Notes under the pieces: model-generated
Told to the model about the DNA's origin: nothing
The model's database searches: none
What the model saw: the letters and a program-made list of their open reading frames with translations, nothing else
Shown: positions 1-64,000 of the stretch, one piece after another
Layout of the letters: each line of letters starts with the position of its first letter
Position numbering within the stretch: the stretch's first letter is position 1
Translations under genes and position numbers: made by a program
Assembly (NCBI GenBank): GCA_964016885.1
Contig: OZ024746.1
Location: 62,062,001-62,126,000 of the forward strand
Direction: 5' to 3'
Origin: Eledone cirrhosa
Lineage: Eukaryota
Length of the DNA: 64,000 bases

Positions 1-204
1 CTCTTTCTCTTTCTCTCTCCCTCTCTCTCTCGCTCTACCCCCCACGCCCCTCTCTCCCCCTCTCTCTCTATCTCTCTCTCTCTCTATCTATCTGTTCGTC
101 TCTCCCTCTTCGCATGACCAGTGGACGCGACTGCACTCACCCGATTTAAGGGTTTGAATGGCATTGTCCTGATTTAAAAAATGTATAATCATTAATAACC
201 AAAC

Positions 205-236
<32 letters not shown>

Positions 237-239
<3 letters not shown>

Positions 240-430
240 GGAGTAAGTAAGACCCCGACGGCTGAGCTCAAGCCGTTTCGACGGCTAATTCTGTACCGAA
301 TTAGCCGTCGAAACGGCTTGAGCTCAGCCGTCGGGGTCTTACTTACTCCTATTACCCACTCTACTACCCTAAGTATTGAGTACTTTGGTGCGTTATGGTC
401 CACCTGGTTCCTTACCACTTTTCCTTCGCT
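237..430 (+). mobile_element. Family A fold-back element (Penelope-pLTR-like) carrying the 3' half of a hammerhead ribozyme
   Basis: Perfect 55-bp inverted arms (237-291 / 298-352) around a 6-nt loop, then a ~80-bp unique tail, flanked by (TA)n. Contains GAAA-CGGCT-tgagctc-AGCCG-TC (stem III plus GUC site). Same family at 38364, 44013, 59980, 27849, 15050. Confidence 0.7.
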
Positions 431-802
<372 letters not shown>

Positions 803-1332
803 AATGATAAATATCCATAAAAATACAAGAATATGGTTGGCTGGGAGTATTTGCTACTATTTGCATCCGGGTGTTGAGATTCTATCATTTTAAATGTTCC
901 CAAAGGAGATGATCCCAAGCAATTGCCCGATTCTTATAATGGGACAAAGAGCCCCGTCCCTCCGCCCATTCACACCATTTCCCACTCAGTGGTGTTCGAA
1001 AGAGGTGGGACAAACGGTCTGTCAGTCACAAAGATGGAGGGTGTAGCAACGATTGATAAGCATCTTATTTCTATAGTTAGTAGACATTGATCGATAACAT
1101 TTATCAGATTGAACTATATATAATATATTTTTTTTTATACATATACACACACGTACATACGTGCATATATACATATATATATATATATACACACACACAC
1201 GTATATACATGAATGTATACATATATACATACATACATACATACACACATATACACGTACACACACACACATATATGTACGAGGGACGTAAACACAGATA
1301 TACATATACATAAAATTATAAATGGTATATAT

Positions 1333-1475
<143 letters not shown>

Positions 1476-1533
1476 TACATATATATACATATATATATAT
1501 TATACATATATAATATATACAATATATATATAT

Positions 1534-1658
1534 ATGCATCTGTATCCCGGGTTCAATCAGGGTTAATCACAGTAAGGCGACTCAATATATAAGCAGAGTG
1601 AGAACGACGAATGAAACAGGTCTAGTCCTGTAGAAGCCTTTTCTATATTAAATCTTCG

Positions 1659-1708
<50 letters not shown>

Positions 1709-1831
1709 CGAAGATTTAATATAGAAAAGGCTTCTTACAGGACTAGACCTGTTTCATTCGTCGTTCTCACTCTGCTTATATATTGAGTCGCCTTACTGTG
1801 ATTAACCCTGATTGAACCCGGGATACACATG

Positions 1832-1833
<2 letters not shown>
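1534..1833. mobile_element. Family B-related inverted repeat pair (~125 bp arms) flanking a (TA)n spacer
   Basis: 1534-1660 is the reverse complement of 1706-1833. Contains gaatGAAAcaggtctagtcctgTA, the hammerhead 3' half shared with 5041-5245 and 22967-23151. Confidence 0.7.
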
Positions 1834-1862
<29 letters not shown>

Positions 1863-1977
1863 GTATTTATTATAAAAACAGATTAAATATTTGCTCTACG
1901 GGTTTAGTTATATTTTATATATATATATAATCCTTATCGAACCCTCTTCGGATTTTAGTCTTCACATTTATTATTAC

Positions 1978-2008
<31 letters not shown>

Positions 2009-2191
2009 ATATATATATGTGTGTGTGTAAGGTTGTGAGTTCGATATATATATGTGTGTGTAAGGTTATGAGTTCGATTCCTGGACCAGGTGATGCGTTA
2101 TGTCCTTGAGCAAGACACTTTATTCCACGTTGTTCCTTCTACCTGAGTTGCGACCGATAGATAGTATTAGCAATTGGAAAGACAATGGAAA

Positions 2192-2391
2192 NNNNNNNNN
2201 NNNNNNNNNNNNNNNNNNNNNNNNNNNNNNNNNNNNNNNNNNNNNNNNNNNNNNNNNNNNNNNNNNNNNNNNNNNNNNNNNNNNNNNNNNNNNNNNNNNN
2301 NNNNNNNNNNNNNNNNNNNNNNNNNNNNNNNNNNNNNNNNNNNNNNNNNNNNNNNNNNNNNNNNNNNNNNNNNNNNNNNNNNNNNNNNNNN
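2192..2391. other. Assembly gap (200 N)
   Basis: Run of N. Confidence 1.
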
Positions 2392-2523
2392 TGGTACTTT
2401 ATTTTATCGACCCCGTAAGGATGAAAGGCAAAGTTAACCTTGGCGGGATTTGAACTCAGAATGGCAAGGGCCGTAACTCTATACGTCAAAACATGGCGTC
2501 CGACCCTCTACCAATACTGCCAG
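2392..2523 (-). mobile_element. tRNA-derived SINE (family H, Meta-domain-like core), cut by the gap
   Basis: Reverse complement shows an A-box-like TGGCAGTATTGG, B-box GAGTTCAAATCC and core AACTTTGCCTTTCATCCTTACGGGGTCGATAAAATAAAGTACC. Confidence 0.85.
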
Positions 2524-2526
2524 TAA

Positions 2527-2957
2527 TAATGATTTCATTTATTGGCCACAAGGGCCGATATGTAGGGGACAATACAAAGACAGGGACAGTGGGGGTTTAC
2601 AATAAGCTCGAGTAAAAGTGCACAATGGCAAGACTAATTTAACAATGAAGATATAAAATATATAAAATAAACTATGCATAAATATAACAAAATTAATTCC
2701 CTAATAGGGAGGTGGACGACCCAGGGGGGGGGGGGACTCAGGTACCCCACCAACCCTGAACCCCCCTGCGCTTCTAGGGCACCCGTGAAGTGCACCCCTC
2801 TCCTCCTCAAATTAGCTAGCCTATAGGCGCATGGTCAGAGTAGGCCCATTCACACGGGCCATTCTCGCCACATTCATCCACCCTTTAGCAAATGTACGGG
2901 GGGGGGGGGCAGCACTTCTCTCTCCACTCTCACCTTCCTTTCCAGGTGAAACTTGAA
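2527..2957 (-). mobile_element. L1/Tx1-like LINE 3' end fragment
   Basis: Reverse complement of 58533-58947. Encodes a remnant FHLERKVRVERE, homologous to the zinc-knuckle-bearing fragment at 9490-9925. Confidence 0.65.
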
Positions 2958-2967
2958 AATAATAATA

Positions 2968-3308
2968 ATAATTGTTTCTACTTTAGGCACAAGGCCAGCA
3001 ATTTTGTGGGAGGGGAAAGACGATTTAATCGAACCACAATGCCAACTAACATCACCATATAATTACTCGCTTCGTAATGATTTCTACTTTAGGCACAAGG
3101 CCAGCAATTTGAAGGGAAAGAAGGGAAAGAGGGAAAGTCGATTAAATCGACCCCAGTGCGTGACTGGTACTTTATTTTATCGACCATGTAAGGATGAAAG
3201 GCAAAGCTAACCTCGGCGGGATTTGAACTCAGAATGGCAAGAGCCATAAACACTATGCTGCAAAGCACGGTGTCCGACGCTCAACCGATTCTGCCAATCA
3301 ACCGCCTT
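2968..3308 (-). mobile_element. SINE family H: a 3' fragment plus one full copy
   Basis: Same A/B boxes, core and 3' end GGCCTTGTGCCTAAAGTAGAAA on the minus strand. Confidence 0.8.
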
Positions 3309-3784
3309 AATAATAATATTAATAATCATTTCTTTATTGGCCACAATAATACTAATAACCTGTCAATTATATTACTTGTGGGCGTAGATATATATCAGCA
3401 ATATTGAATATGGAAGGGGAAATGTATTTAATGCATCATATAGAGTAAGCAGTCAGTCATACTGTAAGTGGGCGGAACAGTTGTTTGAATTTGGGCGGAG
3501 CAAACTTATCAGGCAATGAATTTTTTTCAGCGTATATGCTGCAATATATTTCATGTAGAGCGGAGGGATACATTTTATAAGCCATATCCTATATGGGCGT
3601 GGTTGATATACTTCGTTGGTCATGATAAATATGGGCGGAGCAATAAAACAAAAAAATAACACGTGAAACATGGAAAAGTGAAAGAGACGGAATTTTTCGA
3701 AAGTAGCCATTCTTTTTTTCTGTTTCCAGTCATTGGGACTAATCAAGTGCCTTCGTATATAAATATATATATATATATACACAC

Positions 3785-3832
<48 letters not shown>

Positions 3833-3834
<2 letters not shown>

Positions 3835-4022
3835 CAAACAACACGGACACTATCTCAAAATTATTTTTGAAAAGCATTTAGAAATGCGCAACCGGTAAAA
3901 ACTTAAAAACTTAAAACCACAACTGAATACTAACCCATACAATCACTAATACTCTTTTATTCCTAATTAAACCATTTTTCAACTGTGAACAATTTGTCAG
4001 CATTTTCTATTCCGTTTACCAA
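3833..4022. repeat. Interspersed repeat in a (TA)n tract (second copy inverted at 29722-29907)
   Basis: Shares ATCTCAAAATTATTTTTGAAAAGCATT..GAAATGCGCAACCGGTAAAA and TTTGTCAGCATTTTC with the reverse complement of 29722-29907. Confidence 0.7.
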
Positions 4023-4124
4023 TATATAATAACTTGTGTGTTACACCTCTATTCTTTTAACTATAAATATATATATATATATATATATAAATTAGGATTG
4101 GTGCTCTGAAATAACGATGTATAC

Positions 4125-4299
4125 ATGAATGTATGTATAGTGTATTTGTATATACTGTATGTTTAATTAAAAACAATTTGTGGACCTTGCGGTATTATTT
4201 TAAAGTAGTGACACAGTCATTACTTTAAAATAATACCGCAAGGTCTTCAAAATGTTTTAATTAAACATACAGTATATTATCAAATATACTATACATACA

Positions 4300-4304
<5 letters not shown>
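4125..4304. repeat. Imperfect ~180-bp palindrome
   Basis: GACCTTGCGGTATTATTTTAAAGTAGTGAC-aca-GTCATTACTTTAAAATAATACCGCAAGGTC core, with arms extending outward. Confidence 0.85.
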
Positions 4305-4339
<35 letters not shown>

Positions 4340-4546
4340 CTGAGTTTTTCGAATATTAATAATAATATTCGATTCGTTAATAAAATATATATATATATAT
4401 AACGGAGGAAGTGTGGTAAGGAACCAGATGGACCATAACGCACCAGAGTACTCAATACTTAGGGTAGTAGAGTGGGTAATGGGGAAATATCGAGTAAGGC
4501 TATTGCACGATATACCATTATTAATAATTATTAATTAATTCTATCA

Positions 4547-4975
4547 TGCAATGCCTGTGCGTGAAGATATTTTTTAAAGTGAGGAAAGACTGTGCACTGA
4601 ACCAATCCCACTCTCTGACCGACAGTAGCTATAACCCGAAAAGAAGAAAAGATCAACAACATCGGTTACTACTGAGCCGCAGGTTTTATATCGGAATTAT
4701 CCCAGTTTCCTGATTTGCCTTCTAGAAAAATGCCCTGACAAAAGCTAGAGGTCCTTCACTCCCAGTGGTTTAACCGCGCGGTACATGTGTATATAGATAT
4801 TTGCACACTTTCGGATGGCCGTTGACTCTTATGAGTTCTTCCGTCCATTGTCAGGTTTTGTTTTTTGCCTTGCAGGGGGTCCAAAATCACCCTCCTCACC
4901 AAATAAACTTGGTGGGGTTGCCGGTTTAGTCGCCGACGACCCGACCATGCGACAGGTTGTACTAGGTTACATGTT
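4547..4975 (-). mobile_element. Divergent copy of the ~610-bp retroposon family G
   Basis: Shares TCACCCTCCTCACCAA..CTTGGTGGGGTTGCCGGTTTAGTCGCCGACGACCCGACCATG with 30137-30746. Confidence 0.7.
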
Positions 4976-4995
4976 ACACACACACACACACACAA

Positions 4996-5040
<45 letters not shown>

Positions 5041-5041
<1 letters not shown>

Positions 5042-5241
5042 GTTGTTCCGGGTTGAATCGGAGGTAACCACAGTAAGTAAGGTACTCAATACATAGCAGA
5101 GTATAACAGTTTTAATATAGATGAGATTCTACAGGACTAGAACTGTTTCATTCATTAGAAATCATCAGGAATCTGATGAGATTCCTGATGATTTCTAATG
5201 AATGAAACAGTTCTAGTCCTGTAGAATCTCATCTATATTAA

Positions 5242-5245
<4 letters not shown>
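5041..5245. mobile_element. Family B fold-back element
   Basis: Inverted arms 5108-5174 / 5179-5245 plus a unique tail 5041-5107, inside (TA)n. Confidence 0.75.
5175..5233 (+). ncRNA. Type I hammerhead ribozyme (family B)
   Basis: Stem I GATGAGATTC/GAATCTCATC (10 bp), CTGATGA (5185-5191), weak stem II ttc-taat-gaa, GAAA (5204-5207), stem III ACAG/CTGT with a CTAG-containing loop, cleavage triplet GUA. Confidence 0.75.
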
Positions 5246-5280
<35 letters not shown>

Positions 5281-5573
5281 AATGGAAGTTTAGTAAAATC
5301 GAAGTTTTGGCGGTGGCCAAGCTAACGAGATACAATTAGGTTTGTGCAGCAAAGCACTCAATGGGGTGTGTCACCCTAGAGTAATTAACTTACGTTAGAT
5401 AGCGTAACAAATTGAAAACTGCGGCAAGCGGGCTTAGCCACATAATACATCAAAACATCGAAAACACATTCAGGTTAGATAACATATATATATATATATA
5501 TATGTTTTTAGTCCAGAAATAGTCGTCAAAACAGCTTGAGCTCTGCCGCCGGGGTTAAACATTTTCCTATATA

Positions 5574-6234
5574 GGCGTAATTTGGGCTGTTTGTTTACAA
5601 ACAAACCGAGCATTATAATAAATGTTCGGTAAACCCATACGTGCATATATATATATGTGTGTGCATGTATGTATATATATACATACTACTGTACGTCTGT
5701 ATACATATATGTATGTACGTATACATACATACTTACATTTAAGTATCAGCCGTACTAAGAGTGAGAAATGAAATTTCGTTTCATTCTTTTCCATTTATCG
5801 TTTTCGGTATACCCGGCCGACTAACTCACTCGATATGCAAATTAGGCTGCTCAGCCGTTAATATTCATAAGGAAAGTATATACTTTCAGACGTTCAATCA
5901 TCTGGCAGGAAGGTATACGATGCTGACGATAGCTAATAAGCTTGAAACTAGTACATCGTTCCTGTGTCAGTGTTGAACAAAAAGGCGACGATGGTTGCCT
6001 GAACAATGTACGGCGTAATTCGGGCTGTTTGTTTACAAACAAACCGAGCATTATAATAAATGTTCGGTAAACCCATACGTACATTTATATATATGTGTGC
6101 ATGTATGTATATATATACATACTACTGTACGTCTGTATACATATATGTATGTACGTATACATACATACTTACATTTAAGTATCAGCCGTACTAAGAGTGA
6201 GAAATGAAATTTCGTTTCATTCTTTTCCATTTAT
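5574..6234 (+). mobile_element. Family F retrozyme-like / non-autonomous Penelope-type element, ~1.5 tandem units of ~437 nt
   Basis: 5574-5798 is directly repeated at 6012-6234, with one hammerhead between the copies and no ORF. Confidence 0.75.
5917..5959 (+). ncRNA. Minimal type I hammerhead ribozyme (family F), apparently intact
   Basis: ACGATG-CTGACGA-t-AGCT aata AGCT-t-GAAA-CTAG-TA-CATCGT: 6-bp stem I, 4-bp stem II, palindromic ACTAGT stem III, GUA site. Confidence 0.85.
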
Positions 6235-6250
6235 ATATATATATATATAT

Positions 6251-6607
6251 ATATGAAAAAGTTTGTCCTTCATCAGTGGCCTTCCAACCGTCGTAGGCAT
6301 TTCGTCGCTTTAAAGGCCATATACCTCAGGTTGGTGCGAGCAACGGCTAAAAAAAGTCGTTGGGACACATAAATAAAGGGGACGCTAGTGTAACAAACAA
6401 AATGGTTTAAGCAACAGAAAGTGATGAAGAAGAAAGAAACAAGTCCCAGATTTCTATGAATATAAATTCGGTGGAATCGTGAACGAGAGAATAAAGACCA
6501 TCAAACCTGGTTGAAATGTGAGCAAGGAAGGAATTTCGCACAGGTCTAACGGGAGGAAGAAGGGGTCTGGTCTGCGAATTCGGTAAACATAAGTTCTGTG
6601 AAGTCGC

Positions 6608-6697
<90 letters not shown>

Positions 6698-7226
6698 AAT
6701 TCATACCGGCTTGGCCAAGTGTGCGCGAGAAAAGGATTGCGGACAAGTCAAACGGGAAGAAAGGGGAGGAGGAGAGGTAGTGACAGAGATTGAGTGAGTG
6801 AAAGGTGAGGAAGAGGCTAACAGAGAGAGAGAGACTGCTAGAAAGGGTAAAGATACAAAGAACGAAACAGACGTGTAGCAGCGGAGGAAAAAATATATGT
6901 GTAAATATGATAATAATGGAGCTGCGGCGTTGCAAATGGGTTACATATGAAAAAGTTTGTCCTTCATCAGTGGCCTTCCAACCGTCGTAGGCATTTCGTC
7001 GCTTTAAAGGCCATATACCTCAGGTTGGTGCGAGCAACGGCTAAAAAAAGTCGTTAGGACACGTAAATAAAGGGGACGCTAGGGTAACAAACAAAATGGT
7101 TTAAGCAACAGGTATATGGCCTTTAAAGCGACGAAATGCCTACGACGGTTGGAAGGCCACTGATGAAGGACAAACTTTTTCATATGTAACCCATTTGCAA
7201 CGCCGCAGCTCCATTATTATCATATT

Positions 7227-7230
<4 letters not shown>
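6251..7230 (-). mobile_element. Family D element: partial tandem (694-bp period) plus inverted terminal copy
   Basis: 6251-6417 repeats at 6945-7111, and 6900-7020 is the reverse complement of 7110-7230. Internal (GA)n. A further copy lies at 60143-60428. Confidence 0.7.
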
Positions 7231-7262
<32 letters not shown>

Positions 7263-7540
7263 CGATGATATCCCTGTTTATACATCGTTGAGTATTCAAA
7301 ACTACAGATTCAGATATATAATATTAAATGATGAAAGAATAAGCTCCATCACTTCGCCCTTCTCAACACAGGCCGAAAATTAACCTAGCGTTTCGAAATG
7401 AAGAAGAAGGATCTGTAACACTGGAGTGGGGCCCTATTGCAGGTACTGTCAGCCGGAGCCAGCTGTGCTTTCAACTTAAACCACTTCACCCTATTTTTAA
7501 ATAAACATTAGATAATGTTATGTCCATCATTAGTTAATGA

Positions 7541-7712
7541 TGGCGGTAGATTGGCAATATCGGTAGAGGATCGGACGCCATGCTTTGCAACATAGAGTTA
7601 CGGTCCTTTACGGTATGAGTTCAAATCCCGCCGCGGTTAACTTTGCCTTTCATCCTTACGGGGTCGATAAAATAAAGTACCAGTAATGCTGGTGTGCCAA
7701 AAGTAGAAACAA
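7541..7712 (+). mobile_element. SINE family H
   Basis: A/B boxes, core and GTGCCAAAAGTAGAAAC 3' end. Confidence 0.85.
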
Positions 7713-8526
7713 TTTAATGTTTCTTTAAATAGTTTCACTCTACTTTCAGAGAAACATTGAGTAACAGTATATCCAGTCTTTAATGTGTCTTTAAGTCTCG
7801 GATACTTTAAGCCCGGTACTGAAACAACGTTTCTTCAATTAAACGTAACTTTTTATTAACATTTTACAACATAAACTATAGTACACGTTGTTAATATAAG
7901 CAATTTCGTTTCTTTCTCTCTCACATTTATTTCCGCTTGCTTTCAATCACTTTTTAAAATGTAATACCTGGTGGTTTCTGTACTACATAGTGGGGTCCAC
8001 TTTACGATGAGTAATATCTCACAAGGCACCCTGCCTGCTAGGAAAACAATGTTCATGCCCTCATTACTGTATTGTATTCACCGCGAATGCGTGTGTAAAT
8101 GTGTCAGTGAGTGTTTGTCTACGGGTATATACACATGTGTGTATATATTTTATAGTACTAAAATCAAACCTCCCCGTTATGAGGAAGTAAAACTCTATCT
8201 AAATTGCTTGATCTTTGTTGACCAAAGCAACGTAATAAATTGAAGCAATGACAAAATACTCACACGCCCCCTATCTCAGACACACACACACACACACCCA
8301 CACCCATACTCACACACCTCTCTCACACAAATGAACAATGTAAATAAACTTTACTGTGAAATAAAAGTCGAATTTATTCTGTAATGACCATAATATAAAA
8401 CCCCGCTAGGTTGAAAACGAGACGGAAATTATCGCCACCATTATCATTACTATCACCATCACCACCACCTATACCACCACCACCACCACCACTACCAATC
8501 TCACTGCCACCGTCACCAACCACCGT

Positions 8527-8815
8527 TGGGGTGCTTCCGAGATATACTACCTTGACTGGGTGTAGAGTCCACCTCGTGAGGTGGTGTGGCTGATGCAACG
8601 GGTGTAGATGGCTGCTCTCCACTGCAATGCCATCGCTCTTTTGTTTGTGAGGAACAGAAGTGATATATCGCCTAAACTGGGTGTAGTGTCTGCTTCATGG
8701 AGTGGAGTGGCTGATAAAGCAGGCGTTGCTGACTGTTCTCCATGGCAATGCCTTCGCTATTTTGTCCGTGGGGTGCAGCCGAGATATACAACCTCAACCG
8801 GGGTGTGGAGTCTGT
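8527..8815. repeat. Degenerate ~122-bp tandem repeat (about 2.3 units)
   Basis: GAGATATAC.ACCT..AC.GGG..T.GAGTC-like motif at ~8538, ~8660 and ~8779. GCT..TCTCCA..GCAATGCC.TCGCT occurs twice. Confidence 0.55.
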
Positions 8816-9149
8816 TGTTTCTTTTCCACTTACCCTTACTTTCATTATATATTTTTTCTTTCTTTATCATTTTTTATTTATTGCAAACATTGTATAATTT
8901 GTTTGAAATGTGTTTAATAAATATATTTATCTATTATACCACACAACCAAGTGTAGGTTACAAGACCAAACAAAGTTCATAAGACGATTGGTGGGTGGAT
9001 GGATGAACGGACGGACGGACCAGCAACTCCTGGCGGAGTCGTAAGGGCGCTGTTTCTTGGCCATTTAAAACCTAGTGGAGCACATTCCCTCACAAGGTTT
9101 AAACACAGTTGATTTCATGGAGAGTAAGAGAGAATGTGTGGTAAAGGGA

Positions 9150-9310
9150 TATAAAGAATCAACCCAGTACTGGATTGGTACTTTTTTTTATCGACCTCGA
9201 AAGGATGAAATGCAAAGTGACTTCGGTGGGATTTGAACACGGAGCATAGAGAGCCGGGGTGAATGTTGGAGTTTCATCTGAAATTCTACCGATTCTGCCA
9301 GTTCGCCGCT
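9150..9310 (-). mobile_element. SINE family H (diverged)
   Basis: TTTTATCGACC..GAAAGGATGAAA.GCAAAGT..C.TCGGTGGGATTTGAAC on the plus strand. Confidence 0.7.
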
Positions 9311-9489
9311 TTCAAGTATATTTTCCACATCTTCATCATCACCATCGTTTATGTAGATAAGTAAGTAGAACAAAGAAAACAAATCACAGAAGCGTTTTTT
9401 CTGTGATGCCATCCGCAAACTAAAATTCTTTATCATTATTACTATTTCGATCCAGGGTTCGTGGATAATTTCCAGAAATCCTTGGTCTG

Positions 9490-9925
9490 GTAGTGCTACC
9501 AAGGAGCATTGCCAGTTCGAGATAAATTCTACAGCCGGGCATGTTCGAGATGTGCACAGGGCGACGAAGCCCTCGTGCACGCAATCGTCCAATGTCGCCT
9601 GCTGTCGCGTATACCTGCTGTCGCGTATACTAATCCGGCTATCAGCCGAGTCCATTGTGAAGTTTGTCCCGCCACCTTCCGTAGTCAAGAAAGGAAGGCT
9701 GTTTTTATCTGTCTTGTTGCCAAGAGATATGGTAGATGTGCTTGAAAGGTTTGAAGACGAGCACCTTCTTCTTTGGTGAAGCCCTGATCAACTTCTTCGG
9801 GTTTCACATTAAGAGGAAAATCAAGATAGAGAATGAAGTGCTGCCTTCAAAGCACTTTGTTGAAGGGTTGATGAGAGAGGCGAGCATGACCCGAGTGAAT
9901 GGGCCCGCTCAGAGTGTGTGACTGT
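9490..9925 (+). pseudogene. Decayed L1/Tx1-clade LINE ORF2 C-terminus (zf-RVT-like CCHC knuckle)
   Basis: LPVRDKF...CSRCAQGDEALVHAIVQC (CCHC-type), with frameshifts. The downstream LINFFGFHIKRKIKIENEVLP matches the 58510 fragment. Confidence 0.7.
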
Positions 9926-10034
9926 AGGGCACTTACCCTAGAAATCGGGGCACCGTGGTTTTATGAGGTTTTGTCCACGAGTGACTCTCGAACGTCTCAT
10001 TCCCATTTAAGAAACCCCTTTCTTTTTTAACATA

Positions 10035-10086
<52 letters not shown>

Positions 10087-10089
10087 CGT

Positions 10090-10297
10090 TGGTTAGTAGT
10101 ACCGGTATGATGGTGAACAACATACTCTGCATACAGTTACGAACCTTTACGTTCTGAGTTCAAATCCTGCCGAGAATAGATTTGTCTTTCATCCATATGA
10201 GGTCGATAAAATAAAGTACCAGTAACGCACTGGGATTAATTTAATTGACTTTCTCCTCCCCCAAAATTGTTTGTCTTGTGCTTAAATCAGAAACTAT
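10090..10297 (+). mobile_element. SINE family H
   Basis: GTTCTGAGTTCAAATCC, core GTCGATAAAATAAAGTACC, 3' GTCTTGTGCTTAAATCAGAAAC. Confidence 0.75.
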
Positions 10298-10395
10298 CAT
10301 TTATATAAGAATTTCACTGTTATTTTTATCTAAAGACTTCTTTTCCAATTCCAACCCGCCTGTCCCCTCAATCTATCTTATTTCTCATGCAAGGA

Positions 10396-10512
10396 GCAAC
10401 ATGAAATAAAGTGTCTTCCTCAAGGACATAACGCATCGCCCGGTTCGGGAATCGAACTCACAACCTCACGATTGCTAATTCAATTCTCTAACCACTCAGC
10501 CACACGCCTTCA
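10396..10512 (-). mobile_element. tRNA-derived CORE-like SINE head (family I)
   Basis: Reverse complement: GTGGCTGAGTGGTTAG...GAGTTCGATTCCC...GTCCTTGAGGAAGACACTTTATTTC. Confidence 0.75.
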
Positions 10513-10577
10513 CACACACACATAGACACACACATATATATATATATATGTATATATAAATATACATAAATATAAGT

Positions 10578-11114
10578 ATGTATACGTACATACATATATG
10601 TGTACAGACGAACAGTAGTATGTATATATATACATACATGCACACACATATATATATGTACGTATGGATTTACCGAACATTTATTATAATGCTCGGTTTA
10701 TTTGTAAAGAATTTCATTTTTTCATTTTTTTTCATTTTTTCCATTTATCGTTTTCTGTACGCCCGGCTGACTAACTCACTCGATATGCAAATTAGGCTGC
10801 TCAGCCATTAATATGCATAAGGAAAGTAATTTACTTTCAAACGTTCAATCAACTGACAGGAAGGCATACGGTGCTGATGACAGCTTATAAGCTAGAAACT
10901 AGTACAGCATTCCTTTGTCAGTGTTGAACAAAATGGCAACGATGGTTGCCGAACACTGTACGGCTTAATTCGGGCTGTTTGTTTACAAACAAACCGAGCA
11001 TTATAATAAATGTTCGGTAAACCCATACGTACATATATATATATATATGTGTGTGCATATATGTATGTATATACATCCGTACTAAGAGTAAGAAATGAAA
11101 TTTAATTTTTTCCA

Positions 11115-11115
<1 letters not shown>
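10578..11115 (+). mobile_element. Family F copy with an inverted 5' segment and a hammerhead core (10871-10907)
   Basis: 10578-10708 is inverted relative to 10710-11115. Core CTGATGA-c-AGCT tata AGCT-a-GAAA-CTAG-TA, with weakened stem I. Confidence 0.75.
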
Positions 11116-11168
<53 letters not shown>

Positions 11169-11699
11169 GGTATCCACTGTAAGTTGTGGGGTCTATTCTG
11201 TATGAAGAACTCAATGTAATCCATATGTTGAAAATGTTGTAGGTTAAGATAAATCTCAGAAAACAATAAAACATTAAAGGGAAAACAGAGTCATGATATA
11301 AGTTAAAACAATGAAATAAAAATTTCATTGTTTTAACTTATATATATATATATATATCTCACCCACGGACATACACTAAAAAAAATGTTTCCCACACGCC
11401 ACCTACATCCACAATACGTATAAACACCACACACACGTGCGTACCACCACATATTTACACACTCAGCTTCCGGAATCCTCTCCTCCCCTCCCCACCCCTC
11501 TGACCCCTCCCCAGCCACACACACATTTTCCTGAACATGCAACCCCGTTCTTCCCCCAACTCTCACATTCACATACACACACACACACACACGTACACCT
11601 ACACACACACATCACCTTCAGCCCTCCCCGCTCGGACACCCCGCCTCCCTCTCCCCATTCCACCCGCCACCACCCCTACACGCCCCACACTCTTCCACC

Positions 11700-11958
11700 A
11701 CTTGTTTTACTTCATGTTTATTTTTATTTTTATTTAGCTTTTATATTTATTTTCATTTGTACCGTTTCCTCTCACCCCCTTTCTTCTAAATGTCTCTCCC
11801 CCACTCCCCTACACATCATTGGAACTCTCTTCCCACACACTTTTCGCCTGAAGAAGGGCTTATGCCAGAAACGTCGTCCACCACCAATCACCATAAAGAG
11901 CGTGAAACTAATAAACATTTGTTCGTACTGCCTCTCTGTTTTGTTCCCGTTCAATTTT

Positions 11959-11962
<4 letters not shown>
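11700..11962 (+). mobile_element. Family M pLTR-like repeat with a hammerhead core lacking stem I
   Basis: CTGAAGA-AGGGC ttat GCCA-GAAACGTCGTC. Related copies on the minus strand at 45110-45298, 46888-47100 and 62110-62345, all ending in (TA)n. Confidence 0.65.
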
Positions 11963-12000
<38 letters not shown>

Positions 12001-12006
<6 letters not shown>

Positions 12007-12395
12007 TTCCGTATCTCCAAAGAAATACGGTTTTAGGAAGCCGTAGCTATGCAAACACCGGGGGGCTAACGCCCTCTGGTGATGTCCAGCAGAAGCAAGG
12101 GGGACAACCGTCTATGCATTTCAGGCTTAACTGGCCATCGTTAGGACGGTCCCTTCCACCGCATGCGACTGCTAGACTAGAAGACAGGCGAGAATATATT
12201 ACTCATGCAGCTTCATATGCAAATGAGATTAATCACCTCATTTACACAGAAGAGAAAAGTATATATTCTCGCCTGTCTTCTAGCCCAGCAGTCGCAAGCG
12301 GTGGGAGGGACTGTCCTGACGATGGCCAGTTAAGCCTGAAATGCATAGCTACGGCTTCCTAAAACCGTATTTCTTTGGAGATACGAAATATTTAT
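12001..12395. mobile_element. Family E fold-back element with a hammerhead in each arm
   Basis: Inverted arms ~12001-12199 / ~12260-12395. Hammerheads at 12107-12150 (minus) and 12310-12347 (plus): CTGACGA-tGGC cagttaa GCCt-GAAA-TGCA-TA, with palindromic ATGCAT. Confidence 0.75.
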
Positions 12396-12512
12396 ACAAA
12401 TTGTATAAAGCTATGCTTGAAGCGAAATCCTATTTCTTTCATATATATATATAAATATATATATATGAAATACCTTAAGGATTGCATATTTACATGTGTG
12501 TGTATTTACGTT

Positions 12513-12543
<31 letters not shown>

Positions 12544-12545
<2 letters not shown>

Positions 12546-12950
12546 GGTGGCTGCCAACTCGTTTTCGAGTACGGCCACTACTTTATATCCATGTAGGAGA
12601 ACCCCTACCGATGCGCTGAACGAGTGTCACTTTTTAGTCCAGCCAGCGACTTGAAAACTCTGGTACAAACACTACACTTGTGACAATTATTGACACATAG
12701 TGCTGGGCCCATGGTACCATGTGACGACAAGTGCAGAGAGATCTCCAGATATAAAGCAATGCCTGTGCTGTGAAGCTTTTATAGTGAGCAAAGGCACTGC
12801 ACAAAGCCAGTCCCACTCTCTTAACCAAGATGATATTTACCAAAAAGAAGAACAAGGCAACATCTTTGGATACCATCAGAGTTGCAGGTGTTATATCAGA
12901 GTTTTCCTTCTAGAATTCTGCCTTGACAAAGGCTAAGGGGTCATCTCTCC

Positions 12951-12953
<3 letters not shown>
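12544..12953 (-). mobile_element. Family G retroposon, truncated
   Basis: Fixed left boundary ATGGTGGCTGCCAACTCG next to a microsatellite, near-identical to 30137, 40377, 43309 and 50838. Confidence 0.85.
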
Positions 12954-13026
<73 letters not shown>

Positions 13027-13094
13027 AACGTAAATACACACGCATGTAAATATGCAATCCTTAAGGTATTTGTGTAAACATACACATACAACCA

Positions 13095-13905
13095 CATAAC
13101 TACAACCACCACCGCCACTGTCACTACCACTACCACTGTCACACTATTACACCCCCACTACCATTTCCACCATCACCATCACCTCCACCACTAACCTATA
13201 TCCACTATATATACCCCGGACCACCAACAACAGCCTAATCAACAGTTTATTTTTATTTATCGACATCAAACACCACCATTATTAACCCACAGCTACCCTA
13301 TCACCACCACCACCACCACCATCACCACCATCATCATCATCACAACCACTACCACCATCACCACCACTACCACCACCACTACCACCACCACCATCATCAC
13401 CACTACCAGCACCACCACCCCCACCACCACCACCACCAGCACCACCACCACCACCACCATCATCACCACTACCACCACCAACATCACCACCACCACCACC
13501 ACCACCACTGCCACCATAACCACCACCACCATCACCCCCCCCCACCACCACCACCACCATCACCATCACCACCACTACTGCCATCATCACCACTATCATC
13601 ACTACCACCACCGCCACCACCATCATCATCACCCTCACCACCACCATCATCATCACCACCACCATAACCACCACCACCACCACCACCAAACCTCGCGTTT
13701 CACGACATCGGTGTCTCGCATGATTTACTGTCATCGGGTCACGGATACCTGTGAGTCACATGATGGGGTAGAAGAAGAAGAAGAAGAAGAAGAAGAAGAA
13801 GAAGAAGAAGAAGAAGAAGAAGAAGAAGAAGAAGAAGAAGAAGAAGAAGAAGAAGAAGAAGAAGGAGGAGGAGGAGGAGGAGGAGGAGGAGGAGGAGGAG
13901 GAGGA
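13095..13905. repeat. (CCA)n-rich low-complexity tract followed by (GAA)n(GGA)n
   Basis: Direct reading. An ~80-bp unique island at 13690-13770 interrupts it. Confidence 0.95.
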
Positions 13906-14040
13906 AGGGGAGAGAAAATTATTTCCATTTCTCTTCTACTCCATCTTACCTTGACACCATAATACTCTGCAGTAATCACAGTCCTTCTTTCAACCCCTCT
14001 CTCTATATATATCCCTACCTCTTTCTCTCTCTCTCATCCC

Positions 14041-14079
<39 letters not shown>

Positions 14080-14132
14080 CATACAACCCTCTTCAGCTCT
14101 ACAACCACTGTCACCCATTTAACTAGCCTTAC

Positions 14133-14323
14133 CTGTAAATATGGCTTATTATGGTTAACTAAAGCAGCGATTTCAAGAGACAGTTTCCATTCACTGGTTT
14201 GATATGTGTGACTCGTGACACCTTAACAGGAAGTTGATAGCCTCGATGACTGTGGTCTCTCCGTCATTACAACAGAAACGCCTATTTAAACGGCACAGCA
14301 GAAAATCTTTCTATTTAAGAGAT
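14133..14323 (-). other. Candidate non-coding exon (191 nt)
   Basis: Minus strand: T-rich tract ending ttttttag at the acceptor and CAG|gtaagg at the donor. Unique sequence with stops in all three frames. Confidence 0.4.
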
Positions 14324-14530
14324 CTAAAAAATAAATAATAAAATAAAGAAACAATAAAATAAAGAAAAACGATTCAATAAAAGAAGGAAAATGATATGCA
14401 ATAATGAATAAAATAAACAATGAATATAAATAAGACGAAATAAGCAGGCAGACGATAGAACAGACGACAAATAGATAGAAACAACGTAAAGGGAATGACG
14501 AACAAGATAAACAAGGAGTTTTAAAATTTA

Positions 14531-14950
14531 CTTCTACTGGTTTTAAACCATCAATTCTTAGTGTTATTTCACCAGTAACTATCGTCCAATCCCCAGGAAT
14601 ACTCTGCCAATAACCTCTTCACGTCTATAGGTCTTCAACCATCAATTCTTAATGATATTTCACTAGTAACTATCGTCCAATCCCCAGTAATACACTGCTA
14701 ACAACTGCTTCACGTCTACAAGTTTTCAACCATCAATTCATTTTACCAGTTATTTTACCAGTAACTATCGTCCGATCTCGTCTTCACGTTTACTAGTCTT
14801 CAGCTACCAATCCTTAATATTTCACCCCAATAATACCCTGCTAACAACTACGTCACACCTACTGGTCTTCAACAATCAATTCTTAATGTTATTTCACCAG
14901 TTATTATCTTCCAGTCCCCAGTAAGACCCTACCTACAACGTCTAGTTTTC
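14531..14950. repeat. ~91-bp minisatellite, about 5 degenerate units
   Basis: AACCATCAATTC...CCAGTAACTATCGTCC recurs at ~14546, 14637, 14728 and, degenerate, at 14871. Confidence 0.85.
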
Positions 14951-15049
14951 TATAATCCAACTCCTACCCAACCAATTATAGAACAATAACGAGAGTGGGG
15001 AAACAAAACAGTTAATATTAAATTTAGATTTTAGTTGGTTATATATATA

Positions 15050-15209
15050 TAAGAAAGAAAGTGTGGTAAGGAACCAGGTGGACCATAACGCACCTGAGTC
15101 AGGAACTGGAAGGCTGAGCTCCGGCTGCTTCGACAGCTAGATACAAACTAATCCACCAGGCTGGGTTAGTTCGGATCTAGCTGTCGAAACGGCCGGAGCT
15201 AAGCCGTAT
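15050..15209. mobile_element. Family A variant, internally deleted fold-back
   Basis: GTGGTAAGGAACCAGGTGGACCATAACGCACC tail plus an inverted GTCGAAACGGCCGGAGCTAAGCCGTA. Confidence 0.6.
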
Positions 15210-15257
15210 ATATATATATATTATATATTATATATATATATCGTATTATATATATAT

Positions 15258-15468
15258 CAGGGGCGGTGGAAGCATTTCTGAATTGGGGAGACGACATTTG
15301 GTGTCAATTTACTTGTGATTAGTTAGCTCTTTGCACTCTTCGATATGCGATAAACATAACATGTACATAAATCGTACCGCATATCCAAATAGATATGTGT
15401 TTTGGTAGTTTGAGGAGAACAATATAATTGGGGGGGGGGGGGTGCACCCAACAATTCCACCGCCCCTG
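15258..15468. mobile_element. hAT-like MITE
   Basis: Perfect 14-bp TIRs CAGGGGCGGTGGAA / TTCCACCGCCCCTG. TSD is not resolvable in the TA-rich flanks. Confidence 0.7.
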
Positions 15469-15588
15469 TATATTGTATGTATATAAGTTTTTAAAAAAAT
15501 ATGCTCTGTACCCTTTCCTAAGGGGTTAATATATCGAGTTTCTTTGCATTTGGTAATAAACTGGTATTATACTCAATTTATTCATCTC

Positions 15589-15659
<71 letters not shown>

Positions 15660-15660
<1 letters not shown>

Positions 15661-15822
15661 TGTTTCAGAAGATCCTGTTAAAGGTGAAAGCAGCGATTCT
15701 TTGCTTAAACTTTAATCTGTTATTTTAATAAATATTTGCTCTACGGTTCTTATATATTTGATATATATTTATCCTTATCGAGCCCTCTTTGGATTTTAGT
15801 CTACACATTTATTATTATTACT
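15660..15822 (+). mobile_element. Family J AT-rich pLTR-like repeat (rearranged copies at 1870-1980, 16510-16620, 20213-20372, 61066-61250)
   Basis: Shared GCAGCGATTCTTTGCTTAAACTTTAATCTGTTATTTT and ATCCTTATCGAGCCCTCTT.GGATTTTAGTC, with internal inversions differing per copy. Degenerate core CAGAAGA-tCCC gttaa GGGt-GAAA. Confidence 0.6.
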
Positions 15823-15844
15823 ATATATATATATACATATATAC

Positions 15845-16035
15845 AAATGAAAGTACAGCATGTTCGAGCACCAGCTAAGCCAACGAATGCCTTCAGCAGT
15901 GCAGTCAAGCACCCGACAAGGTATAGACCTCAGAGTAATAACATACAGTTTAAAGGGCTTTGCAAATTGAAGATAGCGACCGCTAATTCAGCCGCGTGAT
16001 CTGTAGCAATGAAAGAACTGACTAATGAGAAAAAA
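15845..16035. repeat. Interspersed repeat (inverted copy at 28135-28312)
   Basis: Shares CAGTTTAAAGGGCTTT..TGAAGATAGC.ACCG.TAATTCAGCCG and TGTAGCAA.GAAAGAACTGACT. Confidence 0.7.
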
Positions 16036-16040
16036 TACAT

Positions 16041-16094
<54 letters not shown>

Positions 16095-16629
16095 CTGTAT
16101 ATATAACAAACCTGGACAGTCACTTCGAAATTATTGAATATCTAAGTGAGGTTTCTGTAAATCCGAAATCAACAAAATCCGCTTGTGGTGTATACAAGTT
16201 AGGTTTCTGGAATATCGAACAGAGGACTTACGTTCTCAACAGGCTTTCGTTCTAACCCAAACCCAGGTGATAGCACATGTTACTCCAAAGGGAGGTAACC
16301 CCGGTTTAAGACGGTCAAATTCAAATTATCAGCAATGGAAAAAATTCCATACACAAACTGAATTAAGCACCCAACCAGACCGTTATTAAACAAACTTAAA
16401 TAATTAACCAATCAATTGAATTGTCAAATTAAATTAATCAATTAATCATTAGGTCTAGGAGATAGTAATACAAATATATACAAATATATTTATATATATA
16501 TATATATAGTAATAATAATAAATTTGAAGACTAAAATCCAAAGAGGGCTCGATATATATCCCGTTAAGGGTGAAAACAGCGATTCTTTGCTTAAACTTTA
16601 ATCTGTTATTTTAATAAATAAATATATAC

Positions 16630-16710
<81 letters not shown>

Positions 16711-16713
<3 letters not shown>

Positions 16714-17891
16714 CAAAATAAGATGCTGAGGTTACATATATCGTTTAATCATTATAATTATTTCCACGGTTCTCCATGCAATCGAGATGGTGACTACAAC
16801 AGGAAGCGAACCCGTTCCCGTAATGTCATTTAGTTTAACCACCCCCTCCATTCTGCGCCGGTTTACGCAATAACCTAGCGGCCTCTTTCATCAGGGCTTT
16901 GGATAAGCATTTCCATAAGCAGCACCGGTACCATGCCATTTTCAACAGGCACACTTTTAAATTGTCCTACTCCACAGCTAGAAACCTAGCGCAAAATATA
17001 GAAGCCTTAAACCGCAGTAGATTAAAAAACGTCCGCAACTCCAGGGGAAACAGCAGCCACGAGGAGGCGCACCACGCAAATGCCTCTTCCTCTGTTGGTA
17101 ACATCTTAAACCGTGAAAGACCGGGGAATCATACAACGCGATCCGGAGATCCGGACGGCAACACCCCTCCGAGCTGTAATTGTAGAAATCCCAGTAACTG
17201 CCCCCTGGAGAGAAAGTGTCTTAGCAGTGACTTAGTATATGAATGTAGAGTGAATGCCAACAACCAAACCTTCACCTATATCGGAGCTACGGCTAATAAA
17301 TTTAAGGAACGCTGGTACAATCACTGACACACCTTTAGGAGAGTTGATAAGAAATACAGCACCGCCCTCTCAGAACTGGTGTGGCGTCTCAAACATGATA
17401 ACTTAGAATACATCTTGTAGTGGCCCAAAGTAGCCTCAGCCCAACCCTAAAGAGGGGGTGGACATGACTCATGCGATTTGTGTGTCACCCAAATTATGGA
17501 AATAATCGAGAGGGGAGCTCGAGTTATCAATAAAAGAAGTTTTTTTCGTTGATAGCTTTTTCTAGCAAACACAACGGCTGGCAAACCCTTCAAGGAACTC
17601 ATATGTCTGTTGGGCACACAAGCAATAGGGCGTGTGTTTTTTCCTGCCAGCGACATATCAAACATATCGAATATTCATCTGAGGATACCGTTCTCATAGT
17701 CAACAGCAAATACATGAAACACATCTCAATTGCATGGAGAACCGTGGAAATAATTATAATGATTAAAAGATATATGTAACCTCAGCATCTTATTTTGTTA
17801 TTTTTATGAAATTCTCCATCATAACTAAAAACTACGATTGTTGAGAGCTTTCTCCTGCTTAGTCCTGTTATTACCAAAGCAATCTTTTCTG

Positions 17892-17892
<1 letters not shown>
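16711..17892 (+). mobile_element. 5'-truncated Penelope-like element with an inverted pLTR segment at its 5' end
   Basis: 79-bp inverted repeat 16711-16789 / 17722-17800 brackets the coding remnant. Flanked by (TA)n and (CA)n. Confidence 0.85.
16835..17545 (+). pseudogene. Penelope-like RT C-terminal linker plus GIY-YIG endonuclease (decayed, in-frame stops)
   Basis: PPF...LDKHF..H..IFNR..KLSYS, Cys-rich linker CNCRNPSNCPLERKCL, VY...YIGAT..FKERWYNH, then STALSELVWRLK, CDLC and INKRS past the stops. Confidence 0.85.
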
Positions 17893-17987
<95 letters not shown>

Positions 17988-18579
17988 CATTTATGACTAT
18001 TGGTGAGCTTTGTTACACTAAAGTTTCACCTTCGCACTCACAGGATCACCAGTCTTGTCTGATGATTCGGTGAATACGTAGGTGGGACTCCAGAGTAACA
18101 AGGCTTAGTTAGCCATAATATTTAAACTCTATTTCGGTATTGAGTTTTCATTCTTACGTCCGTCTATAATTCACCTACTCCCAAATCTTGAATAATCACC
18201 CCCGTCCAGGCTCCAGCTTATTAATTTTTCAGATCTCCCACCCCCGTTTTTATTCCACCACCCCTCCCAAAGGAGACCACCTCCATACTCGCAGGAAGAA
18301 AAATATTAAAAACAAATGTAAGGAAACATATCTCGAAATCCACATCTAAAGTCCTTAGAAATTTTTTTTTTTTTTTTTAATTTGCCTCTGTGCTGTCACT
18401 CGTTCTTCCACAGGTTTCCCAGGGTACTCAGTCTTAAATTTCTACCCATATTTTGCATCTACTTCTGTTCCACTCCAACCGACCTCTGCCTCACTTCTAC
18501 TCGAATAACTTAACATTTTCTCCTTTTCTCTTGTGTAGAACCAATGGAAGATGTAAATTATTTCACTGGGTAAAAATGA

Positions 18580-18787
18580 TTTCTAGTAATTGGCCAGTAA
18601 TTTGGGGAGAGGGGAAAGTCGATTAAATCGACTCCAGTGCGTGACTGGTACTTTATTTTATCGACCCCATAAGGATGAAAGTCAAAGTTAACCTCGGTGG
18701 GATTTGAACTCAGATCAAAAAGGGCCATAACTCTATGCTGCAAAGCATGGCGTCCGACCCTCTACCGTTATTGCCAATCCACCGCCC
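18580..18787 (-). mobile_element. SINE family H
   Basis: Full-length reverse-complement copy starting GGGCGGTGGATTGGCAATAACGG. Confidence 0.85.
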
Positions 18788-19154
18788 TTCCACTGGTTAA
18801 AAATAAAAATGAAATATAAAATATAAAGAAATAAAGGAAGAAAAGAAGTCCATCAAGTTTCGAAAGAAAATCACTTCCTTTGCTATTGTATGGTAAGGGA
18901 AATCTTGTGTGGTCAACTGGCCATTATGTTGTACGTGTGTTTAGTAAATAATAGCGCAATTAAGTAATTATTTCCTGTTGGGTAGTTTAGAGAAGCACGA
19001 CTTCTAGTGATCTAAAATACGAACTTGGGTAATAAATAGTAATATACCAGTAAAGGTTAGGAAGAGAGTGAGAGGGAGAAAGAGAGAGAGGGGGTGGACA
19101 GAGGAAGAGGAGAGAGGGGGTTAAACGGGAGAAAGCTGGGGCTTACTCGGGAGA

Positions 19155-19228
<74 letters not shown>

Positions 19229-20369
19229 GAAGGATGAACAGAGGAAGAGGAGAGAGGAGGTTAAACGGGAGAAAGCTGGGAATTACTCGGGAGGGAGAGA
19301 GAGAGAGGGGGAGAGCGAGGGGTAGGGGTATAAACAGGAGAGAGGATTAGCTAGAGGAAGAAAGGATGAATAGAAGAAGAGAGAAGGGGTGACATATGAG
19401 AGAAAGAAAAGAGTTGACAGAGTCAAAATATAGTGAGTAGCCGGATGTTGTATTCAGCAATGTGCGCTGCACCTCCCATATACTAAAAGAGAGAAAATTT
19501 TGATCTACAGATAAAGGAAGTCATCAAACTATAATATTGCTTGTTCCAACTAATTGAATTTATTTACCGAGCGAAGCCAATTTCCGATAAACATGTTCTT
19601 CGGATGTGTGAAAAGGGTGTGTAACTTGAGAACGTGTCTGGAATTGAATTCTGTCAAATTCTTATTAGCAGAATAACCAGGAATATTATCTACCACACAC
19701 TGTTTTCTCACTTGTTCAATCTAATTGAGATTATTACTAAAGAACCTAACTGAATTGGCCAACCATCATCGATATTTATTCGTGACGAAACAACGTTTTA
19801 CTAACAATTCTGTAACAGAAAATTTCTCAATAATTTTTGCTCTACTTTTTATTTATTTTATTTGTAAAAGAAGCTTCATGTGAAGATAAATTAAAATGTT
19901 TTATTTTGTTCTTATAATTGCTGATGCTTAATATGTTTCTAGAGTTCATCTTATTGTTGTTGTTGTTGTTGTTATGTTGTTTCTGTGACACAAACCTACC
20001 CCCCCCCCCCCCCCACACACACACACTGACTGTCTTTTTAAAGTGTAATAATGTAATATTATGTATTAAAAAAAGGTAGAAACAATTATGTATTAAAATA
20101 TATATTACCTCTATGTTTACATATCGAGGGTTCATTCATTCATAATACGATATCACACACAGACACGCACACACACACACTCAAACATACACATATATAT
20201 ATATATATATATATTAAAATAACAGATTAAAGTTTAAGCAAAGAATGGCTGCTTTCAGCCTTAACGAGATCTGAATAAATATTTGCTCTACGGTTTTATA
20301 TATTTTGATATATATATTATCCTTATCGAGCCCTCTTCGGATTTTAGTCTTCACATTTATTATTATTAC

Positions 20370-20433
<64 letters not shown>

Positions 20434-20857
20434 ATATGAAGAAAAGCTTTTCTCACAGAAATATTTATACGCTAAAATACAAAGATGGTTTTGGCAACTT
20501 GTAGTTATCGGCTGATTCCAGAAGCCAAACAAGGAAAGGACGAGGAAAATCATGCGACTTTTATCTCATTATGGACAACTGACGCTGCACACCAGGTACG
20601 AACACAAAAGAGCCGAACTCCCACTGTCATCGCTTCCATCTCTCTGTATTATGAGCAAATGGGTCCCACGTGCTGGCCGCCCCACGATCCCGGGGGACCG
20701 AATGGTGAAGGCGTTTCCCCGGAGGATGGTAAGGGAGGTGTTTTGTAATTTTAAAATTAAAAAAATCCACCTTAGTAATGCTTTTCACGTTTGCAGTCCT
20801 TTATACTTTATTTTTCAACATTTGCAAACATAACTTCTCTCAATCATTATCTTATGA

Positions 20858-21254
20858 ATTGGCAGTATCAGTAGAGGGTCAGACGCCATGCTTTGCAGCT
20901 CAGTTACGTCCCTTTACCGACTTAATTCAAATCCCGCCGAGGTTAACTTTGCCTTTCATCTTTACAGGGTCGATAAAATAAAGTACCAGTAATGTACTGG
21001 GTAATTGGTGGCCTTGAGCCATAAGTAGAAACAATTACCTTATTATCTTTATATGCACCCCTCCTTACCCAAGACGGATATAACACGATTAGACTAATAT
21101 TATCTCACTGACAGCGCATAGAGTTACGGCCCTTGCCATTCTGAGTTCAAATCCCGCCGAGGTTAACTTTGCCTTTCATCCTTACGGGGTCGATAACATA
21201 AAGTACCAGTAATACACTGGGTAATTGCTGGCCTTGTGCCTAACGTAGAAACAA
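20858..21254 (+). mobile_element. Two head-to-tail SINE family H copies
   Basis: Cores at ~20945 and ~21165, each ending GTAGAAACAATTA. Confidence 0.85.
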
Positions 21255-21341
21255 TTATCTCACTGACATCGAATTTATGACTTTACAATCTCCTGTTGCT
21301 TTTCTCATCTGATCATTTCTTGTCAGCGTATATGTGAATGA

Positions 21342-21964
<623 letters not shown>

Positions 21965-22294
21965 CCATTCGATTAATTGGTGAAATATATTTCTTTAATG
22001 GAATATATACAGGAAAGATTAATCATATTATAAGGTAGGTATCTATTTTTGAAGTTCTCGTTAACTTTATTTAGTTATCTACCTAGCTATGTGTGGTTAC
22101 ACACTTGTAAAAGTTATCTCCTGTGATTATTCATGTTTATTTATATGTTAATCAATTTCTAGTTATTATAAAAGGCTCGGACCTATTCGTTAGAATCTTA
22201 GAGCTTATTTTGCGGGTGATATGGCGCATGTCTTTCTGGCATGACACCCATAATTTTGATTTAGATTATATTCATTTAGATGTATCTTAATTTT

Positions 22295-22559
<265 letters not shown>

Positions 22560-22566
22560 TATATAT

Positions 22567-22617
<51 letters not shown>

Positions 22618-22621
<4 letters not shown>

Positions 22622-22925
22622 TTAGTGGTTAGAGCATTGGGCTTGCAATTGAGAGGTTGTGAGTTCGATTCTCGAACCGGGTGATGCGTTGTGTCCTTGA
22701 GCAAGACACTTTATTTCAAGTTGCTCCAGTTTACTCAGCTGTAGAAATGAGTTGCGACGCCACAGGTGCCAAGCTGTATTGGCCTTTGCCTTTCTCTTGG
22801 ACAACATCGGTGGCGTGGAGAGGGGAGACTGGTATGCCTGGGTGACTGCTGGTCTTCAGGCTTGTGCCTCAGAGGGAAACTTTCTAGGTGCAAAACCATG
22901 GTCATTCGTGACCGAGTGGGGCCAT
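22618..22925 (+). mobile_element. tRNA-derived CORE-like SINE (family I head, alternative 3' part)
   Basis: TGGCTTAGTGG A-box, GAGTTCGATTC B-box, TTGTGTCCTTGAGCAAGACACTTTA. Confidence 0.8.
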
Positions 22926-22926
22926 A

Positions 22927-22966
<40 letters not shown>

Positions 22967-22972
<6 letters not shown>

Positions 22973-23151
22973 GAGATTCTACAGGACTAGAACTGTTTCA
23001 TTCTTTAGAAATCATCATGATTCCTGATGATTTCTAAAGAATGAAACAGTTCTAGTCCTGTAGAATCTCTTCTATATTAAAACTTTTATACTCTGCTATG
23101 TATTGAGTACCTTACTTACTGTGGTTACCTCCGATTCAACCCGGAATAACG
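22967..23151 (+). mobile_element. Family B fold-back element with a hammerhead at 23019-23067
   Basis: GATTC-CTGATGA-tttctaaagaat-GAAA-CAG ttctagtc CTG-TA-GAATC, preceded by an inverted copy of the same segment. Confidence 0.78.
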
Positions 23152-23619
23152 TATATATATATATATATATATATATACTCATTCACATATACGCACACAC
23201 ACACACAAACGCACACACACATATATATATATATATGTGTGTTTGTGTGTGTTTGTGTGTGTGTGAATGAGTATATAGATATAAATTGATAACATATTGA
23301 TAATATATACGTATGTAGTAGACAGACTAATATTCAATATTTTTTCGTTTTTCATAGCTGTTTCTAATGGGAAATTTATTTTCATATGCCAGAGTTATTC
23401 TCCCTTTATCACTGCTACTCTTTCATGGTTTTTCTCGTTTTTTCTCATCATTTCCCGTGAGATATTTTTCAAAATCTCCTTCGGCCATTTTTATACGCAT
23501 TCACATAAGGGCATGACTAACAGTGCATGACTAACAGTTTTGCAAATTTTTCTAGCTCATGAAACCATTGGCTGCAAATAAATTATCGTGAGTACGAATC
23601 ACACAGACACACACGCACA

Positions 23620-23668
<49 letters not shown>

Positions 23669-23915
23669 TCATATATACAGATATACATTTATACATCTAT
23701 GTTTATAGAATGGGGATATATATTCATTATATTAATACTCTCCTGATTAAATGATTAAATAAATCCAGGTTTCATTGTTGTTATAGTCCAGCTATTGGTC
23801 AGTCTCCATAAAATAGACGTTAGCAATGACCATCACATCTTTTTGGACATATTTTGTCACAGACTACATTATCCAATATGTCCTCCTAATGGCGACAAAC
23901 AAAGAAAGAAACAAA

Positions 23916-23970
<55 letters not shown>

Positions 23971-24211
23971 ATTAAAAAAATAAACAGGCTTTGATTTCAG
24001 AGTATTTTTCTTGCTATGTTTTCTAGCGTGTCAAGCGATCCCATTGAGGTGGTGTCATTGGTCCGTGGTTTTCGTTGTGTTTCTATACAGTGACAATAAA
24101 GAAAATTAAATCTAAATTCTCCAATAAAGAGACGACAGTCTTTAAGAAACAATTTCTTTTGTTTGTGTGTGTATTTCTACCTGTGTATACACATGCACCC
24201 CTACATACATA

Positions 24212-24325
<114 letters not shown>

Positions 24326-24639
24326 AAGCAAAAAAAAAAATAGCAACCAACCACAGCTGTTCAATTTGTTGCCATACAATGTGCCAGCTCAATGACAAAC
24401 TAATGGGATTTTGAAGAAAAGAAAAGCCCAATAGAATAGGGAGAATGAGGGGGACTGGAGACCCCTATGGATATTTGAAAGGGGACAAAGAATTTGTTGT
24501 GATTAGATCCCAATTCTCATTTGCTATTTCGTAAGGTTATTATTGTAATATCAATATGTCAGTTTAATTACTAATGACAGCAAAGATAGTTAAAAGACAA
24601 CAACAACCTACTGGGTAACAAGATTTTTAGACATTGAAA

Positions 24640-24716
<77 letters not shown>

Positions 24717-24760
24717 ATACACACACACACACACACGCACACACACATATATATATATAT

Positions 24761-24840
24761 AACGAAGGAGTTGTGGTAAGGAACCAGATGGACCATAACG
24801 CACCAGAGTACTCAATACTTAAGGTAGTAGAGTGGGTAAT
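24761..24840 (-). mobile_element. Family A tail fragment (similar fragment at 4401-4480)
   Basis: AACGAAGG..GTGGTAAGGAACCAGATGGACCATAACGCACC..GTAGTAGAGTGGGTAAT. Confidence 0.65.
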
Positions 24841-24857
24841 AATAGCAATAATAATAA

Positions 24858-25042
24858 TAATTGTTTCTACTTTTGGCACAAGGCCAGCAATTATCCCAGT
24901 GTATTACTGGTACTTTGTTTTATCGACCCCCCGTAAGGATGAAAGGCAAAGTCAACCTCGGTGAGATTTGAATTCAGATCATAAAGGGCCGTAACTCTTT
25001 ACTGCAAAGCATGGCGTCCGACCCTCTACCGATACTGCCAAT
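24858..25042 (-). mobile_element. SINE family H with (ATT)n tail
   Basis: Reverse-complement copy, with (AAT)n at 24840-24860. Confidence 0.85.
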
Positions 25043-25074
25043 AATTACTGTTATTTTTGTTGTCGTTGTTGTAT

Positions 25075-26470
25075 GTGGTGGTGTGGTGGTGGTGGTGGTG
25101 GTGGTGGTGGTGGTGATGGTGGAAGTGTGGTGGGGACTGTGGTGGCGTGATGGTGGTGGTGGAGTCAGCGGCGGCAGTGTTGTTATTGTTACTGTTGTTG
25201 TTGTTTGTGGTGGTAGTGTTGGTGTTGGTGATGCTGGTGATTGTGGCGGTGCTGGTGGTGGTGATGGTGGTGGTGACTGTGGTGATTGTGGCGGTGCTGG
25301 TGGTGGTGATGGTGGTGGTGAAGTCGGCGGCGGCAGTGTTGTTATTGTTACTGTTGTTGTTGTTTGTGGTGGTAGTGTTGGTGGTGGTGTTGGTGTTGCT
25401 GGTGATTGTGGCGGTGCTGGTGGTGGTGATGGTGATGGTGACTGTGGTGATTGTGGCGGTGATGGTGGTGGTGACTGTGGTGATTGTGGCGGTGATGGTG
25501 GTGGTGACTGTGGTGATTGTGGCGGTGATGGTGGTGGTGACTGTGGTGATTGTGGCGGTGATGGTGGTGGTGACTGTGGTGATTGTGGCGGTGATGGTGG
25601 TGGTGAAGTCGGCGGTTGTTATTGTTACTGTTGTTGATTGTTGTGGTAGTGTTGGTGGTGGTGATGGTGTTGTTGGTGGTGTTGGTGGTAGTGACTCTGG
25701 TGATTGTGGCGGCGCTGGTGGTGGTGATATGGTGTTGGATTCAGCTGCAGCGGCAGTGGTATGGTGGTGGTGATGGTGGTGGTGGTGGTGGTGGTGGTAG
25801 AGGGCGTTATTGTCATTATTGGTCCCATTATCACCAATGTTATTGTTGTTGTTGTCATTACAGATATAAAAAGAGAACAAGACTATTCTGTGTCTTATGT
25901 TGAGATTAGTTTGAAGAGTGAGGCACGCAAACACACATAAAAAGGCACACACATGAGCACACACACGCCTTCACACGCACACCTATACACACACACGCGC
26001 CGACACACGCCCACCTACACACATACACACAAACACAAACACATGCACACACACAAACACACATTAAAAGGCTATCTGTTAACGTACATACATGAGCAAA
26101 CACACGCCCTCACACACACACACACGCGCCGACACACGCCCACCCACACACACACAAACATACACACAGACAAACGCACACACACACGCCTACCCATACA
26201 AACACAAATATACACACAGACAAGCGCACACACACACACACATACACACGCAAGCACACACACATATACACACGCAAGCGCACCCACCTACACACACGCA
26301 CGCGCACAAACATACACACGCACACCAGCACACAAGCATACACACCCACTTACACACACACGCACACAAACACAAACACCCACACACCCACGCGCACACA
26401 CACACCTACACGCATACGTACACACACATAAATATACACGCGCACACTCGTACAGCTATGCACACACATG
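25075..26470. repeat. GGT-rich low-complexity tract (27-bp sub-repeats), then a CA-rich degenerate microsatellite
   Basis: GGTGATGGTGGTGGTGACTGTGGTGATTGTGGC-type units at 25430-25600, then (CA)n variants from 25960. Confidence 0.9.
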
Positions 26471-26539
26471 TATGTAAATAAACGGTACACATTGTAATTA
26501 AAGATGCAAGGGTGTTGTTGAGAGATGGTAACAGGGTGA

Positions 26540-26960
26540 GCAGTGGGGTAGCAGTGGAGTAGCAGTAGGGTAGCAGTAGGGTAGCATGGGGTAGCAGTAG
26601 AGTAGCAGTAGAGTAGCAGTAGAGTAGCAGTGGAGTAACAGTAGGGTAGCAGTGGGGTAGCAGTGGAGTAACAGTAGGGTAGAAGTGGGGTAGTAGTAGA
26701 GTATCAGTAGAGTAACAGTAGAGTAGCAGTGGAGTAACAGTAGGATAGCAGTGGGGTAGCAGTGGAGTAACAGTAGGGTAGCAGTGGGGTAGTAGTAGAG
26801 TAACAGTAGAGTAGCAGTAGAGTAGCAGTGGAGTAACAGTAGAATAGCAGTGGAGTAGCAGTGGAGTAACAGTAGGGTAGCAGTGGGGTAGTAGTAGAGT
26901 AGCAGTAGAGTAGCAGTGAAGTAACAGTAGGATAGCAGTGGGGTATCAGTGGAGTAGCAG
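26540..26960. repeat. (AGTRG/AGTAGC)-based ~11-bp minisatellite
   Basis: GTAGCAGTAGA / GTAACAGTAGG / GTAGCAGTGGA units. Confidence 0.9.
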
Positions 26961-27285
26961 AACCAGAAGAAGCACGGTTAGTAAGGAAGTTGTAAGTACA
27001 GTCCATTAACGGTATGGTCAAAATATGTAAAACATTTCAGAAATTTAGTGTGTAATAACTACATATACACAAGTAAAGGCATAGAAATGTATGAATATGT
27101 GCACATATAACTCAAAACATTCAGATCCAAACAAACAATAACCTAGTTAATATCAAAATTTCAGTGAAAGAGTTTTGTTTCTGTGTTAGAAAGTGGCTCT
27201 CTCTCTCTCTATAGTGAAGAATGAATAAAATAATAAAACCAGAAGGACATTCAAACATACATATACACACAAATATATTCATATT

Positions 27286-27330
<45 letters not shown>

Positions 27331-27508
27331 TACATGATCAAAGTTCGGTTTAAATCATTTATTTGCTTACAATTGTTTCCTCCAAACCGTTCTTTATCTT
27401 ACTGGTAATAAGATAGTAATGAATTACTGTCTTTCACTATTTAGAGTTTAAAATATATATAACTATAAAAGGTTTTATTATATACATAACTATAAATAGC
27501 ATCCTTAA

Positions 27509-27552
<44 letters not shown>

Positions 27553-27563
27553 ACAAATGTAAG

Positions 27564-27624
<61 letters not shown>

Positions 27625-27814
27625 GATGGCATGTATATGTGAAGGTATGTATATCTCCTCTGATAATTTTGAATTTTTTTTACATAGATCTTTAACATGA
27701 TATACACACCAACACACATATATATCCCAGAAACGATCACAAAATCATGAATTTTTCAATATAAGAAACCTGTTCTTTGTTTTTATTTCATTGTTTTTAC
27801 TAATTTATACATAC

Positions 27815-27847
<33 letters not shown>

Positions 27848-27848
27848 T

Positions 27849-27972
27849 AACGAAGGAGGTGTGGTAAGGAACCAGATGGACCATAACGCACCAGAGTACT
27901 CAATACTTAGGGTAGTAGAGTGGGTAATAGGAGTATGTTTGACCCCGACGACAGTGCTCAAGCCGTCGGAAC
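27849..27972 (-). mobile_element. Family A copy without the fold-back arm
   Basis: Tail plus GACCCCGACGACAGTGCTCAAGCCG. Confidence 0.65.
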
Positions 27973-28025
27973 GTATATGTATGTTTGAATGTCCTTCAGG
28001 TTTTATTATTTTATTCATTCTTCAC

Positions 28026-28139
<114 letters not shown>

Positions 28140-28320
28140 CGCGAGTCAGTTCTTTCGTTGCTACAGACCCCACGGCTGAATTAACGGTTGCTATCTTCAT
28201 GTAAAGCCCTTTAAACTGTGTTATTACCTTATCGAGTGCTTGGCTGCACTGTTGAAGGCATTCGTCGGCTTAGCTGCGGCTCGAGCTTCGAATATACTCT
28301 ACTTTCATTTGTATATACTG

Positions 28321-28351
<31 letters not shown>

Positions 28352-28573
28352 TATTTTATATTTCGTTTCTGAATTTGTTTAGCAAGATTCTTTATCTGAA
28401 ATCTTGTGTTGAAACCGATATTGTTATACTTTGGGAGGGTCATGTTGCCAATAAGAAACACACGCACCAGTTGATTTCACTTCAATTTATTATAATAAAT
28501 TTATAATAAATTTATAAATTTATAAATTTCTGGTTGGTTGGTTGGTTCCACAACCAGATAGTTGTTTATATAT

Positions 28574-28618
28574 AGTCATAGTCCTTTCGTCACACACTCT
28601 GTGACCTCTTCAGTGACT
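28574..28618 (-). ncRNA. Minimal type I hammerhead ribozyme (family C, left arm)
   Basis: AGTCA-CTGAAGA-g-GTCAC agagtgt GTGAC-GAAA-GGAC-TA-TGACT. Confidence 0.7.
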
Positions 28619-28724
28619 GGGGATTTCTTTCTTTGTTTCTGTGCCTCTCCTTTGTTCTGTCCTACGCCATTTTGTTTCTAGGACAGAACAAAGGAGAGGC
28701 ACAGAAACAAAGAAAGGAATCCCC

Positions 28725-28769
28725 AGTCACTGAAGAGGTCACAGAGTGTGTGACGAAAGAACTATGACT
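28725..28769 (+). ncRNA. Minimal type I hammerhead ribozyme (family C, right arm)
   Basis: AGTCA-CTGAAGA-g-GTCAC agagtgt GTGAC-GAAA-GAAC-TA-TGACT. Confidence 0.7.
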
Positions 28770-29524
28770 ATATATAAACAACTATCTGGTTGTGGAACCA
28801 ACCAACCAACCAGAAATTTATAAATTTATAAATTTGACCCTCCCAAAGTATAACAATATATAATTAATATTTTATATTTTTTATATTTGTATCGACCTTC
28901 CGCCTGACACTGCGTTGTCTTTATACACTCCCTTCCCTGTATATATCACATACATATATGTGGTTGCGCGTGTGTGTATGTTTATACGCGTGCGTCCTTT
29001 CATCCTTGTATGTGTCTATATTTCAGCCCTTAGTCCCTGATGTACGCTAACTCCATTATCTTATCTTACAATTCCTTTTTCAACATATATATATATATAT
29101 GTATTGTTATACTTTGGGAGGGTCATGTTGCCAATAAGAAACACACGCACCAGTTGCTTTCACTTCAATTTATTATAATAAATTTATAATAAATTTATAA
29201 ATTTATAAATTTCTGGTTGGTTGGTTGGTTCCACAACCAGATAGTTGTTTATATGTATTTGTGGTCACACATACACTAACGTTTGCCCTCATGTATGTAC
29301 TTACGCACACATTTTTTTCACTACACACATGCAGTTGTACATACACACACATATACATATGTACATAAGTATGTGCATATACACTCATTTACACACATCC
29401 CCTTACTATATTTCTTCATTTTTATTTGTTTATACATTTCTTGTATTATTACTTTTATTTATTTTTTTTGCTCGTTAAACTTTTGCCTTTCTTGAGGAGA
29501 TTTTTCAAATATTTCAGTGTTTTA

Positions 29525-29602
29525 AATTGCCTTGTCTGACGAACGAATGCGGACGTTTATTGTATTCGTCTTATTCGGGAAACCTCTGGTAATGAGGTAA
29601 TT
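29525..29602 (+). ncRNA. Type I hammerhead ribozyme (single-copy family in this window)
   Basis: Stem I AATTGCCTTGT/ATGAGGTAATT (11 bp with 3 G-U), CTGACGA, extended stem II region (ACGAAT..ATTCG), GAAA, stem III ACC-tct-GGT, GUA site. Confidence 0.7.
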
Positions 29603-29908
29603 ATACTGTATTGTTTATTATACATTAAATATTTAGCTCTGTAACTTACATAGAGCACTCTTCATTCCTCTGACTTTTTCAATTTTTAACGGAAACTTCA
29701 ATACATATATATATATATATATATTGGTAAACGGAAAAGAAAATGCTGACAAATTATTCACAGTGAAAAATAGTTTAATTAGGAATAAGTGAGAATTAGT
29801 AATAGTATTGGTTAGTATTCAGTTTTGGTTTAAAGTTTTACCGGTTGCGCATTTCTAATGCTTTTCAAAAATAATTTTGAGATAGAGCGTCCGTGATGTT
29901 TGCTCTGA

Positions 29909-29939
<31 letters not shown>

Positions 29940-30136
29940 CAAACAAACAAAACACAGGAGGCAAATTTAAAATTATATTAGGTTATATCTACATACATAC
30001 GCACATACACATATGCATGTAAGCATGCATACATATACACAAGCATACATACATAAATATTTACATACATATATACATATACATACATACATACATATAT
30101 ACATGTACATATATACATAAATATTTACATACATAT

Positions 30137-30746
30137 ATGGTGGCTGCCAACTCGTTTTCGAGTATGGCCACTACTTTATATCCATGTAGGAGAACCCCTA
30201 CCGATGCGCTGAACGAGTGTGACTTTTTAGTCCAGCCAGCGACTTGAAAACTCTGGTACAAACACTACACTTGTGACAATTATTGACACATAGTGCTGGG
30301 CCCATGGTACCATGTGACGACAAGTGCAGAGATCTCCAGATATAAAACAATGCCTGTGCCGTGAAGCTTTTATAGTGAGCAAAGGCACTGCACAAAGCCA
30401 GTCCCACTCTCTTAACCAAGATGATATTTACCAAAAAGAAGAACAAGTCAACATCATTGGATACCATCAGGGTTGCAGGTGTTATATCAGAGTTTTCCTT
30501 CTCCTAGAATTCTGCCTTGACAAAGGCTAAGGGGTCATCTCTCCCGGTGATTTTGGATGGCCATTGACTCTTAAGACCTCCTTTGCCCTTTGACAGGTTT
30601 TGTTTTTAGTCCTGCAGGATGTCCAAAGTCACCCTCCTCACCAAGAAACCTTGGTGGGGTTGCCAGTTTAGTCGCCAACGACGCGACCATGGGACAAGTT
30701 GTACTGGGATACATGTTACCAGTAGCACCAACTGGTGACCTGACAT
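30137..30746 (-). mobile_element. Family G retroposon, apparently full length (~610 bp)
   Basis: Longest copy. The minus-strand 5' region has GTCGTTGGCGACTAAA, similar to a motif I recall from RTE-related 5' ends (unverified). Confidence 0.8.
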
Positions 30747-30906
30747 ATATATATACATATATACATACATATATACATACATATGAACATACATACATAT
30801 ATATACACACGTATACATACATAAATATTTACATACATAAATATTTACATACATACGTGCATACATACATACATACATAATAGACACGCATTCGTACATA
30901 CATAAA

Positions 30907-31140
30907 TGGTGTGGAGTGGAGTGGTGTGGAATGGTGCGGTGTGGTGTGGAGTGGAGTGGTGTGGAGTGGTGCGGTGTGGAGTGGAGTGGTGTGGAGTGGT
31001 ATGGAGTGGTGTGTGTGGGAGTGTGCAGTGGAGTGGTGTGGAGTGGTCTGGAGTGGAGTGGTGTGGAGTGGTGCGGTGTGGTGTGGAGTGGTCTGGTGTG
31101 GTGTAGAGTGGAGTGGTGTGGAGTGGTGTGTGTGGGAGTG
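30907..31140. repeat. (GTGGA)n/(GTGGT)n pentamer satellite
   Basis: Direct reading. Confidence 0.95.
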
Positions 31141-31394
31141 TAGTACAAGTGAGAATTGTAAGGTGATGTAGTGAGTTGAATTGTTGATGTGCATGGCGTG
31201 GGTGTGGTAGGTAGGATAAGGAGAGTGAGAGGGGGAGAGTGGAAGGGTGGTGGTGTGATTGGATGAGGCGGAGGTGTGGTGAGGTGGAGCGGTGTAGTAT
31301 AATTTGTTTCATTAGAAGCTGGAACGATGGCGTTGGGAGTGGGGTGCTGGCAGTGGTTGTGATGGTGGTGTAGTTTGTGGTTATGTTGCTGTTG

Positions 31395-34300
31395 TGTTGG
31401 TGGTAGTGGTGATGGTGGTGGTAGTGGTGGAGGTGGTGGTAGTGGTGGAGGTGGTGGTAGTGGTGGAGGTGGTGGTAGTGGTGTTTGGTGGTGGTAGTGG
31501 TGGAGGTGGTGGTAGTGGTGTTGGTGGTGGTAGTGGTGGAGGTGGTGGTAGTGGTGTTGGTGGTGATAGTGGTGGAGGTGGTGGTAGTGGTGTTGGTGGT
31601 GGTAGTGGTGGAGGTGGTGGTAGTGGTGTTGGTGGTGATAGTGGTGGAGGTGGTGGTAGTGGTGTTGGTGGTGATAGTGGTGTTGGTGGTGGTAGTGGTG
31701 GAGGTGGTGGTAGTGGTGTTGGTGGTGGTAGTGGTGGAGGTGGTGGTAGTGGTGTTGGTGGTGGTAGTGGTGGAGGTGGTGGTAGTGGTGTTGGTGGTGA
31801 TAGTGGTGTTGGTGGTGGTAGTGGTGGAGGTGGTGGTAGTGGTGTTGGTGGTGGTAGTGGTGGAGGTGGTGGTAGTGGTGTTGGTGGTGGTAGTGGTGGA
31901 GGTGGTGGTAGTGGTGTTGGTGGTGGTAGTGGTGGAGGTGGTGGTAGTGGTGTTGGTGGTGATAGTGGTGGAGGTGGTGGTAGTGGTGTTGGTGGTGATA
32001 GTGGTGTTGGTGGTGGTAGTGGTGGAGGTGGTGGTAGTGGTGTTGGTGGTGGTAGTGGTGGAGGTGGTGGTAGTGGTGTTGGTGGTGGTAGTGGTGGAGG
32101 TGGTGGTAGTGGTGTTGGTGGTGATAGTGGTGGAGGTGGTGGTAGTGGTGTTGGTGGTGGTAGTGGTGGAGGTGGTGGTAGTGGTGTTGGTGGTGATAGT
32201 GGTGGAGGTGGTGGTAGTGGTGTTTGGTGGTGGTAGTGGTGGAGGTGGTGGTAGTGGTGTTGGTGGTGATAGTGGTGGAGGTGGTGGTAGTGGTGTTGGT
32301 GGTGGTAGTGGTGGAGGTGGTGGTAGTGGTGTTGGTGGTGGTAGTGGTATTGGTGGTGGTAGTGGTGGAGGTGGTGGTAGTGGTGTTGGTGGTGATAGTG
32401 GTGGAGGTGGTGGTAGTGGAGTTGGTGGTGATAGTGGTGGAGGTGGTGGTAGTGGTGTTTGGTGGTGATAGTGGTGTTGGTGGTGGTAGTGGTGTTGGTG
32501 GTGGTAGTGGTGGAGGTGGTGGTAGTGGTGTTGGTGGTGATAGTGGTGGAGGTGGTGGTAGTGGTGTTGGTGGCGGTAGTGGTGTTGGTGGCGGTAGTGG
32601 TGTTGGTGGTGGTAGTGGTGTTGGTGGTGGTAGTGGTGTTGGTGGTGATAGTGGTGGAGGTGGTGGTAGTGGTGTTGGTGGTGATAGTGGTGGAGGTGGT
32701 GGTAGTGGTGTTGGTGGTGGTAGTGGTGTTGGTGGTGGTAGTGGTGTTGGTGGTGGTAGTGGTGTTGGTGGTGGTAGTGGTGTTGGTGGTGGTAGTGGTG
32801 TTGGTGGTGGTAGTGGTGTTGGTGGTGATAGTGGTGGAGGTGGTGGTAGTGGTGTTGGTGGTGGTAGTGGTGTTGGTGGTGGTAGTGGTGTTGGTGGTGG
32901 TAGTGGTGTTGGTGGTGGTAGTGGTGTTGGTGGTGGTAGTGGTGTTGGTGGTGGTAGTGGTGGAGGTGGTGGTAGTGGTGTTGGTGGCGGTAGTGGTGTT
33001 GGTGGTGGTAGTGGTGTTGGTGGTGGTAGTGGTGGAGGTGGAGGTGGTGGTAGTGGTGGAGGTGGTGGTAGTGGTGTTGGTGGTGGTAGTGGTGTTGGTG
33101 GTGATAGTGGTGGAGGTGGTGGTAGTGGTGTTGGTGGTGGTAGTGGTGTTGGTGGTGGTAGTGGTGTTGGTGGTGGTAGTGGTGTTGGTGGTGGTAGTGG
33201 TGTTGGTGGTGGTAGTGGTGTTGGTGGCGGTAGTGGTGTTGGTGGCGGTAGTGGTGTTGGTGGTGGTAGTGGTGTTGGTGGTGATAGTGGTGGAGGTGGT
33301 GGTAGTGGTGTTGGTGGTGGTAGTGGTGGAGGTGGTGGTAGTGGTGTTGGTGGTGGTAGTGGTGTTGGTGGTGATAGTGGTGGAGGTGTTGGTAGTGGTG
33401 TTGGTGGTGATAGTGGTGGAGGTGGTGGTAGTGGTGGAGGTGGTGGTAGTGGTGTTGGTGGTGGTGGTGCTGGAGGTGGTGGTAGTGGTGTTGGTGGTGA
33501 TAGTGGTGGAGGTGGTGGTAGTGGTGGAGGTGGTGGTAGTGGTGTTGGTGGTGGTGGTGGTGGAGGTGGTGGTAGTGGTGTTGGTGGCGGTAGTGGTGTT
33601 GGTGGTGGTAGTGGTGTTGGTGGTGATAGTGGTGGAGGTGGTGGTAGTGGTGTTGGTGGTGGTAGTGGTGTTGGTGGTGGTAGTGGTGTTGGTGGTGGTA
33701 GTGGTGTTGGTGGTGATAGTGGTGGAGGTGGTGGTAGTGGTGTTGGTGGTGATAGTGGTGGAGGTGGTGGTAGTGGTGGAGGTGGTGGTAGTGGTGTTGG
33801 TGGTGGTGGTGGTGGAGGTGGTGGTAGTGGTGGAGGTGGTGGTAGTGGTGTTGATGGTGGTGGTGGTGTTGGTGGTGGTAGTGGTGGAGGTGGTGGTAGT
33901 GGTGTTGGTGGCGGTAGTGGTGTTGGTGGTGGTAGTGGTGTTTGTGGTGATAGTGGTGGAGGTGGTGGTAGTGGTGTTGGTGGTGGTAGTGGTGTTGGTG
34001 GTGGTAGTGGTGTTGGTGGTGGTAGTGGTGTTGGTGGTGATAGTGGTGGAGGTGGTGGTAGTGGTGTTGGTGGTGATAGTGGTGGAGGTGGTGGTAGTGG
34101 TGGAGGTGGTGGTAGTGGTGTTGGTGGTGGTGGTGGTGGAGGTGGTGGTAGTGGTGGAGGTGGTGGTAGTGGTGGAGGTGGTGGTAGTGGTGGAGGTGGT
34201 GGTAGTGGTGGAGGTGGTGGTAGTGGTGGAGGTGGTGGTAGTGGTGTTGGTGGTAGTGGTGGAGGTGGTGATAGTGGTGGAGGTGATGGTAGTGGTGTTG

Positions 34301-36065
34301 GTGGCGGTAGTGGTGTTGGTGGTGATAGTGGTGGAGGTGGTGGTAGTGGTGGAGGTGGTGGTAGTGGTGTTGGTGGTGGTGGTGGTGGAGGTGGTGGTAG
34401 TGGTGGAGGTGGTGGTAGTGGTGTTGATGGTGGTGGTGGTGTTGGTGGTGGTAGTGGTGGAGGTGGTGGTAGTGGTGTTGGTGGCGGTAGTGGTGTTGGT
34501 GGTGGTAGTGGTGTTGGTGGTGATAGTGGTGGAGGTGGTGGTAGTGGTGTTGGTGGTGGTAGTGGTGTTGGTGGTGGTAGTGGTGTTGGTGGTGGTAGTG
34601 GTGTTGGTGGTGATAGTGGTGGAGGTGGTGGTAGTGGTGTTGGTGGTGGTAGTGGTGTTGGTGGTGGTAGTGGTGTTGGTGGTGGTAGTGGTGTTGGTGG
34701 TGATAGTGGTGGAGGTGGTGGTAGTGGTGTTGGTGGTGATAGTGGTGGAGGTGGTGGTAGTGGTGGAGGTGATGGTAGTGGTGGAGGTGGTGGTAGTGGT
34801 GGAGGTGGTGGTAGTGGTGTTGGTGGTGATAGTGGTGGAGGTGGTGGTAGTGGTGGAGGTGATGGTAGTGGTGGAGGTGGTGGTAGTGGTGTTGGTGGTG
34901 GTAGTGGTGTTGGTGGTGGTAGTGGTGTTGGTGGTGGTAGTGGTGTTGGTGGTGATAGTGGTGGAGGTGGTGGTAGTGGTGTTGGTGGTGGTAGTGGTGT
35001 TGGTGGTGGTAGTGGTGTTGGTGGTGGTAGTGGTGTTGGTGGTGATAGTGGTGGAGGTGGTGGTAGTGGTGTTGGTGGTGATAGTGGTGGAGGTGGTGGT
35101 AGTGGTGGAGGTGATGGTAGTGGTGGAGGTGGTGGTAGTGGTGGAGGTGGTGGTAGTGGTGTTGGTGGTGGTAGTGGTGTTGGTGGTGGTAGTGGTGTTG
35201 GTGGTGGTAGTGGTGTTGGTGGCGGTAGTGGTGGAGGTGGTGGTAGTGGTGGAGGTGGTGGTAGTGGTGGAGGTGATGGTAGTGGTGGAGGTGGTGGTAG
35301 TGGTGGAGGTGGTGGTAGTGGTGTTGGTGGTGGTAGTGGTGTTGGTGGTGGTAGTGGTGTTGGTGGTGATAGTGGTGGAGGTGGTGGTAGTGGTGTTGGT
35401 GGTGGTAGTGGTGTTGGTGGTGGTAGTGGTGTTGGTGGTGGTAGTGGTGTTGGTGGTGATAGTGGTGGAGGTGGTGGTAGTGGTGTTGGTGGTGATAGTG
35501 GTGGAGGTGGTGGTAGTGGTGGAGGTGATGGTAGTGGTGGAGGTGGTGGTAGTGGTGGAGGTGGTGGTAGTGGTGTTGGTGGTGGTAGTGGTGTTGGTGG
35601 TGGTAGTGGTGTTGGTGGTGGTAGTGGTGTTGGTGGCGGTAGTGGTGGAGGTGGTGGTAGTGGTGGAGGTGGTGGTAGTGGTGGAGGTGATGGTAGTGGT
35701 GGAGGTGGTGGTAGTGGTGAAGGTGGTGGTAGTTGTGTTGGTGGTAGTGGTGGAGGTGGTGGTAGTGGTGGAGGTGGTGATAGTGGTGGAGGTGGCGGTA
35801 GTGGTGAAGGTGGTGGTAGTTGTGTTGGTGGTAGTGGTGGAGGTGGTGGTAGTGGTGGAGGTGGTGATAGTGGTGGAGGTGGTGGTAGTGGTGGAGGTGG
35901 CGGTAGTGGTGGAGGTGGTGGTAGTGGTGTTGGTGGCGGTAGTGGTGTTGGTGGTGATAGTGGTGGAGGTGGTGGTAGTGGTGGAGGTGGTGGTAGTGGT
36001 GGAGGTGATGGTAGTGGTGGAGGTGGTGGTAGTGGTGGAGGTGGTGGTAGTGGTGGAGGTGATGG
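31395..36065. repeat. 4.7-kb GGT-based satellite with 15-bp period
   Basis: Units GGTGGAGGTGGTGGTAGT / GGTGTTGGTGGTGGTAGT / GGTGTTGGTGGTGATAGT-like. The plus strand is almost free of C. Confidence 0.97.
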
Positions 36066-36222
36066 TATCGATGAAGTTAATGTTAGGTAGGGAATTTCTC
36101 TGTCTTTTCAGGCGACATGCAGTTCCTAGGTGATATCCACAGTGATATGATATAGGTGGAAGAGGAGGAGAAGGAGGATGAAGAAGGGGAGGCGGTTATA
36201 TATATTTACATATATATATACA

Positions 36223-36261
<39 letters not shown>

Positions 36262-36268
<7 letters not shown>

Positions 36269-36735
36269 ACGTTAAGACGGGCGTTCGGGAAAGTGAAAGT
36301 AAATTTTTTGACAACATTGTGAATTTGTTTTTTTTCTTTTACAATGAAAGTTACGATACACACGCAATTGTATGGATTTCTTAATATATATATATGTGTG
36401 GGTGTGTATATGTGTGTATACATGTGTGTACACTGTGAATTTGTTTGTTTATTTACAACAGGTCTCTATAGTGATATGGTGTTAATTAGTATTGCGTGTG
36501 TGATTATTTTTTCTTTAGATAAACGTTAAACGATGATGATGATGACACAAACACATATATATATACATACAGACACACACATGTATACACACATATACAC
36601 ACCCATACATATATATATATTAAGAAATCCATACAATTGCGTGTGTATCGTAACTTTCATTGTAAAAAAAAAAAAGAAAATTCACAATGTTGTCAAAAAA
36701 TTTACTTTCGCTTTCTCGAACGCCCGTCTTAACGT

Positions 36736-36742
<7 letters not shown>
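36262..36742. repeat. ~168-bp inverted repeat with ~145-bp spacer inside (TA)n
   Basis: ATGGCATACGTTAAGACGGGCGTTCG... (36262-36429) is the reverse complement of 36574-36742. Confidence 0.85.
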
Positions 36743-36811
<69 letters not shown>

Positions 36812-36813
<2 letters not shown>

Positions 36814-37590
36814 CAAAAATGAAACGAAATTTCATTTCTCACTCTTAGTACGGCTGTTACTTAAATATAAGTATGTACACGTACATACATAGATGTATAC
36901 AGACGTACAGTAGTATGTATATATATATACATACATGCACACATATATATATGTACGTATGGATTCACCGAACATTTATTATAATGCTCGGTGTGTTTGT
37001 AAACAGACATCCCTAATTAAGCCGTACAGTGTCTAGTAACCACCATTGCTCATTTGTTCAACACTGACAAAGGAACGCTGTACTAGTTTCAAGCTTATTA
37101 GCTATCATCAGCAATATATTAGCTATCGTCAGTATATATATATACATACTACTGTACGTCTGTATACATATATGTATGTACGTATACATACTTATATTTA
37201 AGTAATAGCCGTACTAAGAGTGAGAAATGAAATTTCGTTTCATTTTTTCCGTTTATCGTTTTCGGTACCCCGGCCGATTAACTCACTCGATATGCAAATT
37301 AGGCTGCTCAGCCGTTAATATGCATAAGGAAAGTATATACTTTCAGACATTCAACCATATGGCAGGAAGGTATACGTTGCTGACGATAGCTAATAAGCTT
37401 GAAACTAGAACAGCGTTCCTTTGTCAGTGTTGAACAAATGAGCAACGATGGTTGCTAGACACTGTACGGCTTAATTCGGGATGTTTGTTTACAAATACAC
37501 CGAGCATCATAATAAATGTTCGGTGAATTCATACGTACATATATATATGTGTGCATGTATGTATATATACATACTACTGTACGTCTGTAC
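36812..37590 (+). mobile_element. Family F: inverted partial copy (36815-37133) plus just over one forward unit (37134-37590), two hammerhead cores
   Basis: Minus core at ~37075-37113 is CTGATGA..GAAACTAGTA. Plus core at 37374-37416 has the cleavage triplet mutated (CTAGAA). Confidence 0.8.
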
Positions 37591-37592
37591 AC

Positions 37593-37702
<110 letters not shown>

Positions 37703-37985
37703 TGCTGACAATTGTTTCTCTGAACTGGTAGGTCTAGAGATCGCTACCCGCCTGTTTCTGCGTCAATCGATCACCAATACATAGTCATATACCAGTTCAG
37801 AGAAACAATTATCACCAATGTGAATAAAGCCCTTATTGTATAGCAAACCATGTCACTCTTCTTTCTTGATTTATCATTACTCCAAGTGTAAACTACATAG
37901 AAACCACCGCGTACTTGCAGCATCACTATGGAAACGAATGGTTGAGTCAAACTTAGTCAAGCGTTGATACTATCCACTACTCTAA

Positions 37986-38027
<42 letters not shown>

Positions 38028-38363
38028 TATATAGAGAATATTTACGTATCGAGAGAGAGTAGGAGGGATAGGTGATACATGCAGTTATTTGCCAATAGCG
38101 TATGCAGAGGGTGCTCAATACTAGTGCCGGCAGTGTTAAATATTAGAAGTGTTAATATCTAGTGGGCGACAGAGTTAGCAGAGCGGAAGCACGTGGAGAA
38201 GTAAATATAGGAGAACAAACCGTTAAAACATGTTTATTTAAAATAGCACCTACCTACGTTTCGCCTGAATGGGCTTCTCAAGGGCATAAATAACTAAAAG
38301 GTATTCCTTAGATGACTCGCAATGGTTATATATATATATAGAGATAGATATATATATATATAT

Positions 38364-38558
38364 AACGAAGGAAATGTGGTAAGGAACCAGATGGACCATA
38401 ACGCACCAAAGTACTCAATACTTAGGGTAGTAGAGTGGGTAATAGGAACGAGTAGGACCCCGACGGCTGAGCTCAAGCCGTTTCGACGGCTAATTCTTGT
38501 CCAGAATTAGCCGTCGAAACGGCTTGAGCTCAGCCGTCGGGGTCCTACTCGTTCCTAT
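38364..38558 (-). mobile_element. Family A fold-back element
   Basis: Perfect arms 38442-38497 / 38503-38558 plus tail. Confidence 0.75.
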
Positions 38559-38569
38559 ATATATATATA

Positions 38570-39141
38570 TAGTAAGTAAGTTAATTTTTATAATTTTCTT
38601 ATTTTACGTCTTTCATATAATTGTTCTGCATCCCCTTGCATTGAACCACAAAGTTACTAAGACAAAACCTATATATTTGCTAGCATAGGTATGCATCTGT
38701 ATATATATGTTGGTAGATATACTAATTCTTTATAATTATCTCCAAATTATTTTGTTGAGCAAAAATTTGCCAAAACTGTTACTATAGTTCATAGTAATAG
38801 TTCGGCTACTGTCTTCTTAACACCCCACTCCTCACTGATTAACCTCGATGTCAGGTGATTGATTCTTTTGAATTTGCCACCGACCAAGTAGGCAGTGATT
38901 TTTTCAATGTCTTGGAATTTAGTCCTCGCTTGCTTTTTTCCATCCACTGAATTATTTTTGTATAAGTTCCCTGTGTCCACGCATCGCCTGGGAACTTAGC
39001 TGAGAATTGACTTCCTGATGACGAAAGGCATTCTCCATGTTGTTCCATTCGGAAACCATGTTTATTCCCTTTCAGAAACTAATTAGTTGGAGTGAAATTT
39101 TAGTAAGTAAGTTAATTTTTATAATTTTCTTATTTTACGTC

Positions 39142-39149
<8 letters not shown>
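38570..39149 (+). mobile_element. ~531-bp unit bounded by 49-bp direct repeats, with a hammerhead-like core
   Basis: TAGTAAGTAAGTTAATTTTTATAATTTTCTTATTTTACGTCTTTCATAT at both ends. CTGATGA-CGAA...TTCG-GAAACCATG at 39015-39060, with stem I not evident. Confidence 0.5.
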
Positions 39150-39192
<43 letters not shown>

Positions 39193-39459
39193 AGATACAT
39201 GTGAGGCTGTGTGGACCAGGCGTTCCTAATGTTGTAAATGCTATTGCTACCTTTTTTGTTGTATTTAATAGTGTACTGTCATTGAATATGTTAAATATGT
39301 CCCAAATATGGGATCTTCTTCTACTTTCACTTATTCCCGAGAGGGTCGTGGGGGAAGAGTCCTCACACACACCTTCCAGCGGGTCCTATCAGAAACAACT
39401 GTCTCCAACTGATCCGCCTGGATCCCAAAGTGCAACTAACCGAGCTCATATGTGTTATC

Positions 39460-39995
39460 TAACTATCTTGCCCGCTTTCTAGCCTCTGGCTTTCCTGCCA
39501 GTTCGTTTTTCCTTGCACAGATATCCTAATCACATGTCCGTAATATCGGAGTCGTGATCTCTCAATTCGAAGAAGTAGCGGTTCTACCTGGAGCGACTCT
39601 CTGATCTCTGAGATACGCACTCTATTGAGTAACGCTACTCTAAAGATCCTTCGGAGGGACCCCATTTCGGGCGCTTGTATTCTCGATTGTTTTCTTTCGG
39701 TCATTACACATGATTCATGACCATGGGGAAGAGTAGACACGAACATCGAATTAAAGATAGCGAGTTTGGCTTTAACACCTATCTCACTTCATCTGATCAC
39801 CGAATGCTGAAGTTGGCGCAGGTCCAGCATTTAATTCAGCCCCCTGTCTTTCACCACGGCCCCGAGATACTTGAACTTCTCCACCTGCTTTACAGTAACT
39901 CCACTTACATGTATAGTGCACTGCGCAGACTTCCTTGAGAGGACGAAAATCTCAGTGTTCATATGACTGATTTTCATTCCTGCCAAGCAGCACTC
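39460..39995 (-). pseudogene. RTE-clade LINE RT C-terminal fragment
   Basis: KQVEKFKYLG upstream, then TLPHGHESCVMTER..RIQAPEMGSLRRI..LLNRVRISEIRESLQVEPLLLRIERSRLRYYGHVIR, typical of RTE ORFs. Confidence 0.88.
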
Positions 39996-40318
39996 AATAA
40001 GTAAAACATGGGGAAGTTTCTCATCAATATTTTATTGATTATTGATTAGTCACGTACGTTTCACAGATGATTGGCTCAAGATCCTTACTTGTGTTAGGGA
40101 CCAGACTCCAGCACCAATCTGCTCATCTGAAGTCATCCAGTATCGCACGGAATATATATACATACCTATCTATACCCACGAGTATTTAGAATGAGTGTGT
40201 CTGAGCACAGCCAAAACACACAAGCATACACACACACACGCGTGCATATATGGGTACATACTTTCTTACATACATACGTGATGCAACATTACATACATGA
40301 ATGCATACGTACGTACAT

Positions 40319-40376
<58 letters not shown>

Positions 40377-40380
<4 letters not shown>

Positions 40381-40655
40381 TGGCTGCCAACTCGTTTTCG
40401 AGTATGGCCACTACTTTATATCCATGTAGGAGAAGCCCTACCGATGCGCTAAACGAGTGTGACTTTTCAGTCCATCCAGCGACTTGAAAACTCTGGTACA
40501 AACACTACTCTTGGGACAATTATTGACACATAGTGCTGGGCCCATGGTACCATGTGACGACAAGTGCAGAGAGATCTCCAGATATAAAGCAATGCCTGTG
40601 CCGTGAAGCTTTTATAGTGAGCAAAGGCACTGCACAAAGCCAGTCCCACTCTCTT
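40377..40655 (-). mobile_element. Family G retroposon, truncated
   Basis: Same fixed left boundary, shorter right extent. Confidence 0.85.
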
Positions 40656-41418
40656 ATATATATATACATACATACGTACATACACACACAGGCATACATA
40701 CATACATACATACATACATGCAAAAATTTGTGAAATTATTAAACCAGAAGAACATACATACACACGCATACATACATACACACGCATACATACATACATA
40801 CATACACACGCATACATACATAAATACATACATACATACATACATACATACATACATACATACGCACACATACATACACACGCATACATACATACATACA
40901 TACATACATACATACATACATACATACATACATACATAGTCTACAAATGGCTGCGATAGCTGGCACCTTCAAAATTTGCAAAACATTCTTGCGATTCAAG
41001 GGATGACAATTTCTTTTCTTTTACAACCTTGCCACCAGGAAGGTGGCCGGTCAAAAAAATATACTCGAAATTAAGAGAAAGAGATAACAGACATACATGC
41101 ATACAAGCACGGCTGGATTAAAACCTTTTCAGGCACTAAGGGCTGAAAAGATTATTGTGTCCCCATATAGAGTATATGGAAAAACATTCCCATATACTGA
41201 TCAGGAGAAAAACTTCGTGTAGCCCCTTTTAACTGGAGGCTCTAATCCCGTGTTTATTTTAGTCAGTGGTTAATCCCGAGCTTCATACAAGTGAGGGTGA
41301 AATAGGTGTAAAACTTGGTTATTAAAGGCCAATGTTGTTCAACACCTGGCTTTATGTTGTTGACACGTTCGGGAGTATAAAGATATATAGAAATAATATT
41401 CACTGCAGTTGTTACTGT

Positions 41419-41537
<119 letters not shown>

Positions 41538-41569
41538 ACATGGTCGTGTGGTGTGTGTGTTAACATGGT

Positions 41570-42250
41570 CGGGTGGCAGTATCGGTAGAGCGTCGGATAA
41601 CATTCTTTGCGACAAATTCCGCCTTTCATCCTATAAAATAAAGTACCTGTAACACACTGGGGGAGTCGATTTAATCGACTTTCCCCTCGCCCAAAATTGT
41701 TGGCCTTGTGCCTAAATCAGAAACCATTGGTGGATTGGCAGTATCGGTAGAGGGTCGGACGCCATGCTTTGAAGCATAGAGTTACCCCCCTTTATGAGCT
41801 GAGTTCAAATCCCGCCGAGGTTAACTTTGCCTTTCATCCTTGCGGGGTCGATAAAATAAAGTACCAGTAATGCACTGGGATAATTGCTGGTCTTGTGCCA
41901 AAAGTAGAAACAATTATTAACTGTTTAGAGGGCGGTGAATTAGCAGCATCGGTAGAGCGTCGGAAAACATGCTATTCGGCATTTAGTTACGGCCCTTTAC
42001 GTTTTAAGTTCAAATCTCGCCAACGTCAACTTTGCCTTTTAATCTTCCGGGATCGATCAATAAAGTACAAGTTAAGACTGGTTGGATATGACCTTCACCC
42101 AAAGTTACGGCCCTTTACGTTTCAAGTTCAAATCCTGCAGACGTCAAATTTGCCTTTTAATCTTTCGGGATCGATAAAACAAAATATCAGTTAAGACTGG
42201 TTCTATATAACCTTCACCCGAATTATTGACCTTGTGCCAATGTCAGAGAG
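41570..42250 (+). mobile_element. Head-to-tail cluster of about four SINE family H copies or fragments
   Basis: Repeated GGCAGTATCGGTAGAG heads and GCCTTT..ATC..GATAAAA cores. Confidence 0.8.
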
Positions 42251-43146
42251 AATTATTAACTGGTTAATAATCGTCGATTTCATTCACACGTTTATAATTA
42301 GCGTAAAAAAAGTCTCATATCTTAGATTTAACCCCAAAGTAACATGACCTGATAGCCACAGTGTTGGTGTTGTATGCAGGGCTGTACGTGTGTGTAAAGG
42401 CAACGGTATGAATAATTATGTGTGATTTATATAGTTGTAACCTGATTTATGTGCACGACTGATTAGAGGGTGATGTACATGTCTGTATATACATCGTGTG
42501 TGTTCGTATGTATTATGTGAATTTCCTTGTCTGTTTGTTATAAATTTCGCTAATTGCCTGTCGGTCAACCCTGAACGAGTAGATTTATGATCAAAAGCAT
42601 TACAGCCAGCCATGAATTTCCCATCGATTTTTTTTTTTTTCTTTTTCTCAGACATTGGACCATATTATCCATTAGATCCTGCCTTTATTTTTTTTTTATG
42701 ATGGTAGAGTGTAATTTAAAAGAGATTTAGCTGATATTTCTAGCAGCTCATGCAACTGTATAGAGGTCTCCTCGTTGGCTCTGTGTGATTGTGTTGTAAT
42801 TGTTAATAAAATACTTTACAATTGGATTATGGTAAATTTCAAGTAAAGTTTCGTTCCAACAATGTCGTATTGCTTAATACGATGTTGTTCTCCCCCACTC
42901 CTACTCCTTATAAATTCAGTTTTTACTGATGGCCGCGCTCAAGGTTAACACCCCGTCCCATGTATTTGTTTGCTTCAGCCCCTCCCCCCTCTTTCTTCTT
43001 CTTCTTCTTCTTCTTCTTCTTCTTCTTCTTCTTCTTCTTCTTCTTCTTCTTCTTCTTCTTCTCATACATATATACATAAAAAAACACACACTCTCTCTCT
43101 CTCACACACATATATCTATATATAAGTGTGTAGAAGTGTTTTTGAT

Positions 43147-43265
<119 letters not shown>

Positions 43266-43308
43266 TATATACATATTTACATATATATATATATGTGTAT
43301 ATATATAC

Positions 43309-43898
43309 ATGGTGGCTGCCAACTCGTTTTCGAGTACGGCCACTACTTTATATCCATGTAGCAGAACCCCTACCGATGCGCTGAACGAGTGTGACTTTTT
43401 AGTCCAGCCAGCGACTTGAAAACTCTGGTACAAACACTACACTTGTGACAATTATTGACACATAGTGCTGGGCCCATGGTACCATGTGACGACAAGTGCA
43501 GAGAGATCTCCAGATATAAAGCAATGCCTGCGCCGTGAAGCTTTTATAGTGAGCAAAGGCTCTGCACAAAGCCAGTCCCACTCTCTTAACCAAGATGATA
43601 TTTACCAAAAAGAAGAACAAGTCAACATCAATGGATACCATCAGGGTTGCAGGTGTTACATCAGAGTTTTCCTTCTAGAATTCTGCCTTGACAAAGGCTA
43701 AGGGGTCATCATTCCCGGTGATTTTGGATGGCCATTGAATCTTAAGAGCTCCTTTGCCCTTTGACAGGTTTTGTCCAAAGTCACCCTCCTCACCAAGAAA
43801 CCTTGGTGGGGTTGCCAGTTTAGTCGCCAACGACCCGACCATGTGACAGATTGTACTGGGATACATGTTACCAGTAGTACCAACTGGTGACCTGACAT
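43309..43898 (-). mobile_element. Family G retroposon, near full length (small internal deletion)
   Basis: Colinear with 30137-30746. Confidence 0.85.
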
Positions 43899-43941
43899 AT
43901 ATATACATACATATATACATACACACACACATATATATATA

Positions 43942-44012
<71 letters not shown>

Positions 44013-44017
<5 letters not shown>

Positions 44018-44205
44018 AACAAGTAGGACCCCGACGGCTGAGCTCAAGCCGTTTCGACGGCTAATTCTGGACTAGAATTAGCCGTCGAAACGGCTTGAGC
44101 TCAGCCGTCGGGGTCTTACTGGTTCCTATTAACCACTCTACTACCCTAAGTATTGAGTACTTTGGTGCGTTATGGTCCACCTGGTTCCTTACCACATTTC
44201 CTTCG

Positions 44206-44207
<2 letters not shown>
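44013..44207 (+). mobile_element. Family A fold-back element
   Basis: Arms 44013-44068 / 44074-44129 with 2 mismatches, plus tail. Confidence 0.75.
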
Positions 44208-44246
<39 letters not shown>

Positions 44247-44263
44247 TATATACATACATATAT

Positions 44264-44346
<83 letters not shown>

Positions 44347-44779
44347 GACACACATATACATCATCTTCTCTCCGTCCCCGTCCACACCTCCTCCTCTTTA
44401 TTGTTGTTTCTGGTCCTTGTTGTTGCTGTTGTTGCTGCTACTACTACTGCTGCTACTACTACTGTTGCTGTTGTTCTGCTATTTTAATAGTTTGTTATTA
44501 ATGTCTTGTATTGATAGTTGAATGAGCTTAAAAGGAGTTGAGCTCAAACATTCCCGGTTGTTTCTTATTTATACAGTCCGTCCAGCCAACTCTTTCCGAC
44601 CGGTAATGGTGGAATACTTTCAACCTTTCACTGTTGAAAAGCAATGGCAAATTAAGAAGAAAAAGAAAGTGAGACATAGAGAGAGAGTGAAGAAAAGAAA
44701 AAAGAGAGAAGAGAGAGAGAAAGTGACGAAAGCCAAACAAAATAAAATTGGGGTTGGGATCTTATTATTGCATACATAT

Positions 44780-44890
<111 letters not shown>

Positions 44891-44948
44891 TATATATATA
44901 TATTTATATATATATATACACAAATACATGTCTCTCTGTATATATATG

Positions 44949-44983
<35 letters not shown>

Positions 44984-45068
44984 TAGCTAATTTGGTCATT
45001 TGCAATTGGAACACATGTATACTTATATCTGTGTTCATCCCTCTCATATATCCAATTATATATATACA

Positions 45069-45104
<36 letters not shown>

Positions 45105-45109
45105 TATAA

Positions 45110-45293
45110 GTGTTAAAAACAAAAAACAAAAACAATAACGAAGAGTGCAGTACAAACAGTGTTAGTATTAGGTTCACGCTTGAGAGTGGGAGGGGGGCGT
45201 TTCGGGCATAAGCCCTTCATCAGGAGAAAAGTGGGAAGGGAAGGAGTTCCGAGGGTGTGAGGGTGGGGGTGGGGGTGGAAAGACATTAAAAGG

Positions 45294-45298
<5 letters not shown>
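45110..45298 (-). mobile_element. Family M copy
   Basis: Reverse complement CTGATGA-AGGGC ttat GCCC-GAAACG. Confidence 0.65.
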
Positions 45299-45340
<42 letters not shown>

Positions 45341-45341
45341 T

Positions 45342-45381
<40 letters not shown>

Positions 45382-45412
45382 TATATTAAGAAAAGAAAAG
45401 GTTCATAGGAGA

Positions 45413-45538
<126 letters not shown>

Positions 45539-45726
45539 GAGCATATAAAAGGCTGAAAAGGAAACAAACGATAAAAAGGAGTTTGGCGGGAAAGGTTATA
45601 TTCACTGAGATGAAGCTATGCATTACAAAATATTATAGATTGTTAAGACGAGACAATGTGGAGAAATGGGCGCTTATCTATTTTAATCCTTGTGCTTGTC
45701 TTTTTTTTTTTGTTTATACTGTCTAG

Positions 45727-46018
45727 GGGCGTGATTGACACGCGAAGTCGAGTTTGCGAAACTGAAACCGACAAAGGAAGCCAATATTTATTATTCGGAT
45801 TTGCCTTTTGGCAACTAAGTATTGACTTAAGTGAAAATTATTTCCAGCGTCGTGAACATTTTGAGACGAAGGTATTATTGGTGTGCGAAGTTTTAAGTTG
45901 CCCGACTATACAATACAGGCCATTTGGCAGGAGGAGTTGGCTACGCAACCGGGGCAGCCCTAACAGACTATTTTGTATAGAGAACAACCAGCAGGGAAGG
46001 GTGGCCATGGTTATCATG
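45727..46018 (+). other. Candidate exon in unique sequence (open frame, no recognisable homology)
   Basis: Long pyrimidine tract plus TAG acceptor at 45726, possible donor CAT|gtaaat, and a second strong acceptor (tttccag) at 46298. Confidence 0.25.
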
Positions 46019-46757
46019 TAAATGTTAGACTCCATTGATACTTTAAAAAGAAACTGCTCTTTTCTTGTCTTCTTTACCTCTCCTTATTTCTAAATTGCCT
46101 CCTTTCTTATCGTCATCTCACTACCACCCTCTCTCACCACATATACACACAGACACTCTCTTTCTCCTTCACCCATCCCTCTTTCATTCTCCCTCCTTTT
46201 CTCACACACATTTATTTACCTCTATAGATTGTGTTCTTTTTTTCTTGTATTCTTATTGTATTTTTTTTTTTATATTTTCTCTCTCCCCTTCTTTCCAGTA
46301 GAATGGCCTTAGCTACTAACTGTCCCGCGGCGCTTGTTATTTAGACAGCCTGTCAAAGGAAAAGAATAGCTGAGTAGTTTCACTTTCTCAACTAGAAAAT
46401 ACCTTTGTAAAGAATTTATCATCCTATACCATTACGTTTAATGAAACACGAAAATCACGAGGTTTGCCGTTTCAATCGAAAGGAGCTCTTAAAAATCTTA
46501 TGAAATATAATGACAGCAATACAAGATTGGATTCATTGTATACTCTATTGGATAAATAAATACCTCAATACCGCTAAATTATTGCAGTTTCAAATCTCGG
46601 CCGTACATTGTACTGGCGAACCACCTCCCGTATTCAGCAGTGTTGAATCTAGGCTGGAATGTCAAAAATTGAATTCAATCTTACTGTGACTATTTAAAAA
46701 TGGAAATGTTTGTGAGTCACACATACATACACACACACGCACACTCATACACACGCA

Positions 46758-46864
<107 letters not shown>

Positions 46865-46887
46865 GCACACACACAGATATATATATA

Positions 46888-47100
46888 AGTTAAAACAAAA
46901 AACAAAAACAATAACGAAGAGTGCAGTACAAAGTGTTAGTATTAGGTTCACGCTTGAGAGTGAGGGGTGGGGGACGACGTTTCGGTGATAAGCCCTTCAT
47001 CGGGAGAAAAGTGGGAAAGAAAAGAGTTCCGAGGGTGTGAGAGAGGGTGGTGGAAATACATTAAAAGGGGGTGGGGGTTAAGGGGAAGGAAAAAAATTAA
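46888..47100 (-). mobile_element. Family M copy
   Basis: Reverse complement CCGATGA-AGGGCTTATCACC-GAAACGTCGTC. Confidence 0.65.
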
Positions 47101-47559
47101 AATATATATATATGTATGTATGTGTGTGTGATGTTTGCATCTCAATTTCGAGAATTGCCATCACTTGATCCTTTTCTCTCACATGGGTGGTACAAACATG
47201 ACTTTTTAGCCCCCCGGGGGGACTTACATTTCTTTCTGCGGATGCTGTAGCGAAAGAAATAAGAAAATGTATTTTTCAACTCCGGCCAGCCAAGCTCGTG
47301 CAACACATGTGAAAGACGTTTAGATCAAGTCATGCCTGTGATTGACCCTTTTTTAAAGTGAAGAAAGACCTTACACTAAACCACAACGGTGACAGGTATC
47401 CATAATGAAGAACAGTTTAGCATCATAGACTGTCATCGAGGTTTCCTTCTCCTAGAATTATGTCCTAATAAAAACTAGGGATCTCTCACTTCCGATGGGC
47501 TAATTGCACGCTTGGGCACCAAACCGAGTATTTCCATAGGTAAGGCTGTAACTGTCTAA

Positions 47560-47782
47560 CCCTCTAGCATTTAAATTGGCCATATATGGCCAGAATTCTC
47601 TCACCTTTTTCAGTTGAAATCGACTGTAACTGGCTGCTCATACTTATGTTAAGGTATTGTTATCAAAATAAATAATATCAAAATCTCATAGATTCGATAT
47701 TATGTGAGATAATTATGTGAGGTAAAACCTTTACCATGAGAATATAATAGTATATATATAGGGTAATGTAAATGCTAAAGGG
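47560..47782. mobile_element. piggyBac-like MITE
   Basis: TIRs CCCTCTAGCATTTA / TAAATGCTAAAGGG, flanked by CTAA and TTAA. Confidence 0.65.
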
Positions 47783-49838
47783 TTAAACTTTACCTGTCAA
47801 TTTTCCCGAGACGGTAAAAATAGTACCAGTTAATGATTAGGTTCGATTTGATCGATTATACTCCACTCCCCAAAGGAAATATGTAGCTTTGTGTCTCTAT
47901 TAGAAATCCCTATTTGGGTGACTGACACTAAATATTCTCCTGCCTGTAGCTGAACAAAGCCATCAAGTCCAATCTATTCATTTGTGTTATTTATGTTTAT
48001 TAATGCTAAGTCTATAACCTTTATATGTATTTAAGACTAAAACTCATCAGAAAATGCCTGCCTATAAACTCCTAATCTTGCTGCTTCTATCAAGCAATGA
48101 TATTCCCATATGCTCTGTTGCACCTACAATTGTTGTTAAAAAGTGTATTCTAAGAATGATCAGAGATTTAAATAAACCTATAAACTACAATAGAAACAAA
48201 CAAGAAAATCAAAACAATCTTTGAAATCAGAATTAATATATTATCATGCGAACTTTATTGGAGAAAGCGAATTTCCATGGATACAACCTAGAAAAGCCAA
48301 TAAAGCTGAACTGTTACATTTTACAGCTTATTGCTTCCATGTGGTAGATCAGATAACGGAAATATTCAACTTTGCGTGCGCTAATTATTCCCTTATTATA
48401 ACCTATTCTTACACGCCAAAATCTATGAGCACGCCACATCTTGTAACGGACACTACATAATTTGATGTATTCTTTTTAATATCCTGTTAGGTTTATATAG
48501 TGAAATTATTCCACTTCTTTTATTGAGACCAATAAATGATAATTATAATGAGAAACTACATATTAATCTATATTATTTTACGTTCAAAGATATTTAATGC
48601 CCCGATTTTAAAAATATTGTTCGAAATATTTCTACCGAAAAAGACGAAGCTGAATTTTTAGTTGATGCAGCGAAGCTAGTCCATAATTTTACGCTCTATA
48701 ACCACCTTTCATGATTAATCTTGCATTTTTGTATAAAAGGATTTTATTTTATTTCAGTACTGTAAACCACTAAAATACCTCTGAAATTTAAATTAGTTTT
48801 TCGATTCACCATCAAGTCCTCTCACTGATTCAGATGGGACGAGGAATTTCAAGGATCCGTTTATGGGTACAATGGATGCTCATCTTTAATTCAGTTACAT
48901 GATTCGTATAGTATTTTATTTTCAGAAGAAAATATATATACATGCGTAAATTATTATACAGAAAGCTTAATGCAATATAATTATCGCCATTGATCCACTG
49001 ATATATTTTAGCAGTTTTTTAAACTTAATGGTGGTCCAGTCTAATCAGAACAATGGCGATATTGCTGATTTAATAATTTTACTTCTATATTAGAGAGGTA
49101 GTGTAAATGTTATTAAGCATTGTGATAAATTCTCTTCAACCCAGTTGCTGCAAATATTAATATATCTCTTCCAACATTGTTGTAGTTATTGATCAATCTT
49201 TTCCAATTATACTCTCAAGTGTATATTTCTACCGGAGAGCATTCCTAATTCGGGAATCCTCCAACGGATCTATCTGAGATGTGTGGAAGGTTACGAAACC
49301 ATTTTGTACGTATTTGTTCATTGTTTTGGTATGGTTGACTTGTAGAGTTATGTCAAACAACTGCTGTTGGCGTGTACAAGACAGATTGCCTATAATTCGG
49401 ATCCGTCGTGAAAATCACCCTCATCGCCATCCTTTGATCGGGAAGGGTAGATGGATTTTTCCGTCTGCTGGTCGTAACAAAGGTGGTTGAACGATGGAAA
49501 GATTAAAAGGACCGAATGCAGGCACCTCTCTGTTCGGCTCAGCCATTATTAATTTCCGCCAGTTCCACGAGGAGACAAAGTTGAAGGTGGAGAGTAATGT
49601 AAGCATGGGGAAGACGATACGGGTGGAGAGAAGTGTAGTGCACATCAATAAATTGTTGAAAGGCGGGTGAAGGGGGTGAACAGGACCCGAGTAAATAGGA
49701 GTACTCTCAGTATGTAACTTTAAACTAAAGAAGACAACCAGGAAAGAACAATTACATTTGGTTGTCATGATGATCCTGAATATTTGGGGTTTCTTGAATG
49801 GCTCTGGGTGGTTATCTCCTTCATATTGGTAACAATGT

Positions 49839-50112
49839 GGAGGCACCTGGCCTAGTGGTAAGGGTGTTGGACTTACGATCATAATGTCGTGGGTTCGATT
49901 CCTGGGTTGCGTGTGGTGTTCTTGAGGAAAACACTTTATTTCACGTTGCTTCAGTATACTCAGCTGAAAATGAGTACCAGCAATAGCTGGGGGTTTAACC
50001 CTGCGATGGAATGGCGTCCTGTCCAGGAAAAAGTCTTGTACTCTCAGTCGCTTCATGCCATGAAACCGGGATAAGCACCGGCCAAATGAGCCTTCTGGCT
50101 TAAGACAGACTT
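49839..50112 (+). mobile_element. tRNA-derived SINE family I (CORE-like plus V-domain-like)
   Basis: TGGCCTAGTGG A-box, GGTTCGATTCC B-box, TTCTTGAGGAAAACACTTTA, AACCCTGCGATGGA.TGGCGTCCTGTCCAGG. Confidence 0.85.
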
Positions 50113-50837
50113 CAGACTTTTTGGTGACATTATCACTGTTTATATATATAATTGTTATCTGTTGTAGAGTTTAATTCATCTTTACATGATGAACCTCTTC
50201 CCTTCCCGTCTGCTGTCACCGACGTCTTGAGTCCTTGTAATTAATAAAATATTGTTGTTATTGTTGTTGTTGATGATATGTTTTGTGTCGTCTGTTATTG
50301 AAAACGAAAACTAGATTAGCAAGAAGCTTTATAGATTGTTAACTAGAACGTTGAGATTCTTCTTCATAAGTTGCACACCCGTCTGAATAAACAAAAACTA
50401 GAGAGAACACAAACACATACAGCTTTACATACAATACATCGACATACACAATAGTACATAGACACACACACACACACACACACATAGAGTATTACATATA
50501 GTACACTGACATAATCATTAGCAATAACTACACATATATAGGGTGTGTTAACATACACAGACAGATTCAAATACATACATACTCAATGGCAGAATACACA
50601 TACACATACACACACTTTGAGACACTGATGAACAAATTCATACATACATATATACATATATACACACACATGCACATACATTCACATGCATACATACATA
50701 CATACATACATACATACATACATACATTCATTCATTCATACATACATACATACATACATACATACATGCATACATACATACATACATACATACATACATA
50801 CATACATACATACATACATACATACATACATACATAC

Positions 50838-51248
50838 ATGGTGGCTGCCAACTCGTTTTCGAGTACGGCCACTACTTTATATCCATGTAGGAGAACCCCT
50901 ACCGATGCGCTGAACGAGTGTGACTTTTTAGTCCAGCCAGCGACTTGAAAACTCTGGTACAAACACTACACTTGTGACAATTATTGACACATAGTGCTGG
51001 GCCCATGGTACCATGTGACGACAAGTGCAGAGAGATCTCCAGATATAAAGCAATGCCTGTGCCGTGAAGCCTTTATAGTGAGCAAAGGCACTGCACAAAG
51101 CCAGTCCCACTCTCTTAACCAAGATAATATTTACCAAAAAGAAGAACAAGTCAACATCATCGGATACCATCAGGGTTGCAGGTGTTATATCAGAGTTTTC
51201 CTTCTCCTAGAATTCTGCCTTGACAAAGGCTAAGGGGTCATCTCTCCC
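50838..51248 (-). mobile_element. Family G retroposon, truncated
   Basis: Same fixed left boundary next to (TACA)n. Confidence 0.85.
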
Positions 51249-51377
51249 TAGACATATATATACATACATACGTACGTACATACATACATACATACATACA
51301 TACATACATACATACATACATACATAGACACATACACATACATAAATGCATGCATACATACATACATCCATATATAA

Positions 51378-51655
51378 CTGGTACTCCGTCGTTTACGACG
51401 ATGAGTGTTCCAGCTGATATATTCAACGGAACTGCGTGCAAGTGGCTGAGCATTCCAGACAACGTAATTCTCAGGGAGATTCGGCATGACACAGAATGTG
51501 ACGAGGCTGGCTCTTCGAATTACAGATACAACATATTTTTGCCAGCTGAGTGGAACAAAGTGAAATGAAATGTCTTGCTCAAGGACACGATGCGCCACCG
51601 GGAATCGATCTCATGACCTTACGATTGTGAGCCGAATACTCTAACCACTAAGCCT
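51378..51655 (-). mobile_element. tRNA-derived SINE (family I-like head, distinct body)
   Basis: Reverse complement GGCTTAGTGGTTAGAG..GATCGATTCCC..GTGTCCTTGAGCAAGACA, then CCAGCCTCGTCACATTCTG. Confidence 0.75.
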
Positions 51656-51860
51656 TATATATACGTACATGAATACATACACTCATACATACATTCATGT
51701 GTATATGCATACATAGACTCATGCATACATGCATGTATATATACATACGTACATACATACACACATACATACATACATACATACATACACACACACATAC
51801 ATACATACATACATACATACATACATACATACATACATACATACATACATACATACATAC

Positions 51861-52390
51861 ATGATGGTTGCAAACTTTGCTAAGAGTACTGCAATCGCTT
51901 GTCAAATTATTGAGTGTTGTGCACTTTTAGGCTACGGCCAGTCACACTAACCTGTAACATACCCTGAACTAGCAATGCCTGTGCTTTGAAGGTTTGTTTA
52001 AGTGGGGAAAGGCCTTGCACTCGACCAATCCCACTCTCTGAGCATCGGAAACACTACCCGAAAAGGAGAACTGGTCAACATCATTGGATTCTCCTGAAGC
52101 TGCAGGGTTTTTTTCAGAGTTTCCCTCTCTTAGAAAGGTGTTGTGACAACAACTGGGGGCCTTTCACTCCCAGGTGAAAAAACAAAAAGTACTATTTGGA
52201 TGACCGTTGACTCTGCTGAGTTTCTCCGCCCTTTGCCGGGTCTTGTATTTCATCTCGCAGGGTGTCCAAATATCACCCTCCTCACCAAGCAAGCTTGGTG
52301 GGGTTGCCGGTTTAGTCGCCGACGACCCGACCATGAGACAGGTTGTACAGGGCTACATGTTACCCGTAGCACTCGAGAGCGACCTGACAT
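51861..52390 (-). mobile_element. Divergent subfamily of family G
   Basis: Colinear motifs ATGATGGTTGC, GCAATGCCTGTG, CAGAGTTT, TAGTCGCCGACGACCCGACCATG, GACCTGACAT. Confidence 0.75.
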
Positions 52391-52504
52391 ACATGCATAC
52401 ATATATACATACATACATACATACATACATTCATACATGTATACCTGAATACATAGATTCAAGCATACATACATATATACATACATACATACACATATAC
52501 ATGT

Positions 52505-52773
52505 GGAGGCACCTGGCCTAGTGGTAAGGTTGTAGGACTTCATAATGTTGTGGGTTCAATTCCTGGGTTGTGTGTTGTGTTCTTGAGCAAGACACTTCAT
52601 TTCACGTTGCTCCAGTATACTCAGCTGAAAATGAGTACCAGCAATAGCTGGAGGTTTAACCCTGCGATGGGGTGGCGTCCTGTCCAGTGGGGAGTCTTGA
52701 ACTCTCAGTCGCTTCAGGCCATGAAACCGGGATAAGTACTGACCAAATGAGCCTTCTGGCTTAAGACAGACTT
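52505..52773 (+). mobile_element. SINE family I
   Basis: Near-identical to 49839-50112. Confidence 0.85.
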
Positions 52774-53134
52774 TTGGACATACATACATGCATGCATACA
52801 TAAATACATATATACATACATGCATGCATTCATACATACATGCATGCATACATAAATACATATATACATACATGCATGCATTCATACATACATGCATGCA
52901 TACATAAATACATATATACATACATGCATGCATTCATACATACATGCATGCATACATAAATACATATATACATACATGCATGCATTCATACATACATGCA
53001 TGCATACATAAATACATGCATACATACACGGACAGGGACATACACACACACACACACGTCTACACGTATATGTACGCTAGTTGATATGGTACCAATGTAC
53101 AAACACATTCATATTCAAACTCTTGGAAATAATG

Positions 53135-53221
53135 TACACACACACACAACCACGCACATACGCACACACACACACACAACCACACACACACACACACACA
53201 CAACCACACAACCACACACAT

Positions 53222-53253
<32 letters not shown>

Positions 53254-54074
53254 CCACACACATACGCACACATACACACACACACAACCACACACACACA
53301 CACACACAACCACACAACCACACACATACGCACACACACACACACAACCACGCACATACGCACACATACACACACACACACACACAACCACACACACACA
53401 TACACACACAACCACACAACCACACACATACGCACACACACACACACACACAACCACACACATACGCACACACCCACACACACAACCACACACACACACA
53501 ACCACACACATACGCACACACACACAACCACGCACATACGCACACGCACACACAACCACACAACCACACAACCACACACATACGCACACACACACACAAC
53601 CACGCACATACGCACACACACACACAACCACACACACACACACACACAACCACACCACCACACACATACGCACGCACACACACACAACCACACACACGCG
53701 CAACTACACACATACGCACACACACACACACAACCACACAACCACACCCATACGCACACACACACACACAACCACACACATACGCACACACACACACAAC
53801 CACACACACACACACACACACACAACCACACACATACGCACACACACAACCACATAACCACACACACAACCACACAACCACACACACAAACATACAAACA
53901 TCGTCCTATGTTCATAAATAAGTAACTAGAGTGACACAGCGAAAGAATGTCAGAAAATGTGGGAAAGTTTCCTTTCTTTAGAATTACAGTAGAAGGTCTA
54001 AATAGCGAGGCACGGCCAGAGAGACAGACAGGATTAAGGAAAGGTGATTTTATTTAATTTCTTTACATACCTAT

Positions 54075-54144
<70 letters not shown>

Positions 54145-54349
54145 TTCTCTCTCTCTCTCTTTCTCTATCTCTCTCTCTCTCTTTCCCTCTTTCTCTATCT
54201 TTCTCTCTTTTCCCTCTTTCTCTATCTCTCTCTCTTTCTTTCTCTCTTTCTCTTTCTCTCTCTATCTCTCTATCTCTCTCTCTATCTCTCTCTTTCTCCC
54301 TCTTTCTCTATCTCTCTATCTTTTTGACTCTTTCTCTATCTCTCTCTCT

Positions 54350-54386
<37 letters not shown>

Positions 54387-54700
54387 TCTTTCTCTATCTT
54401 TCTCTCTTTTCCCTCTTTCTCTATCTCTCTCTCTTTCTTTCTCTCTCTCTTTCTCCTTCTCTCTATCTCTCTCTCTCTATCTCATCTCTCTCTTTCTCTC
54501 TCTCTATCTGTCTATCTATCTCTCTATATATCTCTTTCTCTCTTTTTTCCTCTTTCTCTATCTCTCTCTCTTTTCCCCCTCTTTCTCTATCTATCTCTCT
54601 TTTTCCCTCTTTCTCTATCTCTCTCTCTCTTTCTCTCATTCTCCTTCCATCTCTCTCTCTATCTCATATCTCTCTTTCTCTCTCTCTCTCTTTCACTCTC
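53135..54700. repeat. Degenerate CA-rich, then CT-rich low-complexity tracts
   Basis: (CACACAAC/CATACG) variants at 53135-53895 and (CT)n variants at 54070-54700. Confidence 0.95.
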
Positions 54701-54947
54701 TTAATAGATATGCATACACCCCCACACACACGTACGCACATATACATGTATTTATGTATATGTGTATGTACATATATATATATGTGTGTCTGTGTGTGAG
54801 TGTGTGTTTATATATATATAATATACATATATGTGTGTGTGAGGCATCAACCTCAAGGGATTTTGTCAATTATTATATGAAATTCATTACTTAGCCTGGT
54901 ACTTATTGTATTGACCTCCTCAATGTGTATATATATATATATACACA

Positions 54948-54983
<36 letters not shown>

Positions 54984-55023
54984 TATATAGAGAGAGAGAG
55001 TGACATAAATATACACACACACA

Positions 55024-55057
<34 letters not shown>

Positions 55058-55120
55058 CATAAATATACATAAATATACATATACATATATATATATATAT
55101 ATACATAAATATACATATAC

Positions 55121-55151
<31 letters not shown>

Positions 55152-55190
55152 CATAAATATACATATACATATATATATACATATATATAC

Positions 55191-55269
<79 letters not shown>

Positions 55270-55430
55270 GATATATACGTACAAATATATATACATACAT
55301 ATATATACATACCTATATATATATAGGTATGTATATAGGTATATATATATACATAGATATATACGTACAAATATATATACATACATATATATACATACCT
55401 ATATATATATACATACATATACATACATAC

Positions 55431-55493
<63 letters not shown>

Positions 55494-55572
55494 GTATACT
55501 CACACACCTCTTTATCTATCTAACCAGTTACCCTAAATTCCCTTTCTGTTACTTTCCCATTTTCTTTCTATT

Positions 55573-56760
55573 TTGGCAGTATCGGTAGAGGGTCAGACAT
55601 CATGCTTTGACGCATAGAGTTACGGCCCTTTCCATTCTGAGTTCAAATCCTGCCGAGGTCAACTTTGCGTTTCATCCTTACGGGGTCGATAAAATGAAGT
55701 ACCAGTAATGTACTGGTAATTGCTGGCCTTGTGCCAAAAATAGAAACAGTTATATACTTAACCTATTCAACAGTCATATCACTACATTAACATGAAATTC
55801 CTTACAGCACACATTAGACTAAACATTGCAAGAGTTATTGTTTTCGTTTAAGAGGGAAATATCTGCCCCCATAGCCTATAGAGATGTTCATAGCTTAAAA
55901 TGATAGAGTGAGGCGATTAAATGGATCATATTATTACTTTCTTGGGTGGATTGGCAGTATCGGTAGAGGGTCGGATGCCATGCTTTGATGCATAGAGTTA
56001 CGGCCCTTTCCATTCTGAGTTCAAATCCCGCCGAGGTCAACTTTGCCTTTCATCCTTCCGAGGTCGATAAAATAAAGTACCAGTAATGTACTGAGTAATT
56101 GCTGGCCTTGTGCCAAAAGTAGAAGCTGTTATATATACATATATATATGTATATATATACATATATATATGGTAACTTCCTATATATATAACTTTCCAGC
56201 ATAGTTACGTCCCTTTACGATCTGAGTTCAAATCCCGCCGAGGTCAACTTTGCCAGTCATCCTTACGGGGTCGATGAAATAAAGTACCAGTAATACACTG
56301 GGATAATTGCTGGCCTTGTACCAAAAGTAGAAACAATTATTATTTTTTTCAGGGTGTTGGATTGGCAGTATCGGTAAAGCATCAGACACCATGCTTTGCA
56401 GCATAGAATTGTGGCCCTTTACGTTCTGAGTTCAAATCCCGCCGAGGTTTACTTTGCCTTTCATCCTTACGGGGTCGATAATATAAAGTATTGCTGGCCT
56501 TGTACCAAAAGTAGAAACAATTATTACTTTCTTCTTCTTTATTGATTTTTCTTTCTTTTTTTTTTCTGTTTGGCAGTATCGGTAGAGCGTCGAACACATG
56601 CGTCGTAGCATAAAGTTACGGCCCTTTACGTTCTGGGTTCAAATCCCGCCGAGGTTAGCTTTGCATTTCATCCATACGGGGTCGATAAAATAAAGTACCA
56701 GTAATGCGCAAGGGTCGATTTCCCTTCAAATTGCTGGTCTTGTGCCTAAAACTAGAAACA
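55573..56760 (+). mobile_element. Cluster of five same-orientation SINE family H copies
   Basis: Copies at ~55573, 55945, 56197, 56355 and 56569. Confidence 0.88.
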
Positions 56761-57818
56761 ATTATTACTTTTTACCGTCCTCCTTGTCCACATTGGGATG
56801 ATCTTCATTTTTGGTGCCTGCGGTGTTTAGCAGATGGGAGTTTAAACGTTTTGCTGGATAGGAATGAAATACAACTTTGCCAGCCAATGAAACACTAGTG
56901 GAGATTTATTCATGCCTGGGAAGTTTTCTCACCAGTCTTATGTTAAGTCTTTTGTGCTTTTTAACGACTGGTCGATTCATCAGGGAGAGAAAAAAGAAGA
57001 TTTATAAATGTTTCAAAGTTAAATATTAAGGAGGGATTGGCTAAACTTACATCATCATTAGATACCGCCGTCTGAATGATGAGAAGGGAGTAAATAGCTT
57101 GGTATGATATATTAGTTAATAATAATAAACGAGAAGGAAATGGAGTCCATTGACTGGACTCCATTTCCATCTCGTTTGGTGTGTCGAATGAATGAACACT
57201 AAAGAGTGAGTTTTACAAATGAAAGTCGGTGTATCTTATTTTCTATATATAAATCATTATGGATGATAGGAGAGAGAGAAACATGAAAGTGAAGAATCTA
57301 GTCATAAGTAACCACTCCTCAAACACAACATCAGCAAATGTATTAGGTGTGTCTTTAATGTAATTTGCAAATTCAGGTACTTACATGAAAGTTGTAAACA
57401 CCATGAACATTTCTATAAGGGTGGGACGTCCACAATCTCTCAAGAAGATTCGTTATGCACCTATATGAAGACGACTTACAATGTTGTTCTACAGTCATAT
57501 GTATAGAAAGAAAGCTTTTTATAGGAAATAGAAAAAGTATCGAGAAAATAGCAAATAAATAATCCTTTCATATCAAAATATTTCAATAGCATTACAATCT
57601 TTCGAATTGCGAGTTAACTAAAACGTATTTCTATTCGCAATTTTTTATACTGAAGCACATAAATTATGAAATATGTATAACCACATACAGCAATACACTA
57701 CATGGGTTAATAAAGGGGTCCCTACTTAGTCATTGGTATTGTTAGAAATAGTTTTCCTCAAACTGTACCCTACCAGTTTTAAATATGGAAGGACATATTG
57801 GTTAATGTGGTCCTAGAT

Positions 57819-58102
57819 CAATCATGGGTAACATGCGGTCCACGAAGCTTTCTGAATGTTCACTTAAGTCACCTAAGTGAAATCTTTCTGATTGTTTTAC
57901 CCCAACTTTTCAGTCGTAATTTCTATCATTTTTACGATCGGGGAAAACAACATGTACGAATTCTGAAGAAACAAATCAAAACAACCTGAGTTACCGCCCT
58001 TCTTTTTAATGTAGACACGAATGTAAATTAGCGCTTGCGGCCCGCCTGATGATGAACCATATCTCATGCGGCCTGCTTCTCGAAAAAAGTTGCCCATGCC
58101 TG
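57819..58102. mobile_element. hAT (Charlie-like) MITE
   Basis: Degenerate TIRs CAATCATGGGTAAC / GTTGCCCATGCCTG, internal TGCGGCCC motifs, and imperfect 8-bp TSD TCCTAGAT / TCCTAAAC. Confidence 0.7.
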
Positions 58103-58504
58103 TCCTAAACGAACGTAAAAAAAATCTATTTATCGTAGGTTTGCTAGCTAAACAACAACAACAGCAACAACAACAAAATCAACAATAATAACAACAGCAA
58201 CAACACTATGTATGCAGCTATGAATGAATTTCTTTAAAAATCTAATATTTCTTACTACGTCAAGGAACATATATACAATGTAACTAACAAGATCTTCATT
58301 AGTGCTGCCCTCTTGCCCTAGGCCCAAAGCCCAATCACCCTCCCCCTTCACACCTCCCTTCTCTTCTGCGACACCAGAGCTCTTGCCATCCCATCCCCTT
58401 CCCGTTCTTTTTCTTCTTTCTTTCTCTTTTCTCTATATTTCCCTAATCTTTCTTTCCTTTTGTTCCCCCCCCCCTCCTTTTTTTTACTATTGCCGCCATT
58501 ATAG

Positions 58505-58947
58505 TTGTCTGGCCAATCACTCATCAACTTCTTCAAGTTTCACCTGGAAAGGAAGGTGAGAGTGGAGAGAGAGGTACTGCCCCCCAGTACAGTTGCTAAA
58601 AGGTGGATGAATGTGGCGAGAATGGTCCGTGGGTCTACTCTGACCATGCGCTATAGGCTAGCTAATTTGAGGAGGAGAGTGGTGCACTTCTCGGGTGCCC
58701 TAGAAGCGCAGGGTGGTTCAGGATTGGTGGGGTACCTAAGTCGGCCCTGTGTAGCTCACCCCCCCTCCCCTTATTAGGGAATTTATTTTGTTATTTTTTA
58801 TACATAAGTTTATTTTATATTTTTTCATTGTTAAATTGGTCTTGCCATTGTGCACTTTTACTCGAGCTTATTGTAAACCCCCACTGTCCCTGTCTTTGTA
58901 TTGTCCCCTACATGTCGGCCCTTGTGGCCAATAAATGAAATCATTAT
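58505..58947 (+). mobile_element. L1/Tx1-like LINE 3' end (ORF2 terminus plus 3' UTR)
   Basis: GQSLINFFKFHLERKVRVEREVLP..WMNVARMVR, ending GGCCCTTGTGGCCAATAAATGAAATCATTATT. Confidence 0.7.
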
Positions 58948-59341
58948 TTGGCAGTATCGGTAGAGGATCGGACGCCATGCTTTGACGCATAGAGTTACGG
59001 CCCTTGCCATTCTGAGTTCAAATCCCGCCAAGGCTAACTTTGCCTTTCATCCTTACAGGGTCGATAACATAAAGTACCAGTAATGCACTGGATAATTGCT
59101 GGCCTTGTGCCAATAGTAGAAACAATTATTATTATTATTATTGTTACTGTAAATGAGGTCGGTGGATTGGCAGTATCCGTAGAGGGTCGGACGCCATGCT
59201 TTCCAGCATAGTTACGTCCCTTTACGATCTGAGTTCAAATCTCGCCGAGGTTGACTTTGCCTTTCATCCTTACGGGGTCGATAAAATAAAGTACCAGTAA
59301 TGCACTGGGTAATTGCTGGCCTTGTGCCTAAAGTAGAAACA
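58948..59341 (+). mobile_element. Two head-to-tail SINE family H copies
   Basis: Separated by (ATT)n. Confidence 0.88.
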
Positions 59342-59865
59342 ATTATTGTTAATATCATGTTTATACAATTTTTATCATAAATAAATTAATTACTATATAT
59401 ATATTACCGTATCTTCAATGTACATTCACCCGTAACTAATATACTAACACAAACCAATTAACTCTCCTTAATCTAATGTTGGTATCATATGTCAGCGAAA
59501 GTATAATTCATTCTACCTTAACAGCTTACCAATGTAAACATGTATTTCTTCCTCCTCCTTCCTCCACTAACACGACATGTTAGAAAGTGCGAGTGACTTA
59601 ATATCATATTGTTGAATCGGCTTTATAGTCATGTATTTAACTAGATATGATCTCTCTCTCTCTCCCTCTCTCTCCCTCTCTCACCCTCTCTCTCCCTCTC
59701 TCTCCCTCTCTATATATATGTATATATATATAATAGAAATAGTATTTCGCTTCAAGCATAGCTTTATTATACAAATATGTATAGAAATTTCGTATTTCTA
59801 AAGAAACATGGTTTTAAGAAGCCGGAGCTAACGCCCTCTGGTGTCCAGCAGAAGCAAGGGGAACA

Positions 59866-59909
59866 ACCGTCTAAGCATTTCAGGCTTGACTGGCCTTCGT
59901 CAGGATGGT
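59866..59909 (-). ncRNA. Minimal type I hammerhead ribozyme (family E copy, 59745-59935)
   Basis: ACCATC-CTGACGA-AGGC cagtcaa GCCT-GAAA-TGCT-TA-GACGGT. Confidence 0.7.
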
Positions 59910-59939
59910 CCCTCCCATCGCTTGCTACTGTTGGACATC

Positions 59940-59979
<40 letters not shown>

Positions 59980-59981
<2 letters not shown>

Positions 59982-60134
59982 ACACAGAAGGTGTGGTAAG
60001 ATACCAGGTGGACTATAACGCACCAGAGTACTCGATACGTAGGGTAGTAGAGTGGGTAATAGGAAAAGAGTCAGGACCCCGACGGCTGAGCTCCGGCCGT
60101 TTCGACTGCCGTCGGGGTCCTGACTCTTTTCCTA
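59980..60134 (-). mobile_element. Family A variant with a short fold-back
   Basis: ATAGGAAAAGAGTCAGGACCCCGACGGC ... GCCGTCGGGGTCCTGACTCTTTTCCTAT. Confidence 0.7.
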
Positions 60135-60142
60135 TATATATA

Positions 60143-60423
60143 TGGTCTTTATTCTCTCGTTCACGATTCCACCGAATTTATATTCATAGACTTGTTTCTT
60201 TCTTCTTCATCACTTTCTGTTGCTTAAACCATTTTGTTTGTTACCCTAGCGTCCCCTTTATTTACGTGTCCCAATGACTTTTTTTAGCCGTTGCTCGCAC
60301 CAACCTGAGGTATATGGCCTTTAATGCGACGAAATACTTACGACGGTTGGAAGGCCACTGATGAAGGACAAACTTTTTCATATGTAACCCATTTGCAACG
60401 CCGCAGCTCCATTATTATCATAT

Positions 60424-60428
<5 letters not shown>
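60143..60428 (+). mobile_element. Family D copy
   Basis: Reverse complement of 6251-6500 and 6900-7110. Confidence 0.75.
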
Positions 60429-60496
<68 letters not shown>

Positions 60497-60512
60497 GACA
60501 CTCATACACACA

Positions 60513-60596
<84 letters not shown>

Positions 60597-60598
60597 GT

Positions 60599-61018
60599 GG
60601 AGGCACATGGCCTAGTGGTAGGCGCGTTGGACTTACGATCATAATGTCGTGGGTTCTTGAGCTGAAAATGAGTACCGGCAATAGCTGGAGGTTTAACCCT
60701 GCGATGGACTGGCGTCCTGTCCAGGGGGGAGTCTTGTACTCTCATGTCGCTTCACACCAAGAAACTGGGATAAGCACCGGCCAAATGAGCCTTCTGGCTT
60801 AAGACAGACTTTAGACATATATATACATATATATATATATGTGGATTGGCAGTATCGGTAGAGGGTCGGACGCTATGCTTTGACGTATAGAGTTACGGCC
60901 CTTGCCATTCTGAGTTCAAATCCCGCCGAGGTTAACTTTGCCTTTCATCATTACGGGGTCGATAAAATAAAGTACCAGTAATGCTCTGGGTATTTTCTGG
61001 CCTTGTGCCAAACGTAGA

Positions 61019-61021
<3 letters not shown>
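60599..61021 (+). mobile_element. SINE family I (internally deleted) followed by SINE family H
   Basis: 60599-60812 matches 49839-50112 with a deletion, and 60841-61021 is a full H copy. Confidence 0.85.
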
Positions 61022-61067
<46 letters not shown>

Positions 61068-61855
61068 AATAATAATAAATTTGAAGACTAAAATCCAAAG
61101 AGGGCTCGATAAGGATAAATATATATATCAGATATATAAGAACCGTAGAGCAAATATTTATTTAAAATTTTTTTTAGTTTCAGAAGATCCCGTTAAGGGT
61201 GAAAGCAGCGATTCTTTGCTTAAACTTTAATCTGTTATTTTAATAAATTAATAAATATATATATACGATGAAATACCAATGGTGGTTGGCAAATCACTGA
61301 TGAGGGACTAATTTTATAATATGTAATCCATGTGCAACCATGCAGTATTCTTCTCCCCATGTTTTTCATATACATATATATATATATATGGGGGCTGGGG
61401 AGGTTGATCTCGCATTATTTTGCTTGTTCCAGCTCACCTACTATATGACTATGCTGGGACACCAACATTTATTGTTGCTACACTTTCCATAGCTTCCTTT
61501 GTTGTGTGAATATTTATGATGTGTATAATATATATGATGTGTTCATTAGGATCTTCACACTATTTTCTAAGCTATTTTATAGCATCTCGGCCCATGAGCA
61601 TATTTACTGTATATATATATGTGTGTGCGTGTGTGTGTGTGTGTGTGCATATATATATATATGCATATTTATATATATATATATATAGGTGTGTAGTGTA
61701 TTATATGTATAATTTTTATATATGTATGTGGGAATGTATGTATGTGTGTATGTGCGTATATGTGCGTATACATACGTCTTCATTGGTGTGGTGGTAAGAA
61801 AAAAGGAAAGAAAGATATATATATATATATATATTTTTATTCCCGTTCAATTTTT

Positions 61856-61903
<48 letters not shown>

Positions 61904-61904
61904 C

Positions 61905-62050
61905 TAAGGCGGGTAAAATTCCCGAGATCCATGTACGAGTTCTCTCCAGCGGTCTCTGTCCCTCATTATCGCTGCCATGTCCTGCATCTCCAACAGACCA
62001 GTGTCTGTCCTTAGGGCATCAACATACGTTAACCTTGGTCTTCCTCTTCT
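61905..62050 (-). pseudogene. RTE-clade LINE extreme C-terminus
   Basis: RRGRPRLTYVDALRTDTGL...MRDRDRWRELV. Confidence 0.8.
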
Positions 62051-62073
62051 ATATATATATTTGAAAAGAAAAG

Positions 62074-62109
<36 letters not shown>

Positions 62110-62112
<3 letters not shown>

Positions 62113-62345
62113 GGAAAAATTTGAACAGGAACAAAACAGAGAGGCAGTACAACGAATGTTTATTAATTTCACGCTCTGGAGAGTGGGGTGTTGGTGGGGA
62201 ACGACGTTTCGGACGTAAGCCCTTCCTCAGGTGAGAAGTGTGTGGGAACAGAGTTCAAAGGGTGTGTAGGGGAGTGGTGGAGAGACATATAGCGAAAGGA
62301 AACTGTGCGAATGAAATTAAAAATAAAAATAAAAATAAAAATAAA
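62110..62345 (-). mobile_element. Family M copy
   Basis: Reverse complement CTGAGGA-AGGGC ttac GTCC-GAAACGTCGTT. Confidence 0.65.
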
Positions 62346-62361
62346 GATAAAAATAAAGATA

Positions 62362-62409
<48 letters not shown>

Positions 62410-63594
62410 AGATTATTAGAGTAATTTTTCTTTCCATCGTCCCAACGTTCATTCCTTTCTGATGATGATCTCCACAATACTTCTGACAACTGGACATTGT
62501 TTTATTACTTCAATAATTTACAGTGACGTTTTACACTCAGCGTTTTAATTCTTTCTTAAGGTGTTATCGTTTGATCCTACCCCCATCATCCGGACATTCT
62601 CAGCTGACATTTTCATCCACTACTATTTACCTACACATATCTCTCAAGACTTCCTTCCTGCTGAGGGATTGGTAGAATCGGTAGAGCGACAGACAAATTG
62701 GATTATGTTTAGTTGCTTCCCTTTTTGCACTCAGTTCAAATGTCGGTCGAGGTCACCTTTGCCTTTTATTCTTCTTAAAGGGCAACAAAATGAAGTACCA
62801 ATGACTATATTGGAAATTTTAAAAAAAGCATATACGTACATATACATGCACATACATATACATACATATACATATGCATACACATATATACTCATACATA
62901 TACATACAAATACACGTACATACACATACGTATGCATACATACACACATACATATACACATACATACACATATATATACATGCACATACAAATACATACA
63001 TATACAATCATATAGATACACATACATATACATACATATACATACACATACATATACACACACATACATACATATACATACAAATACACATACATACACT
63101 TACATATACATGCGCATACATATACACATACATATACATTCATACACATACATATACACATACACATACATATACATATACATACAAACACACATACATG
63201 CACATACATATACATGCACATACACATAGACATACACATACATACAAATACACACACACATACATATATACACATACATATACATATACACATACATATA
63301 CACATGCACACAATACGTTTGTAAAAGGCGGAACTCCCGTTTCAAAATGAATGCTCATCGCTTAATTAATTTTATAGATCGTAAAAAGTTCTTTTTAATT
63401 ATCTTAGGGAATTCATTTCACATTGGCGTCTAATTATTTATAGGGATATAAAATATAAAATCAATATAGCTGGGAGCCGCAATCAACAAAGTGAGGTGTT
63501 GTGATCGAGTTATATCTCTGATGAGACTTTCCATTCCTCCAGCGTCCATCATATTTCTTTATGGCTACCGTCTCCGACAGATAAGGGCGGATAA

Positions 63595-63987
63595 TTGTTT
63601 CTACTTTGGCGCCAAGGACAGCAATTATCCCCAGTGCATTACTGGTACTTTATTTTATCGACCCCCGTAAAGGATGAAAGGTAAAGTTAACCTCGACAGG
63701 ATTTGAACTCAGACCGTAAAGGGACATAACTGTGTGGGAAAGCATGGCGTCCGACCTTTTACTAATACTGCCAATTCACCGCCCCACTGCAGATCATTGT
63801 TTCTGCTTTTGGCACAAGGCCAGCAGTTATCCCAGTACATTACTGGTACTTTATTTTATCGACCACCGTAAAGGATGAAAGGCAAAGTTAACCTCGGCGG
63901 GATTTGAACTCAGAATGGCAAGGGCCGTAACTCCATGCGTCAAAGCATGGCGTCCGACCCTCTACCGATACTGCCAATCCACCGCCC
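63595..63987 (-). mobile_element. Two head-to-tail SINE family H copies
   Basis: Full reverse-complement copies at 63595-63785 and 63798-63987. Confidence 0.88.
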
Positions 63988-64000
63988 GTGTGCAGATAAT

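Follow-up and report, generated by a model that had tools for sequence, protein, structure and literature searches.

A non-coding hammerhead repeat of Eledone cirrhosa with the insertion anatomy of Penelope-like elements: a candidate non-autonomous retrozyme

What kind of element is the short hammerhead-bearing repeat at positions 5574-6234 of a 64,000-nucleotide stretch of the Eledone cirrhosa genome (contig OZ024746.1, positions 62,062,001 to 62,126,000; hereafter the window), and from what template was it copied? The first-pass annotation described about 1.5 head-to-tail units with an intact minimal hammerhead and no open reading frame, took other copies in the window to be circularly permuted, and proposed a retrozyme that produces circular RNA. 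The copy is one dispersed member of a very abundant non-coding repeat. Its 661 nt amount to 1.5 times a unit of 436-438 nt, as claimed, the segment 5574-5798 recurring at 6012-6234 (97.8% over 225 columns, period 438). No frame of at least 120 amino acids overlaps it, in agreement with the absence of an open reading frame. The insertion is made up as follows.

5568-5573: short TATATA at the 5' junction of the insertion
5574-6234, plus strand: single-armed insertion of 1.5 units (unit positions 214-436, then 1-436; unit position 1 is at 5799)
5799-6234, plus strand: full 436-nt unit, which serves as the reference
5911-5963, plus strand: type I hammerhead with an extended stem I (AGG/CCT helix, TAT bulge, unpaired T5960), predicted cut 5953/5954
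5947-5952, plus strand: palindromic stem III, ACTAGT, with one A-U pair and a tetraloop in the monomer and six pairs in the predicted dimer
6075-6170, plus strand: long TA/CA-rich hairpin of varying length, just 5' of the short 3' site
6178-6234, plus strand: 'tail' of 57 nt, separating the short (about 6177) and long (6234) 3' end sites
6235-6253, strand not applicable: (TA)n target tract at the fixed 3' end of the insertion

All parts of the hammerhead named in the annotation, that is its stems, core, GAAA, ACTAGT palindrome and GUA, are found at 5917-5959. Residues 5917-5922 pair with 5954-5959 to form stem I, the core CTGACGA occupies 5923-5929, stem II consists of 5931-5934 and 5939-5942, and GAAA lies at 5944-5947. 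The cut triplet is GUA, and cleavage is predicted between 5953 and 5954. The word minimal fits stem III only: beyond a UAU bulge and an unpaired U (5960), stem I runs on into a three-pair helix and a distal stem. A loop-loop tertiary contact may form in the ribozyme, a proposal based on its presumed likeness to full type I hammerheads. The stem III duplex of the dimer has a predicted energy of −6.8 kcal/mol. For an axolotl hammerhead whose stem III comprises one pair and a palindromic tetraloop, the published account gives poor cleavage alone and good cleavage as a dimer (PMC7229834). The element carries one hammerhead, not two; with its single ribozyme, the locus at 5574-6234 cannot by itself release a unit circle, and it is likely a dead-end daughter.

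The fold is conserved, including the extended stem I and loop II, as in non-LTR retrozymes. In a structure alignment of 11 rows, 98.3% of the cells are paired, against 35-48% in slid controls. Two-sided changes affect 10 of the 16 ribozyme pairs, mostly between the window family and a sister family with a 310-nt unit, making this covariation largely one family-to-family comparison with three related rows on the 310-nt side and 11 rows overall. Within the family, a particular pair of stem I takes the form U.G, A-U or G.U in 197 of the 202 unit copies that were listed. The 310-nt sister matches the window unit nowhere outside the ribozyme, in which it retains the bulge and the unpaired U of stem I, the basal U.U of stem II, an AAYA loop and a stem III that is still palindromic. 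Rfam gave no hammerhead match at the gathering score and none among 75 rows ranked by E-value, where only look-alikes of the TA hairpin (mir-297 and others) appeared; a search pattern for a hammerhead of identical shape but with a different base in stem II had no matches. The unit RNA is predicted to be highly self-paired, again as in non-LTR retrozymes: its circular fold reaches −131.3 kcal/mol, against −92.6 ± 6.1 kcal/mol for shuffled sequences (z −6.3, partly due to the TA-rich hairpin; none of 40 shuffles reached so low a value). Folding of the minus strand is likewise favourable (−119 versus −131 kcal/mol).

Across the 3.0 Gb of genome searched, the 33-nt pattern of the ribozyme core has 10,303 exact matches and its reversed control none, so the hammerhead is not a chance occurrence. 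Exact searches likewise found 6,871 stretches of the tail and 10,479 from the middle of the unit, with no matches to either reversed control. A looser ribozyme pattern has 32,964 matches, which include sister families with units of about 466-500 nt and of 310 nt. For insertion anatomy, we used 130 merged regions of one contig (C1) together with the window, chosen by exact patterns as the first places listed plus seven multi-hit places taken deliberately. This gave 229 arms, 228 of which were kept after removal of one at a region edge. The 75 full units measure 415-511 nt, and at least two cut sites are crossed by 31 of the 228 arms; the family thus consists of short units arrayed head to tail, each of them bearing a type I hammerhead.

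The sister families were encountered in several places. Copies of the 310-nt retrozyme (L067, 491-2940; L256; L254, 4134-5001) are 95-100% identical, with two 3' ends about 26-31 nt apart and one long and one short end in both of the two complete pairs. Arrays with 466-500-nt units, about 80% identical to the window unit, lie at C1:5540000-5545000 (L254), and further ones at C1:11817000-11823000 (L255) and C1:14403000-14406500 (L257). The window itself contains hammerhead-like cores of other repeat families at 11848, 12316, 45223, 59903 and 62230, an inverted pair in (TA)n at 12007-12400, another inverted pair adjoining the third copy at 36197-36807, and about 259 copies of an 18-bp G/T-rich satellite at 30907-36067. 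Five copies of a (TA)n-associated repeat of about 430-870 nt lie at 12441-13056, 29990-30855, 40216-40656, 43154-44007 and 50683-51248. A tandem SINE-like repeat of 190-220 nt, which we take to be an octopus SINE, occurs at 20855-21260, 55945-56773, 58948-59355 and 63587-64000.

The 3' ends of the arms fall at two fixed sites about 60 nt apart, which together account for 189 of the 228 arms: 107 end at the long site (86 of them exactly at unit position 436), 82 at the short site and 39 elsewhere. The short site covers unit positions 364-388, being blurred by TA microhomology and a small indel. A (TA)n tract follows 87 of the 107 long ends, 68 of the 82 short ends and nine of the 39 others. The 5' ends are scattered throughout the unit, with local maxima in two tracts of simple repeats. 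They do not accumulate at the cut site, where 5.8 of the 228 would be expected and four are found, in a sample in which many loci were chosen by an intact ribozyme and arms starting at the cut site are therefore under-represented. The 30 best DNA matches, viewed separately, show the same end pattern. What had been read as circular permutation is thus variation of the 5' ends only. Since fixed 3' ends are also the rule in Penelope-like elements, this amounts to 5' truncation of the ordinary sort and does not by itself speak for a circle.

The arms are arranged in a regular way. A total of 140 of the 228 arms form 70 head-to-head pairs, and among the 47 pairs in which both ends could be classed, 44 combine a long with a short end, two have two long ends (at one complex locus) and one has two short ends. 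The excess of long-plus-short pairs has a p value of 1.2e-10 against an expectation of 0.5. Target-site duplications, which in non-LTR retrozymes exceed 4 bp when present, are unreadable within the (TA)n targets. Fixed 3' ends with a tail, ragged 5' ends, an inverted 5' arm and a microsatellite target together form the anatomy of a non-autonomous Penelope-like element. At C1:19618000-19626500 (L267), two-armed insertions of the window family have been duplicated along with their junctions, a sign of later duplication at the DNA level.

The two further copies in the window, given in the annotation as 10578-11115 and 36812-37590 and as single permuted units, turn out to be head-to-head pairs of a minus and a plus arm.

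10562-10711, minus strand: inverted arm of copy 2, short-type end
10724-11115, plus strand: forward arm of copy 2, with an internal deletion, a long-type end and a decayed hammerhead
36812-37113, minus strand: inverted arm of copy 3, long-type end at (TA)n
37135-37605, plus strand: forward arm of copy 3, with a mutated cut triplet, ending at unit position 355 before (TG)n

Copy 2 is a long-plus-short pair, while one end of copy 3 is unclassed. The pairing said to be kept in these copies is in fact damaged. Copy 2 has two mismatches in stem I and a C.A at the base of stem II, and the loop letter altered in it is 98% invariant across the family. In copy 3, GAA replaces the GUA triplet in the plus arm and the minus arm is cut off inside stem I. 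The hammerhead variants of both copies are private decay.

Coding Penelope-like families of the same genome provide controls. Pairs with one long and one short end make up four of four in a family with a 784-aa frame of reverse transcriptase plus GIY-YIG (L251; 3' ends 41 nt apart) and four of five in the L103 family (60 nt apart), both counts being read by eye. In the L316 family, with a 758-aa frame, they make up ten of ten, two further pairs being unclassed (ends about 68 nt apart). All three families end in (TA)n. Coding Penelope elements of this genome also occur as tandems of 4.7-6 kb; one apparently intact tandem element (L251, 1563-8651) has a period of 4,734 nt and a 455-aa upstream frame, which belongs to no Pfam family, and the hammerhead pattern has no match in this element. 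Pfam gave no match in the L118 frame, nor the PDB to that of L316, a family which we take to be Hydra-like. The ribozyme of the L316 type has 4,142 exact matches. Among L316-family loci (L291-L314) there are many short two-armed insertions with both 5' ends a few bases upstream of the hammerhead core, which may reflect a stop of reverse transcription at the ribozyme or a bias of the search pattern. One short head-to-head insertion of this type lies in the window at 5041-5243, with one long and one short end in (TA)n and two hammerheads, at 5168 (minus strand) and 5185 (plus strand); position 23024 marks a third copy. The L103 family is present as inverted pieces at 28358-29257, with hammerheads at 28613 (minus strand) and 28730 (plus strand).

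Mobilisation by Penelope-type enzymes is, on this anatomy, very probable. In another reading, the copies are fragments of the terminal repeats (pLTRs) of a long autonomous Penelope-like element, for which fixed 3' ends, a tail, inverted arms and (TA)n targets are all typical; besides, the family was read as a sample only. The annotation had named such pieces with fixed ends as the case that would speak against it, and of this the fixed 3' ends are borne out and the long element is not. Upstream of a unit lies another unit (up to nine times), a flank or the inverted arm. Six pairs among the 56 free 5' flanks share sequence, none of them at the same unit position, which argues against a fixed upstream continuation. 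Of 54 loci with coding Penelope-like frames, five match the unit, at unrelated places, and in none of the coding loci examined does the unit stand at a fixed place or is a reverse transcriptase plus GIY-YIG frame joined to the repeat. The pLTR reading is close to refuted, and we give it the least credence of all. Scarcely more probable is a minisatellite or SINE spread by amplification at the DNA level or by LINE enzymes, with the hammerhead as a passenger. Tandem arrays are present, alternating units could stem from local DNA duplication, and the flanks often contain LINE frames; however, two fixed 3' ends, one per arm, are not expected from DNA amplification, there is no poly(A) tail, and the anatomy is that of the Penelope-like elements of this genome.

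No 3' or pLTR similarity to the unit was found in the four Penelope families sampled (L251, L103, L118 and L316), and with the L316 element it shares no sequence outside low-complexity stretches. Matches of 14-16 nt near the ends of coding families, reached by 2-8 of 300 shuffles in 11 comparisons and out of register, are only hints of a helper. Hints only, too, are the L316 ribozyme, which is the nearest one in a coding family (25 of 28 positions identical to the 310-nt sister, with no match to the window unit), and the tail length, which agrees best with the L103 or L316 family. The unit has neither a protein-coding frame nor an LTR organisation, as in non-LTR retrozymes, and its type I topology and tandem units are not those of plant LTR retrozymes, which have type III hammerheads in their LTRs. 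From these features, all testable in DNA, the element is identified as a non-autonomous and probably Penelope-mobilised non-LTR retrozyme, with cleavage and circles, the defining traits of such retrozymes, being predicted.

As to the template, 167 of the 228 arms cross the cut site, the longest measuring 7.5 and 9.35 units, so the template was there either uncut or re-joined. The retrozyme type, a reverse-transcribed origin and copies longer than a unit that read through the cut site are parts of the earlier interpretation that stand; permutation as evidence for a circle does not. Divergence between the two arms within an insertion is 4.8%, compared with 10.1% from one insertion to another (44 pairs). 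In the array at C1:9967262, 1-3 substitutions separate the seven units of one arm, and 2-5 set off the complete unit of the other arm, whose final, partial unit aligned poorly and was left out; all ten units over both arms carry a variant seen in 0.4% elsewhere. This homogeneity fits rolling round one circle, and a young homogeneous source array gives the same. At L063, two unit types alternate (ABAB), like units showing 0 and 4 differences and unlike units 14-16; in L102 and L066, haplotypes are mixed within one arm, and at L181 one unit in each arm has private variants in common. A single monomer circle cannot be the template of the ABAB and mixed-haplotype arms; the patterns of these four loci call for a circle of two units, a linear multimer, template jumping or later events in the DNA. 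Subfamily switches located at the cut site would suggest ligation of RNA; judged by eye, their breakpoints looked scattered.

The explanation towards which we lean is that a borrowed Penelope-type reverse transcriptase/endonuclease pasted in the repeat, probably by copying a ribozyme-cut and re-ligated circular RNA. Loci with two or more ribozymes, like the 31 arms counted above, would be transcribed, and the tandem ribozymes are predicted to pair through the palindromic stem III and to excise RNAs of one or several units. A host ligase may then circularise these, judging from the coral, mussel and axolotl relatives. The insertion footprint suggests that the two strands of a (TA)n tract are cut by a Penelope protein that is probably dimeric, and that TA microhomology of a few bases allows one strand to be primed at the long site and its partner at the short one. 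Taken with the published picture of two sites and both-strand cutting, the long-plus-short rule points to a single protein complex that primes each cut strand at a different site. Copies would then extend upstream over 0.2 to 9 units, running through the cut site and having no fixed stop, and their two 5' ends would join head to head or one arm would be lost, as at 5574-6234; the DNA displays products of these kinds. That a circular template, the candidate RNA, served for a large share of the insertions is in our view somewhat probable.

A more specific and rather unlikely version of this circular route is twin-primed rolling-circle reverse transcription, in which a Penelope dimer would copy one small RNA circle from two sites 60 nt apart for up to nine rounds. 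ABAB arrays would then come from two-unit circles, formed when a tandem ribozyme is skipped or when two different cut monomers are ligated. If true, Penelope-like elements in general would have a circular intermediate, and a single model would account for their one-sided tail and inverted arms. It is possible, though we think it less probable than circular templates in general, that the mobilisation was the same and the template an uncut linear multimer from tandem source arrays, combined with template jumps, with circles as by-products. The ABAB and mixed-haplotype arms and the shared private variants at L181 favour such a multimer, arrays of 7-9 units are available as possible sources, and the 4.7-6 kb tandems of coding elements indicate that tandems do not need a small circle. 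In the in vitro study of an anole Penelope element, uncut RNA is given as the dominant substrate and ribozyme mutants still insert (PMC11167929); for Xenopus dimers, eight of nine are reported without cleavage in vitro. Yet 5'-truncated copying shortens a linear source at each round, and arrays that are both long and near-identical must then be renewed by some step; the ribozyme fold is retained across subfamilies and sister families, and relatives are described as accumulating as circles (PMC7229834).

The kind of element is already known from other animals, and the finding adds support rather than a new class. The metazoan non-LTR retrozymes of coral, mussel and axolotl (Cervera and de la Pena 2020, PMC7229834) are likewise described as non-coding tandem units of a few hundred nucleotides with one type I hammerhead per unit and no LTR. 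Two axolotl ribozymes given there resemble that of the window: HHR_Amex1 in a stem III of one pair and a palindromic tetraloop, and HHR_Amex2 in the U.U at the base of stem II. Circles were demonstrated for those elements, whereas the window family is known from DNA alone. The results and discussion of that paper mention neither a pair of fixed 3' ends nor two-armed insertions nor targeting of (TA)n, and Penelope-like elements are named there only as a strong candidate helper. For vertebrate non-LTR retrozymes (consensus 51-972 nt, mostly in short arrays), Li, Clavereau and Pollet (2026, bioRxiv 10.64898/2026.07.22.740005) make the same proposal as here, that of non-autonomous Penelope-like elements, based on co-occurrence and pLTR similarity in 35 genomes, the stated sample being without a mollusc; the window family is linked to Penelope by its insertion anatomy instead, and no pLTR homologue was found for it. 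The literature searched, to which Repbase, Dfam, subscription journals and supplements did not belong (they may hold the family), contained no report of an octopus or other cephalopod retrozyme, nor of twin priming or a long-plus-short priming rule in Penelope.

Endonuclease-bearing (EN+) Penelope-like elements, as described by Craig et al. (2021, PMC8557442) and Frangieh et al. (2024, PMC11167929), share with the window family 5' truncation, partial tandems and (TA)n or AT-rich targets. An inverted 5' copy and a tail often present at one end only (PMC8557442) are also as found here. For the anole element, initiation at two internal sites, cleavage of both strands, AT-rich targets and a predicted dimer are described (PMC11167929), and head-to-tail non-autonomous forms are cited from Chlamydomonas (MRC1; PMC8557442, PMC11167929). 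The tail quoted for EN+ elements is 30-40 nt, against about 57-63 nt in the window family, which in addition is without a reverse transcriptase/GIY-YIG frame and has an extended rather than a minimal hammerhead. In the sources cited, the enzyme that spreads animal retrozymes and the origin of the inverted arms and one-sided tails of Penelope-like elements are treated as open questions. To these, the octopus family brings a counted long-plus-short rule with controls from the same genome and an ABAB array; with 436 nt, more than 10,000 copies and a 44-of-47 rule matched by coding elements, it makes a small substrate on which the predictions for circle and linear templates can be compared in vitro.
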